Assembly: GCA_001917585.1 (NCBI GenBank)
Contig: MNEG01000043.1
Coordinates: 1-60,858, forward strand
Reading direction: 5' to 3'
Source of the DNA: Candidatus Rokubacteria bacterium 13_1_40CM_68_15
Lineage (GTDB): Bacteria; Methylomirabilota; Methylomirabilia; Rokubacteriales; CSP1-6
Length of the DNA: 60,858 nucleotides
This document shows, in pieces, positions 1 to 60,858 of this stretch. The notes below the pieces were generated by a model. It was not told where the DNA came from and made no database searches. It saw nothing but the letters and a program-made list of their open reading frames with translations. Position 1 is the first letter of the stretch, and each line of letters starts with the position of its first letter. Made by a program: the position numbers and the translations under genes.

Positions 1-318
1 CCCGATCCGCTGCTCGCGTATCTCGGCAAGTTCGGGCTCGGGAAGGGGACGATCCCGGCCGGAACCTATCCGCAGGCGACGAACGGCAAGGAGGCCGTCG
101 TCTCGGCGACGATGGGCACGACGATCACCGTGACGACGAAGATGGCGAACGACCTCGCCTACACGATCACGAAGACGCTCAACGACAACCCGGATCGCGT
201 ACGCAAGATCCACGGCAGCCTGGCCGACTACGACCCGGCCAAGGCGTATCTCTATCTCGGCGTTCCGCTTCATCCGGGCGCCGAGCGCTACTACCGTGAG
301 AAGGGGTACCTACGCTGA
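1..318 (+). CDS. TAXI family TRAP transporter solute-binding subunit (5' truncated by window edge)
   Basis: Open frame from window start: TIPAGTYP...DLAYTITKTL...GVPLHPGAERYYREKG, the typical TAXI C-terminus. A TAXI-type fused permease lies 2 kb downstream. Confidence 0.9.
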   Translation, partial: PDPLLAYLGKFGLGKGTIPAGTYPQATNGKEAVVSATMGTTITVTTKMANDLAYTITKTLNDNPDRVRKIHGSLADYDPAKAYLYLGVPLHPGAERYYREKGYLR

Positions 319-664
319 ATTCCGGGTATCTTTCTGGAGTGCACGGCGACCCGTGACTGTTTGCATTGCGGCAACGAGGAGTGACACGTCCTACGCCATC
401 GGGTAGTCGCAAAGAAGCTTGAGTCTCTGTGTAACCATTTCGTCGAACCGCCGTCTAATCGGCAGAGGGCACGTTCGTCTCCTGGTTTGTCGTCGCGGCG
501 GCATCAGCAGAACCCTGTTCTTCCACACATCTCGTGCCACGATATTGTCACGTCGGCGCAGGCCCGCCACGCTGTCAGGAAAAGGAGATTCTCCCCCTCC
601 TCTATCAGACCGCGAAATTGGTGATCCTATGTTCAAGTCTGCGGCTTCGGATCTCCCCTACGTA

Positions 665-680
665 TGGCATTTGGCGTGCA
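665..680 (+). promoter_or_regulatory. Putative sigma-54 (-24/-12) promoter of pilin gene
   Basis: TGGCATTTGGCGTGCA has GG(666-667)-N10-GC(678-679), 40 nt upstream of the pilin ATG. pilA genes are commonly RpoN-dependent. Confidence 0.6.
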
Positions 681-719
681 TCGCTTCGGCTTTCAGCCTC
701 GAAGGCAAAGGGGGACGCC

Positions 720-1133
720 ATGACGAGCTTCTGGCACAAGAGGCACTGCACGATGGGCAATCAGCGCGGCTTTACGCTCATCGAGCTGATGATCGTCGTC
801 GCGATCATCGGCATCCTGGCCGCCATCGCGGTTCCGCTCTACGCCAACATGCAGGCGCGGGCGCGGATCGCGAAGGCCCAGGCGGACATTCGCGGTCTCG
901 CGTCCGCCGTGTCGGTGTACACGGCGCACATGGGCACGCTGCCCAGCGTGCTCGATCTGCTGACGGCGATCGCCACGAGCCCGCAGAACATCACGGCCGG
1001 TCCGTTCATGGCCGCGATCCCGACGCCGCCCAGCACGGTCTGGGGCAGCGCGTACACCTACGCCATCAATGCGGCGATCGGCCTGTTCACGATCTCGGCC
1101 GCTGGCGACGGCGCCACCGTTTCCGCGCCGTAG
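720..1133 (+). CDS. Type IV pilin / pseudopilin (prepilin N-terminal cleavage/methylation domain)
   Basis: QRG|[22 protein letters not shown] class III signal with E5. Purine-rich RBS AAGGGGGA before ATG 720; alternative ATG at 753. Confidence 0.9.
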
Positions 1134-1149
1134 CAAGCGAGGAATGGGG

Positions 1150-1184
1150 GCCTCAGGAGGAGTTCCTTCCTCCTGAGGCTCTTT
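1150..1184 (+). terminator. Rho-independent terminator after pilin
   Basis: 12-bp stem GCCTCAGGAGGA/TCCTCCTGAGGC, 6-nt loop, followed by TCTTT. Confidence 0.7.
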
Positions 1185-1328
1185 CAAATAGCGCCGACCG
1201 TGATCGGCAGTTCGACGTGGCTCACCATCCTGGCCCGAACGATCGTAGGCCGGCGCTCACGAGAACCACCCGGCTCGCCGGATCTTCGTCCGCTCCCTCG
1301 AAAGCCCGCTTCAGCGTCGCCTCCCGCA

Positions 1329-1514
1329 TCACTTCAGCGCTGGTGACTGCATCTCACAGTCCGCACCGTCCGAATGCCACACGCCCCCGTCGCGCTGGCA
1401 CAGGGCTTGACGAATGGAGCCCGGGGACGCGCTGGGGCTCGACGACGAATAGCGCGCGCACCCGAAGAGCAAGGTCAGAATGGCGAAGGGGAGAAGTATC
1501 CTGCCGCTTCTCAT
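1329..1514 (-). CDS. Small putative lipoprotein (61 aa)
   Basis: Strong SD AAGGAGG. Signal peptide with lipobox LLFG-C; mature part has CQRDGGVW...C cysteine pair. Confidence 0.7.
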   Translation of the reverse strand: MRSGRILLPFAILTLLFGCARYSSSSPSASPGSIRQALCQRDGGVWHSDGADCEMQSPALK

Positions 1515-1599
1515 GACGGCAGCCTCCTTGTTGTCAGCGTCTCGTAGGCCGGCCCACGATCGCGTGGGCTCGCTGCACGCAGACGTTACGGGCGGGATA

Positions 1600-1893
1600 T
1601 CAGGCGAGCGGAGGCGCGCGACTGAGAGTGGAGGACAGCGGGAACAGTGGACGCTGGCCGACGTTTGCCCGCGTCACGAGAGCGACGACGGGGGCCACCG
1701 GGCGAGCCGACCACACGATGGCGGGCTGGATCGCACCCAGGTTGCTTGTGATCAACAGAACGACGTCGTCGAAGTCGGCATTGTCGTAGAGGCCGGGGAA
1801 CCACGACTGATCCGGCGGGCTGGCATGAGCGGCCGGCGGGAGCACCAGAATTGCCGCAGCCAGAAAAAGACCAACGAGGCGGCGCGGAATCAC
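1600..1893 (-). CDS. Small exported protein with C-terminal RAPP motif (candidate arrest/leader peptide)
   Basis: Signal peptide ending AHA, acidic core GLYDNADFDDVV, C-terminus LSRAPPLA. Confidence 0.6.
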   Translation of the reverse strand: MIPRRLVGLFLAAAILVLPPAAHASPPDQSWFPGLYDNADFDDVVLLITSNLGAIQPAIVWSARPVAPVVALVTRANVGQRPLFPLSSTLSRAPPLA

Positions 1894-2161
1894 GGCGCGA
1901 GACTAAATGAGCCTCGACGGCAAACGCAAGTAGGCCCGCGAGCAGGGTCCGTCCCGATAAAGCGTTCGATCAATCCCGGAATGTCGGGCGCGGGTTTCAG
2001 TTGAACCATCCGGCGGTGGCGCATCGCTTTCCGCCGCTCGAGCGCCCGCTTCAGCATCGCCTTCGCAAATCTAGCCAGGATTATTCACGACGGAATCGGC
2101 CAACGTTACCAGCAAACAATCAGTTGGCGTAACATCGGACGCCGTCGGATGGAGGTCGCCA

Positions 2162-2395
2162 ATGAAAAGGCTCGTCATGCTGCTCTGCGCGTGGATGCTC
2201 TGGGCGAGTACAGCGTCGGCTGAAGGCGCATGGGTGCTCTGGAGCACGACGATGAGCTATTGGTCACAGGCTATCGAGCCAGCGATCGTCTACCCGAAAG
2301 TCGCCACCCCGAGCTATGCAGAGTGCCGGGCTCAGGCGATCGCCGAACGCGATAGTTGGCCGGCGGCAGCTGCTACCGCGAGAAGGGCTCGCTGA
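2162..2395 (+). CDS. Small secreted hypothetical protein (possibly truncated)
   Basis: SD GGAGG; signal peptide MKRLVMLLCAWMLWASTASA followed by EGAWVLW. Confidence 0.5.
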   Translation: MKRLVMLLCAWMLWASTASAEGAWVLWSTTMSYWSQAIEPAIVYPKVATPSYAECRAQAIAERDSWPAAAATARRAR

Positions 2396-2407
2396 AGTAG
2401 GGAGCCG

Positions 2408-4288
2408 GTGCGCGAGCTCGCCGGCCCGACACGCTGGGGGGTTGCGGCATGGGCCGCCGCGGCGTCGCTCTTTCATCTGTATACCGCCGGCTATGGCGTC
2501 TTCGAGCCTCGCCTCCAGCGTTCGCTCCACCTCCTCTTCCTCGTCCCGCTGGTCTTCGTCCTCTATCCCTTCCGGATGTCGTCGCCCCGGCGCCGGCCGA
2601 GCGTCTGGGACTGGCTCTGGGCGGTCACGAGCGTCGTGGCGAGCGCGTACCTCATCTGGGACAGCGATCGCATCAATCACCGCTGGGAGGGCGCGAGCGA
2701 CGTCCTGCCGCGCGAGGTCCTGCTCGGCACCGTCATGGTGGCGCTCGTCGTCGAGGCGTGCCGCCGGTCGCTCTCCCGCTGGATGGCGGTCACGATCTCG
2801 GTGGCCCTCGTATACCTGGCGACGTGCCAGTGGTTCCCGGGCGCCTTCCACTACAAGGGCTTCACCTATCCGCGAATGATCGAGCTGCTCTACCTGGGAG
2901 GCGACGACGGGATGTATGGCTTCCTCACCGGGATCTCGAGCAACATCCTGTTCATCTACGTGCTGTTCGGAGCCGTGCTGATGAAGGCGGGGGTGGGAAC
3001 CTTCCTGATCGCCCTGGCCGAGCGCACGACCGGGTGGATGCGCGGCGGGCCGGCCAAGACCGCCGTCGTGGGGTCCGCGCTCTTCGGGACCATCAGCGGC
3101 AGCACGGTCGCCAACGTCTATGCCACCGGCTCGTTCACGATCCCGCTCATGAAGCGAGGCGGCTACCCGGCGAAGACGGCAGCCGCCATCGAGGCCATCG
3201 CGGGCACCGGCGGCCAGATCATGCCACCGGTCATGGGCGCCGGCGCTTTCATCATGTCGGAGATGACGAACGTGCCGTACTTCGAAGTCGCGAAGGCGGC
3301 GGCCATTCCGGCCATCCTGTACTACGTCGGCCTGATGGCCATGGTGCACTTCCTCGCCGTCCGGCATGGCCTGCAGCCCCGGCCGCGCAGCGAGCTGCCG
3401 GGGTGGGGGGCGATCCTTCGTCGCGCCTACCTCGCCCTGCCGTTCGTGGCGATCGTGTACTTCCTCGCCGCCGGCTATTCCCCGACCGGGGCCGCGTTCT
3501 ACGTGATCGTCATCACCGTCGCCCTGTCCTTCCTCGATCGGCGGACGTGGATGACGCCGCGCCGGTGCCTCGAGGCACTGGTCGAGGGCGCGGCCAGCGC
3601 GGCCACCATCGCGGTCGCCCTGGCCGGCTCAGGCATGATCGTGGGCGTCCTGACCCGCACGGGCTCGGCGCTCGCGTTCGGGGGCGCCGTGCTCTCGGCA
3701 TCGATGGGGAGCTTGCTGATCGCAATGATCCTGATCTTCCTGGTCGTGAGTGTGCTGGGGACCGGTATCCCGACCACCGCGGCCTACGTGATCTCGGTCG
3801 TCGTCGGGGCGGGGGCCATGGGTGGCCTGGGGGTGCCCGTCCTGGCTGCCCACCTGTTCGTGTTCTACTACGCCGTCCTGTCCGATCTCACGCCGCCGGA
3901 CGCCGTCACCGCGTTCGCCGCTGCGAACATTGCTGGCTCGGAGATGATGGCGACCGGCCTCGAGGCGTTTCGTCTCGGCATCGCGGGCTTCCTGGTGCCC
4001 TTCGCCTTCGTGTTCCATCCCGAGCTCCTGCTGCGAGGGACGTGGACGGAGATCCTCGCGATGTCGGCCTTCGCGGCCATCTCCGCGGTCGCCCTGGCCG
4101 CCGCGATCGTGGGGCAGGCCGCGGGGCGGCTCCTCGGCTGGGAGCGGTTTCTGGCGCTCGGCACGGCCGGGCTCATGGTCGCCCGGGACGCGCGGCTGCA
4201 GGTTGCCGGGGCGCTGGTGTTCGCTGCCCTGGTGGCCTGGAGCGCTCGCCGCCGTTCCCTAACCGCCGTTGCGCCAGCTGGGGGTTAG
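2408..4288 (+). CDS. TRAP transporter 4TM/12TM fused permease (TAXI-type)
   Basis: GGPAKTAVVGSALFGTISGS, GGQIMPPVMGAGAFIM, GIPTTAAY, DLTPP motifs; highly hydrophobic. Confidence 0.95.
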   Translation: MRELAGPTRWGVAAWAAAASLFHLYTAGYGVFEPRLQRSLHLLFLVPLVFVLYPFRMSSPRRRPSVWDWLWAVTSVVASAYLIWDSDRINHRWEGASDVLPREVLLGTVMVALVVEACRRSLSRWMAVTISVALVYLATCQWFPGAFHYKGFTYPRMIELLYLGGDDGMYGFLTGISSNILFIYVLFGAVLMKAGVGTFLIALAERTTGWMRGGPAKTAVVGSALFGTISGSTVANVYATGSFTIPLMKRGGYPAKTAAAIEAIAGTGGQIMPPVMGAGAFIMSEMTNVPYFEVAKAAAIPAILYYVGLMAMVHFLAVRHGLQPRPRSELPGWGAILRRAYLALPFVAIVYFLAAGYSPTGAAFYVIVITVALSFLDRRTWMTPRRCLEALVEGAASAATIAVALAGSGMIVGVLTRTGSALAFGGAVLSASMGSLLIAMILIFLVVSVLGTGIPTTAAYVISVVVGAGAMGGLGVPVLAAHLFVFYYAVLSDLTPPDAVTAFAAANIAGSEMMATGLEAFRLGIAGFLVPFAFVFHPELLLRGTWTEILAMSAFAAISAVALAAAIVGQAAGRLLGWERFLALGTAGLMVARDARLQVAGALVFAALVAWSARRRSLTAVAPAGG

Positions 4289-4336
4289 CCAGAATTCCTT
4301 AACCCCATACGGCCCTGACGGTAGTTAGATAGCTCC

Positions 4337-4933
4337 GTGGCCCACGCGTGGACGGCCGGTCGCCTCTGCCTCGATTTCGCCAACAGTACCCGGCTCTCGA
4401 CGTATGCCGACCTGGCGGCATGGGCGGGCGGTGCGGGAGCGGTCCCGCCCGCGCTGGCCCGCGCCCTCGCCAGGGCGGGACGACGTCGTCCGGCAGCGGC
4501 GTCCGCCGCCCTCGGCCGAGCTCAGGCCTTGAGATCTGCGATTGCCGCCGTGATGGCGTCGGTGGCCGAGCGCCGGCCGCCCCCGCCCCGCGCGCTCGAG
4601 GACCTCAATGAAGCGCTCGCCGAGACACTCGGCCGCACCCGCATCGTCAGGCGAGGCCCCAGCTTCGCCTGGGACTGGAAGACCGGCGGTGACGCGCTCG
4701 ATCGGCTGCTGTGGCCGGTGATCCGTTCCGCTGCCGAGGTCCTGACGTCGAGCGACGTCGCCGCCGTCCGGGCTTGCGCTGGATATGCCTGCGGCCGCCT
4801 GTTCCTCGACGGCAGCCGCAACGGCAGCCGGCGATGGTGCGACATGGCCGTCTGCGGCAACCGTGCGAAGGTGCGGCGTCACTACGCGAGGAGTCGATCC
4901 AGGAGGGCGCGGTCGGCCGGCGGGAAGTCGTAG
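4337..4933 (+). CDS. ABATE / CGNR zinc-finger domain protein
   Basis: LCLDFANS N-terminus; C-x4-C...LFLDGSRNGSRRWCDMAVCGNRAKVRRH. Confidence 0.9.
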   Translation: MAHAWTAGRLCLDFANSTRLSTYADLAAWAGGAGAVPPALARALARAGRRRPAAASAALGRAQALRSAIAAVMASVAERRPPPPRALEDLNEALAETLGRTRIVRRGPSFAWDWKTGGDALDRLLWPVIRSAAEVLTSSDVAAVRACAGYACGRLFLDGSRNGSRRWCDMAVCGNRAKVRRHYARSRSRRARSAGGKS

Positions 4934-5268
4934 TCCATGAGGCGCGCGGGTTCGACCCACGCCATGGCCTGGCCTTCGCGCGGCTCGATCGTCCCGGATT
5001 CGAGGTGGCACTCGTAGAAACGGAGAACGACCTGGCGGTCGGGGTACTCCCAGCGTACGGTCTCCACCAGCTTGCCGATCGTGAAGGTCGCGGACAGTTC
5101 CTCGGTCAGCTCGCGACGCAGACACTCCTCGAAGCTTTCCTGTGGCTCACGCTTGCCCCCGGGGAACTCCCAGAGACCTTCGAGATGCGAGCCGGACCGG
5201 CGCTGGGTGATCAGGTACCGGCCCGCCGCGTCCCGGATCAGCGCCGCCGCGACTTCGATGACGAGCAC
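4882..5268 (-). CDS. MutT/NudG-like Nudix (d)NTP pyrophosphohydrolase
   Basis: VAAALIRD...GLWEFPGGKREPQESFEECLRRELTEEL Nudix box; FPPAD C-terminus; GTG start at 5268 is an estimate. Confidence 0.85.
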   Translation of the reverse strand: MLVIEVAAALIRDAAGRYLITQRRSGSHLEGLWEFPGGKREPQESFEECLRRELTEELSATFTIGKLVETVRWEYPDRQVVLRFYECHLESGTIEPREGQAMAWVEPARLMDYDFPPADRALLDRLLA

Positions 5269-5927
5269 GACACCACGGGATAGCTGGCGCAGAAGCGCTT
5301 CATTGGGCATGGCGTGCAGTGCGGAGCTCTGGGCGAGCACCACGTTGCGCCGAAGTCCATGAGAGCCTGGTTGAAGTCGTAGGCGCGGCCCGGCGGCACG
5401 AGCGCTTCGGCCAGATCCCAGTACGCCTTCTCGCCGCGAAGACGTCGCGCCCGGCGGGGTCCGATGAAGACGCGTGAGAGGACGCGACGGACATTCGTGT
5501 CGAGGATGGCGGCGTCCTGACCGTAGGCAAAGGACAGCACCGCGCCAGCGGTGTAGCGGCCGATGCCGGGAAGGTTGCGGAGGCCTCCCGCGGTGTCAGG
5601 CAGCCGGCCGCCGTAGCGGGCAACCGTCTCGCGCGCGATCTGGTGCAGGCGGACGGGCCGGATGTTGTAGCCGAGCGGGTACCAGAGCCGGCGAACGTCG
5701 CGGGCTCGAGCGCTGGCAAGGTCCTCGAGCGTGGGATACCGCTCGAGAAACTGGTGATACTTCGGTACGACACGATCGACCTGCGTCTGCTGGAGCATGA
5801 TCTCGGAGACGAGCACGCGGTAGGGATCGCGCGTGCGTCGCCAGGGAAGATCACGACCGTGCCGCGCGTACCAGGCCAGCAGTCGGCGCTGAAATGCGCG
5901 CACGACGCGCCGGTCTGGCTTGACCAC
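5238..5927 (-). CDS. mutY: A/G-specific adenine glycosylase (short form without C-terminal domain)
   Basis: RDLPWRRT, VSEIMLQQTQV, HhH LPGIGRYTA, DTNVRRVL, NQALMDFGATWC, 4Fe-4S C-x6-C-x2-C-x5-C. Confidence 0.9.
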   Translation of the reverse strand: MVKPDRRVVRAFQRRLLAWYARHGRDLPWRRTRDPYRVLVSEIMLQQTQVDRVVPKYHQFLERYPTLEDLASARARDVRRLWYPLGYNIRPVRLHQIARETVARYGGRLPDTAGGLRNLPGIGRYTAGAVLSFAYGQDAAILDTNVRRVLSRVFIGPRRARRLRGEKAYWDLAEALVPPGRAYDFNQALMDFGATWCSPRAPHCTPCPMKRFCASYPVVSCSSSKSRRR

Positions 5928-5941
5928 GCGCGGAGTCTAGC

Positions 5942-6976
5942 ATGCCCCTCCTGGAGCGGTACCATCCCGTCGTGGGGCGGTACAATGTCCGCATGCCAGA
6001 TCCCGCCGCGGAGTATGAAGCCGTGCGTCACCGCGTCGGCCTCATCGATCGCAGCGACCTCGGCGTCGTCGAGGTGACGGGCCGTGATCGCGCCAGCTTC
6101 CTGCACGCGATGCTGAGCAACGACGTCAAGTCGCTCTCCGCTGGCCGAGGCGCCACCGCCGCCTTTCTCGACGTCCAGGGCAAGGTTCAGACGCTCGTGA
6201 CGATCTGGGCCCTGGAGGATCGGCTCGTTCTCCTCACGCCTCCCGGCGAAGGCGCCAAGACGATCCAGGCCCTCGATCACTACCTCTTCTCCGAGAAGGC
6301 GTACTTCAAGGACGTGACGGGCGAGATGGCGCTCTTGATGCTCGCCGGTCCCGAGGCTATCGCGCTCGCAGAGCGCCTGGCCGGCGTCACGGTTCCGGAG
6401 ACAGCGTGGGGCAACGTCGACGCCCGCGTTGCCGACGTCGACGTGAGACTGGTGAGGGGCGGCACGGAAACGGGCGAGGCCGAGGTCTGGGTCGCGGCGG
6501 CCACTGCCGACGGCGAGCGCTTGCGCGCGGCGCTGGTCGAGAGCGGGGCGATGCCGATCGGTCGCGCCGCGTGGGAGTCACTTCGCATCGAAGCGGGAAC
6601 GCCGACCTACGGGAGCGACGTCGACACGACCGTGCTCCTGCCCGAGATCCCGATCGAGCACCTCGTCTCTCACACCAAGGGCTGCTACATCGGTCAGGAA
6701 GTCGTGGTGCGGATCCGTGACCGCGGCCACGTCAATCGCCATCTGCGCGGTCTCGTCATCGACGGCTCCACCACGCCGGCGGTGGGCGCGCCGGTGGTGG
6801 CCGCCGGCGCCGAGGCCGGGCGGGTCACCAGCGCCGCCTGGTCGTTCGGACTGCACCACCCGATCGCGCTGGCTTTCATCCGGCGCCAGCACGCCGACCC
6901 GGGAACGCCGGTCACCGTGCGAGCCGACGGTGCGGAGCTCGCGGCGACGGTCTCGGCGTTGCCGTTCACCCGCTGA
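5942..6976 (+). CDS. YgfZ/GcvT family folate-binding protein
   Basis: [30 protein letters not shown] signature. Confidence 0.9.
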
Positions 6977-6989
6977 CCCCGGGAGCCAC

Positions 6990-9005
6990 GTGGCCAATCG
7001 CCTCGCCAACGAGACCAGTCCTTACCTGCTCCAGCACGCTCACAATCCCGTGGACTGGTTTCCGTGGGGTGACGAGGCATTCGCCAAGGCGAAGAGCGAG
7101 GACAAGCCGATTCTCCTCTCGGTCGGGTACTCGGCGTGTCACTGGTGTCACGTGATGGAGCGCGAGTCGTTCGAAGACCAGGACGTCGCCCGGCTCATGA
7201 ACCAGCACTTCGTCAGCGTGAAGGTCGATCGGGAGGAGCGCCCGGACGTCGACCACATCTACATGCAAGCGGTGCAGTCCATGACGGGCCACGGCGGCTG
7301 GCCGATGACCGTCTTCCTCACGCCCGAGGGCGCGCCCTTTTACGGCGGCACGTACTTCCCCCCCACGCCTCGGCATGGACTGCCATCGTTTCCCCAGCTC
7401 CTGCACGCCATCGCGGACGCCTGGAGCACGCGTCCGGCCGAGGTCCTGGCGTCATCGGAAAAGTTCACCGCCGAGCTGAACCGCGGCGGCCAGCTCCGAG
7501 GCGCCGTGCAGCTCCTGAGCGACGACATCCTGTTCAGGGCCTTCCAGGCGATCTCCGGCCAATTCGACGAGGCCGAAGGCGGCCTGGGCGGGGCACCGAA
7601 GTTTCCCCAGCCGATGATCTGGGAGTTCGTGCTGCGCTTCTGGAAGCGCACCGGCAACGACTTCGCGCGGAGCATGGTCCAGAAGACGCTCACGAAGATG
7701 GCCCGGGGCGGGATGTACGACCAGCTCGGCGGCGGATTCCACCGCTACTCGGTGGATGCCCACTGGTTGGTGCCCCACTTCGAGAAGATGCTCTACGACA
7801 ACGCGCAGCTCGCCACGCTCTACCTCCACGGCTGGCAGGCGTTCGGCGACGACGAGTACCGTCGCATCTGCGAAGAGACGCTCGACTACGTGCTGCGCGA
7901 GATGCGTGGCTCGGCCGGGGGCTTCTACTCCGCCCAGGACGCAGACTCCGAGGGCGAGGAAGGGAAGTTCTTCGTCTGGACGGCCAGCGAGATCCGGGCT
8001 GCGCTCGGGCCCGACGCCGACGCTGCGCTCGCCTACTGGGGTGTGGATCGCGGGCCGAACTTCGAGGGTGGCAAGAGCATCCTCTGGGTTCCCGGCGAGT
8101 CGGCGCCCGAGAAGATCGCGAAGGCGCGCCAGAAGCTCTATGCGATCCGCGAGGAACGGGTGCCACCCGCCTGCGACGACAAGGTGCTGGCCGCGTGGAA
8201 CGGCCTGGTCGCCCGCGCGTTCGCCGAGGCCGGAGCCGCGCTGCGGCGCGATGACTACGTGGCGGCCGCGGCGGCCAACGCCAATTTCATCCTGACCCGG
8301 ATGCGTGACAGCAGCGGGCGGCTCCTCCGAACCTGGAAGGACGGGCAGGCCAAGCTCAAGGCGTACCTCGAGGATTACTCGATGGTGGCGGCCGCGCTCG
8401 TCAGCCTCTACGAAGCGACGTTCGAGCGCCACTGGCTCGACGACGCCCGACGGCTCGCCGACGAGATCCTGCGACTCTTCTGGGACGACGCGATCGAGGG
8501 TTTCTACGATACCGGCAGCGACCACGAACGACTGATCGTGCGGCCACGGAATCTCTTCGACAACGCCGTGCCGTCGGGAAGCTCCGTGGCCATCGAGACC
8601 TTGTTGCGGCTGAAGGTGCTGACGGGCGAGGCGCGGTACGAGGCCAAGGCACTCGCTGCCCTGCGGGCGATGGCCGATCTCATGTCGCGGCATCCAAGCG
8701 GGTTCGGGCGCTTCCTCTGCGCCCACGACTTCAACCTCGGTCCCGTCGTCGAGATCGCGGTCGTGGTGCCGCGCCGCGACGGCGGCCGCGAAGAACTCAT
8801 GCGCGAGATCTTCGGCCGCTATCTGCCGAACCGCGTCGTGGCCGGCACCACGGACGGCGATCACGCCGGCGCCGCCGGAGTTCCGCTGCTCGAAGGCCGG
8901 CGCGCCGTGGACGGTCGCGCGACCGTCTTCGTCTGTCGGAACTACGCCTGCGAGCTTCCGGCGACCGACGTCGCCACGCTGGGGCGCCAGCTCAGCGGCG
9001 TCTGA
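6990..9005 (+). CDS. Thioredoxin-domain protein, YyaL/SSP411 family
   Basis: [54 protein letters not shown]. Confidence 0.95.
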
Positions 9006-9714
9006 GCGGATCGTCGACCCCGGCCTCGGCGAACCCCTTCTGGCGCAAGATGCAGGCATCGCAGACGCCACAGGGCTGATGATCCGGCCCCGGATCGTAA
9101 CAGCTCCAGGTCAGCGCGAGATCCACGCCCAGCTCACGAGCCCTGCGCACGATCTCGGCCTTGCCAAGCCGGATGAGCGGCGTGTGGATCGAGAACCGGC
9201 TCCGTTTCTCGACGCCGGCCTTCGTGGCCAGGTTCGCCATCACCTCGAAGGCGTGCACGTACTCGGGACGGCAGTCCGGGTAACCCGAGCTATCGAGGAC
9301 GTTCACGCCGATGAAGATGTCCTCGGCGCTCAGCGTCTCCGCCCACGCCAGCGCCAGCGACAGGAAGACGGTGTTGCGGGCCGGGACGTAGGTCACGGGG
9401 ATGTCCGTCATCGCGGCAGGCCGTCGGCCCTGGGGCAGGGCGACATCCGCGGTCAGGGCCGAGCCGCCGAAGCGACGAAGATCGACGGCGAGCACCACGT
9501 GATCACGCGCGCCGAGCGCGGCGGCCACGCGCGCGGCAGCGGCCAGCTCCACGCGGTGCCGCTGGCCGTAGTCGATGGTCAAGGCGTAGCAGGCGAACCC
9601 ATCGGCGCGCGCGCCGGCCATCACCGTCGTCGAGTCGAGGCCGCCGCTCAGCAGCACGACGGCCCGCCTGCCGTCCGCGACAGGATCGCGTTCGGATTCG
9701 CGCGTGACTTGCAT
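8992..9714 (-). CDS. queC: 7-cyano-7-deazaguanine synthase
   Basis: [35 protein letters not shown]...CGVCDAC. Confidence 0.95.
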
Positions 9715-9766
9715 CCACCGTCATCGTAGCCACTGACCAATAACCCCGCAACGTCGGAGGTGAATC

Positions 9767-10156
9767 ATGCCCGCCCACACGCAGATCCGCGCTCCGGGCC
9801 TCAGTGAGCCCATCAGCCATTATTCGGACGCCGTTCGGGCGGGTCACACCATCTATATCTCCGGACAGGCCAGTCTGGACGCCGACGGCCGGCTGGTCGG
9901 CCGGGGCGACGTCGTGGCCCAGACGCGCAAGGTGCTCGACAACATGAAGCTCGTGCTCGCCGCGGCCGGCGGGACGCTCGACGACGTGGTCAAGGTGACG
10001 GTCTATCTCGGCAACGTGGACGAGCGGCCCAAGGTCAACCAGGTCCGCCAGGAGTACTTCGGCGCCAACAGGCCGGCCAGCACCCTGATCGAGATCAGCC
10101 GGTTCGCCATGGACGGCATGCTCATCGAGATCGAGGCCGTGGCCGTCGTGCGATGA
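9767..10156 (+). CDS. RidA/YjgF family protein
   Basis: HYSDAVRAG..IYISGQ, DVVKVTVY, RPAST, IEIEAVA. Confidence 0.9.
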   Translation: MPAHTQIRAPGLSEPISHYSDAVRAGHTIYISGQASLDADGRLVGRGDVVAQTRKVLDNMKLVLAAAGGTLDDVVKVTVYLGNVDERPKVNQVRQEYFGANRPASTLIEISRFAMDGMLIEIEAVAVVR

Positions 10157-10179
10157 CCGGCGGTGGTATACTCCGTTCG

Positions 10180-10268
10180 TCGTCGTGGGGGGAGGATTCC
10201 TGAGAACCGGGTGCGGCCCGGGACCCCTCGAACCTGATCTGGATAATCCCAGCGAAGGGAACACGGCG
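10180..10268 (+). ncRNA. TPP (THI-box) riboswitch
   Basis: GGGG...CTGAGA...ACCC.TCGAACCTGATCTGGATAATCCCAGCGAAGGGA core, directly upstream of thiS-thiG-thiE. Confidence 0.92.
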
Positions 10269-10274
10269 CCAGAC

Positions 10275-10317
10275 ACGGCCGCACCCGCTTTGTGGGCGCG
10301 GTCGTTTTGTTTTTTTG
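10275..10317 (+). terminator. Riboswitch expression-platform terminator
   Basis: Stem ACGGCCGCACCCGC/GTGGGCGCGGTCGT followed by a long T-run, between aptamer and thiS RBS. Confidence 0.75.
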
Positions 10318-10334
10318 GCCACCGGAGGGTCGGT

Positions 10335-10541
10335 GTGCGGATCACGGTGAACGGCAAGGCGATGGAGGTGGCGGATGGCCTCAGCATCGACGGCCTCCTC
10401 GCCAGCCTCGGCGTGAAGCGCGAGTTCACCGCCGTGGCCGTGAACCGCGAGATCGCGCGCCGCCACGAGTTCGAGTCCATCCGGCTCAAGGATGGGGACC
10501 GCGTCGAGGTGGTTCGGCCGATGGGTGGCGGTGCGAGGTGA
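10335..10541 (+). CDS. thiS: Sulfur carrier protein ThiS
   Basis: VRITVNGK...AVAVNREI...[16 protein letters not shown](AR); SD GGAGGG; precedes thiG. Confidence 0.9.
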
Positions 10542-10554
10542 GAGGAGGATAGCC

Positions 10555-11337
10555 ATGGACACGTCGCTTGTGATCGGAGGCAAGGAGTTCTCGTCGCGCC
10601 TGATCGTGGGCACCGGAAAATACGGGTCGCTCGACGTCATGCGGCAGGCCCACGAGGAATCGGGCGCGGAGATCGTCACCGTCGCCGTCCGCCGCGTGAG
10701 TCTACCGGGCAGCGGCGAGTCGATCCTCGACTACATCGACACCAAGCGCTTCACGCTGCTGCCGAACACCGCCGGCTGCTACACGGCGGACGAGGCGGTG
10801 CGCACGGCGTACCTGGCGCGCGAGGCCGGCCTCGGCGACCTCGTGAAGCTCGAAGTGATCGGTGATTCCCGCACGCTCTTCCCCGACGTTCAGGGTCTGC
10901 TCGACGCGACGAAGACCCTGGCGCGCGACGGCTTCGTAGTGATGCCGTACACGAACGACGATCCGGTCATGGCCAAGAAGCTGGAGGACGCGGGGGCGGC
11001 GGTGGTGATGCCGCTCGGTGCTCCCATCGGCTCCGGTCTCGGCATCCGGAACCCCTACAACATCAAGATCATCCTCGAGACGGTCTCCGTCCCGGTCATC
11101 GTCGACGCCGGCGTCGGTACGGCGTCGGACGCCGCGATCGCGATGGAGCTCGGCTGCGACGGCGTGCTGATGAACACCGCCATCGCTTCGGCGCGCGACG
11201 CGGTGGCGATGGCACGCGCGATGCGGCTGGCCGTCGAAGCCGGGCGGTTGGCCTACAAGGCCGGACGGATGCCGAAGAAGCTCTACGCGAGCGCGTCCTC
11301 GCCGCTCGAGGGCCTGCCCGATTGGTCCACGAGCTGA
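10555..11337 (+). CDS. thiG: Thiazole synthase
   Basis: [44 protein letters not shown]. Confidence 0.97.
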
Positions 11338-11945
11338 GGCTCTGCCTCGTCACCGATCGCGCAGAGACGCGTGACCGCGATCTGATCGCCGTCGTCACGC
11401 AGTGCCTGTCCGCCGGCTTGCCGGCGGTGCAGGTGAGAGAGAAGGACCTGCCGCCGGCCGAAGTCGCCCGGCTCTGTCGCGCCCTCCGGCCGCTGACGGC
11501 CGCCCGCGGCGCGCTCCTGATCGTCAACGACCGTGTCGACATCGCCCTCGCCGTTGGGGCCGACGGTGTTCAGCGCACTTCGTCCTCGCTTTCCGTCGAC
11601 GACATGCGGAGAGCAGCGGACAAGCGCGTGAGGATCGGGGCCTCGGTGCACTCGATCGACGAGGCGGTCGGGGCCGAGGCGGCGGGAGCCGAATGGCTCT
11701 TCTTCGGTCCCGTGTACGACACGCCGTCCAAGCGCCGGTACGGCCCGCCTCAGGGCCTGTCGGCCCTCGAGCGCGTGGCGTCGGCCGTCGCGGTGCCGGT
11801 CATCGCCATCGGAGGTGTCACGCCCGAGCGTGTCGAAGACGTCAGGGCAGCGGGCGCTCACGGCGTCGCCGTGATCTCCGCGATCCTGGCGGCGGACTCG
11901 CCCGCCACCGCCACCCAGAGATTCCTCGACGCCCTCGGCAAATGA
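11322..11945 (+). CDS. thiE: Thiamine-phosphate synthase / TenI family
   Basis: [44 protein letters not shown]. Confidence 0.85.
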
Positions 11946-12045
11946 GTTCCATGTCAATCAATCGGCGAAAAGGACGCAGCTCCGTGCACCTAGCGCTCGC
12001 CACCTACGGTTCGAGGCGAGCACACGCCACCCGCTACAACAAATC

Positions 12046-13155
12046 ATGAAAGTTCTAGTTGTCGGAGGCGGAATTATCGGATGCGCGACGGCGTATGAGC
12101 TGGCAAAGGCCGGCTGCGCCGTCACCCTGCTCGAGCGATCCACACCAGGCGCCGAGGCCTCGGGCGCCGCCGCCGGGCTGCTGGCGCCGCTGGGCGACTC
12201 CTCCGCGGCGTTCCGCGATCTGGCCGTCGCCAGCTGGCGGCTCTATCCCGGCGTTGCGCGCGAGCTGCGGGAGCGCACGGGAATCGACGTGGAGCACGTC
12301 ACCCGCGGCACGATCTATCCGCTCTACACCGCCGACGACGTTCGCCAGGCCGAAGAGCTCGCGCGGGGTGCCAGGGGGCTCGACCTCGGCGTGGAGGCGT
12401 GGGACCGCGGTGACGTGCACGCCCACGAGCCGGCGCTCTCGTCGAAGGTCGGCGGTGCGATGTTCGTCCGCGGCGACCACTGGGTCAACAACCAGCGCCT
12501 GGTCGTCGCCTATGCGCAGGCCGCGGTCACTGCCGGCGTCAGCCTCATCACAGGCTGCGGAGTCTCGCGGGTGCTCGTGGAGGACGGCCGCACCAGCGGC
12601 GTCATCGCCGAGGGCGAACGGCACGACGCCGACGTCGTCGTGCTCGCCGCCGGGGCATGGACGTCCGCGCTGGCCTCGTCGTTCGGGGCGCGGCTGCCGG
12701 TGGAGCCCCGGCGCGGTCAGATGCTGGCGCTCACTCACGTCCCGCCCGTGATCACGCACGCGATCCACGCCGAGGACGTTTATCTCGTTCCGCGACCCTC
12801 CGGCGAGCTTCTCGTCGGCGCGACCGTGGAGCGTGTGGGCTTCCAGCGCGCCGTCACGGCCCTCGGCATGTCGAGCCTGCTCCAGGCAGCGATCGACCTC
12901 GTTCCCGCGCTGGGCGGCCTGCCGATCAGCCGGACCTGGTTCGGCTTCCGACCCTGGGCGCCCGACAGCATGCCCATCCTCGGGCCGTGGCCGGGAATCG
13001 AGGGCCTGTGGGTCGCCACCGCGCACTTCCGGAATGGTATTCTCCTGGCGCCGATCACGGCCAGGGTGATGACCGAGTGGATCGTCACCGGGAAGACTCC
13101 GCTGCCACTCGAGGATTTTCTTCCGAACCGCTTCCTAACGAGGCGCCAGACATGA
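12046..13155 (+). CDS. thiO: Glycine oxidase
   Basis: VVGGGIIG FAD motif, ASGAAAGLL, YLVPR, GFRP, HFRNGILLAPITA. Confidence 0.9.
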   Translation: MKVLVVGGGIIGCATAYELAKAGCAVTLLERSTPGAEASGAAAGLLAPLGDSSAAFRDLAVASWRLYPGVARELRERTGIDVEHVTRGTIYPLYTADDVRQAEELARGARGLDLGVEAWDRGDVHAHEPALSSKVGGAMFVRGDHWVNNQRLVVAYAQAAVTAGVSLITGCGVSRVLVEDGRTSGVIAEGERHDADVVVLAAGAWTSALASSFGARLPVEPRRGQMLALTHVPPVITHAIHAEDVYLVPRPSGELLVGATVERVGFQRAVTALGMSSLLQAAIDLVPALGGLPISRTWFGFRPWAPDSMPILGPWPGIEGLWVATAHFRNGILLAPITARVMTEWIVTGKTPLPLEDFLPNRFLTRRQT

Positions 13156-14477
13156 CCAGAGACGACCTCAAGCGCGACGTCTGGCAGGCGATTGACCGGC
13201 GCCGGGACGAGATCATCGCCCTCGGCGAACAGATCCGGCGTCATCCTGAGCTCGGCTTCAAGGAGTTCAAGACCTCTCGGATCGTGGAGGACACGCTGGC
13301 CAAGCTCGGGCTCTCGCCCCGCAGCGGTCTCGCCCTCACCGGGGTGCGCGCCGATCTCGCCGGTCGCGCCGGCGATGGGCCGACCTTCGCGCTGCTCGGC
13401 GAGCTCGATGCTCTCGTCGTCGCCGGTCATCCCGACGCCGACCCGGCGACGGGCGCCGCTCACGCGTGCGGCCACAATGCACAGATCGCCGGTTTGCTCG
13501 GCGCGGCCATGGGATTGATCGACGCCCGCGCCGCCGCCCATCTCGCCGGACGGCTCGTCTTCTTTGCGGTGCCCGCCGAGGAGTACGGCGACATCGAATG
13601 GCGGGTGAGCCAGGCGCGGGCGGGCAAGCTCGAGTTCCTGGGCGGCAAGCCGGAGCTGCTGCGCCTCGGCCACTTCGACGACGTCGATCTCGCGATGATG
13701 ATTCACACCACCGCGCGGCCCGAGGACGGCAAGGCTGGGGTGCCGGGGTCCAACAACGGCTGCATCGTGAAGACCGTTCGCTACGTCGGACGGGCGGCGC
13801 ATGCCGGCGGAGCGCCGTGGATGGGCGTGAATGCGCTCTACGCCGCGCAGATCGCGCTCGCCGCCATCAACGCGATCCGAGAGACGTTTCGCGACGAGGA
13901 CACGATCCGCGTCCATCCGATCATCACTCACGGGGGATCGCAGGTGAACGTGATCCCGGGCGACGTGAGGCTCGAGACCTACGTCCGGGGCCGCTCGGTG
14001 GAGGCCATCCTCGACGCGAACGTCAAGGTCGACCGCGCCCTGCGCGCGGGCGCGCTCGCGCTCGGCGCCACCGTCGAGATCGAGACGCTGCCCGGGTACA
14101 TGCCCATGCACTGCGACGCCACGATGGCCGCCCACTTCAAGCAGACGATGACACGCCTGGTGGGCGAGGAGCACTACCGGCAGATCGGCCATCGCACGGG
14201 CTCCACCGACATGGGCGACCTCTCCCAGGTGATGCCGGTGCTCCATCCGTACATCGGCGGCGCCCGCGGGAGCGGTCACGGCGCCGATTTCGAGATCGCG
14301 GACACGGCGCTCGCCTACGTCGCACCGGCCAAGGCGCTGGCGGCGATGGCCATCGACATGCTCGCCGACGGCGCCGCCGGCGCTCGCGAGGTGGTCGGCG
14401 CCCGGCCGCCGATGACCCGCGAGCACTACCTCTCTTTCCAGCGTGGGATCGCCCGACGCGAGGTGTACGAGGCCTGA
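13152..14477 (+). CDS. M20 family amidohydrolase (AbgB-like)
   Basis: HPELGFKEFKT, ELDAL, HACGHN, PAEE, GSTDMGD; ATGA overlap with thiO. Confidence 0.88.
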   Translation: MTRDDLKRDVWQAIDRRRDEIIALGEQIRRHPELGFKEFKTSRIVEDTLAKLGLSPRSGLALTGVRADLAGRAGDGPTFALLGELDALVVAGHPDADPATGAAHACGHNAQIAGLLGAAMGLIDARAAAHLAGRLVFFAVPAEEYGDIEWRVSQARAGKLEFLGGKPELLRLGHFDDVDLAMMIHTTARPEDGKAGVPGSNNGCIVKTVRYVGRAAHAGGAPWMGVNALYAAQIALAAINAIRETFRDEDTIRVHPIITHGGSQVNVIPGDVRLETYVRGRSVEAILDANVKVDRALRAGALALGATVEIETLPGYMPMHCDATMAAHFKQTMTRLVGEEHYRQIGHRTGSTDMGDLSQVMPVLHPYIGGARGSGHGADFEIADTALAYVAPAKALAAMAIDMLADGAAGAREVVGARPPMTREHYLSFQRGIARREVYEA

Positions 14478-14481
14478 CCGC

Positions 14482-15285
14482 GTGTACGGCAAGACGGGCG
14501 TCGACTTCCCTCAGCGCATCGTGTGCCTGACCGCCGAGACCGCGGAGATCGCGCACGTGCTCGGAGCCGGCGGACGCGTGGTCGGGGTCCCCGGCACCGC
14601 GCGTCGGCCCGACGCGGTCCGGGAGAAGGCCAGAGTCGGCGGCTTCACGACGTTCAGGATCGACAAGATCCTCGAGCTCCAGCCCGATCTCGTACTCGGC
14701 TTTTCCGATCTGCAGAAGGACGTCATGCGCGAGCTGATCGGCAGCGGCATCGCGGTGCTGTGCACGAATCAGCGCTCGTTCGAGGACGTGCTGAGGACGA
14801 TTCTGATGATCGGCGGCGCACTGGGATGCGAGCCGGCCGCGCGCGCCCTCGTCCAGGACCTCCGGGACGAGGTCAAGCAGGTTCGCGAGTACTCCAGCGT
14901 GTGGCCCGACCGTCCGCGCGTCTACTTCGAGGAGTGGCACGATCCGCTCATCACCGGCATTCGCTGGGTCTCGGAGCTCATCGAGATCGCGGGTGGCCGC
15001 GACGTCTTCGCCGAGCTACGCGACCGCCCGATCGCGAGCCAGCGTATCGTTGCGTCCGAGGAAGTGGTCCGGCGCGATCCCGAGATCATCCTGGCGTCCT
15101 GGTGTGGCAAGCCCGTGGACCGCGATGGCATCGCCCGCCGACCCGGCTGGCAGGGGATGACGGCGGTGAAGCGCGGCCAGATCCACGAGCTCGACGGCAG
15201 CGACGTGCTGTCACCCGGGCCGTCGCTGGTGATCGGACTGAGACAGATCCACGACATCGTCCAGAACTTTCAGGCCGCCGCCTAG
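14482..15285 (+). CDS. BtuF-like / TroA-like helical-backbone metal receptor
   Basis: PQRIVCLTAETAE, LQPDLVLGFSDLQ, YFEEWHDP, ILASWCGK. Confidence 0.8.
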   Translation: MYGKTGVDFPQRIVCLTAETAEIAHVLGAGGRVVGVPGTARRPDAVREKARVGGFTTFRIDKILELQPDLVLGFSDLQKDVMRELIGSGIAVLCTNQRSFEDVLRTILMIGGALGCEPAARALVQDLRDEVKQVREYSSVWPDRPRVYFEEWHDPLITGIRWVSELIEIAGGRDVFAELRDRPIASQRIVASEEVVRRDPEIILASWCGKPVDRDGIARRPGWQGMTAVKRGQIHELDGSDVLSPGPSLVIGLRQIHDIVQNFQAAA

Positions 15286-15369
15286 AAGCGTAAGATCGAA
15301 GGTAGCTTCTGCCGCAGCCTCAAAAAACTTTGGCCCTGACGGGCCCGCAGCTACGATTGGAGCCGCCGC

Positions 15370-16815
15370 ATGGTTGATCTCGTCCCCGCGCGTCCCGAGG
15401 CCTTCTTTGCCGATCGCTTCAACATCACCTCCTCGACCATCGATCGCCTGCTCGGCTCCGCCCTCCGCGGCAAGGTGGACGATGCCGACATCTATCTCGA
15501 GTACCGCATCACCGAGGAGCTGGTGCTGGAGGAGGGTGCCGTCAAGAAGGCGTCGCGGCACGTGAGCCAGGGGGCGGGTGTCCGCGCCCAGGCCGGCACG
15601 CGTACCGGCTACGCCCACACTGACGACATCTCGATCAAGAACCTGGAAGAGGCGGCCCGCCAGGCGCGGGCCATCGCGACCGACGCGAGCGCTTCGGCGG
15701 TCGTGGCAGTGCCGAACGGCAGACCGCACGATCTCTACGCGCTGAGCGAGACGCCGGTCGCGGCCGACCTCACGCGCAAGCTCGATCTGCTGCGCGCCGC
15801 CGATCGGGTCGCGCGCGCCGCCGATCCCCGAGTTCGTCAAGTCATCGCGAGCGTCACCAGCGAGGACGTGATCGTGTTCGTCGTGACCGCCGCCGGCTGG
15901 ACGGTCGGCGACCTCCGGCCGCTCACGCGCCTGAACGTCACCGTCATCGCGGAGGACGAGGGCAAGCGGGAGATCGGGAGCTATGGCGGCGGCGGCCGTG
16001 TGGCCTTCGACTGGTTCCTCGAGGACAACCGCTGGGAGCGCTTTGCGCGCGAGGCAGCGCGCCAGGCCGGGCTCAAGCTCGCCGCCGTCGACGCGCCGGC
16101 CGGAACGATGACGGTCGTGCTGGGTCCGGGCTGGCCGGGCATTCTCCTCCACGAAGCGATCGGCCACGGCCTCGAAGGGGACTTCAACCGCAAGGGTGTG
16201 TCGGCCTTCGCCGGCCGCCTCGGGCAGAAGGTCGCCTCCGAGCTCGTCACGGTGGTCGACGACGGAACGATCGCGAATCGCCGCGGTTCTCTGAACGTCG
16301 ACGACGAGGGCACGCCGACGTCGCGCAACGTCCTCATCTATCGCGGCGTGCTGTGCAGCTACATGCAGGACAAGCTCAACGCCCGGCTCATGGGCATGAA
16401 GGCAACCGGGAACGGACGCCGCGAGTCGTACGCCTATCCGCCCATGCCGCGCATGACGAACACGTTCATGCTGGCCGGCGAGGAGGCGCCCGAGGACATC
16501 GTGCGCTCCGTCAAGCACGGCCTCTACGCCGTCGCGTTCGGCGGCGGCCAGGTCGACATCACCAGCGGCAAGTTCGTCTTCTCGGCGAGCGAGGCCTACC
16601 TGATCGAGGACGGCCGGGTGACCGCACCGGTCAAGGGCGCGACGCTCATCGGCAATGGGCCCGACGCGCTCACGCGCGTCACCCGCGTCGGCCACGACCT
16701 GAAGCTCGACGAGGGGATCGGCACGTGTGGCAAGGACGGCCAGTCGGTCCCCGTGGGCGTCGGCCTGCCCACGATTCGCATCGACGCGATGACCGTCGGC
16801 GGGACGCAGGTGTGA
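15370..16815 (+). CDS. tldD: Metalloprotease TldD
   Basis: GWPGILLHEAIGHGLEGDFNRKG, TGNGRRESY..PMPRMTNT, CGKDGQSVPVGVGLPT. Confidence 0.95.
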   Translation: MVDLVPARPEAFFADRFNITSSTIDRLLGSALRGKVDDADIYLEYRITEELVLEEGAVKKASRHVSQGAGVRAQAGTRTGYAHTDDISIKNLEEAARQARAIATDASASAVVAVPNGRPHDLYALSETPVAADLTRKLDLLRAADRVARAADPRVRQVIASVTSEDVIVFVVTAAGWTVGDLRPLTRLNVTVIAEDEGKREIGSYGGGGRVAFDWFLEDNRWERFAREAARQAGLKLAAVDAPAGTMTVVLGPGWPGILLHEAIGHGLEGDFNRKGVSAFAGRLGQKVASELVTVVDDGTIANRRGSLNVDDEGTPTSRNVLIYRGVLCSYMQDKLNARLMGMKATGNGRRESYAYPPMPRMTNTFMLAGEEAPEDIVRSVKHGLYAVAFGGGQVDITSGKFVFSASEAYLIEDGRVTAPVKGATLIGNGPDALTRVTRVGHDLKLDEGIGTCGKDGQSVPVGVGLPTIRIDAMTVGGTQV

Positions 16816-18158
16816 GCGGAATCGACGCCGACCTCCTCGTCTCGGTTCTGAAGCGCGCGACCGGGCTCGGTGCCACGGCCGCCGACGGTTTCCTGGTCGA
16901 CGAGCGCCACTTCAGCGCCACCGTGCGGCTCGGCGAGGTCGACACGGTGACGCACTCGCACGATCAACGGCTGTCGCTGCGCGTCTTCGCCGGCCGCGCC
17001 TCCGCCGCGGCCTCGACCTCGGATCTCTCGCCCGATTCGCTCGAGCGTGTGGTGGCGGAGGCGACCCGGCTCGCCAAGATCACCGCCGAGGATCCTCACG
17101 CCGGACTTCCCGATCCGGCCGAGCTCACGACGTCGATCCCGGATCTCGATCTCGCGGACGCCGGTGGCCACGATCTGGCTCCCGAAGCCAAGATCGACAT
17201 CGCGCGCCGCGCCGAGGCCGCCGCGCTGGCCGCTGACCCGCGCGTGACGAATTCCGAGGGCGCCGAGTTCTGGGATCGCCAGGCGCGTTACGCGTACGCG
17301 ACGTCATCGGGATTCGCCGGCGGCTATCGGACGTCGAGCTTCGGGATCACGGCCTCTCCCGTGGCCGCACAGAACGGCGAGATGCAGCGCGACGCCTGGT
17401 ACACGACGGCTCGCAAGCGGGCGGCGCTCGACGATCCTGCCGCAGTCGGCCGAACCGCGGCCGCGCGTGCCGTGCGGCGGCTCGGGGCGCGGAAGGTCAA
17501 GACGACCGAGGTTCCGGTGATCTTCGATCCGGAGACCGCGGCGACGCTCGTCCGCGCGATTGCATCGGCGGCCGCGGGGCCCAGCCTCTATCGCCGGGCT
17601 TCGTTCCTGCTCGACCGGCTGGGCACGAAGATCGCGGCACCCTCGGTCACGATCGTGGACGACGGACTCCGGCCGGGTGGACTCGGGTCGCGGCCGTTCG
17701 ACGGTGAGGGATTGGCGACGCGCCGGACCGTCCTCGTCAGCGAGGGCGTCTTACAGTCGTACCTCCTCGACAGCTACAGCGCGCGCAAGCTTGGCCTGGC
17801 CTCCACGCACCATGCCGCCCGCGACGGCGCCGGCGTCACCGTGGCCACGACCAATCTCATGCTCCTGCCCGGGTCGGCCCGCCCGGAGGACTTGATCGCC
17901 TCCGTGCGCGAGGGGTTCTACGTCACCGAGCTGATCGGTTTCGGGGTCAACGGCGTCACCGGAGACTACTCGCGAGGCGCCGTCGGTCTCTGGATCGAGA
18001 ACGGCGCGTTCGCGTATCCGGTTGAGGAAGTGACGATCGCCGGCAACCTGCTCGACATGCTCGCCCGGGTGGACGGCATCGGCAACGACCTCGTGCTGCG
18101 CGATCGGACCGCCGCGCCCACCGTGAAGATCGCGCGCATGGTCGTCGCCGGCGACTAG
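16812..18158 (+). CDS. pmbA: TldE/PmbA family protein
   Basis: MQRDAWY, SRPFDGEG, GVNGVTGDYSRGA.GLWIENG..YPVEEVTIAGNL. Confidence 0.92.
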   Translation: MSGIDADLLVSVLKRATGLGATAADGFLVDERHFSATVRLGEVDTVTHSHDQRLSLRVFAGRASAAASTSDLSPDSLERVVAEATRLAKITAEDPHAGLPDPAELTTSIPDLDLADAGGHDLAPEAKIDIARRAEAAALAADPRVTNSEGAEFWDRQARYAYATSSGFAGGYRTSSFGITASPVAAQNGEMQRDAWYTTARKRAALDDPAAVGRTAAARAVRRLGARKVKTTEVPVIFDPETAATLVRAIASAAAGPSLYRRASFLLDRLGTKIAAPSVTIVDDGLRPGGLGSRPFDGEGLATRRTVLVSEGVLQSYLLDSYSARKLGLASTHHAARDGAGVTVATTNLMLLPGSARPEDLIASVREGFYVTELIGFGVNGVTGDYSRGAVGLWIENGAFAYPVEEVTIAGNLLDMLARVDGIGNDLVLRDRTAAPTVKIARMVVAGD

Positions 18159-18170
18159 ACCGCTGGCCGC

Positions 18171-18956
18171 ATGATCATCGACACCCACTGCCACCTGTAC
18201 GAGCCGGTGTTCGCCAACATGCAGGAGACCCTGCAGACCGCCCTGGCTCACGACGTGTGGGGCGTGGTGGCCGTGGGCTGTGACGTCGACACCAACGAAC
18301 GGACGCTCGCCCTCGCCACGGCTAACTCGAAAACGGTATGGGCCTGCCTCGGTTTCCATCCCGACCGTGTCCATCTCAGCGACGACGACCTGGACCAGGT
18401 CGAGCAGCAGGTGGTCGAGCACCACGCGCGCATCATCGGCCTCGGCGAGGTCGGACTGCCCTGGTACTGCCTGCAGTCGTCCACCGACCCGGCGGCGACG
18501 ATGGAGCGAGGCCGGAAGCGCCTGGATCGCCTGCTCGCGCTGGCCGGACGCTATGACCTCGCCGTCGCTCTGCACGCGCCGCACGGCGCGGCCGTCGGCG
18601 CGTTGGAGGCGCTCAAGCGTCACGGGATCGAACGCGCGGTGTTCCACTGGCACAAGGCTCCGCCCGACGTGACACGGGACATCGTGGAGGCCGGGTACTT
18701 CGTGTCGGTGGGGCCGGAGGTCGTCTACCGCGAGCGCGATCGCGAGCTGGCGACGTCGGTACCGCTCGACTCCCTGCTCGTGGAAAGCGACGCCCCCTGG
18801 AAGTACTCCGGGGAGTTCGAAGGACTGGACTCGGGGCCGTGGTTCGCCGCGCGAGTGGCCGAGGAGCTGGCGAAGATCAAGCAGCTGCCGGTGGCGGACG
18901 TGATGTTCCGGCTCTCCACCAATGCCTGCCGCCTCTTCGACCTGGTCTGGGCCTGA
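18171..18956 (+). CDS. TatD family hydrolase
   Basis: IIDTHCHL, GFHP, GEVGL, VFHW, LLVESDAP. Confidence 0.88.
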   Translation: MIIDTHCHLYEPVFANMQETLQTALAHDVWGVVAVGCDVDTNERTLALATANSKTVWACLGFHPDRVHLSDDDLDQVEQQVVEHHARIIGLGEVGLPWYCLQSSTDPAATMERGRKRLDRLLALAGRYDLAVALHAPHGAAVGALEALKRHGIERAVFHWHKAPPDVTRDIVEAGYFVSVGPEVVYRERDRELATSVPLDSLLVESDAPWKYSGEFEGLDSGPWFAARVAEELAKIKQLPVADVMFRLSTNACRLFDLVWA

Positions 18957-19028
18957 CGTTCACGTCGCGGTGTGGCCGTGCGAGGTGCGGCCGTCCGACG
19001 GCCAAGCCGAGCGCTGAAATGATCGAAA

Positions 19029-19766
19029 GTGGCGAGCAGTGAAATGAGCGAAGAAGAGAAGCACACCGTCGCGCTTCCCGGAGCCCGCCTCGCTCTCGTA
19101 GTTCACGCGCCCCCGGGGCGGCGCCGAGTGCCGTGCGTCATCGCCTGTCACGGGCTCGCCGCCTCGAAGGACAGTGACAAGTACCTGCTGCTCGGAGCCG
19201 AGCTGCCCGCGGCCGGCCTCGCGCTTGCGCGCTTCGACTTCCGCGGCTGCGGCGAATCGAGCGGCATCGAGGAGGAGACCACCATCGCCACCCGCGTCGA
19301 GGACCTCGAGGCGGTGTTGAAGTTCCTCGCCTTCCACCGGCGACTGGACGGGCGCTTGGGCCTGCTCGGCTCGAGCCTGGGCGGTTACGTGGCCCTCCAC
19401 GTGGCCGCCGCCCGCGGCGACGGCATACCCGTCGTGACGTGGAACGCGCCATCGAATCTCGCCGAGCTGATGGACACGCCTTCGGCGGACGCCACCGGTT
19501 TCGGCATGGCGTTCTTCCAGGAGCTGGCCACCCACCGCTACGACAACGCGCCGACGGGCGTCGGCGGCCATCTGGTCATCCAGGCCGAAGCGGACGACGT
19601 CGTGCCCGTCGAGCACGGTGCCACCCTGCACGCGCGCGCGAAGGATCCCTGTGATCTCGTCATCATTCCGGGCGCCGACCACCGGCTCAGCGACATCGGC
19701 CACCGCCGGGCTGCGGTTGCGGCGAGTCTCGAGTGGTTCGGACGCTTCTTCGAGGACGCGGCATGA
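19029..19766 (+). CDS. Alpha/beta fold hydrolase
   Basis: CHGL, RFDFRGCGES, GSSLGG nucleophile elbow, DDVVP, GADH. Confidence 0.88.
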   Translation: MASSEMSEEEKHTVALPGARLALVVHAPPGRRRVPCVIACHGLAASKDSDKYLLLGAELPAAGLALARFDFRGCGESSGIEEETTIATRVEDLEAVLKFLAFHRRLDGRLGLLGSSLGGYVALHVAAARGDGIPVVTWNAPSNLAELMDTPSADATGFGMAFFQELATHRYDNAPTGVGGHLVIQAEADDVVPVEHGATLHARAKDPCDLVIIPGADHRLSDIGHRRAAVAASLEWFGRFFEDAA

Positions 19767-20908
19767 TCAACCGCCAGCGCGTGGTCTCGGAGTTCATGGA
19801 GCTCGTGCAGATCTCGAGTCCGTCGCGCCGCGAGGCGCCGGTGGCCCAGCGTCTGATCCCGGCGCTCGAAGCGCTGGGCGCCCACGTGGAGGTCGATGAC
19901 GCCGGCGCCAGGATCGGTGGCGACACCGGGAACGTCCTGGCCCGCATTCCGGGCACGGCGCCGTCGGCGCCGCCGCTGCTCCTCTGCGCCCACATGGACA
20001 CGGTGGTGCCGTGCCAGAACATCCGGCCGGTCGCGCAGGGCGACGTCATCAAGACCGACGGGACGACGATCCTCGGTGGCGACGACAAGGCGGGCATCGT
20101 CGCCATCCTGGAATCGGTCCGCGTTGCCCGGGAGCGTCGTCTACCCCACGGTCCCGTCGAGATCCTCTTCACGATCTGCGAGGAGAATGGCCTGCTCGGC
20201 GCCAAGAATTTCGACGTCACGCGTCTGGCCGCCCGGCGCGGGCTGGTCCTCGACTGCGACGGCGTCAACGAGCTGATCACCCGCGCGCCGGCCGCGAATC
20301 ACGTGAACTTCGTCGTGCACGGTCTCGAGGCCCACGCCGGCGTCTGTCCCGAGCAGGGCATCAGCGCCATCAAGGTGGCGGCTGAGGCCATCGCTCGTAT
20401 GCGGCTCGGCCGCATCGACGACGAGACGACGGCCAACCTCGGGATGATCGAGGGCGGGCTGGCGACCAACATCGTGCCCAACCGTGTCACGGTGAAAGGG
20501 GAGACGCGGAGCCGGAGCCTCGCCAAGCTCGACGAACAGACCGAGCACATGCAGCGCTGCTTCGACGAGGCCGCTGCCCGGCACCGCGTCATCGTGGAGG
20601 GACGCGAGCACACGGCCCGCATCGAGGCGCGAGTCGCCCGCGGTTACGAGCGGCTGGACCTCGGTGACGACACGCCCATCGTGCGCCTGATGACCAGGGC
20701 GGCCGAGCGCTTGCGCCGCACGTTCCGTACGCGGGCCACCGGCGGCGGCTGCGACGCCAACGTCTTCGCCGGCCGCGGGCTCGAGGTGGCCAACCTGGGC
20801 TGCGGCATGCGCGCCATCCACACCGTCAGCGAATGGGTCGACGTCAACGACATCGTCGCCACCGCCGAGCTGCTGGTCGCGCTACTGCAGGTCAACGCGG
20901 AGAACTAG
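19763..20908 (+). CDS. M20 peptidase T-like metallohydrolase
   Basis: AHMDTVVP, ILGGDDKAG, CEENGLLGA, GGGCDAN, IHTVSE. Confidence 0.9.
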   Translation: MINRQRVVSEFMELVQISSPSRREAPVAQRLIPALEALGAHVEVDDAGARIGGDTGNVLARIPGTAPSAPPLLLCAHMDTVVPCQNIRPVAQGDVIKTDGTTILGGDDKAGIVAILESVRVARERRLPHGPVEILFTICEENGLLGAKNFDVTRLAARRGLVLDCDGVNELITRAPAANHVNFVVHGLEAHAGVCPEQGISAIKVAAEAIARMRLGRIDDETTANLGMIEGGLATNIVPNRVTVKGETRSRSLAKLDEQTEHMQRCFDEAAARHRVIVEGREHTARIEARVARGYERLDLGDDTPIVRLMTRAAERLRRTFRTRATGGGCDANVFAGRGLEVANLGCGMRAIHTVSEWVDVNDIVATAELLVALLQVNAEN

Positions 20909-20989
20909 GCGCGATCTGCGAGTTTGGCCACGCGGAAGCGATAGCGTTGCGCAAGGCGACGCAGCGTCACGCGCCACGTGAACGAGGGG

Positions 20990-21073
20990 GTTTGGGGGAA
21001 GCGGCACGGGTCCCCCAAGTTAATAAATCGGTTTGGGGGGAAGCGGTACGGGTCCCCCCAAGTTAATAAATCG
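20990..21073. repeat. Tandem pair of 41/43-nt REP-like hairpins
   Basis: GTTTGGGGGAAGCGGCACGGGTCCCCCAAGTTAATAAATCG (20990-21030) repeated at 21031-21073, between convergent genes. Confidence 0.9.
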
Positions 21074-21100
21074 TAGCGCGGTGTCTAACCCCGCGCGTAC

Positions 21101-21718
21101 CTACACGGCGTCTTTTGCGATCACTTCGACCGGGGCGCACGGCGCGTCGGTGTCGAGACCGTCCGGCCAGTACGCGTAGTGCTCCGGCGCCGTCTCCAGG
21201 AGCGGCATGAGCTCCGGCATGATCAGGTCCACGCTGAACGGGCTCGGCCGCCCTGACTGCAACGCTCGCCGCTCCCTCACTCCCGTCAGAAGCGCCGTGA
21301 GCCGTGGCTGCTCGAGCGAGCGAGCACACAGCAGATAGGTGGGCTGATAGAGGCTGACCGCGCGCTCCACCCACTGGCCAAGGGCGGCGATGACCTGAAC
21401 CGCGCAGCCACCGCGAGCGTTGAAGACCACGAGGGCCAGGCCGGAGGCGTCGAGCGGGACGCGACGGAACTCTCGTACGGCGATCAGCGTATGGTCCTCG
21501 CTGGCGTGCAGCGGAGGTGGCGTTCCAGCGAACGGAACCTGGCGTACCTCGTAGACCGCGAAACAGTCAGGATCGTCCACGCTCCTGAACCGCGACCTCG
21601 CGTGAACGAGATCGTCGTCGGCGGGAAGACGGTGCTCGTCCAGCGCTCGATAGAAGCGCAGACCGCGAAGCAAGAATGGACGACTGCGAAGCACGGGGGT
21701 GCGTTGAGCAACTCCCAT
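21101..21718 (-). CDS. Hypothetical protein
   Basis: Only long ORF filling the interval; no family recognised; start uncertain (ATG 21718 or TTG 21787). Confidence 0.5.
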   Translation of the reverse strand: MGVAQRTPVLRSRPFLLRGLRFYRALDEHRLPADDDLVHARSRFRSVDDPDCFAVYEVRQVPFAGTPPPLHASEDHTLIAVREFRRVPLDASGLALVVFNARGGCAVQVIAALGQWVERAVSLYQPTYLLCARSLEQPRLTALLTGVRERRALQSGRPSPFSVDLIMPELMPLLETAPEHYAYWPDGLDTDAPCAPVEVIAKDAV

Positions 21719-21856
21719 GCCGAACTTGGAAGATCGCGAAGCCCGCGAAAACGCGCGTGGTGCAAGCAGTTGGGACGATTTTTTCAACGCGCGGTCTTCG
21801 ACGCTCGGGTGTCACCGGCGTGACAACGGCGCACGGGCCGTGCTAAGGAAAGGACC

Positions 21857-23037
21857 GTGAGCCGTCGCCGCCTCGCCCTAGCGCTTGGTCTGATCCTCCT
21901 CCTCGGCGCGGGCTGGGCAGGCACGGCATGGTACCGAAGTCGGTTCAGCGTCGGTACCGATGACGCGTATATCGAAGGTACGGTCGCGCCCGTGAGCGGC
22001 AAGATTCCAGGTCAGGTGATGGAGGTCATGGTGCGCGACAACGAGGTCGTCCGGGCCGGCCAGGTCGTCGTCCGGCTCGATGCCCGCGACTACCGCGCGA
22101 AGGCCGGGCAGCAGCGGCGTCGGTGCGCGCCGAGGCGGCCCGCCAGTCGGCAGTCAGTATCCTCGAGTCCAGCCGGGCGGCCGCCCACGCTCGGCGCGCG
22201 GCGCTCGCGTCGGCCATCGCCGACCGCGACGGTGTCCACGCGCTCCGCGAACGTACCGCGCTCGACCTCTCGCGCGCCGAGGAGCTCTTCACGCGCGAGC
22301 TGGTGGCGAAGCAGTTCGTCGACAACGCGCGCGCCGACGCCCGCGTGTCCGCGGCCCAATTCGCCGCCGCCGAGCAGCGCGTGGCGCAGGCCCAGCGCGA
22401 TCTCGAATCCGCCGAGGCCGATGCTCGCATGCGGGAGTCCGGCTTCGAGCCCCAGCAGATCGGGCTGCGCACCGCCGAGGCGCGTGTGCTGGAGGCGCGT
22501 GCGCAGGAGCAACAGGCCGGGGCGCTCGTGCAGGAGGTGCGCGTGCGGGAGGCCGAGCGCGACCTGGCCGCGGCTCAGCTCAAGGAGGCCGAGGCCGACC
22601 TTTCCATGGCCGTCCTCAACGTCGAGTACACGGAGATCCGCGCGCCCATCGCCGGGGTCGTCACGCGAAAGAACGTCGAGCCGGGGCAGGTCGCCCAGCC
22701 AGGGCAGGCGCTGCTGGCCATCGTTTCCCTGGACGACGTGTGGGTCATCGCCAACCTCAAGGAGACCCAGCTTCGCAGCATCCGCCCCGGCATGCGGGCC
22801 GAAGTGGTCGTCGATACGTTTTCCGACCGCACGTGGAAGGGCACCGTCGATTCCATCGCCGCCGGCACGGGCTCACGCTTCTCGCTGCTGCCTCCCGAGA
22901 ACGCGACCGGTAACTGGGTGAAGATCGTTCAGCGCGTTCCGGTGAAGATCGTCCTCGATCCCGGCCAGACCTTGAACCCGCACACGCTGCGGGCCGGGAT
23001 GTCCGCCATCGTCACCATCCATCTCCGCTCGCGGTGA
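21857..23037 (+). pseudogene. HlyD/EmrA-family membrane fusion protein, frameshifted near 22105
   Basis: N-part TM + TDDAYIEG..PVSGKIPG..VRDNE..GQVVVRLDARDY; C-part in another frame YTEIRAPIAG...GSRFSLLPPENATGNWVKIVQRVPVKI. Confidence 0.8.
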
Positions 23038-23176
23038 CGGCGAGCGTGACGCTCGGTGGTCGTCAGTCGGCGCCCGCCGTGTAAGAAATACCGTAGCTCG
23101 GTAATCTTTTCTACAGCCTGGGAAATTCGCTTCAGGCGATCGCGTCGCTCGCGCGCAATGCTACGATGCAGCCGTC

Positions 23177-24715
23177 GTGGGCGTCGCCGAGCTCGTCTAT
23201 CGCGTCGCGAACGTCGCCCTGAGCGTTTCCGCGCTCATCGTCGGCGCGCTGATCGTCATCGAGATCAGCCGGCGGCCGACGGCGCGCCGCGAGCCGCTCG
23301 GCATGGCGATTGCGCTGGTGTTCGTCGCGATCGGTGGGCGGGCGGCCGTGCGGGCGGTGCTGGAGCCAGTGTCGGCCGTGCCGCCGGGCTCGTTCGCCAC
23401 CATCGTCGCCGTGGACCTGCTGGCGGCCGGCGCGGCGGTCGCGTTCCTCGCGCTGCACCGGCGCTACGCGGTGTTCATCGAGAGCGCCGACATGGTGCGC
23501 GAGTATGAGACGGAGTATGCCGCCAAGGAACGGGAGGCGCGTGCCCTCGCCCAGGTCAACGAGGAGCTGCGGCGACTCGATGAGCTCAAGAGCGAGTTCC
23601 TGGCCATGGTGAGCCATGAGCTGCGGACGCCGCTGACGGCGATCGTCGGTTACAGCCGGCTCCTGATCCGTCAGGTGCACGGGCCGCTCACGCCCAAGCA
23701 GCTCGAGCACCAGGAGGCGATCTTTCGCAGTGCGCAGCGGCTGACCGAGCTGATCAACGACCTGCTCGACGTCTCGCGCCTGGAAGCCGCGCGCGTCGAG
23801 CTCGATCCGCGCCCGATCGATGTGCGGGAGGCGGTCGACCACGTGGTGGCCGCCGTGCGGGTCGCTTCCCAGGCCAAGCAGATTCGCATCGCCAATGCCG
23901 TCGGCTCCGACGTGCCGGCGGTGCACGCCGACGCCACGCGGCTCCACCAGGTCCTCGTCAACCTCATCGGAAACGCGGTGAAGTTCACGCCGGCCGGCGG
24001 CGCCGTGACCGTGCGCGCGGTCGGCCAGGGCGATCAGGTGTGGATCGCCGTCGAGGACACTGGCCTCGGCATCGCCAAGGACGAGCTGGCGCGTATCTGG
24101 GATCCGTTCTATCAGGTCGAATCGCCGATGCGGCGGCGACACGGCGGATCCGGTCTCGGCCTCGCGATCGTCCGGCGTCTGGTGGAGCTCCACGGCGGCG
24201 TCGTGCGGGCCGAGAGCGATGGGGAGAACAGAGGCAGCCGGTTCAGCTTCAGCCTCCCCGTTTCGACGGTGGCGCCGCGGGCGGTCATCGCGTCGGTCGA
24301 GGAGACGCGCATCGATCCCGTGCTGGCGGGCCGCGACGTGCTCATCGTCGAGGACGACCCGGCCAACCAGGACCTGATGCGGGCCGTCGTCGAGGATCTG
24401 CTGGGCGGCCGCGCGACGGTCTCGGCCGACGGCGAAGCGGCCGTGCAGCACGCGCTCGAGCATCCGCCGGCCGTCATCCTGCTCGACCTCATGCTGCCCG
24501 GACTGTCGGGCTGGGAGGTGGCCCGCCGGCTGCGGCAGCATCCCGACACGCGGAACATCCCGATCATCGCGGTGTCGGCGCTGGCCCGTCCGCAGGAGCG
24601 CGAGTCGGCGTTCCACGCCGGCTGCGAGGCCTACGTGGCCAAGCCCTACACGCCCGACGATCTTGCCCGTGTCGTCGCGGCCACGCTGGCCGACGCGGGA
24701 GTGATGTCGCGATGA
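23177..24715 (+). CDS. Membrane hybrid sensor histidine kinase (TM-HisKA-HATPase-REC)
   Basis: FLAMVSHELRTPL, NLIGNAVKFT, DTGLGI, GSGLGLAI, C-terminal receiver VEDD..LLDLMLP..AKP. Confidence 0.93.
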   Translation: MGVAELVYRVANVALSVSALIVGALIVIEISRRPTARREPLGMAIALVFVAIGGRAAVRAVLEPVSAVPPGSFATIVAVDLLAAGAAVAFLALHRRYAVFIESADMVREYETEYAAKEREARALAQVNEELRRLDELKSEFLAMVSHELRTPLTAIVGYSRLLIRQVHGPLTPKQLEHQEAIFRSAQRLTELINDLLDVSRLEAARVELDPRPIDVREAVDHVVAAVRVASQAKQIRIANAVGSDVPAVHADATRLHQVLVNLIGNAVKFTPAGGAVTVRAVGQGDQVWIAVEDTGLGIAKDELARIWDPFYQVESPMRRRHGGSGLGLAIVRRLVELHGGVVRAESDGENRGSRFSFSLPVSTVAPRAVIASVEETRIDPVLAGRDVLIVEDDPANQDLMRAVVEDLLGGRATVSADGEAAVQHALEHPPAVILLDLMLPGLSGWEVARRLRQHPDTRNIPIIAVSALARPQERESAFHAGCEAYVAKPYTPDDLARVVAATLADAGVMSR

Positions 24716-27063
24716 CCGACGAGATCGCGCGGGTTCTCGTCGTCGAGGACAATCGCGATACGTCCGCGCTGCTGCGCGACCTGCTCGAGGCCGAGGGCTA
24801 CCAGGTCGAGTCGGTGGGAACGGGCGAAGCCGCGCTGGAGGCGCTCGAGGTCAACCCGGAGACGGACCTCCTGGTCCTCGACCTCATGCTGCCTGGCATG
24901 AGCGGCTACGAGGTCATCGAGAAGCTGCGCGCCGAGGCCAACCAGAGCCGCGTGCCCATTCTCGTGCTGAGCGCGCTCAGCAGCCCCTCCGCTCGCGTGC
25001 GCGGTCTGCGCGACGGGGCCGACGACTACATGACGAAGCCGTTCCTGCCCGAGGAGCTGGTGGCGCGCGCGCGGACGCTCATCACCAGCCGTCTGCTCGA
25101 GCGGCGTACGCGGGAGATCCAGGCCCTCGCCCAGATCGCGCAGGCCAGTCTCACCGCCGCCGATGGCGACGTGCTGTTGCAGCGGATGGACGAGATCGTC
25201 CTCGACGTCTTCGCCGCCGACGGCGCTGCCATCCTCCTGGCCGACGAGTCGAAGGGCGAGCTGCGGGCCCGCGCCGCGCTCGGCTTCGGCGACGATCTGG
25301 CCGGCCTCGGCGTGCGCCTCGGCGAGGGCGTGGCGGGCCTGGCCCTGAGCACGCGCTCACCCGTCATCGTCGACGACGGCGCCGCCACTGATCACCGCGT
25401 CAAGAGCCGCACGCTACGGTCGGGAAAGTTCCGTTCGGTGATGGCGGCGCCCCTGATCGTCGGCGGCGTCGGGATCGGAGTGCTGGAGGTCGCCCGGCGC
25501 TCGCGGCGGATCGACAATCGTGCCTACCGGTTCCTCAACATCGTCGCCGACCGTGTCGCCGTCGCGATCGAGCATTCGCGGCTGGAGGGTGAGGCACGCG
25601 AGCTGGCCGACGTGGTGCGCCGGATCGGTGAGGGCGTCGTCGTGATCGACACCGACGACCGCGTGCTCTTCGCGAACCGCGCGTTCCTGTCCATGGTGGG
25701 CGCCGCCGGCGAGGACCTCACCGGCCAGCGCTGGACGGACTTCCTCTCCTCGGCCCAGGACACCGGCGCGCTGGTCATGCAGATGCGCCAGCAGGCCGTC
25801 TACCACGGCGAGCTGCTGCTGATCACGCGAAACGGCGACCCGCGGCCGGTGCACCTCTCGCTGTCCGCGGTCGAGCGCCGGAAGGGCGGGCTCCAGCGCA
25901 TCGGCATCTTCCGCGACATCAGTCCCGAGCACGAGCTCCGCTTCCGCGTGATCCGCGAGCAGAAGTTCCGGACGCTCGGATCGCTGGCGGCCGGCGTGGC
26001 GCACAACATCAACAACCGGCTCACGCCGGTGCTCGGCTGGACGGAGATGCTGCTCGAGCGCCTGGCTGCGGGGGAGACGATCGACTCCGAGGAGCTCACC
26101 CACGCGCTGAAGGTCATCAGCCAGGGCGCCGCCGACAGCGTGGGGACGGTGCGCCGGCTCCAGGAGTACTCGCGACCGGCGCGCGTGCGTGGTCCGGAGG
26201 CGGTGCAGCTGCGCGAGGTCGTGGAGCAGCTCCTGGCCCTGACCCGCCCGCAGTGGGACAACGACGCGGCTCGCCGTGGCGTGCGCTACGAGATCGACCT
26301 CCGCATTGAGCCGGCCCCGGCCATTCTCGCCGTGGCCAGTGAGATCCGGGAGGCGCTGCTGAACATTCTCGAGAACGCGCTGGCCGCGATGCCCGACGGC
26401 GGGCGGCTCACCATCCAGATCGGCACCGAAGCGGATCGGGCGCACATCGCCATCACCGACACCGGGCGGGGGATGAGCGCCGAAGTCCAGCGGCTGGCCT
26501 TCGAGCCGTTCTTCACCACTCGCGGCGGAGAGGGCGGCACCGGTCTCGGTCTGTCGCTCGCCCAGGAGATCGTGCAGCGCTACGGCGGGACGATCACGCT
26601 CCAGAGCCGCGAGGGCGTCGGGACGACGTTCACGCTGTCGTTCCCGCCGGTCACGGGCGAGCTGAGCCGTGCCCCGCTGTTCGTGCCCGTCGTGGAGGCC
26701 TTGCGCATCCTCGCCGTCGAGGACGAGCCCGAAGTGCTCGACCTCGTGCGGGCGATGCTGACCCACGCCGGCCACGCGGTGCTGACGGCCGCGTCCGGCC
26801 GGGAGGCATTGGCGATCTTCAACCGCGAGTCGGTCGACCTCGTCATCACGGACCTCGGCATGCCCGGCATGACCGGACTCGGGCTCGCCGCCGAGCTCCG
26901 GCGCATCCGTCGCGTCCCCATCGTGCTGCTCACGGGCTGGGCCCAGGAGCTCGATCCGGCAGCCGCCGAGGACGTCGACGCGATCCTCGCCAAGCCGTTT
27001 TCGCGGGAGAAACTCTTCGAAGCGATCGCCCGCGCCGTTCCCGACCGCGTCAAGTCGTCATAA
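24712..27063 (+). CDS. Cytoplasmic hybrid kinase (REC-GAF-PAS-HisKA-HATPase-REC)
   Basis: VLVVEDN..LDLMLPG..GADDYMTKPF; GAF; PAS (FANRAF); AGVAHNINN; DTGRGM; GTGLGL; terminal REC. Confidence 0.92.
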   Translation: MTDEIARVLVVEDNRDTSALLRDLLEAEGYQVESVGTGEAALEALEVNPETDLLVLDLMLPGMSGYEVIEKLRAEANQSRVPILVLSALSSPSARVRGLRDGADDYMTKPFLPEELVARARTLITSRLLERRTREIQALAQIAQASLTAADGDVLLQRMDEIVLDVFAADGAAILLADESKGELRARAALGFGDDLAGLGVRLGEGVAGLALSTRSPVIVDDGAATDHRVKSRTLRSGKFRSVMAAPLIVGGVGIGVLEVARRSRRIDNRAYRFLNIVADRVAVAIEHSRLEGEARELADVVRRIGEGVVVIDTDDRVLFANRAFLSMVGAAGEDLTGQRWTDFLSSAQDTGALVMQMRQQAVYHGELLLITRNGDPRPVHLSLSAVERRKGGLQRIGIFRDISPEHELRFRVIREQKFRTLGSLAAGVAHNINNRLTPVLGWTEMLLERLAAGETIDSEELTHALKVISQGAADSVGTVRRLQEYSRPARVRGPEAVQLREVVEQLLALTRPQWDNDAARRGVRYEIDLRIEPAPAILAVASEIREALLNILENALAAMPDGGRLTIQIGTEADRAHIAITDTGRGMSAEVQRLAFEPFFTTRGGEGGTGLGLSLAQEIVQRYGGTITLQSREGVGTTFTLSFPPVTGELSRAPLFVPVVEALRILAVEDEPEVLDLVRAMLTHAGHAVLTAASGREALAIFNRESVDLVITDLGMPGMTGLGLAAELRRIRRVPIVLLTGWAQELDPAAAEDVDAILAKPFSREKLFEAIARAVPDRVKSS

Positions 27064-27104
27064 CCGGGCACGGGCACCCCGAGTCGTTCCTTCATCCCCC
27101 GCTG

Positions 27105-27992
27105 TCAGGGCAACCGGCTCGCCCACCAGAGCACGGCCGCGCCGACGATGATGCGGTAGACCGCGAACACCGTGAACCCGTGCCGGCGAACCCAGCCGAG
27201 AAACCAGCCCACCACGCCGTAGGCGACGACGAATGACACCACGAATCCGATGGCCAGCACGATGACGGAGTGCGCGTCGTGGGGCATCGCACCGATCGCG
27301 CTCGGCTCGCCCGCGCGCGGCCGCAGCGACTTCGCCAGGTCGTAGAGGGTGGCGGCCGCCATCGTCGGGATCGACAGGAAGAACGAGAACTCGAGGGCCG
27401 CCGAGCGCGTCATGCCGGCGAGCTCACCGGCCGTGATGGTCGCCATCGAGCGTGAGGTGCCGGGGAAGACGGCCGAGAGGATCTGGCAGGCGCCGATCCA
27501 GACCGCCTGGCCAACCGACATCTCCTCCATGTTCTCGGTGAGCCAGCCGCGGGCGAAGGCCTGGCCCTTCGATCGGTCGTAGATCGCGTCGACCGCCCAC
27601 ATCACGATGCCGCCGACGATGAGCGATACCGCCATGACGTGCAGGCTCTCGAGATGCTTGCCGATGATCCTGGTCAGCAGGAAGGCCGGAATCGCCGTGG
27701 TGAGAAACGCGATCACCGTCAGCGTGAGCGGATGATTGGCGACCGTTCGGTCGCCACGGGAGCCGTGGGGGAACCAGCGGACGAGCTTGACGAGCCGGCT
27801 CCAGAAGTAGATCGGCAGGCAGAGGATCGCGCCCAGCTGGATGACGATCGAGAACGTCTTCCAGTAGGCGTCGGTCAGGTCGATGCCGAGCACGGCCTCG
27901 CTGATGCGCAGGTGCGCCGTCGAGCTGACGGGCAGGAACTCGGTCAACCCTTCTATCACGCCCAACACGACGGCCAGCACGTAGTCGTTCAT
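27105..27992 (-). CDS. uppP: Undecaprenyl-diphosphate phosphatase
   Basis: GVIEGLTEFLPVSSTAHL, IQLGAIL, PGTSRS, EFSFFLSIP, FAVYRI. Confidence 0.95.
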   Translation of the reverse strand: MNDYVLAVVLGVIEGLTEFLPVSSTAHLRISEAVLGIDLTDAYWKTFSIVIQLGAILCLPIYFWSRLVKLVRWFPHGSRGDRTVANHPLTLTVIAFLTTAIPAFLLTRIIGKHLESLHVMAVSLIVGGIVMWAVDAIYDRSKGQAFARGWLTENMEEMSVGQAVWIGACQILSAVFPGTSRSMATITAGELAGMTRSAALEFSFFLSIPTMAAATLYDLAKSLRPRAGEPSAIGAMPHDAHSVIVLAIGFVVSFVVAYGVVGWFLGWVRRHGFTVFAVYRIIVGAAVLWWASRLP

Positions 27993-27996
27993 GAGC

Positions 27997-28809
27997 TCAT
28001 CCGACGATGTCCTCGCCCCCGTCGACGCCGATGACGTTGCCCGTGATCCACGCCGTGTCGGGATGGGCGAGGACGACGAGCGCCCGGGCGACGTCATCGG
28101 GCGTGGTCAGACGTCCGCTGGGATTGCGGCGGCGGGCCTGGTCGACCAGCACCTCGTAGCCGGGAATCTTCTGCGCGGCCGGGGTCGGCGTCACGCCGGC
28201 CCGGATAGCATTGACGGTGATGCCGCGCGGTGCCAGCTCCATGGCGAGCTGGCGTACATGGGACTCGACCGCGGCCTTGGCCGCGGACACCGGCCCGTAC
28301 GCCGGCAGCACGCGACGGCCGCCCGACGACGTCAGGGCGAAGATGCGGCCTCCCTCGGTCATGAGCCCGCGCGCCACCAGCTCTTGAGTCCAGTACACGA
28401 GCGTGTGAGCCATCACGTCGACCGTCATGTCCATCTGCGCGGGGCTCACCGCTTCCTTGACGGGATCGGCGATGAAGGGTCGGAGCGTGCCGAAGGCCAA
28501 CGAGTGGAGCAGCACGGTGAGTCGGCCGACGCCCCCGCGCGCCTGCATCGCGCGCGTCATGTCCTCCACGACTTCGGCGCGACGCTCGGCGTCGGCGGCG
28601 TTGACGTTGAAGAAGCGGGCCTGGCGGCCGAGCGCTTCGATCGCGGCCACGATGCGCTCGACGTTGGCGAGCGTCGCCTTGCGGTCGAGATGGACGCCGA
28701 AGACGTCGACGCCGGCCCGCGCCAGCGCGATGCTCGCCGCTTCGCCGAAGCCCGACGACGCGCCGAGCACGAGCGCCCAGCCGTCGAGCCGCACGGGAGC
28801 CGATTGCAT
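27997..28809 (-). CDS. SDR oxidoreductase (FabL-like enoyl-ACP reductase)
   Basis: LVLGASSGFG, HSLAFG, YGPVSAAKAA, VNAIRAGVTPTPA, GNVIGVDGG. Confidence 0.85.
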   Translation of the reverse strand: MQSAPVRLDGWALVLGASSGFGEAASIALARAGVDVFGVHLDRKATLANVERIVAAIEALGRQARFFNVNAADAERRAEVVEDMTRAMQARGGVGRLTVLLHSLAFGTLRPFIADPVKEAVSPAQMDMTVDVMAHTLVYWTQELVARGLMTEGGRIFALTSSGGRRVLPAYGPVSAAKAAVESHVRQLAMELAPRGITVNAIRAGVTPTPAAQKIPGYEVLVDQARRRNPSGRLTTPDDVARALVVLAHPDTAWITGNVIGVDGGEDIVG

Positions 28810-28851
28810 GGACTCGCGCATTCTACCATCGTGTAGAATCGCCACCAGGTT

Positions 28852-29580
28852 ATGCCGAAGACCGCCGGCATCATCCTGGTCGGAAACGAGATCCTGTCGG
28901 GCAAGATCGAGGACGCCAACGCGATCTACCTCTGCCGCGAGCTCCGGCGCCTCGGCATGGACGTACGGAAGATCGCGATCATCCCCGACGACGTCGACGT
29001 GATCGCGGCCGAGGTGGCGGCGGCCCACCGCGCGTGGGACGTGGTCTTCACCTCGGGTGGCGTCGGCCCCACGCACGACGACGTCACCATCGAGGGCGTC
29101 GCGCGCGCGCTCGGCGTGGCGGTCGTTCGCCATCCCCAGCTGGCCGGGCTGCTCCGGCAGTACTACGGAGAGCGTCTCAACGAGGCGCATCTCAAGATGG
29201 CCGAGGTGCCGGAAGGCGCCGAGCTGGTGGGTGCCGAGTCGCTGCGCTTTCCCACCATCGTGATGCGGAACGTCTACATCCTGCCCGGCGTGCCCGAGAT
29301 CTTCCGCCAGAAGTTCGACGCGATCCGTGAGCGATTTCGCGACGAGCCCATCCATCTCAAGAACGTCTTCGTCCGCATCGGCGAGGGGACGCTGGCCGCC
29401 CACCTCAACGAGGTGCTCCGCCACTACCCCGCGCTGCTGCTCGGCTCTTATCCCGAGTTTTCCAATCCTGAGTACCGTGTGAAGGTCACGCTCGAGTCGC
29501 GCGACCCGAGCTACCTGGAGGCGGCGCTGGCCATGTTCGTCAAGGGGCTGCCCGTCGACGCCGTCGTCAAGATCACCTAG
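28852..29580 (+). CDS. Molybdopterin-binding / CinA N-terminal-like protein
   Basis: VGNEILSGKIEDAN, TSGGVGPTHDDVT, LPGVP. Confidence 0.88.
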   Translation: MPKTAGIILVGNEILSGKIEDANAIYLCRELRRLGMDVRKIAIIPDDVDVIAAEVAAAHRAWDVVFTSGGVGPTHDDVTIEGVARALGVAVVRHPQLAGLLRQYYGERLNEAHLKMAEVPEGAELVGAESLRFPTIVMRNVYILPGVPEIFRQKFDAIRERFRDEPIHLKNVFVRIGEGTLAAHLNEVLRHYPALLLGSYPEFSNPEYRVKVTLESRDPSYLEAALAMFVKGLPVDAVVKIT

Positions 29581-29586
29581 CGTCGG

Positions 29587-31296
29587 GTGCGCCTGATTCC
29601 GCTCGGTGTCTCCGTCATCGTAGCGGCGCTCGTGTTCGTGGGCCTCGGCGACGCGCCCTTCCTCGATCCGCCGGAGGGATTCCACGCCGTCGTCGCGCGC
29701 ACGATGAGCGAGCGCGGCGACTTCGTCACCCCTCGCTTCGATGACGTGCGGTACTTCGACACGCCGCCGCTGCTCTACTGGCTGTTGTCCACGGCCTTCG
29801 CGGTCGCCGGTCCCACGCCGGCCGCCGCCCGCTTCTGGTCAGCGGTGGGCGGCGTCGCGTGCGCTGCGGTGACCGCGGAGATCGGCCTGCTGATCGGCGG
29901 CGCTCGCGTCGGATTCCTGGCCGGGCTGATGGTGGCGGCCAACCTCGGCATCTTCCTCCACTCCCGCCTGGTCGAGCCCGATGCCCTCTTCATCTTCTTC
30001 ATCACACTGGCCTACGCGGGATTCGCCGCCGCCTATCTGGGCCGCGGTGGGCGGCGCGGCCTCGTCGTGTTCTACGCCAGCCTCGCGCTGGCCGCCATCA
30101 CCAAGGACGCGGTGCTGGCGGTCGGAGCGCTCGTCGCCGCCGGAGTGTTTCTCGTCGTCACGCGGGAGCGCCCGCTGCAACCATGGGCGCCGTGGTGGGG
30201 GATCGCGCTCTTCGCCGCGCTTCCCGTCGCCTGGTATCTCGCGGTCGAGACGCGCAACCACGGGTTCCTCTGGTACACGGTCGTCGACAACCACGTCCTC
30301 AGGCTCGTGCAGGACCGGCACTTCCCCGACGACCACGTGCCGCTGCGGACGCTCGACTTCCTCGGAGCAACCGTGGGTGCCTTCCTGCCGTGGTCCCTGG
30401 CCGCGCCGTGGGCGATCGCGCGGGCGTTCCGCCGCCCGTGGCGGACCGCGACGGACCGTCTGTGGGTCCTCTTCGCGGTGTGGGCGCTGCTCCTGGTGAG
30501 CTTCTTCATCGTGTTGCCCTTCAAGCTCGCGCATGATGCATTGGCGGCGTTCCCGGCGCTCGCGCTTCTCGTCGCCCGGCTGTGGGACGATACGCTGGTC
30601 GGCGAACCGCACGCGCTCCGGGCGCGAACGCTCATGGTGCCGATCCTGGTGGTGCTCGGCGCCGCCGGCGTTCTCGCCACGCTGGTCTGGCGGGGCGTCG
30701 TCGACGCGCGGGCGCTGCCGCTCCGGTGGTTGGACGTGGCCACGCGCAACCTCGGTGCGCGGGGGCAGGAGTTGCCGCATGAGTCGCTGTTGCTCGGACC
30801 GGTGCTGCTCTCCTCGACCGTGATTTTCGGCGTTGCCGTCGTCGCGCTGGCCGTCGCGGTGTGGCGCGGATGGACCGAGCTCGGCATCACCGTGGGGCTG
30901 GGGGCGATGCTGGCGTTCCTGCCGGTGGCCGGCAAGGCCATGGCAGACTACGCGCTTGCGCGGTCGACGACACCGATCGTCGAAGCGCTCCGCCTTCGGC
31001 TGCAAGGACCCGCTCTGATCGCGCACGAGGGCGCGATCGAGCAGAGCGCCTCGATCGTCCTCGCCCTCGACCGGCCCGTCAAGATCGTCAACGGGCGGCC
31101 GTCGACGCTGGCCTTCGGCGCCACCTTCGACGAGGCGCGCGATATTTTCTGGGATGGCGCGCGGCTCCGCGCCGCCTGGGCCGCGCCCGGGCGCCACTTC
31201 CTCATCTCGATCGTGCCGGCCGAGCGCAGCGTCGTGACGACCCTCCCCTCGGGGAGCGTGCATCTCCTGATCGCGACCGGCGGTCGCCGGCTCTAG
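29587..31296 (+). CDS. ArnT/PMT-like GT-C membrane glycosyltransferase
   Basis: DPPEG..VARTM..GDFVTP..YFDTPPLLYW, ARFWSA, TK motif; multi-TM. Confidence 0.82.
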   Translation: MRLIPLGVSVIVAALVFVGLGDAPFLDPPEGFHAVVARTMSERGDFVTPRFDDVRYFDTPPLLYWLLSTAFAVAGPTPAAARFWSAVGGVACAAVTAEIGLLIGGARVGFLAGLMVAANLGIFLHSRLVEPDALFIFFITLAYAGFAAAYLGRGGRRGLVVFYASLALAAITKDAVLAVGALVAAGVFLVVTRERPLQPWAPWWGIALFAALPVAWYLAVETRNHGFLWYTVVDNHVLRLVQDRHFPDDHVPLRTLDFLGATVGAFLPWSLAAPWAIARAFRRPWRTATDRLWVLFAVWALLLVSFFIVLPFKLAHDALAAFPALALLVARLWDDTLVGEPHALRARTLMVPILVVLGAAGVLATLVWRGVVDARALPLRWLDVATRNLGARGQELPHESLLLGPVLLSSTVIFGVAVVALAVAVWRGWTELGITVGLGAMLAFLPVAGKAMADYALARSTTPIVEALRLRLQGPALIAHEGAIEQSASIVLALDRPVKIVNGRPSTLAFGATFDEARDIFWDGARLRAAWAAPGRHFLISIVPAERSVVTTLPSGSVHLLIATGGRRL

Positions 31297-31303
31297 TCGA
31301 ACC

Positions 31304-32080
31304 GTGGCGATTGACCCGCCGAAACGGAGAGTCGTGGTCGTGATGCCGGCCTACAACGCCGGTCGAACACTGCGCATGACGTACGAGGAGCTCCCCAAAG
31401 ACACGGTGAGCACGGTCATCCTCGTCGACGACGGCTCGACCGACGCCACGCTGGAAGTCGCCCGCCAGCTCGGCCTTCAGGTCTTCGTCCACAACCGCAA
31501 CTATGGGTACGGCGCGAACCAGAAGACCTGCTACACGGAAGCGCTCCGGGCCGGCGCCGACATCGTCGTGATGGTGCACCCCGACTATCAATACGATCCG
31601 CGCCTGGTGCCGCAGATCATCGAGCCCATCCTGCAGGGCCAGGCCGACGTGGTGCTGGGCTCGCGGCTCAAGAGCGGCTCGCCTATCGCGCAGGGGATGC
31701 CGTGGTGGAAGTACGTCGCGAACCGCGCCCTCACGCGCCTCGAGAACTGGGCGTTCGCGCTCGATCTCTCGGAGTATCACACGGGCTACCGGGCGTTCCG
31801 TCGCGAGGTCCTGGAGGGCGTCAACTTCCTGCTCGACTCCGACGGCTTCATCTTCGATCAGGAGATCATCGGTCAGGCAGTCTCCGCCGGCTTTCGCATC
31901 AGCGAGATCGCGGTGCCCACGCGTTACTTCCCCGAGGCCTCGTCGGCGAGCTTCGCGGCGTCGACGGTCTACGGCGTCAAAATTTTGACGATGCTCTTCT
32001 GGTTCTCGCTGCACCGCCTGGGGCTGCGGCGCTCACGCCGCTTCGACAGCTTGCGCGCCCGCTATACGCGATTGACTTAG
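31304..32080 (+). CDS. GT2 glycosyltransferase (polyprenol-phosphate glycosyltransferase-like)
   Basis: VVMPAYN, VDDGSTD, NYGYGANQK, HPDYQYDP, GSR, TGYRAF. Confidence 0.92.
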   Translation: MAIDPPKRRVVVVMPAYNAGRTLRMTYEELPKDTVSTVILVDDGSTDATLEVARQLGLQVFVHNRNYGYGANQKTCYTEALRAGADIVVMVHPDYQYDPRLVPQIIEPILQGQADVVLGSRLKSGSPIAQGMPWWKYVANRALTRLENWAFALDLSEYHTGYRAFRREVLEGVNFLLDSDGFIFDQEIIGQAVSAGFRISEIAVPTRYFPEASSASFAASTVYGVKILTMLFWFSLHRLGLRRSRRFDSLRARYTRLT

Positions 32081-32083
32081 GAG

Positions 32084-32110
32084 TTGGGGGGCCCCGAGAT
32101 GGCCCCCCAA
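32084..32110. repeat. REP-like hairpin
   Basis: TTGGGGGGCC-7nt-GGCCCCCCAA directly after the GT2 stop. Confidence 0.8.
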
Positions 32111-32125
32111 ACCCCCCAACGCTCG

Positions 32126-32397
32126 GAGCGTCCCGGCGCAGCCGTGGCGCTCCTCGATTACGCGACAGGCGACGCCCCGAGATAGCCCTCGGCTAGTCGA
32201 GCGAAGGGGCTACGCCCCCCTCGGACTCCCCCGGCCTACGTTCAGAGCGCCCCGGCGCAGCCGCGACGCTCCTCGATTACGCGGCAGGCGACGCCCCGAG
32301 ATAGCCCTCGGCTAGTCGAGCGAAGGGGGCTACGCCCCCCTCGGACTCCCCCGGCCTACGTTCAGAGCGCCCCGGCGCAGCCGTTGCGCTCCTCGAC
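32126..32397. repeat. ~120-bp tandem repeat (about 2.3 copies), BIME-like palindrome mosaic
   Basis: Units start at 32126, 32245, 32365 with GAGCG.CCCGGCGCAGCCG...CGCTCCTCGA; nearly identical; between convergent genes. Confidence 0.9.
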
Positions 32398-32398
32398 G

Positions 32399-32806
32399 TC
32401 ACGCGTCGGCGGTGGGCGAGCCCACGACGTGCGATGCGTGGTGGAGCACCATCCTCCAGCCGTCGGCCTCGCGCTGGAAGATGTTCGTGGCGATGACCGA
32501 GGTGACCGACACGCGACCCCGCACCTGGGAGAGGATGTTCTCGGTGCAGGTGACCCAGGCGAGGCTGCCCGAGACGGCGAGCTGGACGTCGCCGACGGTG
32601 AAGCGGATCTCGCCCGTGTTGTGGAAGATGGCCTCCCACGAGGCCCGGACGTTGTCCCAGCCGGCGAGCAGGGGCCAGCCCGGGTGCACGCACTTGACGT
32701 GCTCGCCGTGCGCCCACACTTTCTCCATCTCGGCGAGATCGAGGGCCTCGAACGCGCGATAGAAGCGCGCGTTGGCCTCCTCGACGTCGAGTCGGGCGCC
32801 CGTCAT
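32399..32806 (-). CDS. NTF2/SnoaL-like family protein
   Basis: ANARFYRAFE..DL..ME.VW...CVHPGW..L.GW..VR.SW, ATNIF...WRMVLHHAS. Confidence 0.88.
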   Translation of the reverse strand: MTGARLDVEEANARFYRAFEALDLAEMEKVWAHGEHVKCVHPGWPLLAGWDNVRASWEAIFHNTGEIRFTVGDVQLAVSGSLAWVTCTENILSQVRGRVSVTSVIATNIFQREADGWRMVLHHASHVVGSPTADA

Positions 32807-33153
32807 GCAGTGTGACAGGAGACGACGACGTCGTCGCCGTCGTGCCGGACGACGAGGCGCGTGAGCTCGTCGCCGGCGCACGGCCCGGCCACGCAGTGCC
32901 CGGTGTCCGGCTCGAAGAGAGCGCCGTGCGTCGAGCAGACGAAGACGCGCCCGTCCTCGCTGAGGAACTCGTTGGGCCAGAGGTCGAGCGGTGTGCCCAC
33001 GTGAGGGCAGCGGTTGACATACGCGTGATAGACACCCTCGTGGTTGACGAGGAAGCCCTCCAGGTCACGACCGCCGCACATCAGACGTAACTTGGCGGTG
33101 GTTCCAGGTCCGAGATCGGCGGCGCGACAGCGCCACTCGCCCGGAGCGGTCAT
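32803..33153 (-). CDS. Rieske [2Fe-2S] ferredoxin
   Basis: NRCPH...CSTHGALFEPDTGHCVAGPC. Confidence 0.9.
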   Translation of the reverse strand: MTAPGEWRCRAADLGPGTTAKLRLMCGGRDLEGFLVNHEGVYHAYVNRCPHVGTPLDLWPNEFLSEDGRVFVCSTHGALFEPDTGHCVAGPCAGDELTRLVVRHDGDDVVVSCHTA

Positions 33154-33177
33154 GGGCCGCATGTTACCATTCAGCCG

Positions 33178-34110
33178 ATGCTGGCGATCGAGGCGCGCGA
33201 TGTCGCAAAGACGTTCCGCGCCGGCTGGATCCGCCGGCGGGAGACGGTCGCGCTGCGGAGTGTCTCGCTCGCGGTTCCCCGCGGCGCCATCGTCGGTGTG
33301 CTGGGACCGAACGGCGCCGGCAAGACGACGCTCCTGTCGATCTTCGCCACGCTGCTCACGCCCGACCGCGGATCGGTGACCATTCTCGGCCACGACGTCG
33401 TCCGCGAGGCGGCCGCGCTTCGGCGGCGGCTCAACATGGCGAGCGGACGTCCGTCGTTCCTGTGGAGTCTACGTGTCGGCGAGATCGTGGCGTTCTACGG
33501 CCGTCTCTACGGGCTCCACGGCGCCACGCTGGCGCGGCGGGTCGACGAGCTCATCGAGACGTTCGAGCTCACCACCCATCGGCGCGCCCAGTACAACGAG
33601 CTGTCGACGGGGCTCAAGCAGCGCCTGGCCCTGGCCAAGGCGCTCGTCAACGAGCCGGAGCTCCTCTTTCTCGACGAGCCCACGCTGGGCCTCGATCCCG
33701 ACGTCTCGGTGCGGGTGCGCGCCCACATCAGGTCGCTGCGCCGCGAGCGCGGGATGACCATTGTGCTGACGACGCATTACATGCGGGAGGCCGAGGAGCT
33801 CTGCGACGAGATCGCCTTCATCAAGGACGGCCGCATCCTGGCCCGCGGCACCGCCGACGACCTCAAGCGTCAGATCGGCCTCGGCGACGTAATCGCCCTT
33901 CGGGTGGAGCCACCGGCGCCGTGGCTGCGTAACGCGCCAGGCGTGCTCCGGTGCGCCGACAACGACGGCTGGGTCCGATGCACGGTGGACGACGCCGAGA
34001 AGCGGTTGCCCGAGCTGCTGCGCCAGCTGTACGCCGAGGGGCGTGAGGTCAAGAGCGTGCAGGTGAAGGAGCCCGAGCTGGAGGAGGTCTTCGTTGAGCT
34101 GGCGCGCTGA
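33178..34110 (+). CDS. ABC-2 type transporter ATP-binding protein
   Basis: [34 protein letters not shown]. Confidence 0.93.
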
Positions 34111-34888
34111 GGCGGTCGCGATCTGGGCCTTCGCCGTGCGCAATCTGCTGATGGCGACCCGGAACGTCTTCTTCTTCTTCGAGCTGCTCTTCTGGCCGAT
34201 CGTGGGCGTCGTGTCCATCGGCCTCATGACGCGCTTCCTGGAGCTGCGCAGCGAGGCCACCGCCTTCGTGCTGCTCGGGACGATCGCGCTCTCGGTGGTG
34301 CAGGTATGCCAGCTCGAGGTCGCGTATGCCGTGCTCTTCGACGTGTGGTCGAAGTCGATCAAGCACCAGTTCCTGGCACCGATCGGCGTGCGCCATCTCA
34401 CGCTCGGATCGTGGATCGTCGGCATGGCCCGTGGCGTCGTGATCTTTCTCATCCTGGCCGTGCTGGGCTGGTGGGCGTTCGGCGTGAACGTGATCGCTCC
34501 GGGGGTGGGCGCCCTCCTGGCGTTCCTGGCCGGCTGCTTCCTGACGGCGTGGATCATCGGCGTGGGGGTCTGCGCGCTCATCACGCTCTTCGGTAACCGC
34601 GCGGAAGCCTTCGCGTGGGCCAGCGCCAACCTCGTGCTGCTGCTGGCCGGCATCTACTATCCGATTTCGGTGCTCCCCACCCCGGTGGCGGCGGTCGCAT
34701 CCCTCATTCCGCTGACCCACTTTCTCGACGCCTATCGAGCCCACTACGGGTTCGCGTCGGAGTTTTCGCATCCGGTGGTCATCGGCTTCGGCCTGGCTGC
34801 GGCGTACGCGCTGCTCGCCCATCTCGCGCTGATGGCGGCGGTCCGGCACGCCCGCAGCTCGGGCCTGCTGCTCAAGATGTCCGAGTAA
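34094..34888 (+). CDS. ABC-2 type transporter permease
   Basis: About 6 TM, GIYYPISVLP...PLTH; overlaps the ATPase gene. Confidence 0.88.
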   Translation: MSWRAEAVAIWAFAVRNLLMATRNVFFFFELLFWPIVGVVSIGLMTRFLELRSEATAFVLLGTIALSVVQVCQLEVAYAVLFDVWSKSIKHQFLAPIGVRHLTLGSWIVGMARGVVIFLILAVLGWWAFGVNVIAPGVGALLAFLAGCFLTAWIIGVGVCALITLFGNRAEAFAWASANLVLLLAGIYYPISVLPTPVAAVASLIPLTHFLDAYRAHYGFASEFSHPVVIGFGLAAAYALLAHLALMAAVRHARSSGLLLKMSE

Positions 34889-34899
34889 GGCGAGCCGAC

Positions 34900-35640
34900 G
34901 TGACGACGCTCGGTCCGGCCGTCGTGCTCGGGTTCGTTCTCGGGCTCCAGCACGCGACCGACCCCGATCACCTGGTCGCGGTGGCGACGATCGTGACGCG
35001 ATCGCGGCGATTCCGCGATGGCGCCATGGTCGGCGTGCTGTGGGGCATCGGTCACGCCGTCACGCTGACGCTGGCCGGCGGCATCGTCATCTTGCTCAAC
35101 GTCACGCTGCCGGCAACGCTGACGACGGGACTCGAGCTCCTGGTGGCCGGCGCCATCGTCGCCCTCGGGGTGTTCCGCCTGCGCGAGGCGCTGCGCGAGT
35201 TCGGCGGAGCGGCGCCCGCGCACCTGCTCGCCGATCACGATCACGCCGACGGCGGGGTGTTTCACAGCCACCCCCACGAGCACGGCGGTCGCGTCCACGC
35301 CCATCCGCACGTCCATCCCGAACCCTCGCTGCTCGGCGTGCTCGGTGGTGTGCGTCCGATCGCGCTACGGGCGCTGGGGATCGGCGCGCTGCACGGGCTG
35401 GCCGGAACGGCCGCGGTGTCGCTCCTCATCCTCGCCACGCTGCGCACCCCGCTCGAGGGCTTCGTCTATCTCGGAGTGTTTGCCCTGGGAACGATCGCGG
35501 GGATGAGCGCGCTCACGGCGGTCATGGCGTATCCGGTCGCGCTAGCGCTGCGCTTTCGACGTGCGCACCGCACGCTGGCGTTGGGCTCGGGAGCGGCGGC
35601 GATCATCTTCGGAATCGTGTATTTCGTGCGTTCGATCTGA
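34900..35640 (+). CDS. NicO/UreH-like nickel/cobalt transporter
   Basis: LGLQHATDPDHLVAV, WGIGH, His-rich loop HSHPHEH..HAHPHVHP, HGLAG. Confidence 0.85.
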   Translation: MTTLGPAVVLGFVLGLQHATDPDHLVAVATIVTRSRRFRDGAMVGVLWGIGHAVTLTLAGGIVILLNVTLPATLTTGLELLVAGAIVALGVFRLREALREFGGAAPAHLLADHDHADGGVFHSHPHEHGGRVHAHPHVHPEPSLLGVLGGVRPIALRALGIGALHGLAGTAAVSLLILATLRTPLEGFVYLGVFALGTIAGMSALTAVMAYPVALALRFRRAHRTLALGSGAAAIIFGIVYFVRSI

Positions 35641-35648
35641 GGCGCCCC

Positions 35649-36575
35649 TCAGCGGTTCAAGAACTTCCTGACGCTGCTCGCGATGCCGGCGGGATCGAGG
35701 CCGTGCTTGGCATAGAGACTCTTGGGGTCGCCCGACTCGCCGAAGCCCTGGACGCCCAGGCGCTTGTGCGGCGTCGGCAGTACCTCGGAGAGGAGCTCGG
35801 CGACGGCGCCGCCGAGCCCGCCCGCAATCGAGTGATCCTCGACGGTCACGATGTGCCCGGTCCGCCCGGCCGAGGCCACGAGCGTCTCCTCGTCGAGCGG
35901 CTTGATCGAGGATGCGTTGACGACCTCGGCCGAGATGCCGTCGGCGGCCAGCATCTTCGCCGCTGCGACGCAGTTCGCGATCGGGCCTCCCGAGCCGACG
36001 AGGGTGACGTCGACGCCGGCATTGAGCGTGAGCCAGCGGCCGAGACGGAAGCGCGAGTCGGGCGGGCACACCGGCTCCATGTTCTGACGCGTGAGTCGCA
36101 GGTAGAGCGGCCCGTCGTGCTCGATGGCGTAGGCCACGGCCTGCTTCGTCTCGTGCTCGTCGGCCGGCTGCACGATCGGAATGTTCGGCAGCGCGCGCAG
36201 ACAGGCGATGTCTTCCAGCCCCATCTGGCTGTAGCCGTCCTCGCCGATCGCGATCCCCGCGTGGGTGCCCACCAGCTTCACATTGGCGTTGGTGTAGGCG
36301 ACCGAGATGCGGATCGTCTCGAAGCGGCCGGCCAGGAAGCAGGCGAACGAGCAGACGAACGGGACCTTGCCGGCCAGCGCGAGGCCGGCGGCGATGCCGA
36401 TGGCGTTCTGCTCGGCGATGCCGACGTTGAAGGCGCGCTCCGGATACTTCTTCGCGAAGCTGACCGTCATGGTGGACTTCGACAGATCGGCGTCCACGCT
36501 GACGATGCGGTCGTCGCGGGCGCCCAGCTCGAGCAACGCTTCACCGAAGGCGGCGCGGGTCGCTTTCGCGGGCAT
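35649..36575 (-). CDS. Transketolase C-terminal subunit
   Basis: ATRAAFG, DADLSKST, GIAEQN, GEDGYSQM, EDHS..GGLG. Confidence 0.92.
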   Translation of the reverse strand: MPAKATRAAFGEALLELGARDDRIVSVDADLSKSTMTVSFAKKYPERAFNVGIAEQNAIGIAAGLALAGKVPFVCSFACFLAGRFETIRISVAYTNANVKLVGTHAGIAIGEDGYSQMGLEDIACLRALPNIPIVQPADEHETKQAVAYAIEHDGPLYLRLTRQNMEPVCPPDSRFRLGRWLTLNAGVDVTLVGSGGPIANCVAAAKMLAADGISAEVVNASSIKPLDEETLVASAGRTGHIVTVEDHSIAGGLGGAVAELLSEVLPTPHKRLGVQGFGESGDPKSLYAKHGLDPAGIASSVRKFLNR

Positions 36576-36584
36576 CGGGTCTCC

Positions 36585-37499
36585 TTACTTTTTGTCGAGG
36601 GCGCTGAGCTCGGCGACGATGGCGGCCGTCGCCCTGTCCTTGGCGAGGTAGTCGTCCCAGGCCGGGGTACTGACACCGAGCAGCTCGCGGATCGCGGTGA
36701 TGGCCTCCGCCGGCTTCGGAGCCTTGCCGTGCCACTCCGGGTTGTTCTCCATGAACGACACGCCCTTGCCCTTGACGGTGTGGGCCACGATGAACGTCGG
36801 ACCACCGGTGTGGGCCTGGGCCTGATCGAGCGCCTTGCCGATCTGATCGAAGTCGTGGCCGTCGATCTCGATCACCGGCCAGCCGAACGCCTGCCACTTC
36901 TGGACGACCGGCTCGAGGTCGAGGATCTTCGTCACGAAGTCGTCGAGCTGGACGCGGTTTTTATCGAGGATCACGGTGAGGTTGCCGACGCCATGCGCGG
37001 GCTGTCCGAGCTTCGGCCCCGCCATGGCCGCCTCCCACACCTGGCCTTCCTGGATCTCGCCGTCGCCGAGGATGCAGTACACGCGGTTCGGCTTGTCGCC
37101 GAGGCGAAAACCGAGCGCCAGCCCCAGCGAGATCGACAGGCCCTGGCCGAGCGAGCCCGTGGCCGCCTCGATGCCGGGCAACGCCGTCCGATCGGGGTGA
37201 CCCTGGAGTGAGCTGCCGAGCTTGCGCAGGGTGAGCAAGCGCTCGTCGGGAAAGTAGCCGGCGCGCGCCATCGCCGCGTACATCGCGGGCACCGCGTGGC
37301 CCTTCGAGAGGATCAGACGGTCACGCTCGGGCCAGTTCGGGCGCGCGGGATCGTGGCGTATGCGACCGAACATGATCGACACCACGAGGTCGATGACCGA
37401 CAGCGAGCCGCCGGGATGGCCGGAGCCGGCGTGCGTGAGCATGCGGATGATCTGTACGCGGCACTCACGGGCGATGGACGAAAGACGCGCGTCTGGCAT
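36585..37499 (-). CDS. Transketolase N-terminal subunit
   Basis: GSGHPGGSLS, DRLILSKGH, LQGHP, TGSLGQG, GDGEIQEG, KGKGVSFME. Confidence 0.93.
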   Translation of the reverse strand: MPDARLSSIARECRVQIIRMLTHAGSGHPGGSLSVIDLVVSIMFGRIRHDPARPNWPERDRLILSKGHAVPAMYAAMARAGYFPDERLLTLRKLGSSLQGHPDRTALPGIEAATGSLGQGLSISLGLALGFRLGDKPNRVYCILGDGEIQEGQVWEAAMAGPKLGQPAHGVGNLTVILDKNRVQLDDFVTKILDLEPVVQKWQAFGWPVIEIDGHDFDQIGKALDQAQAHTGGPTFIVAHTVKGKGVSFMENNPEWHGKAPKPAEAITAIRELLGVSTPAWDDYLAKDRATAAIVAELSALDKK

Positions 37500-39058
37500 C
37501 AGGGCAGATCCTCCATGAAACCGGCGATGGCGTCCACGCGGACTCCGGAGACGGCGATCTCCGGCGCGTAGACGACCTCGTCGGCCGCCCACACGATCGT
37601 GCCCTTCACGTCCCTGGTCACGCCGACGACGTTGTTGAGGATTTTGGCGATGTTGTCGTTGATCCGGATCACGTTCGGCCGCACGGGCTCGGCCAGCCGG
37701 CCGTCGCGGATGATATAGGAGTCCCCGACGACGGTGCAGGTGAAATCGCCCGCCCGCAGGCCGTTGATCGGATACGTGTACCAGATGCGACCGATGTAGA
37801 GCCCGTTGCCCACGTGGCGCACCAGCTCTTCGCGCGAGACCGGGTCGGCGCCTTCCACGACGACGTTCGACGCCGCGATGCTGGGCTGGTTGTCGAACTG
37901 ACGGCCCCCGCCGTCTCCGAAGCGGAATCCATTGCGTGGGCTCAGTGCGGCTTCCGCCTCACGCCCGGCCGCCCCCAGCTTGGTCGCCAGCTCGGGATCG
38001 CGGAGCAGTCGCTGGGTCTCGTACCAGTTGCTGAGGCAGCCGACGAACACACCGTCGCGGATCAGATCGGTGCGCCCCGTGGGCAAGCCCTCGCAGGTGA
38101 TGCCCTTGCTGCCCATGAAGCCAGGGTGGGCGCCGTCGTCGTAGACGTTCAGACGCGGGGAGGCGATGGCGCGACCGAGCCGGCCCAGGAACGGCGTGCT
38201 CGACGAGTAGAAGGCGCTGGCCATGCACGCCGGTACCACGAGGTTGTTGATCAGGTCGGTCACCGGCTGGCGTCCGAAGACGATCGTGTACTCGCCGGAT
38301 GGCACACGGGCGCCGCCGATGGCGGCGACGGCGTTCTGGGCCGCCTCGACCCCGGCCTCGTCGGTGAACTCGTCGAGGCGTGTGCCCGTGGACCAGCCCG
38401 AGCCCTTGGCCTGCCGCGCTTCCACCATGGCCGTGACGAACGCGGTGATCAGTGTCGATTCGTCGGTCTGCACGCGCGGCATGGCCGTCGAGATCAGGGC
38501 CACGCGCTCCTGCAACACGGTGACGTCGCCGCCGAGGATGAGACCGAGGGCGCGCAGGCCCTCGTCGCTGCCAGCCAGCTCGGCCAGACGCGACGACGCC
38601 AGGAACGTCCGCAACCCGCCGCCCACGACCCGCCAGCCGCTCTCGACCAGCGTCGCGTCGTCGAGAGCCATGAGCCGCGCATCGTGATAGTTCGTCAGCG
38701 TGCGTGGCCGCGGCGATGGCCGCGGCAGCGAGACGAACTCGGGATCGACGACGGCCCCCTGTCGCGCCTTGGCCAGCGCGCGCTCGGCGCCGCGCACGGT
38801 GAGGTCGGCCGACTCGCTGCCGAAGCCGATGCTCGCCCCGCCGTCTCGGCCCGCGAACACGACCTGAAGGCCCAGGCCGTGCGAGGCGGCCGACTTCGGC
38901 TCCTCCACGCCGTTGGACGGGATGTGCGACGTGTAGTTCAGGCGAGTGAGCAGCGTGGCGTTGGCGGCCGCGAACACTTCGACCTCGGTCACGCCCGCCT
39001 GGGCGCTGACGAACTCGAAGGCGTCCTGGGCCGCCTTCGCCAGGTCGGTGGCCGTCAC
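37499..39058 (-). CDS. Divergent TldE/PmbA-like protein
   Basis: GEYTIVFG, DDGAHPG..GSKGITCEG.PT.RTDLIRDG, GLYIGRIWYTYPING..GDF; no HExxxH. Confidence 0.82.
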   Translation of the reverse strand: MTATDLAKAAQDAFEFVSAQAGVTEVEVFAAANATLLTRLNYTSHIPSNGVEEPKSAASHGLGLQVVFAGRDGGASIGFGSESADLTVRGAERALAKARQGAVVDPEFVSLPRPSPRPRTLTNYHDARLMALDDATLVESGWRVVGGGLRTFLASSRLAELAGSDEGLRALGLILGGDVTVLQERVALISTAMPRVQTDESTLITAFVTAMVEARQAKGSGWSTGTRLDEFTDEAGVEAAQNAVAAIGGARVPSGEYTIVFGRQPVTDLINNLVVPACMASAFYSSSTPFLGRLGRAIASPRLNVYDDGAHPGFMGSKGITCEGLPTGRTDLIRDGVFVGCLSNWYETQRLLRDPELATKLGAAGREAEAALSPRNGFRFGDGGGRQFDNQPSIAASNVVVEGADPVSREELVRHVGNGLYIGRIWYTYPINGLRAGDFTCTVVGDSYIIRDGRLAEPVRPNVIRINDNIAKILNNVVGVTRDVKGTIVWAADEVVYAPEIAVSGVRVDAIAGFMEDLP

Positions 39059-39065
39059 ACGCGAC

Positions 39066-39485
39066 TCACGAGCGGGGGCCGGGCGCCTCCGTGCCCTCCA
39101 CGGGATAGCCGCGCTCGAACCAGCCGGGCAGACCCTCGTCGAGGACACGATGGTTGCGCCAGCCGCGGGCGTACATCGCGTTGCTGGCCCCCCGGGCCAG
39201 GGCGTGCGGGCAGGTTCAGTAGAAGACGACGAGGCCGGACTGGGGAATCTCCTGGGCCCGCTCGTCGACCGTCCGCAACGGAATCGATCGCGCACCCTTG
39301 ATGTGGAGCTCCCGATACTCCTGCCACGTCCTGACGTCGATGATGTCGGCCCTCTCGCCGCCGTCCAGCCGTCGCTTCAGCTCGTCGACGCCGATGAAGC
39401 TCACCGGCGCATCCGGTGGCGCGGCGGGAGCGGCGCCGAGCAGGAGGAGGGCGGAGGCGCCGACGATCATGAGAGACCGACGCAC
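39066..39485 (-). CDS. Exported rhodanese-like selenoprotein (UGA at 39216-39218 read as Sec)
   Basis: IIDVRT..EY.ELHIKGARSIP...VVFY-TGA-TCPHALA...RVLDEGLPGWFERGYPVEG. Reading through the TGA completes the rhodanese domain and ends 7 nt before the next gene. Confidence 0.85.
39184..39200 (-). promoter_or_regulatory. Candidate bacterial SECIS hairpin (rhodanese)
   Basis: CTGGCC-CGGGG-GGCCAG starting 15 nt 3' of the UGA; G-rich apical loop. Confidence 0.6.
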
Positions 39486-39486
39486 G

Positions 39487-41061
39487 TCAGCTTCCGATGA
39501 CCCGCGCCCGGCTGCGCATGGTCGGTCCTCCGTTTCCGAGCTTCTTGGTCTGCATCGGCTGGCCCTTGCCGCAGTTCGGGATCGGGTAGAGCAGGAAGTC
39601 GGAGCCGACCGCGTCGACGTTCATGAGGTAGTCCCGGCTGTCGGCGGCGATGCCACCATCACGGTAGAGGCGTCCCAGCTCGCCCTTCTCGATCTCGTAG
39701 ACGCGTCGGGCCGAGATCCGGAAGTTCTCCCTGCTCTCGGCGATCGACGGAATGCGATGGCCAGCGATGTAGTAGCCGTGCTCGACCTCGCGAACGATGT
39801 CGCGCGGGTCGCGATCTCCGCCGGCGAAGACGGTGTTCGACATCCGGATGAGCGGCACCATGGCCGGCTCCGTCGCCTTGTAGTGGCCGTTGGGCTGCCC
39901 CCCGAAGAGCGCCGCGGTCTGCCGGCTGTTCATGAAGCCGCGGAAGACACCGTCGGCGATGTGGACGACCCGCCGGGCCGGCGTTCCCTCGTGGTCGTAG
40001 CGATAGTGGCCGTAGCCGGGCAGCCCGGGGTCCGAGAACGCCGTCACCAGCGGCGACGCGATCTGCTTGCCGACCTGGTGCTCGGCGAGGCCGCTCAGAA
40101 GCCAGGAGCGGCCGGCGTACGCTGTCTCCATCTTGAGGGCGCGATCGAGCTCCACCGGATGGCCGATGATCTCGTGGGAGACGAGGGTGTTGTAGTGCGG
40201 ATCGGTGACGACCACGACCTCACGCGGGGACGTCGGCAGCGCCGGCGCCGAGCTGAGCGCGACCGCCTCGCGCGCGAGCTCCAGGCAGAATTCCGGGAAC
40301 GCCGGGAAGCGGATGAGCGGTTCGTCGACGCCGCGTTCGAGGATCTCCCAGCCCCGCTGGTGCCCGAGGACGTCGTAGAGCTCCTGGCTCACGGCACCCG
40401 ACATCCCCACCAGGGAGCAGCTGCCCTGGGTCAACGCGAACGCCTGGTCGATGAGGCTGCCTTCGGACGAGGCGAAGAGCTCGCGGGAGAGCTGGGTGAG
40501 CGTGGCGATCCAGTTGTAGGTGAGTCGCCGGTCCACCGCTGCGACTCGCCTCGAGACGTCGACGGTGTAGGCGAGGATGTCCTCGATGCGCACCGCGCGC
40601 GGATCTTTTTCGTAGACCGCGGCCACCGTGTCCTCGCGGACGTCGATCGGATGGAGCCTGGTATCGGCGAGCGCGGCGCCCAGCGGACCGAACTTCTCGC
40701 GCGCGTCCGCCTTCATCTCGGCGTTCACGAGGGCGCGCCGGTAGGCACGCTCGAGGGCGTCACGGATGACACGCGGCAGATCCTCGACGTCGGCCGCGCC
40801 GAGCGTGAGGCCGAGATAGCCGGGCGCCAGCGCGCGGTCGCCCGCCAGCACGCGGACGCCGAGGCCGAAGGCGTAGTCGTCGCTGCTCGACTTGCCGCCG
40901 CCGTTCTCGGCCGTTGCCGATTTCGCCTCGGTGATCTCGAGCCTCACGTCGGCGTAGGCGAGGTGGGGCAGGCGGCGGGCGCCGTCACGGACGATGTCGC
41001 GGACGTCCGGCTTCAGGCGGTCGATCAGCTCGACACGAACGCCGGCCCGGAGATTACTCAC
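39487..41061 (-). CDS. Divergent TldD-family metalloprotease
   Basis: YADVR, HEIIGHPVELDR (HExxxH), YDHEGTPA, PLIRMSNT, NCGKGQPMQ. Confidence 0.9.
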   Translation of the reverse strand: MSNLRAGVRVELIDRLKPDVRDIVRDGARRLPHLAYADVRLEITEAKSATAENGGGKSSSDDYAFGLGVRVLAGDRALAPGYLGLTLGAADVEDLPRVIRDALERAYRRALVNAEMKADAREKFGPLGAALADTRLHPIDVREDTVAAVYEKDPRAVRIEDILAYTVDVSRRVAAVDRRLTYNWIATLTQLSRELFASSEGSLIDQAFALTQGSCSLVGMSGAVSQELYDVLGHQRGWEILERGVDEPLIRFPAFPEFCLELAREAVALSSAPALPTSPREVVVVTDPHYNTLVSHEIIGHPVELDRALKMETAYAGRSWLLSGLAEHQVGKQIASPLVTAFSDPGLPGYGHYRYDHEGTPARRVVHIADGVFRGFMNSRQTAALFGGQPNGHYKATEPAMVPLIRMSNTVFAGGDRDPRDIVREVEHGYYIAGHRIPSIAESRENFRISARRVYEIEKGELGRLYRDGGIAADSRDYLMNVDAVGSDFLLYPIPNCGKGQPMQTKKLGNGGPTMRSRARVIGS

Positions 41062-42256
41062 AGACGAACGGCTCCACCGTCACCGCGTCACCAGCGGCCA
41101 CGTCGCCACGGTCCTCCTCCAGCACGATCAGACAGTTGCCGGTGACCATCGACGAGAGGATGCCGGAGCCCTGCGGCCCCGTCGTGCGGACTTCCCATCC
41201 GCCGTCGGCGTGCTTGAGGACGCCGCGCTTGAACTCCCGCCGTCCCGTCTTCTTGCGCATCGGCTCCATCGCGCGCGCCTGCCAGGACTCCGGGAAGAGG
41301 CGGCGGCGGCCGGCCAGCTTGAAGAGCGCCGGCCGCACGAAGAGCAGGAACGTCAGCGACGAGGCCACGGGGTTGCCGGGCAGACCGAAGAAATGCGCGT
41401 CGCCGATCCGACCGACGGCCAGCGGCCGTCCCGGCTGCATGGCGACCTGCCAGAAGTCGATCCCGCCGATCTCGCCGAGCACGGCCTTGACCAGATCGTA
41501 GATGCCCACCGAGACGCCGCCGGACGTCATGACGACGTCGGCGATCCGGCTCGCCTCTAGCAGTTGGGCACGCAGGACTTCGCGCTGGTCGGGGACGATC
41601 CCGAAGTCGGTGACGCTTCCACCGCACTGCTCCACGAAGCCGCGCAGCGTGAACCGATTGGCGTCGTAGATCTGGCCCGGCTTGCGGGGCGTTCCTGGCT
41701 CGGCCACCTCGTCACCGGTGGAGAGCAGGGCGACACGCGGGCGCTGACTGACGAGCACCTGGGTGTGTCCCAGCGACGCCAGCAATCCCAGCTCTTGCGG
41801 GCGGAGCACGCTGCCACCGGGGATGACGACGGTGCCGGCCATCACGTCTTCGCCGCGCCGGCGCACGTTGGTGGAGCGCTCGATGGGCCCGATGCGCACG
41901 CGCGGTCCGCTGCGCTCGACCTGCTCTTGCGGATACACCGTGTCGGCGCCGGCCGGAATGGGCGCGCCGGTCATGATGCGCACGGCCTGCCCGGCGGCGA
42001 GCGCGCCGACAAACACGGCGCCGGCGGGGAGATCGGCGACGACGGTCAGCTCGCGCAAGCCGCTCGCGGGAATGTCGGCGGCGACGACCGCGTAACCGTC
42101 GACGGCGGAGTTGTCGGTCGGCGGCACGTCGAAGGGCGCGCGCGCGTTCTCGACGAGCACACGACCGAGCGCGGCGCTGAGAGGAAGGATTTCCGGGGCG
42201 GTATTGCGATCGATCTGGGCGAGGATGCGATTTTGCCCATCCCGCACCGAAATCAT
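41054..42256 (-). CDS. moeA: Molybdopterin molybdenumtransferase
   Basis: DNSAVDGYA, IMTGAPIP.GAD, STGDE, TSGGVSVG, QPGRP, LPGNPV, QGSGILSSM. Confidence 0.95.
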   Translation of the reverse strand: MISVRDGQNRILAQIDRNTAPEILPLSAALGRVLVENARAPFDVPPTDNSAVDGYAVVAADIPASGLRELTVVADLPAGAVFVGALAAGQAVRIMTGAPIPAGADTVYPQEQVERSGPRVRIGPIERSTNVRRRGEDVMAGTVVIPGGSVLRPQELGLLASLGHTQVLVSQRPRVALLSTGDEVAEPGTPRKPGQIYDANRFTLRGFVEQCGGSVTDFGIVPDQREVLRAQLLEASRIADVVMTSGGVSVGIYDLVKAVLGEIGGIDFWQVAMQPGRPLAVGRIGDAHFFGLPGNPVASSLTFLLFVRPALFKLAGRRRLFPESWQARAMEPMRKKTGRREFKRGVLKHADGGWEVRTTGPQGSGILSSMVTGNCLIVLEEDRGDVAAGDAVTVEPFVCE

Positions 42257-42277
42257 GCGGCGTATTATACAGACGCC

Positions 42278-42799
42278 GTGACCACCGTGCCTCCCCGCGA
42301 GACGCCACGTCCGGCCGGCTTCTGGATTCGCGGGGCTGCGCTCGTCGTCGACTTCGTGATCTTCTACCTGGCCGAGCATTCCTTCCGGTACGCGGCCTAT
42401 CGCTGGTGGGGCGACGACGTGCGTGATCTCGACACCGGGGACGCGAGTCTCCTGGTTCGGATCCTGGCCGACGTCTTCACGCTCGTGTTCGCGGGCCTGT
42501 ACACGACGGTGCTCCACGCCATGGGCGGACAGACCGTCGGCAAGATGCTGCTGGGCGTCCGCGTCGTCGACGCCGACGGCGCGCCGCTGCCGCTCGGCGC
42601 GGCGCTCCTTCGTTACTTCGCCTACTTCGTCTCGGCGGCGCCGCTGATGATGGGCTTCATCATGGCCGGGCTGCGGCGCGACAAGCGCGCGTTGCACGAC
42701 CTCATCGCGGGAAGTCGGGTCGATCGAGTCCAGGCGCGCCCGCGTGTGCGCGCCGCCCCGCCGCCGACGCAAGCACCGGTGACGCCGCCCGTCGCGTGA
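42278..42799 (+). CDS. RDD family membrane protein
   Basis: AGFWIRGAALVVD, GQTVGKMLLGVRVV, RALHDLIAGSRV. Confidence 0.9.
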   Translation: MTTVPPRETPRPAGFWIRGAALVVDFVIFYLAEHSFRYAAYRWWGDDVRDLDTGDASLLVRILADVFTLVFAGLYTTVLHAMGGQTVGKMLLGVRVVDADGAPLPLGAALLRYFAYFVSAAPLMMGFIMAGLRRDKRALHDLIAGSRVDRVQARPRVRAAPPPTQAPVTPPVA

Positions 42800-43359
42800 T
42801 CCCGACCTTGCCCTTGCGCGCGCGCAATCGGCTGGCCACCACGATCCTGGCCGCGCTCCACGACGCGTCCGCGCGGCAACGCCTGGCCGGCGTGGCCGGC
42901 GGCGACGTCGCCGAGGTCGAGTGGCTGGGCGCCGAGGGGCAGGGCGCGGGCGTGCTCCTCCGGCAGCGCGCCGAGAGCGCGACTCGTGCCCTGGCCGCGC
43001 TGCCGCTCGGTGTCGCCGCGCCTCCGCTCACGGAGGCGCTCGTCAGCGCCGCCGTCCTGTTCGACGCCGGACTCGCCTTCGAGGTCCACGAGCTGCTGGA
43101 GCCGTACTGGGTGCGCGCCGACGGCGAAGAGCGCGAAGCTCTGCAGGGCCTCATCCAGATCGCGGTCGGCTATCAGCACCTGGCCAACGGCAACCTCGCC
43201 GGCGCGCGGGCCCTGCTCGATGAAGGGACGACGCGGATTCGCGGCCGCAACCTGGCCGGTATCGACTGTGATGCGTTCGCGCGTGCCGCGCGGGCGACCA
43301 TTCCGCGGCTGACCGAAGGGCCGACCGCGCCCGATTTTCCCCGACGGAGGACTTCCTGA
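42796..43359 (+). CDS. DUF309 domain protein
   Basis: LFDAGLAFEVHELLEPYW...LQGLIQIAVG..H...GN..GA. Confidence 0.85.
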   Translation: MIPTLPLRARNRLATTILAALHDASARQRLAGVAGGDVAEVEWLGAEGQGAGVLLRQRAESATRALAALPLGVAAPPLTEALVSAAVLFDAGLAFEVHELLEPYWVRADGEEREALQGLIQIAVGYQHLANGNLAGARALLDEGTTRIRGRNLAGIDCDAFARAARATIPRLTEGPTAPDFPRRRTS

Positions 43360-44153
43360 TGGAACTCGGTCTGCGTGGCAAGACGGCGTTGGTCACGGGC
43401 GGCAGTCGCGGCATCGGACGCGCGGTCGCCTCGGTGCTCGTCCGCGAAGGCGCCCGCGTGGCGATCTGCTCTCGGAGCGCGCCCGCTCTGGAATCGGCGG
43501 CGCGCGAGATCGAGCGAGTGGCCGGCACGGCGCCGGCCACGGTGACGGCCGATCTCTCGAGACTCGAAGAAGTCAGCCGCGCCGTCGAAGCGGCCCGCGA
43601 CCGCCTCGGCACGATCGACATCCTTGTCAACAACGCGGGCGCCATTCGTGGCGGCGACTTCCTCAAGACGCCGGATGAGCAGTGGTTGATGGACTGGAAC
43701 CTGAAGCTCCACGGCTACATCCGGATGTCGCGCACGGTGTTCCCGATCATGCAGTCGCAGGGCGGCGGTCGCATCTGCAACGTGATCGGGGCCGCTGCAC
43801 GCAACCCGAGCCCGACTTATTTGCCGGGCGGCGCGGCGAATGCCGCACTCATCAACTTCACGAAGGGCCTCGCCGATCTCGGCGCCCCTCACGGCATCCT
43901 GGTCACGGCGGTCTCACCTGCCGCAACCCGCACCGAGCGCTGGGACTCTCTCATCGCTCAGCAGGCGGCCGCTGCCGGAAAAACGCCGGAGCAGATGCAA
44001 GCCGAAGCGGAGCGGGCATATCCCCTCGGTCGTATCGCGACACCCGAAGACGTCGCCGACCTCGTTTGCTTCCTCGTCTCAGCCAGGGCCTCATTCTTGA
44101 CCGGGATCTGCATCACGGTGGATGGCGGATCGAGCCGTGGTGTGTATTTGTGA
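43359..44153 (+). CDS. SDR oxidoreductase
   Basis: TGGSRGIG, LVNNAG, TGICITVDGG. Confidence 0.9.
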   Translation: MELGLRGKTALVTGGSRGIGRAVASVLVREGARVAICSRSAPALESAAREIERVAGTAPATVTADLSRLEEVSRAVEAARDRLGTIDILVNNAGAIRGGDFLKTPDEQWLMDWNLKLHGYIRMSRTVFPIMQSQGGGRICNVIGAAARNPSPTYLPGGAANAALINFTKGLADLGAPHGILVTAVSPAATRTERWDSLIAQQAAAAGKTPEQMQAEAERAYPLGRIATPEDVADLVCFLVSARASFLTGICITVDGGSSRGVYL

Positions 44154-44168
44154 CCTGATCGAGTGACC

Positions 44169-44198
44169 TTGACAGGCGTTACCTCCTGTCACTACTCT
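44169..44198 (+). promoter_or_regulatory. Sigma-70-like promoter with overlapping inverted repeat
   Basis: TTGACA-18nt-TACTCT; TGACAGG(44170-76)/CCTGTCA(44185-91) palindrome. Confidence 0.5.
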
Positions 44199-44269
44199 TG
44201 GCGCCAGATTCGGTTTCAGGGGGAGTGCCCTAGCTCGGCCGCTTTCACAAAGGGCAGGAGGTTCGTGCG

Positions 44270-44611
44270 ATGCCCGCAAAGCTGTTCGTCGGTAACCTCT
44301 CGTTCCAAGCCACGGAGGAGGACCTGCGCGAGTTGTTCGCTCAGGCCGGAAACGTGGAGACCGTGCGCATCATCACGGACCAGTTCACCGGTCGTCCGCG
44401 CGGCTTCGGCTTCGTGGAAATGGCGACGAAGGAAGAGGCATCCAAGGCCGTCGAGATGCTCAATGGCCGGCTCTTCCGTGATCGAAACCTCGTAGTCGAC
44501 GAGGCCCGGCCGCAGCCACAGCGCGGCCCCGGCGGCGGCGGAGGAGACCGTGGCGGGCGTGGCCCGCGTCCGGGTGGGAGCGGCTCCGGCGGCGGAAGCT
44601 GGCGCCGCTGA
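44270..44611 (+). CDS. RRM RNA-binding protein with Gly-rich tail
   Basis: RNP2 LFVGNL, RNP1 RGFGFVEM, Gly/Arg-rich C-terminus; SD AGGAGG. Confidence 0.95.
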   Translation: MPAKLFVGNLSFQATEEDLRELFAQAGNVETVRIITDQFTGRPRGFGFVEMATKEEASKAVEMLNGRLFRDRNLVVDEARPQPQRGPGGGGGDRGGRGPRPGGSGSGGGSWRR

Positions 44612-44676
44612 TCAGTCCGTGATGTGAGCCTGCGGAGGAGAGCCCGGCAGAACCCCGGGCTGTCCTCGTCCTCGTC

Positions 44677-46917
44677 TCAGAAGAGATCGAGCTGAGGCGA
44701 GGGCTCGTCGTCCAGGGGCGGGCGGAGACCCTCGTTCTCGGCGAATGGTCGGAACCGTGCCCAGATTTCTGCCACCTTCCCCTGGTAATACTCGACGTTC
44801 TCATCGGGACGCTCGACGCTCCACTCGCTGAGAAGCCGCGCCTGCTCGTTGACGGTGACGTTCACGCCGCGGCCAGCGACGTAGTACGAGATCTGGTCGC
44901 CGGGCTGCCAGATGCGGCCGGCGGCGGTCGCCAGCTCGTACGCCGCCGCGGGGCTCCGGACGCCCGCGGCGATCTTTTCGCGGTACGCCTCGAGCGTGTC
45001 GCCCAGCGTCTCCGTCCGCGCGAACATCCTCGCCGGCACCCGACGGCGCGCGAAGTCCTCGAGCCAGCGGTCGACGACCGCCCGGACTTCCTTGCCCCGG
45101 CTCTCGAGCAGCAGCCGCACGATCTCCGCGATGAGACGCCGCTGGAAGGGCTCGAGCCCGCGCGACCGGAACCCCGAGCCCTTGAGGGTGACGCGACCCT
45201 GCTCATCGAGCAGCGCGTAGGTCTTCAGCTTGTACGAGAGGAACGCAACGTAGCGCCCGTCGAGCTCGAGACGAATGCCGTCGGGCAGCGTCGCGGCGAT
45301 CCGCTCGAGCAGCGCGTCGTCGTCGTCGTCGGGCCGGTGATCGGGCGGAGGCACGAAGTACACGCCGTCGGTGTCGGCTTCCAGGGGCACGCAGCCGAGC
45401 GCGCCAAGTCGATCGATGATTCCGGTCACGACCTCGCGTCCCTCGACGGTGACGCGATCGGCCGCCGCGAAGTCGTTCCAGTGGCCCGTGCTGAACGCGA
45501 GATACCCGTAGAAGGCGTTGATGAGGATCTTGAAGGATTGGGCGAGGGCGCCGTGATGCTGGCGCTCGAGCGGCGTCGAAGCGTGCCGGGCCAGTCGCTT
45601 GGCCGTCACACGGCGCTCGGTGAGATCGTGAAGGAGCGCGAGGAAGAAGCCGGCCTCGTCCGACGCGGGGCCGATGCCGCGCGCCAGCATCAGTGACGGA
45701 TACAGCGACGTGACGTCCACGTGCAGCGTGGGGCGGGCGACGCCTTGCTGGAAGAGCGCGACGTGGCCGCCTCCGACGTGAGCGGGTGGCCCCGGCAACG
45801 GCACGGCGTGCCGATGCCGAAGACTTTCGCGCAGCATCAGGGCGTCGATCTTGGCGGCGGCACCGCGGAGCGCCGTCGACTGATAGTCGAAGGGGACGAG
45901 CTGGGCTTGCGCGAACACCGGCGGCGCCAGGAGCCCGGCAACGCCGAGCGTCTCGACGGCGTCGTCGAGCGCATAGGCCATGAGGCGATCGGGATCGTCT
46001 CGGAACAGCTCGGGGATCGCGGCGGCATCGACGTACGTGCGGTCGGCCGCGGCCACGCCCAGGTGGCGTGCGATCTCCTTGAGCCCGAAGCCGGGCAGGT
46101 CCCGGGCGCCCACGTCATGGAGCTGGGCAAGGATCCAGGTGTCGATGATGTGGCGGCCGGCGACCTCGTAGCGGCGATAACCGATTCCGCGCTCGGCGAT
46201 CTGGAGTCGCGCCGGGCGGCCCGCGAGCTGGCTCCCGTCGCGGCCCCACGCCAGCGTCACGCCGTAGCGGCGTGCGCGCGCTTCGAGATACTCGAGGTCG
46301 AAGCGGAAGATATTGTGACCTTCGATGACGTCGGGGTCCAGCTCCTGCACGATTCGCACGCACTCCCCGAGCAGGGTGGCCTCGTCGAGATGGTCGCCGC
46401 GAATCACCTGCCTGAAGCCGGTGGAATCGGCGAGGGCAACGGCGACGATGCGATCGCCCGGCCGAGCGGCGCTCGGGAACTCGAAGCCGTCCGTCGTCAC
46501 CACCTCGATGTCCAGCGCGAGGCGTCGGAGGTCCCCGAACGTGAGGCCGCCGAACGACGTGCGTCCGGACATGAGCAGGTACTGGTGCATCGGGTCGGCA
46601 AGGAAGAGATAGGGCGTTTCCGGTGCGCCCGGCGCGAGAGGGGACCGCTCCCGGCAACGATCACGCGCGCCCACGGCGTAGCCCCACGATTCGAAGCGCG
46701 CGAGCCAGCGGAGGGCACCCTTGCCCTCGAGCGGGATGAGATCGACCAGGCCGGAAATATCGGCTACCAATGATCGATCCGCGGCCAGGAGGAAAGGTTG
46801 GAAGATCGCGGTCTCGGTCTTCAGGCCTACGGGCTCGCGGAAATAAAGCCGGACTGCTCGGCCGTCGTGAGCCAGGTGCCCGGCGACGAGACCGGGCGTG
46901 ACGTCTCTCGAGCTCAG
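44677..46917 (-). CDS. Family B DNA polymerase with 3'-5' exonuclease (probable CTG start)
   Basis: ExoI LALDIE, ExoII GHNIFRFD, ExoIII YALDD; pol DVTSLYPS, KILINAFYG, ADTDG. Frame is open upstream of TTG 46770 to CTG 46917; start uncertain. Confidence 0.88.
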   Translation of the reverse strand: MSSRDVTPGLVAGHLAHDGRAVRLYFREPVGLKTETAIFQPFLLAADRSLVADISGLVDLIPLEGKGALRWLARFESWGYAVGARDRCRERSPLAPGAPETPYLFLADPMHQYLLMSGRTSFGGLTFGDLRRLALDIEVVTTDGFEFPSAARPGDRIVAVALADSTGFRQVIRGDHLDEATLLGECVRIVQELDPDVIEGHNIFRFDLEYLEARARRYGVTLAWGRDGSQLAGRPARLQIAERGIGYRRYEVAGRHIIDTWILAQLHDVGARDLPGFGLKEIARHLGVAAADRTYVDAAAIPELFRDDPDRLMAYALDDAVETLGVAGLLAPPVFAQAQLVPFDYQSTALRGAAAKIDALMLRESLRHRHAVPLPGPPAHVGGGHVALFQQGVARPTLHVDVTSLYPSLMLARGIGPASDEAGFFLALLHDLTERRVTAKRLARHASTPLERQHHGALAQSFKILINAFYGYLAFSTGHWNDFAAADRVTVEGREVVTGIIDRLGALGCVPLEADTDGVYFVPPPDHRPDDDDDALLERIAATLPDGIRLELDGRYVAFLSYKLKTYALLDEQGRVTLKGSGFRSRGLEPFQRRLIAEIVRLLLESRGKEVRAVVDRWLEDFARRRVPARMFARTETLGDTLEAYREKIAAGVRSPAAAYELATAAGRIWQPGDQISYYVAGRGVNVTVNEQARLLSEWSVERPDENVEYYQGKVAEIWARFRPFAENEGLRPPLDDEPSPQLDLF

Positions 46918-47531
46918 CGCGGTACTTCCTCGATCGCCGCGCGGTACTGTGCGAGGTCGACGAGGCCGACGAGTGCGCGACCGGTCTCCGGGAAGATGAC
47001 GGTCGGGATGGAGCGCACGCCTTCCTCGGCGGCTTCGGTGTAGTCCTTGACGACAGCGTCGCGTCCGGCGCCGCCTCGATAGTCGGCGAGAAACCGCTCC
47101 GCGTCGAGGTTGGCTTCGCCCGCGATCTTCACCACTTCGCTCAGGTCGGCGATGTTGCGGCTTTCAGTGAAGAATGCGCGATAGAGCCGGAGGTGGAGGC
47201 GGTCGAACGCCTCGGTGCCCTGGAGCGCCGCGCACTTGGCGGCTTCGAGCCCCGGCAGGCTCCAGTTCGGATAGTGCTCAGCGTGGCGCCACGGGTTGAA
47301 GGCGATTCCGTCGGGCTTCGCCATCTCTCCGCAGCGCAGCCATGCCTGCTCGCGGTAGGTTCCTTTGAACGACGCGGTCGGATCAGGGGCGGGCCTCAGG
47401 GGGAAAGCGCGGTGCTCGAGCACGAGCGAATCACCCAACTCCTCTTCGAGACGCCGGAGGCGAACCGCCGCCGGATAGCACCACGGTCAGAGGTAATCGG
47501 AGTAAACGATCGCCCGAACCGGTGACTTCAT
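46914..47531 (-). CDS. DsbA/FrnE-like thioredoxin-fold selenoprotein (UGA at 47487-47489; UxxC)
   Basis: MKSPVRAIVYSDYL-TGA-PWCY...AFPLRP...LYRAFF...GVRSIPTVIF. The TGA is at the first Cys of the SDxxCPWCY motif. Confidence 0.87.
47454..47474 (-). promoter_or_regulatory. Candidate bacterial SECIS hairpin (DsbA)
   Basis: CCGG-C-GGCG-GTT-CGCC-T-CCGG starting 12 nt 3' of the UGA; G in loop. Confidence 0.6.
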
Positions 47532-47558
47532 CGAGCGGATTGTACCCGCGACCGATGT

Positions 47559-48410
47559 ATGCTCAAAGCCGTGCCGCGCGTGTTCCCGCTCGCGGTTGTC
47601 GGCCTGATCGCTGCTGCCTGCGCCTCGTCCACCGTACGATTCCCCAACGCGGCGCCAGCCACGCCGCGAGAGGTGCCGGCGCAACTGTACACGCCGTCCG
47701 GGACGGGGCCGTTCCCCGCCGTCGTGCTCCTCCACGGCTGTCACGGAGTGTCGGCGTCGACACGACAGTGGGCGCGCTGGTTCAGGGATCGCGGGTACCT
47801 GGCGCTCGTCGTCGACAGCTGGGCGGCGCGCGGAATGACCGAAGGATGCTCGCCGACCTCACCCGACGTTCCGAACACCGAACGCTTCGACGACGGCGTG
47901 GGCGCATTGCGATTCCTGCAGGCACGCGGTGACGTCGACCGCGAACACGTCGGCGTCATCGGCTGGTCCAACGGCGGCGTGTTCGCCCTGGCTCTCGTCA
48001 ATGGCCCCAGCCACGAACGGGCGCGCCAGCGCGGTGTCGTGATGCCCGAGCCGGGTTATCGCGCCGCCGTGGGCGTGTATCCCGGCGGCTGTGAATCGCT
48101 GATCCCTCAGCTCGCCATTCGGCCCCTGCTGGTGCTGATCGGCGCTGCCGACGATTGGACCGCGCCGACGCCGTGCGTGCGGATGGCCGAGTCGATGCGC
48201 CGCCGCGGCGCTGACGTCTCCGTCGTGCTCTATCCCGGAGCCTTCCACTACTTCGACGTCGAGGGGCAGCCGCGGACGTTTCTCCCCGACGTGGTCAAGG
48301 ACGAGCGGACGGGCGAGATCGGGGCGACTGTTGCTTACGATCCGCAGGCCGACGCCGACGCTCACCGTCGGGTCGCCGAGTTCTTCGGGTATCATCTGCG
48401 CCGACAATGA
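47559..48410 (+). CDS. Dienelactone hydrolase family lipoprotein
   Basis: Lipobox-like IAAAC, LLHGCHG, GWSNGG, GAADDWT, YPGAFHYFD. Confidence 0.85.
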   Translation: MLKAVPRVFPLAVVGLIAAACASSTVRFPNAAPATPREVPAQLYTPSGTGPFPAVVLLHGCHGVSASTRQWARWFRDRGYLALVVDSWAARGMTEGCSPTSPDVPNTERFDDGVGALRFLQARGDVDREHVGVIGWSNGGVFALALVNGPSHERARQRGVVMPEPGYRAAVGVYPGGCESLIPQLAIRPLLVLIGAADDWTAPTPCVRMAESMRRRGADVSVVLYPGAFHYFDVEGQPRTFLPDVVKDERTGEIGATVAYDPQADADAHRRVAEFFGYHLRRQ

Positions 48411-48429
48411 CGCACGGGGAGAGCAGAGC

Positions 48430-49192
48430 ATGGATCTCGGACTGAGAGGCAAGGTCGCGCTCGTCACGGCGGCGAGCAAGGGAATGGGCAAGGCGTGCTC
48501 GATGGGCTTCGCTGCCGAGGGCGCCCGCGTGGCCATGTGCGCTCGCACCGAGGCCGACGTCAAGACCGCTGCGGAGGAGGTGCGCGCCAAGACCGGAGCC
48601 GAAGTCCTCGCGATGACGGCCGACGTCACCAAGGCCGACGACGTGAAATCGGTCGTCGCGCGGACGAAGCAGACGTTCGGCGGGATCGACGTGCTCGTCG
48701 CGAACTGCGGCGGCCCGCCCCGGGGCGGCCTGCAGGAGATGACCGACGAGCAGTGGTACGGCGCGTTCGAGGTGTCGCTGTTGTCGGTGGTGAGGCTGGT
48801 CCGCGAGGTGGCGCCGATCATGCGCGCCCGCAAGTGGGGCCGCATCCTCACGATCCAGTCGGTGTCGGTCAAGCAGCCGGTGGACGGACTCCTGCCCGGG
48901 CGTGGCCGGCCTCAGCAAGACACTGGCGCCCGAGCTCGGCAAGGACAACATCACCATCAATGTCGTGTGCCCCGGTCGGATCATGACCGATCGATTCCTC
49001 GGTGGAGCCAAGCAAGCCGGCATGCCGGTGGACGAGTACGTCGCGCAGAGCGCCAGGGACGTTCCGCTGGGCCGCATCGGCACTCCCGAGGAGTTCGCGA
49101 ACGTCGTCGTCTTCCTCGCCTCCGAGAAGGCCTCGTACGTGACGGGGGTGGTGATCCAGGTGGACGGAGGCATGGTGCGGGGGATCGTCTAG
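48430..49192 (+). pseudogene. SDR oxidoreductase, frameshifted near 48896
   Basis: VTAASKGMG..ANCGGPP..SVKQPVDGLL, then a frame change to PGVAGLSKTLA..PGRIMTDR..VDGG. Confidence 0.8.
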
Positions 49193-49198
49193 CGCGCA

Positions 49199-49996
49199 AT
49201 GTTCGGCGGGCTCCGCGGGGCGTTCTCGCGGTTCATCGCCGGCGACGGACTTTTCCTCGCCGCTGGCCTCGCTTTCTTCTTTCTCGTCAGCCTCATCCCG
49301 CTGACGCTGCTCGGCGTCTCCATCGTCGGCTTCGTGCTTTCCTCCGAGCAGGCGGCGCAGGAGGTCGTCGGGCAGCTCGCTCGTAACTTCCCCGTGTACC
49401 GAACCCAGATCGCGCGCATCCTCCTCCGCATCGTGCAGACACGGAAGACGTCGGGTGCGGTCGGGACGCTGGTGCTGCTCGTCTTCGCCTCGCCGCTCTT
49501 CGGCGCCGCCCGGCTCGTCATGCACCGCATGCTCGGCATCCGCACCGGACGGGGCTTCGTGCGGAACGTCGTCGTCAACGCGGGCATGGCGCTGCTGCTC
49601 GGTATTTTCCTGTTCGCCATCGTGGTGATGACGTGGGTGCTCCAGTGGGTCCAGGAGCTGCTGGAGCCCGTGCACGTGCCGGGGCAGTGGATCAGGTGGG
49701 CGACGCTGGCGATCAGCCTCGGGCTCTCGTCGGCGATGTTCTACCTCGGCTACCGTTATATGCCGTACCGCAGGGTGGGGGTCGGTCCCGCACTGGCCGG
49801 GGGCATCGTGGCCGGCGTCCTGTGGGAGGTCGCCAAGCAGCTCTTCAGGCTCTACATCCGCCAGGTCGGTGTTTACGACCAGATCTATGGACCGTTCGCC
49901 GTCCTCATCGCCTTCATCATGTTCGTGTACTACTCGGCGGTCGTCTTCGTCATGGGCGCCGCCTATGTCGCGGCGCTCGACGCCCGCCGACGTTGA
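49199..49996 (+). CDS. YihY/BrkB family membrane protein
   Basis: LAAGLAFFFLVSLIP, LWEVAK.LF..Y, IYG, multi-TM. Confidence 0.88.
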   Translation: MFGGLRGAFSRFIAGDGLFLAAGLAFFFLVSLIPLTLLGVSIVGFVLSSEQAAQEVVGQLARNFPVYRTQIARILLRIVQTRKTSGAVGTLVLLVFASPLFGAARLVMHRMLGIRTGRGFVRNVVVNAGMALLLGIFLFAIVVMTWVLQWVQELLEPVHVPGQWIRWATLAISLGLSSAMFYLGYRYMPYRRVGVGPALAGGIVAGVLWEVAKQLFRLYIRQVGVYDQIYGPFAVLIAFIMFVYYSAVVFVMGAAYVAALDARRR

Positions 49997-50028
49997 GTTG
50001 GAGGGGGCACCGGAGGCCCCCTCCAACT
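49996..50028. repeat. REP-like hairpin
   Basis: 13-bp perfect stem AGTTGGAGGGGGC/GCCCCCTCCAACT, 7-nt loop, right after the YihY stop. Confidence 0.8.
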
Positions 50029-50167
50029 TAACGTCGGCCCCACGCGCGCCCCCTCCAAACGGTCGGAACGGCGCTGCTCCCCACTGGGGGTCGGCCGCCC
50101 ACACGGTTAGCGATGAAATTCTGCTATCTTGTGCGCCGCCGTTGCGGGGAGGTTCAAGGGGGCTCGC

Positions 50168-51079
50168 ATGATCCTCAAGGACAGGGTGGCGGTGGTAACC
50201 GGCGCAGCACGCGGAATCGGGCGCGAGATTGCCCTCTTGATGGCCCGGCTCGGCGCCCGCGTGGTGGTGAACGACTACGGCGGCTCCGAGGGTGGCCAGG
50301 GCGCCACCCAGGCTCCCGCGAACGAGGTGGTGGAGGAGATCCGGAAGGCCGGCGGCCAGGCCGTGGCCAACTACGACTCGGTCGCGACGATGGCCGGGGG
50401 CGAGCACATCGTCCAGACGGCGATCGACGCCTTCGGGCGCGTGGATATCGTCGTCAACAACGCCGGAATCCTCCGAGACCGGATGATCTTCAACATGACC
50501 GAGGAAGAGTGGGACGCCGTCCTGAACACGCACCTGAAGGGCACCTTCGCGGTCACGCGGGCGGCGGCGCCGCGGATGAAGGAGCAGCGCGCGGGGCGCT
50601 TCATCAACATGACGTCCACCTCCGGCCTCGTTGGCAACATCGGGCAGGCTAACTACGCGGCGGCCAAGCTCGGCATCGTAGGACTGACCAAGGTGGTGGC
50701 CCTGGACATGGCACGCTACAACGTCACCGCCAATTGCATCTCCCCATTCGCCTGGACGCGCATGATCGGCACCATCCCGACCGAGACGGACGCTCAGAAG
50801 GCCCGCGTCGAGAAGATCAAGAAGATGTCGCCCGCCCACATTGCCCCGGTGGCGGCCTTCCTCGCCTCCGATGCGGCCAAGGACATCACCGGTCAGGTCA
50901 TCGGGGTCCGGGGCAAGGAGATCATGCTCTTCGGGCACATGCGTCCCATCATGCGAATCCATCACGCCGACGGCTGGACGGTCGAACGCCTGTCCGAGAT
51001 GTGCGCCGGAACGCTGCAGCACCACCTCGTCCCGCTCGACACGTCTGGTCAGTATTTCAACTACGACCCTCTCGTCTAG
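50168..51079 (+). CDS. SDR oxidoreductase (hydroxyacyl-CoA dehydrogenase-like)
   Basis: TGAARGIG, VVVNDYG, NNAGILRD, GQANYAAAKLG. Confidence 0.92.
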   Translation: MILKDRVAVVTGAARGIGREIALLMARLGARVVVNDYGGSEGGQGATQAPANEVVEEIRKAGGQAVANYDSVATMAGGEHIVQTAIDAFGRVDIVVNNAGILRDRMIFNMTEEEWDAVLNTHLKGTFAVTRAAAPRMKEQRAGRFINMTSTSGLVGNIGQANYAAAKLGIVGLTKVVALDMARYNVTANCISPFAWTRMIGTIPTETDAQKARVEKIKKMSPAHIAPVAAFLASDAAKDITGQVIGVRGKEIMLFGHMRPIMRIHHADGWTVERLSEMCAGTLQHHLVPLDTSGQYFNYDPLV

Positions 51080-51108
51080 CTCATTCGGCTGTCAGGTTTT
51101 CCGACGGT

Positions 51109-51139
51109 GGCGGCGATTCACTCGCCGCCCAGATTTTTG
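51109..51139 (+). terminator. Probable Rho-independent terminator
   Basis: GGCGGCGA-TTCAC-TCGCCGCC followed by CAGATTTTTG. Confidence 0.5.
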
Positions 51140-51242
51140 TCAGTCTCACAATTGAACTTTCCACAAAAAATTTTGTGAAATCCTCTTCCCCTTCTTCGAA
51201 GTTCGTGTAAGAATCCCCGTCCGAGTAGGAAAGGGTTTTCAT

Positions 51243-52085
51243 ACGAGACACCTGGGCCTGTTCGTCCTACTGATCGTCGCGCTCGTCTCGGGCTGCGGTA
51301 GCGGCCGTCTTGTCGTTCCCGTCACGATCGAGCCCAGTCTGCTGACGCTCCCCGACAGCTCGCGCGTCATGACGACGCACGAACAGGCCGTCCGTGGCAT
51401 TGCGGCCATCCTCGTGAGCGATCTACATCTGCCGGTGCCCGAGCAGGTCACCGTCTTCGTCTATGACTCGCGGCGGGTGTTCGAGCGCGGGCTCGTCAAC
51501 GACGCCAACGTGTCGCCCGCGCGTGCCGCCGAGCTGTCCGACTTCGCCATCGGCATCGGCAAGCGGCGGCAGCTCCTCCTCAACGATGAAGGCGCCGACC
51601 GGGCCGGCCGCGAGTGGCTCCGACTGATTGCCCACGAGATGGCCCACGTCTGTCAGATCGAGCTCGCTCAGGGCGAGGGCCTCGCCGAGCAGTGGCTGGC
51701 CGAGGGCATGGCGGAGTGGGTCGCCTTCCGCGTGCTCGAGCGCCTGGGGATGGACTCGATGGAGCGCCGGCGGACGGTTTCCCGGTCTGGCATCCGCAAT
51801 CACGCTGCCCTCGTCGCAGCTCGTCTCGACCTCGAGACGCTCGGCTCCCCGCGGGGGTTCACGGTGCGCCATCGCAAGGAGGGCTCGCTGCCCACCTACC
51901 AGCTGGCGTTCCTGATGGCGGATTACCTCATCGAGCGTGACGGCTTCGACCGGGTGGTCGAGTACTTCCGCTCGTTCTCGCGCGGCCAGGATCGCCAGGG
52001 CAACTTCAGCCGCGCCTTCGGTCAGAGCATCGAGCAGTTCGAGCGCGAGGTTCTGGCGTACCTGAAGTCGTCGGTTGCCCCGTAG
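51243..52085 (+). CDS. Lipoprotein with gluzincin (peptidase MA-like) motif; non-canonical start
   Basis: In-frame signal RHLGLFVLLIVALVSG-C upstream of the first ATG (51369); IAHEMAH...WLAEGMAEW. Confidence 0.75.
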   Translation, partial: TRHLGLFVLLIVALVSGCGSGRLVVPVTIEPSLLTLPDSSRVMTTHEQAVRGIAAILVSDLHLPVPEQVTVFVYDSRRVFERGLVNDANVSPARAAELSDFAIGIGKRRQLLLNDEGADRAGREWLRLIAHEMAHVCQIELAQGEGLAEQWLAEGMAEWVAFRVLERLGMDSMERRRTVSRSGIRNHAALVAARLDLETLGSPRGFTVRHRKEGSLPTYQLAFLMADYLIERDGFDRVVEYFRSFSRGQDRQGNFSRAFGQSIEQFEREVLAYLKSSVAP

Positions 52086-53445
52086 TCCCGCCACCTACCA
52101 CACCCTCCGGCTGATCGGCGTCGCCCTGCTGGCCGCAGCAGCGTCCGTCGCTGCCGCCGCGCCGGCCGTGCTCGTTGCCGTGGGGGAGGTGACGCCGACA
52201 TCGGCCGTGCTGTGGATGCGCGGCGCTGGTGCGGGCTCGGTGACCATCGCCTACGGTCCAGCGGGCGCGCCTCCCGCATCGACGGTCAGCGTCGCCGTGA
52301 CGGCAGCGACAGATCTCACCGGCCAGGTCAAACTTGCGGGCCTCGCTCCCGGGACGCGTCACGCCTATCGCGTCCAGAGCCATGGCGCGACCGCCGATGG
52401 AGAATTCGTCACGGCGCCGGCTCCCGATGCCCCGACCCGCGTGCGCTTCGTGTGGAGCGGCGACCTCGGCGGCGGGAAGCTCTGCCGTCCGCTGGAGGGC
52501 GGCTACAAGATCTTCCGCGCCATGGCGGCCTCCAGGCCCGACTTCTTCCTCTTCGTCGGCGACACCATCTACGCCGATCATCGCTGTGGCGGACCCGACG
52601 TGGTGCCCGGCACCGACTTCGTCGCGACGACGCTCCGCGGGTACCACACCAAGCATCGCTACAACCGCGAGGATCCCGCCGCGGCCGCGTTCTACGCGTC
52701 CACCGCGGTGCTGCCGATCTGGGACGATCACGAGGTCCGGAACGATTTCTCGGGCCGCGACGAGCCGCTGATGCCGACGGGACGGCAGGCCTTCCTCGAT
52801 TACTGGCCCATCGCGCCTCCGGCCGAGGAGCCCGGACGTCTGTACCGTCAGTTCCGCTGGGGCCGACTGCTCGAGGTCTTCATCCTGGACACGCGCCAGT
52901 ACCGCAGCTCGAACCGGGATCCGGACGGACCCGGCAAGACCATGCTGGGCGCCGCGCAGCGGCGGTGGCTGGTCGACGGCGTGACGGCGTCGTCGGCCAC
53001 CTGGAAGGTCATCGTCTCGAGCGTGCCGCTCTCGGTCCCGACGGGTCCTCCGGCCGCGCACGACTCGTGGTCCAACGCGAGCATCTTCGGCGTGCCCGAA
53101 GACAACACCACCGGCTTCGCCTTCGAGCGCGACTTCATCCTGCGTGCGTTCCGCGACCGCGCCGTCAAGAACGTCGTATTCCTCGCCGCCGACGTGCATC
53201 ACGCCGAGCTGATCCGTCATCACCCCACGCCGGGCTTCTCGTTCTACGAGTTCATCGCCGGACCGCTGTCGGCCACGCAGGGCCGGCCGCGCGCCCTCGA
53301 CCAGGGACTGAACCCGCGCTCGCTCTTCGCCCGCGGCGGTGTCAACAACTTCGGCGAGATCACGGTGGAGCCCAATCTGCTCAGCGTGCGGATCATCGAC
53401 GACGACGGCGGGGCGCTCTTCACGCACGCGATGGGACCGGAGTGA
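52075..53445 (+). CDS. PhoD-like alkaline phosphatase, copy 1
   Basis: GEVTPTSAVLW, FVGDTIYAD, WDDHEVRND, LDTRQYR, ADVHH. Confidence 0.92.
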   Translation: MPRSPATYHTLRLIGVALLAAAASVAAAAPAVLVAVGEVTPTSAVLWMRGAGAGSVTIAYGPAGAPPASTVSVAVTAATDLTGQVKLAGLAPGTRHAYRVQSHGATADGEFVTAPAPDAPTRVRFVWSGDLGGGKLCRPLEGGYKIFRAMAASRPDFFLFVGDTIYADHRCGGPDVVPGTDFVATTLRGYHTKHRYNREDPAAAAFYASTAVLPIWDDHEVRNDFSGRDEPLMPTGRQAFLDYWPIAPPAEEPGRLYRQFRWGRLLEVFILDTRQYRSSNRDPDGPGKTMLGAAQRRWLVDGVTASSATWKVIVSSVPLSVPTGPPAAHDSWSNASIFGVPEDNTTGFAFERDFILRAFRDRAVKNVVFLAADVHHAELIRHHPTPGFSFYEFIAGPLSATQGRPRALDQGLNPRSLFARGGVNNFGEITVEPNLLSVRIIDDDGGALFTHAMGPE

Positions 53446-54830
53446 CCGTGCGCCCGTTCAACCTCATCTCGTCGGCGCTCCTGGTGCTCTCGATGGTCCC
53501 GACCGGCCTCGGTCCAGCCGCGCCGGTGGCGGTGCCGGCGCCGGCCGGTTTGCTGGTGACCGTCAGCGAGGTGGCCGACGCCGCCGCCACGATCTGGACG
53601 CGTAGCGAGAGCGAGCGCGTCCGTGTTCGCTACGCGCCGGTCGGGGACGCGGAGTCTCTGGTCGAGGTGCAGGAACGTCCCGATCCGGATCGCGACTTCA
53701 CGGCCGCGGTGCGACTGCGCGGGCTGCGACCCGGCACACGCTACGCCTACGAGGTCCTCGACGACGGCGACCGTGCCGACGGCCAGTTCACGACAGCACC
53801 GGCCGCCCATGCGAACGCTTCCGTCCGGTTGCTCTGGAGCGGCGACCTGGGCGGCAAGGGACATTGCCGCGACATCGAGGACGGCTATCCGATCTTCCGC
53901 CCGATGGCCCAGCGCCACCCCGACCTCTTCCTCTTCGTCGGCGACACGATCTACGCCGACCAGCGCTGCGGCCACGGCGCGTTCGTGCCCGGCGCTGATT
54001 TCGTCGCGACGACCCTCGACGGCTACCACGCCAAGCATCGGTACAACCGCGCGGATCAGCTCGTGCAGCGGTTTTTCCGGAACACCGCCGTGTATGCGAC
54101 CTGGGACGACCACGAGGTCGAGAACAACTTCTGGGGGTCGGAAGACCCCTTGATGCCCCTGGGCCGCCGCGCGTTCTTCGACTACTTTCCGATCGTCGCA
54201 TCGGCCACGGACCCCGAGCGCCTCTATCGCCGCGTGCGCTGGGGGCGCAACGTCGAGATCTTCATTCTCGACACCCGCCAGTACCGGAGCTCGAACTGGA
54301 TGGCGGACGGGCCGGGCAAGACGATGCTGGGTCCGACACAACGTCGGTGGCTGATCGAGGGCGTGACCATCTCCGACGCGACCTGGAAGATCGTCGTGAC
54401 GTCGGTCCCGCTGGGCGTGTTCACCGGAGGCGGCGCCGCCGACTCGTGGTCGAACGCCAACCTCCTGGGGCTGCCGCGGCGCAGCGGCACCGGATTCGTG
54501 AACGAGCGCGACGAGATCTTGCGAGGGTTGCACGATAGAGGCGTCCACAATGTCGTCTTCGTCGCCTGCGAAGTCCACCACGGCGAGGTTGTCCGTCACG
54601 AGCCATTCCCCGGCTACGTCATTCACGAGTTCCTGGCCGGACCACTGGCGGCGCGGGCCGGCTATCCGCTACCGCTCGACCGCTCGCTGCGGTCGCGCTC
54701 GCTGGGGTCGCTCGGCCTGGCGCTGAACTTCGGTGAGATCGAGGCCGACGGCGAGGCTCTCCAGGTACGCATCATCGACGCGGCCGGCGCGGTCCGCGTC
54801 TCACAGCGGATTCCAGCGCTCAGGAACTGA
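53442..54830 (+). CDS. PhoD-like alkaline phosphatase, copy 2
   Basis: FVGDTIYAD, WDDHEVENN, LDTRQYR, CEVHH; GTGA overlap with copy 1. Confidence 0.9.
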   Translation: MTVRPFNLISSALLVLSMVPTGLGPAAPVAVPAPAGLLVTVSEVADAAATIWTRSESERVRVRYAPVGDAESLVEVQERPDPDRDFTAAVRLRGLRPGTRYAYEVLDDGDRADGQFTTAPAAHANASVRLLWSGDLGGKGHCRDIEDGYPIFRPMAQRHPDLFLFVGDTIYADQRCGHGAFVPGADFVATTLDGYHAKHRYNRADQLVQRFFRNTAVYATWDDHEVENNFWGSEDPLMPLGRRAFFDYFPIVASATDPERLYRRVRWGRNVEIFILDTRQYRSSNWMADGPGKTMLGPTQRRWLIEGVTISDATWKIVVTSVPLGVFTGGGAADSWSNANLLGLPRRSGTGFVNERDEILRGLHDRGVHNVVFVACEVHHGEVVRHEPFPGYVIHEFLAGPLAARAGYPLPLDRSLRSRSLGSLGLALNFGEIEADGEALQVRIIDAAGAVRVSQRIPALRN

Positions 54831-56736
54831 GCGCGGGCTTCCGGGTCCGCCACCACCAGGCGAGCCACGCGGCGGCCGCCGCGACGCTCAGCCCGGTCGC
54901 TCCCAGCTCCACCGACGTCGCGCCGTAGTGGAGCTCGATGGGGCCGCGACCGTCGTCGAGCCGGACCTCGAGATCCCAGGCCGGACCGCGCCGCGAGGCA
55001 AGCGATGTGCCGCCTCGCTGAGCGCGCCAGAGCGGATAGTATGCGACGTGCATCGACACCCAGTCGCCGGCCTTGCCGTCCACGGCGACGGTCCAGCGAC
55101 CGGCGGCGAGGCCGATCGGGATGGTGGCGTCCAAACGCCGCTCGAGGATCATGAACGGCCCGACGGTCGAGCGTCGCCCGAACGCGGGATCATCGGCGAG
55201 CGCCTGGAGCTTCGGCAGGTCCTCGTCGAGAACGACCACTGCGCTGACGCCGAGACGATCGGCCAGCGTGTTGAACGTCGCCGTGTCCAGTCCATCGAGG
55301 TCGCGCCCGAAGAGCGAATGGCCATCCAGGCGCTCGACGAGCGTGGTGATGGCGCCCGGCTCGGGCGACCCGCGATACACGAGCTTGGCAACCGGCGAGG
55401 GGTGTGTGAAGGTCCCGTTCACGATCTCGCGTCCGGCGTGGATCGGCGTGAGCGCCGTGACGTGAGTGTGGGGCCGCCACCATTCGTCACCGAAGACCAG
55501 CGGCGCACCTGACCTCACGAACAGCACACGCCCGGCCGACGATTTTCGCAGCGCCTCCCAGAGCGACTCGAGCTGAAGGCCCCGTGCGGTTGCCGCGTAG
55601 GACGGCCAGTCGGCCGCGCGCGGCCACAGCACCAGCGTGCGGTTGACCGTGCCGACCGCTGCCACCGTGGCGACCGCGGTGACGATGGTGGCCGTCGATA
55701 CCCATCCGCGCTGGCGCATGAACGAGCCGAAGGTCGATCCGGCTGCGACGATGAACGCCATCCACATGCCGTCGACGACCCGATCGGCGGGGAGCCATCG
55801 CATGCCGAGCGGCTCCAACACCGCCCCGTCGACGAGCACCACGAGAGCAGTCGCCCAGGGCCAGCGCTGGAGAATCCGGGCGGCGGGCGGTGGACTCGTG
55901 ACGAGCGGCAGCGCCAGCAAGGCCATCACCGGCAGCAAGGGATGCCGCGCCAGCAGCGTGCCCACGTCGCCGAGCGTCAGGCTGCCCCAGGCGAGCGCTC
56001 GTGTGTGGCCGAGTCGTATCAGCAGTGGCAGGGTCCAGAACGACGTGAGCGCCACTGCGTCGGCCAAGAGGACGGCGGCTTCGACCATCCGACGGGCGCG
56101 CGGTCCCGGAGCCGAGAGGGCGGCGACGACGACGAGCGTCGCTGCCGCCGGCGTGTGGGCGGGATGCGTCACGACGATCGCCGCCATGGTGATGAGCGCG
56201 AGGCCCCACGGCGGCGGCGCCTCATGCTCGGTCCAGTGGATGAGGGCCAGCGCGAGCAGCGGCAGCAGCGCCCATCCGAACCGTGCGGGCAGCATTCCGA
56301 TGTGAACCCCGCCCTCGACGCCACTGACAACGCCCGACGAAAGCGTGAGCGCAACCAGGGCGCCGGGCAACGCCAGCCAGCCATTGCCGACAACACGCAC
56401 GAGCAGCGCATAGACGGTCACGCCCGGCGCCAGCCAGGTCAGCCACAGCAGGGCCTGGTAGATCACATCCGTGGAGAGCGTGCCGAGCGAGACCCAGTGC
56501 AGAAGAAGGCCGACATAGAAGAAGCCGGGCGGATAGAACTGCATCTCGGGGTAGCCGGTCCACCATCCGGGATTCCACGTCCACGGCGCGGCGCCCCGCG
56601 TGAGCACGTGCCACAGCCGGTACACCTGGCCAGGATGATCGTCGAAGGCGGGTACCGCGAACCCGAACGCCGAAGCGCCGAAGCCGAGGCCGTACGCCAG
56701 CAGCAACGCGAGCGGAACGAAGCGGCTCCGCGCCAC
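54820..56736 (-). CDS. Multi-TM GT-C-like membrane protein (PTPS-related/YfhO-like)
   Basis: DDHPGQ, WNPGWWTGYPEMQFYPPG, many TMs, C-terminal AYYPLWRA and terminal TM; start estimated. Confidence 0.7.
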   Translation of the reverse strand: MARSRFVPLALLLAYGLGFGASAFGFAVPAFDDHPGQVYRLWHVLTRGAAPWTWNPGWWTGYPEMQFYPPGFFYVGLLLHWVSLGTLSTDVIYQALLWLTWLAPGVTVYALLVRVVGNGWLALPGALVALTLSSGVVSGVEGGVHIGMLPARFGWALLPLLALALIHWTEHEAPPPWGLALITMAAIVVTHPAHTPAAATLVVVAALSAPGPRARRMVEAAVLLADAVALTSFWTLPLLIRLGHTRALAWGSLTLGDVGTLLARHPLLPVMALLALPLVTSPPPAARILQRWPWATALVVLVDGAVLEPLGMRWLPADRVVDGMWMAFIVAAGSTFGSFMRQRGWVSTATIVTAVATVAAVGTVNRTLVLWPRAADWPSYAATARGLQLESLWEALRKSSAGRVLFVRSGAPLVFGDEWWRPHTHVTALTPIHAGREIVNGTFTHPSPVAKLVYRGSPEPGAITTLVERLDGHSLFGRDLDGLDTATFNTLADRLGVSAVVVLDEDLPKLQALADDPAFGRRSTVGPFMILERRLDATIPIGLAAGRWTVAVDGKAGDWVSMHVAYYPLWRAQRGGTSLASRRGPAWDLEVRLDDGRGPIELHYGATSVELGATGLSVAAAAAWLAWWWRTRKPALSS

Positions 56737-56887
56737 GGCGACGGATGATACTTCACTTGCACGATCGAGGAGTTCGCCGAGTTCTTCGATTGACTTCGCG
56801 CACAGTTCATTGTTAAGTATGCGAAATGTCTTGCTGTCGGTGCAGTACAACTCGGGGCTCAATTCCCCTACCGATGGAGACGCGCTC

Positions 56888-58135
56888 ATGGAGAAGTTGA
56901 GAGGCTTGAAGTGCCGCGAGTGTGGTCGCGGCTACCCGTCGGCTCCCGTTCACGTCTGCGAGTTCTGTTTCGGTCCCCTCGAGGTCGATTACCACTACGA
57001 AGCACTGAAGGGGGTCGTCACCCGTCAGTCGATCGCCGCCGGTCCGCCCAGCATGTGGAGGTACAAGGACCTGCTGCCGATCGACGGCGACGTCGCGGTC
57101 GGCCACCACGTCGGCTTCACGCCGATGGTTCGCGCGCGAAACCTCGCCGACGAGCTGGGCTGTCGCGAGATCTGGATCAAGAACGACTCGGTGAGCCATC
57201 CCACGTGGTCATTCAAGGACCGCGTGGTGGCCGTCGCGGTGACGAAAGCGCTCGAGTTCGGCTTCGACACGGTGGCGTGCGCGTCCACCGGCAACCTCGC
57301 GAACTCGGTGGCCGCCCACGCCGCCGAGGCGCGGCTCAAGTCGTACATCTTCATCCCCGCCGACCTGGAGCAGGGCAAGATCCTGGCCACGCTCGTCTAC
57401 AACCCGACGCTGGTGGCCGTCGAGGGCACCTACGACGAGGTCAACCGGCTCTGCTCCGAGATCGCCGACAAGTACCGCTGGGCGTTCGTCAACGTGAATT
57501 TTCGACCCTACTATTCCGAGGGATCGAAGAGTTACGGCTTCGAAATCGTGGAACAACTGGGCTGGCGGACCCCTGACCATATCGTCGTGCCCTGCGCCGG
57601 GGGCTCGCTCATCACGAAGATCTGGAAGGCCATCAAGGAGTTCAAGACGCTGGGTCTCATCGAGGGCCCGGTGCGGACGCACATGCATGCCGCGCAAGCC
57701 GAAGGCTGCGGCCCGATCGTCACGATGATCAAGAACGACACGGATGTGCTCAAGCCGGTCCGGCCGAAGACGATCGCCAAGTCGCTGGCCATCGGCAACC
57801 CCGCCGACGGCTTCTACGCGTACCGCACGACCAAGGACTCCGGCGGCTTCGGCGCCCACGCCACCGACGAGGAAATCATCGAAGGCATGCTGCTGCTGGC
57901 GCGGACCGAGGGCATCTTCACCGAGACAGCGGGCGGCGTCACGGTGGCCGCGACCAGGAAGCTCATCGAGACCGGCGTCATCCCGCGCGATCAGTCGGTC
58001 GTCATCTCTATCACCGGCAACGGGCTCAAGACGCCCGACGCCCTGTACGACCGCCTGGAGACGCACGTGAAGATCCGTCCGACGCTGTCAGCGTTCGATC
58101 GGGCCCTGACCGATCTGAAGTCGCAGACCAACTGA
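56888..58135 (+). CDS. thrC: Threonine synthase (family)
   Basis: N-terminal CxxC..CxxC, MWRY, TWSFKDR (PLP Lys), ASTGN, EGSKS, ITGNGLK. Confidence 0.9.
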   Translation: MEKLRGLKCRECGRGYPSAPVHVCEFCFGPLEVDYHYEALKGVVTRQSIAAGPPSMWRYKDLLPIDGDVAVGHHVGFTPMVRARNLADELGCREIWIKNDSVSHPTWSFKDRVVAVAVTKALEFGFDTVACASTGNLANSVAAHAAEARLKSYIFIPADLEQGKILATLVYNPTLVAVEGTYDEVNRLCSEIADKYRWAFVNVNFRPYYSEGSKSYGFEIVEQLGWRTPDHIVVPCAGGSLITKIWKAIKEFKTLGLIEGPVRTHMHAAQAEGCGPIVTMIKNDTDVLKPVRPKTIAKSLAIGNPADGFYAYRTTKDSGGFGAHATDEEIIEGMLLLARTEGIFTETAGGVTVAATRKLIETGVIPRDQSVVISITGNGLKTPDALYDRLETHVKIRPTLSAFDRALTDLKSQTN

Positions 58136-58147
58136 CGGAGGAGCCTC

Positions 58148-58423
58148 ATGCCGCTGGTACGCATTCCGACGCCGCTGCGTGCGCTCACCAAGGGGAGCGC
58201 CGAAGTGCAGGCCAAGGGCGGCAGCGTCGCCGCCGTGGTCGACGACCTCGAGCGCCAGTTCCCGGGTCTGCGCGAGCGCCTGGTGGACGAGGGCGGTGAG
58301 CTCCGTCGGTTCATCAACATCTACGTCAACGAAGAGGACATCCGGTTCCTCGATGGCAAGAAGACCGTGCTCAAGGAGAGTGACCAGGTGTCGATCGTCC
58401 CCGCCATCGCCGGAGGCGCCTGA
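58148..58423 (+). CDS. MoaD/CysO-like ubiquitin-fold sulfur carrier
   Basis: VRIPTPLR, LRRFINIYVNEEDIRF, IVPAIAGG(A). Confidence 0.92.
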   Translation: MPLVRIPTPLRALTKGSAEVQAKGGSVAAVVDDLERQFPGLRERLVDEGGELRRFINIYVNEEDIRFLDGKKTVLKESDQVSIVPAIAGGA

Positions 58424-58438
58424 GCGCCGGTGCTCGCC

Positions 58439-58681
58439 ATGGCCCGCCTGCGCGTGCGTCTGACGTTTCCCGCCAACCTGATCCAGGAGCCGATCCTCTA
58501 TCGCCTGGTGAAGGACTTCGACATCGTCATCAACATCCGGCGCGCCGACGTGAAGGCCGACTACGGGTGGGTGGCGCTGGAGATGGAGGCGGACGAAGGG
58601 ACGCTCCAGCGGGGCGTCGAATGGCTCAAGCAGCGCGGCGTCCAGGTCGATCCCATCGAACGCGACGTCATCGTCCCCTGA
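58439..58681 (+). CDS. NIL domain protein
   Basis: LTFP..LIQEPILY.LVK.FDIVINIRRADV...GWVALE...GVQVDPIE. Confidence 0.85.
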   Translation: MARLRVRLTFPANLIQEPILYRLVKDFDIVINIRRADVKADYGWVALEMEADEGTLQRGVEWLKQRGVQVDPIERDVIVP

Positions 58682-58702
58682 CGCGCGCGTGATTGCTTGG
58701 TC

Positions 58703-58831
58703 GGCGGCCGGGGCTGGTATGCCCCTCGTCGACCACGCCATCCGACGTTACTTCGCGGCCAGTTCGACACGCGTGTCCGAGACAGTGCCCTGAGACACGG
58801 GTCTCCGAGGGGCACACCAGCTCCGGCCGCC
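58703..58831 (-). ncRNA. Unassigned structured element, copy 1
   Basis: 26-bp terminal stem (58703-28/58806-31) enclosing a 77-nt core; strand inferred. Confidence 0.5.
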
Positions 58832-58907
58832 ACCACGCAGGCACGTGCTCGCGAGGAGCGGTAACATCGCGTCCATGTTCGCTGACGCGCGCGTGGTCGC
58901 GTATACG

Positions 58908-59030
58908 GGCGGGGGCTGGCGTGTTACTCGTCGACCACGCCTCCTGACACTGCTTGAAGTCCCGTTCCACACGCAACTCCGAGACATTACCCTGATACAC
59001 GGGTCTCCGAGCAACACACCAGCCCCCGCC
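58908..59030 (-). ncRNA. Unassigned structured element, copy 2
   Basis: 23-bp terminal stem (58908-30/59008-30) enclosing a homologous 77-nt core; both stem mismatches are G-U pairs on the minus strand. Confidence 0.5.
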
Positions 59031-59101
59031 GTCGATCACGTGGCCACGCTCCTCAGGGCCGTTGCCTCCCGGTCGATGACGTCAACCAAGCCCTTACGGC
59101 C

Positions 59102-60277
59102 ATGAGATCCGATCGGATGTCGAGGAGGGTGCAGGGGTTCACGGAGTCGGTGATCCGCGAGATGACCCGCGTGGTGGACCAGCTCGGCGGCGTGAATCTC
59201 GCTCAAGGCATGCCGAACTTTCCGCCGCCGCGCGAGCTCATCGACGCCGCCCACGAGGCGCTCGAGGGCGACTTCCACCAGTACTCGGTCACCTGGGGCG
59301 CGCCGCGGCTGCGGCGGGCCATCGCCGACAAGTACCGGAAATTCTACGGGCTCGACATCGATCCGGAGCGCCACCTGACGGTGTGTTGCGGCTCGACGGA
59401 GACGATGCTGTCCACGCTGCTGGCCGTGCTCAACCCCGGCGACGAAGTCATCATCTTCGAGCCCTTCTACGAGAACTACGGCCCGGGCTGCATCATCTCG
59501 GGCGCCGAGCCGGTATGGGTGCCGCTCGAGCCGCCCGAATTCGTGTTCGATCCCGACCGGCTGCGGAAGGCGGTGTCGCCGCGCACGAGGGCGATCGTCT
59601 TCAACAGCCCGAACAACCCGACCGGCAAGGTCTTCTCGCGCGGCGAGCTGGAGGTCATCGCCGAGCTCTGTCGCGAGCACGACCTGCTCGCCATCACCGA
59701 CGAGATTTACGAGCACATCGTCTACGACGGCCTCGGTCACACGCCGATCGCCACGCTGCCGGGCATGGCCGAGCGCACGATCACCATCTCCGGCATCTCG
59801 AAGTCCTATTCGGTGACCGGCTGGCGCATCGGGTACGCGGTCGCACCGGCCGACCTCAGCGTCGGCATTCGCCGCGCCCACGACTTCGTGACCGTGGGGG
59901 CACCGCATCCGCTGCAGGAGGCCGCCGTGGTCGCGCTGACGCTGCCCGACAGCTATTACGTCGGGCTCCGCGAAATGTATCAGGCCAAGCGCGACCTGCT
60001 CTTCGGGTGGCTCGAGAAGGCCGGGTTCGTGGCCTGGAAGCCGCACGGGGCCTACTACATCCTGACGGATGCCGCCCACTTCCTGAGGCGCTACGGCATC
60101 GAGGACGACACCGCGTTCGCCATGTTCCTCATCAAGCACGTCGGCGTGGCGACCGTGCCGGGGTCGTCTTTCTACGCCCACCCCGAGCTCGGACGCACGA
60201 AGATCCGGTTCTGCTTCCCGAAGACCGAAGAGGTCCTCCAGGAAGCGGGAGAACGGCTCCAGAAGCTCCGCTCTTGA
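59102..60277 (+). CDS. PLP-dependent class I/II aminotransferase (YbdL/kynurenine AT-like)
   Basis: NLAQGMP, FNSPNNPTGKVF, DEIYEH, SKSYSVTGWRIG, RFCFPK. Confidence 0.93.
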   Translation: MRSDRMSRRVQGFTESVIREMTRVVDQLGGVNLAQGMPNFPPPRELIDAAHEALEGDFHQYSVTWGAPRLRRAIADKYRKFYGLDIDPERHLTVCCGSTETMLSTLLAVLNPGDEVIIFEPFYENYGPGCIISGAEPVWVPLEPPEFVFDPDRLRKAVSPRTRAIVFNSPNNPTGKVFSRGELEVIAELCREHDLLAITDEIYEHIVYDGLGHTPIATLPGMAERTITISGISKSYSVTGWRIGYAVAPADLSVGIRRAHDFVTVGAPHPLQEAAVVALTLPDSYYVGLREMYQAKRDLLFGWLEKAGFVAWKPHGAYYILTDAAHFLRRYGIEDDTAFAMFLIKHVGVATVPGSSFYAHPELGRTKIRFCFPKTEEVLQEAGERLQKLRS

Positions 60278-60858
60278 CGCCGCGAGAGGCGGCGCGCGCC
60301 ATCTGGGACGCGGCGCTGGCCGCCGGCGACGTTCGCGTGCTCGTTGACCAGGCTCTCCAGCGCGAAGCCGGCCGCCTCGCCGGAGCCGAGCGGATCCTCG
60401 TCCTCGGTTGTGGCAAGGCGAGCGCCGCGATGGCGCGTGCCGCCGAAGAGGTCCTGGGCGATCGCGTCGTCGGTGGGTTCGTCGTCGTCAAGGACGGCTA
60501 CACGGCGCCGACACGGCGGGTGACGATCGCCGAGGCCGGTCATCCCGTTCCCGACGCTCGCGGGGAAGCCGCAGCCGACCGCCTGCTGGCGCTCGCCCGT
60601 GACGCCGGGCCCAACGATCAACTGCTCTTCCTGGTGTCCGGCGGTGGCTCGGCGCTGACCCCGGCGCCCACCCCGCCGGTCACGCTGGCGGAGAAGCAGG
60701 CGGTCACGCGACTGCTGCTCGCCTCCGGTGCCACCATCAACGAGGTCAACGCCGTTCGCAAGCACCTCTCGCGCTTCAAGGGAGGCCAGCTCGCCCGGGC
60801 CGCGGCTCCGGCCCCCATTCTCACGCTCGCGCTGTCCGACGTCATCGGCGATCCGCTC
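60274..60858 (+). CDS. Glycerate 2-kinase (MOFRL/DUF4147), 3' truncated by window edge
   Basis: TTG start; GCGKASAAMA, EAGHPVPD, LVSGGGSAL, GATINEVNAVRKHLSRFKGGQLA, LSDVIGD. Confidence 0.92.
   Translation, partial: MTPREAARAIWDAALAAGDVRVLVDQALQREAGRLAGAERILVLGCGKASAAMARAAEEVLGDRVVGGFVVVKDGYTAPTRRVTIAEAGHPVPDARGEAAADRLLALARDAGPNDQLLFLVSGGGSALTPAPTPPVTLAEKQAVTRLLLASGATINEVNAVRKHLSRFKGGQLARAAAPAPILTLALSDVIGDPL

Follow-up and report, generated by a model that had tools for sequence, protein, structure and literature searches.

Is the short rhodanese-like open reading frame (ORF) that separates two TldD/PmbA-type genes in a Rokubacteria genome an intact gene, a relic or the front of a selenoprotein, and does its position denote a partnership with its neighbours? 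The locus lies in a stretch of 60,858 nucleotides from Candidatus Rokubacteria bacterium 13_1_40CM_68_15 (contig MNEG01000043.1), referred to here as the window. The reading that is very probably correct is that this 89-residue ORF is the front of a gene for a 139-residue, putatively exported selenocysteine (Sec) rhodanese, present as an insertion in a moeA-tldD-pmbA-tkt operon and not as part of an obligate module. The features on which this reading is built are collected in Table 1.

Table 1. Features of the Sec-rhodanese locus and its operon, in window coordinates
Feature	Position	Strand	Description
moeA (molybdopterin molybdenumtransferase), first gene of operon	41054..42256	-	MoeA_N, MoCF_biosynth, MoeA_C
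tldD2, divergent TldD-like metallopeptidase, 524 aa	39487..41061	-	PF19289 122.8 bits; HEIIGH at residue 296
Full rhodanese selenoprotein gene	39066..39485	-	139 aa; GTG start 39485; putative Sec-UGA 39218-39216; true stop TGA 39068-39066
Signal-peptide-like or membrane-anchor segment, residues 1 to ~28	39402..39485	-	by inspection only
Putative Sec codon (in-frame TGA, U90)	39216..39218	-	catalytic-Cys position of rhodanese loop
SECIS-like hairpin	39184..39200	-	7-bp GC stem, 39200-39194 with 39190-39184; GGG loop 39193-39191
pmbA2, divergent PmbA/TldE-like partner, 519 aa	37499..39058	-	PF19289 126.9 bits; without HExxxH
tktN, transketolase N-terminal subunit	36585..37499	-	Transketolase_N 170.5 bits
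tktC, transketolase C-terminal subunit	35649..36575	-	Transket_pyr, Transketolase_C

A rhodanese frame that continues beyond TGA

The ORF list contains an 89-residue ORF at 39216..39485 (-), which starts with GTG and terminates at the TGA at 39218-39216. When this TGA is translated as U, the frame runs on through ...GLVVFYUTCPH to a C-terminal ...EAPGPRS and a TGA at 39068-39066, and U occupies position 90 in the motif Y-U-T-C-P-H. The Pfam rhodanese profile PF00581 matches residues 33-123 of the read-through protein (E 1.2e-14; 55 bits, where 22.2 are required) with the TGA inside the match. This match, which depends on translating the TGA as a residue, covers positions 2-100 of the 102 in the profile; the second half of the domain is encoded beyond the codon. 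In a 22-row alignment the invariant residues are Y89, U90, C92, P93, H94, G108, R110, N111, L115, E117, G118, G121 and W122, and 13 of the columns past the TGA show no variation. Elsewhere in this DNA TGA serves as an ordinary stop, the terminator of the rhodanese gene itself being an example.

Evidence for selenocysteine decoding

Both the in-frame UGA and the frame downstream of it are conserved among orthologues, as expected of a selenoprotein. The pattern Y-TGA-[T/A/S]-C-P-H recurs in 23/23 loci from relatives (L018-L040; 21/21 when two unpublished genomes are set aside), and TGA is kept in all 78 loci of a species-representative set (74 by pattern, four by eye), nearly all of them labelled Rokuibacteriota/Methylomirabilota. 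None of these 78 loci has Cys at the Sec position. Cys stands opposite the TGA in two rare full-length homologues, P0004 (FYCTCPH) and P0009 (FYCACPH), and Arg in P0003, which comes from one metagenome contig of 836 nt. Over 190 pairs, pN/pS beyond the TGA is 0.52 in frame, while the two alternative frames give 1.14 and 1.78; by this measure the frame past the TGA is under purifying selection.

The machinery for Sec insertion is encoded in the source genome, where selC (69.7 bits), selA (598.7), selB (366.4) and selD (344.8) all score above curated cut-offs. The selD gene has one in-frame TGA and is of the Sec type, a selenoprotein gene itself. A selA match was obtained in 36 of 41 relatives; three genomes carry the TGA-rhodanese without one, and of these G008 and G010 harbour a Sec-type selD and G023 harbours selB.

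A hairpin, CUGGCCC-GGG-GGGCCAG, begins 15 nt downstream of the UGA. Stems of at least 7 bp with a G in the loop, 11-18 nt downstream, accompany 5/5 tested in-frame TGAs of candidate selenoprotein genes in the source genome, whereas random positions or TGA triplets of that genome have one in 3.4-3.6% of cases. Across 23 sequences, three of the five inner stem pairs are invariant, the innermost changes from C-G (15 sequences) to A-U (seven) with a change in the encoded residues as well, and five sequences leave one G-C pair open; the two outer pairs hold in just 12-13 and are unpaired in ten. The hairpin is located within a conserved coding stretch, so the protein accounts for part of its conservation. 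Paired cells reach 83.9% versus 27-56% with slid partners, and the covariation score was matched by none of 500 shuffles. The RNAalifold consensus comprises a 3-bp core only, a search of Rfam gave no match for the hairpin, and the 86 nt after the UGA do not fold better than shuffled sequences (z +1.27; 184/200 shuffles fold as well or better). This GC-rich hairpin with its G-rich loop is the most likely candidate for a SelB-binding SECIS.

Decoding of the UGA as Sec is strongly supported by these comparisons. The notion that the TGA is an ordinary stop, which would make the 89-residue ORF a truncated fragment, a pseudogene or the product of a sequencing error, is in keeping with public annotations and with the unexceptional downstream folding energy, but is most improbable given a TGA shared by 78/78 loci, the absence of any other letter at ≥10% at the codon in contigs from four soil metagenome runs (one contig is shown spanning it: X2, 350 nt, 38900-39249), a selected downstream frame that holds half the domain, a fragment that, according to the structural model, would be without the active-site loop and two helices, and the use of TGA as a stop in this very gene.

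Comparative data thus mark the gene as a genuine, conserved and widely mis-annotated selenoprotein. The 89-residue annotation is evidently cut short because the catalytic residue is Sec, encoded by a "stop" codon. ORFs of 84-91 residues make up 114 of the best 120 database matches, and 9/9 of those aligned end in ...VV[F/L]Y; public collections carry them as a "rhodanese-like" fragment, and read-through gives back a complete enzyme. Because of this annotation, selenoproteome counts for Rokubacteria would be too low wherever the Sec-rhodanese has been missed.

Fold, catalytic position and export

The AlphaFold2 model of the rhodanese has a mean pLDDT of 86, with values of 87-98 for blocks of residues 31-130, and shows a strand (85-89), a loop (90-94) and a helix (95-106). 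Its top PDB matches in Foldseek are single-domain rhodaneses, the first being 3nhv (E 2e-9). In 6mxv, 3tp9 and 6pfz the residue opposite U90 is the Cys of a 'YC' loop, and in domain 2 of 1yt8 it is likewise the loop Cys. Alignment and modelled topology strongly support the placement of Sec90 where the central beta-strand ends and the active-site loop starts ahead of the helix: this is the site of the persulfide Cys in other rhodaneses.

On inspection, the N-terminus MRRSLMIVGASALLLLGAAPAAPPDAP resembles a signal peptide. The succession of a basic, a hydrophobic and an Ala/Pro-rich segment was recognised, likewise by inspection, in every orthologue, including those of divergent sequence (as in family f4: ...LLPAAARVGSAQQ), and AlphaFold pLDDT is ~50 over residues 1-20. 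Within f1, the family to which the window belongs, the N-terminal stretch GAAPAAPPDAPV is conserved unusually well for a signal peptide. An N-terminal signal or anchor would export the protein, which may act in the periplasm on sulfane sulfur or in thiol-redox reactions. The invariant Cys92 would provide the resolving thiol, with the enzyme cycling via a selenenyl-sulfide or seleno-persulfide.

The original prediction fared well in these respects. Its statements on the ORF, the TGA, the read-through frame with the second rhodanese half, the hairpin (39200-39184) and the junctions all check out, and its proposals of Sec at the catalytic-Cys position and of a signal-peptide-like N-terminus agree with the model and with inspection, respectively. 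Its central claim of a Sec-containing rhodanese is sustained by the four sel genes, the conserved TGA, purifying selection, the Cys homologues and a hairpin core with a compensatory change.

Relationship to known rhodaneses

The family profile also matches Escherichia coli PspE (2jtq), YgaP (5hbl) and GlpE (1gmx), which have the fold and size of the protein and carry their single catalytic residue at the equivalent point of the loop. In these enzymes that residue is Cys, in a CxxGxR-type loop without a second loop cysteine, whereas here the loop reads UxCPH and the helix follows directly. PspE and YgaP possess an N-terminal export or anchor segment, as the Sec-rhodanese would.

The best NCBIfam match is NF041203, rhodanese_LYCAU or Sec-rhodanese form 3 (E 1.8e-13, residues 25-130); the score of 50.3 bits is below the cut-off of 115. 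Members of that family are, like the protein described here, small single-domain rhodanese selenoproteins whose active-site loop holds Cys and Sec at a distance of two residues. The order is reversed, however: LYCAU proteins have C-x-U, with a catalytic Cys followed by Sec, whereas U-x-C places Sec at the catalytic position and Cys after it. Both the score and the motif thus leave the protein outside NF041203. Judged by its sequence, the gene belongs to a known kind of Sec-rhodanese, of which it represents a U-x-C variant, and the U-x-C-P-H loop mirrors the C-x-U form, so that the two would constitute a natural pair for comparing Sec at the catalytic and the resolving position. Contig C64 of the same genome encodes a true LYCAU-type member (...LVAYCT-TGA-PDEATSA).

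In a published listing, Sec-rhodanese forms 1, 2 and 4 are assigned the motifs UxxS, UxxG and UxxG and form 5, TsoB, the motif UxxxxU; these four forms are described there as predicted by comparative genomics, none having been biochemically characterised (PMC13188914). They have in common with the present protein a PF00581 domain and Sec in the active-site region, but U-[T/A/S/G]-C-P-H (UxxP or UxC) fits none of the motifs listed there, and the distinction is one of motifs only (PMC13188914). It is conceivable, albeit rather doubtful, that Y-U-x-C-P-H represents an uncatalogued sixth form, periplasmic and near-confined to Rokubacteria/Methylomirabilota, in which a Sec90/Cys92 selenenyl-sulfide couple would act as a thiol/persulfide oxidoreductase and the UGA might render expression of pmbA2 and transketolase selenium-dependent.

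Operon and the second TldD/PmbA pair

The rhodanese gene is most likely co-transcribed in an operon with the order moeA-tldD2-rhd-pmbA2-tktN-tktC, in which transketolase is split into N and C halves; no RNA run was found to contain the locus. The overlap between moeA and tldD2 is 8 nt, 1 nt separates the tldD2 stop from the rhodanese GTG, and the gap before pmbA2 shrinks from 157 nt, measured from the end of the 89-residue ORF, to 7 nt with read-through. The pmbA2 stop and the tktN ATG (37499) share one base (TGATG; junction CCCTGATGCC), and the tktN-tktC junction consists of TAA, GGAG and then ATG. These spacings are those of the tightly packed operon that had been envisaged.

As in the heterodimeric metalloprotease TldD/TldE (PmbA) of E. 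coli, tldD2 and pmbA2 are adjacent paralogues with PmbA_TldD_3rd, and HExxxH is found in TldD2 alone. Unlike the E. coli proteins, they remain far under the NCBIfam equivalog cut-offs (TldD 77.4 bits vs 513; PmbA 33.6 vs 438), and the archaeal TldD model NF040952 gives TldD2 121.9 bits against a cut-off of 635. A canonical tldD/pmbA pair lies 20 kb off in the same window, at ~15340-18156 (+), with Pfam scores of 229 and 253 bits; the idea of a second, divergent pair is thereby upheld.

Rhodanese and TldD/PmbA are separable

The original prediction went further and proposed an undescribed module coupling TldD/PmbA proteolysis with sulfur or selenium transfer. Comparative synteny speaks against it. 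In a phylum sample of 151 genomes, 94 of them from family f1 (G000 included), a tldD2 orthologue was found in 136; pmbA2 adjoins tldD2 in every locus examined, and moeA precedes tldD2 in f1 and f4. The pair stands without an intervening rhodanese, 8-40 nt apart, in families f4, f7, f8, f10 and f11 and in four f1 genera. On the TldD2 tree the four rhodanese-free f1 loci are nested among rhodanese-bearing ones (support 100/98, 95/83 and 99/97), and in G024 unrelated ORFs of 118 and 227 residues occupy the site. Conversely, three genomes of genus g38 display moeA-rhd(Sec)-tktN-tktC, with the rhodanese ~200 nt ahead of tktN, and tldD2 had no match at E ≤ 1e-30 in 5/5 g38 genomes. In the sister family f4 the Sec-rhodanese is at a separate locus, where its neighbours are an adenylate cyclase gene and a Fur-family gene. 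Three arrangements therefore exist, namely the pair on its own, the rhodanese on its own, and the two at unlinked sites, and an obligate module is not supported: the three genes separate freely in evolution.

Across the class the tldD2-pmbA2 pair is conserved in the absence of the rhodanese, and in f1 itself the site between the two genes has lost the rhodanese in no fewer than four lineages. The arrangement resembles an insertion confined to one Rokubacteria (Methylomirabilota) family and followed by several losses. It cautions against deducing a functional role from synteny: although tightly enclosed by subunit genes in dozens of genera, the rhodanese gene is nonetheless separable from them.

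The partnership behind this proposal of the original prediction would cast the rhodanese as a working partner of TldD2/PmbA2, a sulfur or selenium transferase coupled to proteolytic maturation of a peptide or cofactor, whose gene position reflects that role. The persistence of the order tldD2-rhd-pmbA2 argues for it: it is kept, with the 1-nt and 7-nt spacers, in 11/11 f1 loci examined in detail, in 57/78 species-representative loci and, by hand comparison of coordinates, in ~61/94 f1 genomes (3 of the 61 unpublished), or ~61/151 overall. The unusual conservation of the N-terminal stretch in f1 points the same way. Such a partnership is nevertheless unlikely, in view of the separations just described and of the rhodanese-free genera nested in rhodanese-bearing lineages. 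Moreover, no signal peptide was seen on inspection in TldD2 or PmbA2, whereas the rhodanese looks exported, and the papers searched gave just two joint mentions of TldD and rhodanese, both unrelated. Given the order kept in ~61/94 f1 genomes, a facultative functional link may exist.

An equally improbable proposal, which takes up the polarity idea of the original prediction, is that the UGA doubles as a selenium-dependent gate. Failure of Sec insertion would stop ribosomes 157 nt before pmbA2, uncoupling translation of pmbA2 and the transketolase genes and perhaps, via polarity, transcription, so that operon output would follow selenium supply. Translational coupling is plausible, as just 7 nt lie between the true stop and pmbA2 while the remaining junctions have 1-nt spacing or an overlap, and most f1 genera have kept the insertion; yet rhodanese-free lineages evidently manage without such a gate, and in g38 the distance to tktN is ~200 nt. 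A gate of this kind would be compatible with an inserted, exported Sec-rhodanese.

Reading frame and gene context

On the minus strand, an open reading frame with a GTG start (39485-39216) encodes 89 aa and stops at a TGA (39218-39216), as the original prediction described. If this TGA is read as selenocysteine (Sec, U), the frame extends to a TGA at 39068-39066 and yields a protein of 139 aa with U at residue 90 (...GLVVFY-U-TCPHALARGAS...). The Pfam rhodanese domain covers residues 33-123 and spans the TGA (E 1.2e-14, 55 bits). The gene, rhd, belongs to the series moeA-tldD2-rhd-pmbA2-tktN-tktC, in which tldD2 and pmbA2 encode TldD- and PmbA-like proteins and tktN and tktC the halves of a transketolase; every gene is carried by the minus strand. 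The predicted junctions are borne out by the sequence: moeA and tldD2 overlap by 8 nt, tldD2 and rhd are separated by 1 nt, read-through cuts the interval before pmbA2 from 157 to 7 nt, and pmbA2 overlaps tktN by 1 nt. The pair around rhd had been proposed to be a second, divergent one, and it is, since the window also contains a canonical TldD/PmbA pair that scores much higher in Pfam. The two pairs are 20 kb apart, and the window holds every PmbA_TldD_3rd match in the genome, four in total.

Coordinates of the rhodanese gene, its neighbours and related genes (C-numbers denote other contigs of the same genome)
Feature	Position	Strand	Basis or remark
MoeA	42256-41054	-	Pfam
TldD-like protein (tldD2), 524 aa	41061-39487	-	Pfam; HEIIGH at residue 296
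Rhodanese gene rhd	39485-39066	-	
PmbA-like protein (pmbA2), 519 aa	39058-37499	-	Pfam; HExxxH absent
Split transketolase, two halves	37499-36585 and 36575-35649	-	Pfam
Canonical TldD/PmbA pair	about 15340-18156	+	PmbA_TldD_3rd 229 and 253 bits; TldD with HEAIGH
Rhodanese with one in-frame TGA, YCGGPN-U	C167:6993-7319	-	GC hairpin 12-14 nt past TGA
Rhodanese with one in-frame TGA, YCT-U (LYCAU-like)	C64:104-394	-	GC hairpin 12-14 nt past TGA
Rhodanese with one in-frame TGA, YCYDYY-U	C57:4618-4884	+	GC hairpin 12-14 nt past TGA

Probable selenocysteine decoding

The UGA at 39218-39216 very probably encodes Sec, and the identity of the gene as a Sec-rhodanese is well supported. Elsewhere in the genome (G000; 174 contigs, 84% complete) the Sec machinery is present, each component above its curated cut-off: tRNA-Sec (selC, 69.7 bits), selA (598.7), selB (366.4) and selD (344.8). 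The first three lie together on contig C90:9992-14835; selD, at C93:7390-8334 (+), carries one in-frame TGA and is of the Sec type.

A search of 5.8 billion proteins matched 631 of 768 candidates, and 114 of the best 120 homologues listed are only 84-91 aa long. Twelve of these 120 were aligned: the nine short or N-terminally extended homologues all end in ...VV[F/L]Y, at the same TGA, and the full-length proteins P0004 and P0009 place Cys opposite Sec. A further full-length homologue, P0003, encoded by an 836-nt metagenome contig, has Arg at this position (FYRTCP); this single occurrence could reflect either an error or a change of TGA to CGA.

The in-frame TGA is found in all 24 best-matching places across 41 related genomes. 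The motif Y-TGA-[T/A/S]-C-P-H is kept in 23/23 loci (L018-L040), or 21/21 when two loci of unpublished genomes are set aside. A one-genome-per-species scan gives 78 loci, all with the TGA (74 found via the pattern and four variants, LAVFY-TGA-[T/G]CPH, by eye); nearly all are labelled as Candidatus Rokuibacteriota/Methylomirabilota MAGs, and three as Binatia, Nitrospinota and Deltaproteobacteria. Past the TGA, the alignment has 13 invariant columns, including C92, P93, H94, A100, G108, R110, N111, L115, E117, G118, G121 and W122. The pN/pS ratio of the 39 post-TGA codons is 0.52 in frame, and the two alternative frames give 1.14 and 1.78 (190 pairs from 20 sequences, L027, L032 and L037 excluded). 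selA is present in 36 of the 41 relatives; among genomes with the TGA-rhodanese, three have no selA match, of which G008 and G010 carry a Sec-type selD and G023 carries selB.

Contigs from four soil metagenome runs (four studies) show no alternative letter at 10% or more at the Sec codon, an agreement that lends weak support because contigs lose rare variants; over 38900-39600, other letters are listed solely at 39352 and 39535. In the same runs the summed contig depth rises to a sharp peak of 70-290 at 39188-39235, versus 4-12 on either side. This stretch, which spans Sec codon, active-site loop and hairpin, appears to be common to many related strains, with almost no letter changed. Among RNA runs, none is listed that contains 37499-42256.

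The downstream hairpin

The hairpin originally noted 15 nt downstream is present at 39200-39184, fifteen nt past the UGA (CUGGCCC-GGG-GGGCCAG). In the inner stem, three of the five pairs are invariant across 23 sequences and the innermost is C-G in 15, A-U in seven and unpaired in one. The seven A-U sequences are from family f4, in which the stem is kept though the encoded residues differ (HHLASLAY versus HALARGAS). Paired cells amount to 83.9%, versus 27-56% with slid partners, and the covariation score was reached by none of 500 column shuffles. The outer two pairs form in just 12-13 of the 23 sequences, five of the 23 leave a G-C pair open, and the RNAalifold consensus comprises a 3-bp core only. 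Shuffled versions of the 86-nt stretch are at least as stable (z +1.27). Scanned against Rfam at E <= 10, 39000-39300 returned no SECIS family, although Rfam may not model bacterial SECIS of this kind; its two matches, mir-638 and WT1-AS_4, are at chance level and on the plus strand.

The genome provides an internal control. All five in-frame TGAs considered, those of rhd, selD and the three further rhodanese genes, are followed at 12-15 nt by a stem of at least 7 bp with a G in the loop, against a background of 3.4% of 20,000 random positions and 3.6% of 100,394 TGA triplets. Given its variable outer pairs and ordinary stability, the hairpin is at most a probable SECIS.

Fold, putative export segment and relation to known Sec-rhodaneses

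The AlphaFold2 model, built on a 22-row alignment, has a mean pLDDT of 86, with blocks of 87-98 over residues 31-130, and places a strand (85-89) before the loop (90-94) and a helix (95-106) after it. The top Foldseek matches in the PDB are single-domain rhodaneses, for example 3nhv (E 2e-9) and 6mxv, and profile alignments set U90 opposite the loop Cys of 6mxv, 3tp9, 6pfz and 1yt8. The first 28 residues are modelled with low confidence. A signal-peptide-like N-terminus had been predicted, and by inspection that character is kept in all orthologues: a basic, then hydrophobic, then Ala/Pro-rich order recurs in every one despite differing sequence. Read in this way, the segment is a putative signal peptide or N-in anchor, so that the domain would be expected on the periplasmic side. 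Apart from the placement of Sec at the catalytic position, the mechanism may involve export of the protein, a selenenyl-sulfide between Sec90 and Cys92, and a function in periplasmic sulfane-sulfur or thiol-redox chemistry. The main interest of the gene lies in its annotation and in the chemistry of the Sec/Cys loop.

Rhodaneses with Sec are already known. The accessible part of a 2022 review (PMC9312934) gives three forms, and that of a 2026 review (PMC13188914) five: UxxS, UxxG, CxU (NF041203), UxxG and UxxxxU (TsoB). The best NCBIfam match of the 139-aa protein is NF041203, 'rhodanese_LYCAU', at 50.3 bits versus a cut-off of 115. Its CxU motif is the mirror image of that in rhd, which has U at the catalytic position and C two residues on. 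Three further genes in the genome belong to other Sec-rhodanese types (CxU on C64, CxxxxU on C167 and C57), which brings the genome's predicted Sec-rhodaneses to at least four. This agrees with the largest predicted bacterial selenoproteome, 63 selenoprotein genes, being that of a Methylomirabilota MAG, according to the accessible part of PMC13188914 (its reference 66, a groundwater-MAG study).

Neither a U-x-C rhodanese nor a rhodanese between tldD and pmbA was found in the literature on bacterial Sec-rhodaneses, TldD and Rokubacteria/Methylomirabilota selenoproteins, although the selenoprotein list of the groundwater-MAG study may already include the gene. The accessible portions of PMC13188914, PMC9312934, PMC13326102 and PMC12013277 describe neither the motif nor the gene order. 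The protein-cluster records of ten homologues hold two accessions, neither of which is a representative of the Sec-rhodanese forms in the accessible text of PMC13188914.

Linkage to the TldD/PmbA pair

The order moeA-tldD2-rhd-pmbA2-tktN-tktC is kept in all 11 loci with long flanks from the window's own family, f1 (one of them with a rhodanese detected by tblastn alone), and tldD2-rhd-pmbA2 lies inside 2.5-kb flanks at 57 of the 78 species loci. Across 151 sampled genomes of the phylum, 136 have a tldD2 orthologue and about 61, all f1, have a rhodanese directly after it (coordinates compared by hand).

The original prediction saw in this arrangement an undescribed module linking TldD/PmbA proteolysis with S/Se transfer. 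Synteny across relatives does not support it: the pair occurs without the rhodanese, the rhodanese without the pair, and in f4 the two are unlinked. Among the loci examined, pmbA2 comes straight after tldD2, and the rhodanese is missing, in families f7 (two), f8 (two), f10 (one), f11 (one) and f4 (three); the pair predates the rhodanese insertion and is more widespread. Four f1 genera (G006, G016, G019 and G024) also have moeA-tldD2-pmbA2 without a rhodanese, and no rhodanese match at E <= 1e-10 occurs anywhere in these genomes. Loss of the Sec trait is ruled out as the cause because selA is present in them. When TldD2 sequences are placed in a tree (27 rows), three of the four genera fall in well-supported clades (100/98, 95/83 and 99/97) among rhodanese-bearing rows and the fourth at an unresolved fork among such rows, a scatter that points to repeated loss of the rhodanese from the site within f1. 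At L069 (G024:C9), two unrelated ORFs of 118 and 227 aa, which we take to resemble a retropepsin-type aspartic protease and a TPR protein, respectively, fill the tldD2-pmbA2 spacer at 4382-6038; this spacer may be one that tolerates insertions.

Conversely, three genomes of the genus g38 have moeA-rhd(TGA)-tktN-tktC, and none of the five sampled g38 genomes has a tldD2 match at E <= 1e-30. At the g38 loci L082, L083 and L085 both protease genes are gone and the surrounding genes are still syntenic with the window. One contig of G017 has moeA-rhd alone. This proximity, together with second-best NCBIfam matches to the rhodanese domains of MoeZ and MoeB, would tie the protein, by way of moeA, to molybdenum cofactor synthesis; such a link is unlikely, however, as the protein looks exported by inspection and is absent from the f4 moeA-tldD2-pmbA2 loci.

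The simplest history would start from an ancestral tldD2-pmbA2 pair, between whose genes an older, predictedly exported Sec-rhodanese would have moved early in f1, with later independent losses of either the rhodanese or the protease pair in different lineages; such a history is unlike that of an obligate module. The rhodanese and TldD2/PmbA2 may instead share a facultative link, or co-regulation through a common transcript.

In f4 the Sec-rhodanese lies hundreds of kilobases away from tldD2 (for example in G036 and G034), with a HAMP-adenylate-cyclase gene on one side and a Fur-family gene on the other; at L060 (G040:C10:503000-521000) the Fur-family gene is directly downstream. Other genes less than 8 kb away encode a CopD-cytochrome c fusion, CusF, a cupin, a Cys-rhodanese paralogue and an MbnB/DUF2063 pair, and this neighbourhood hints that the rhodanese family may be active in metal or oxidative stress. 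The MbnB-type gene at L060 encodes an MbnB/TglH/ChrH enzyme with a DUF2063 partner, presumably a copper-related RiPP system.
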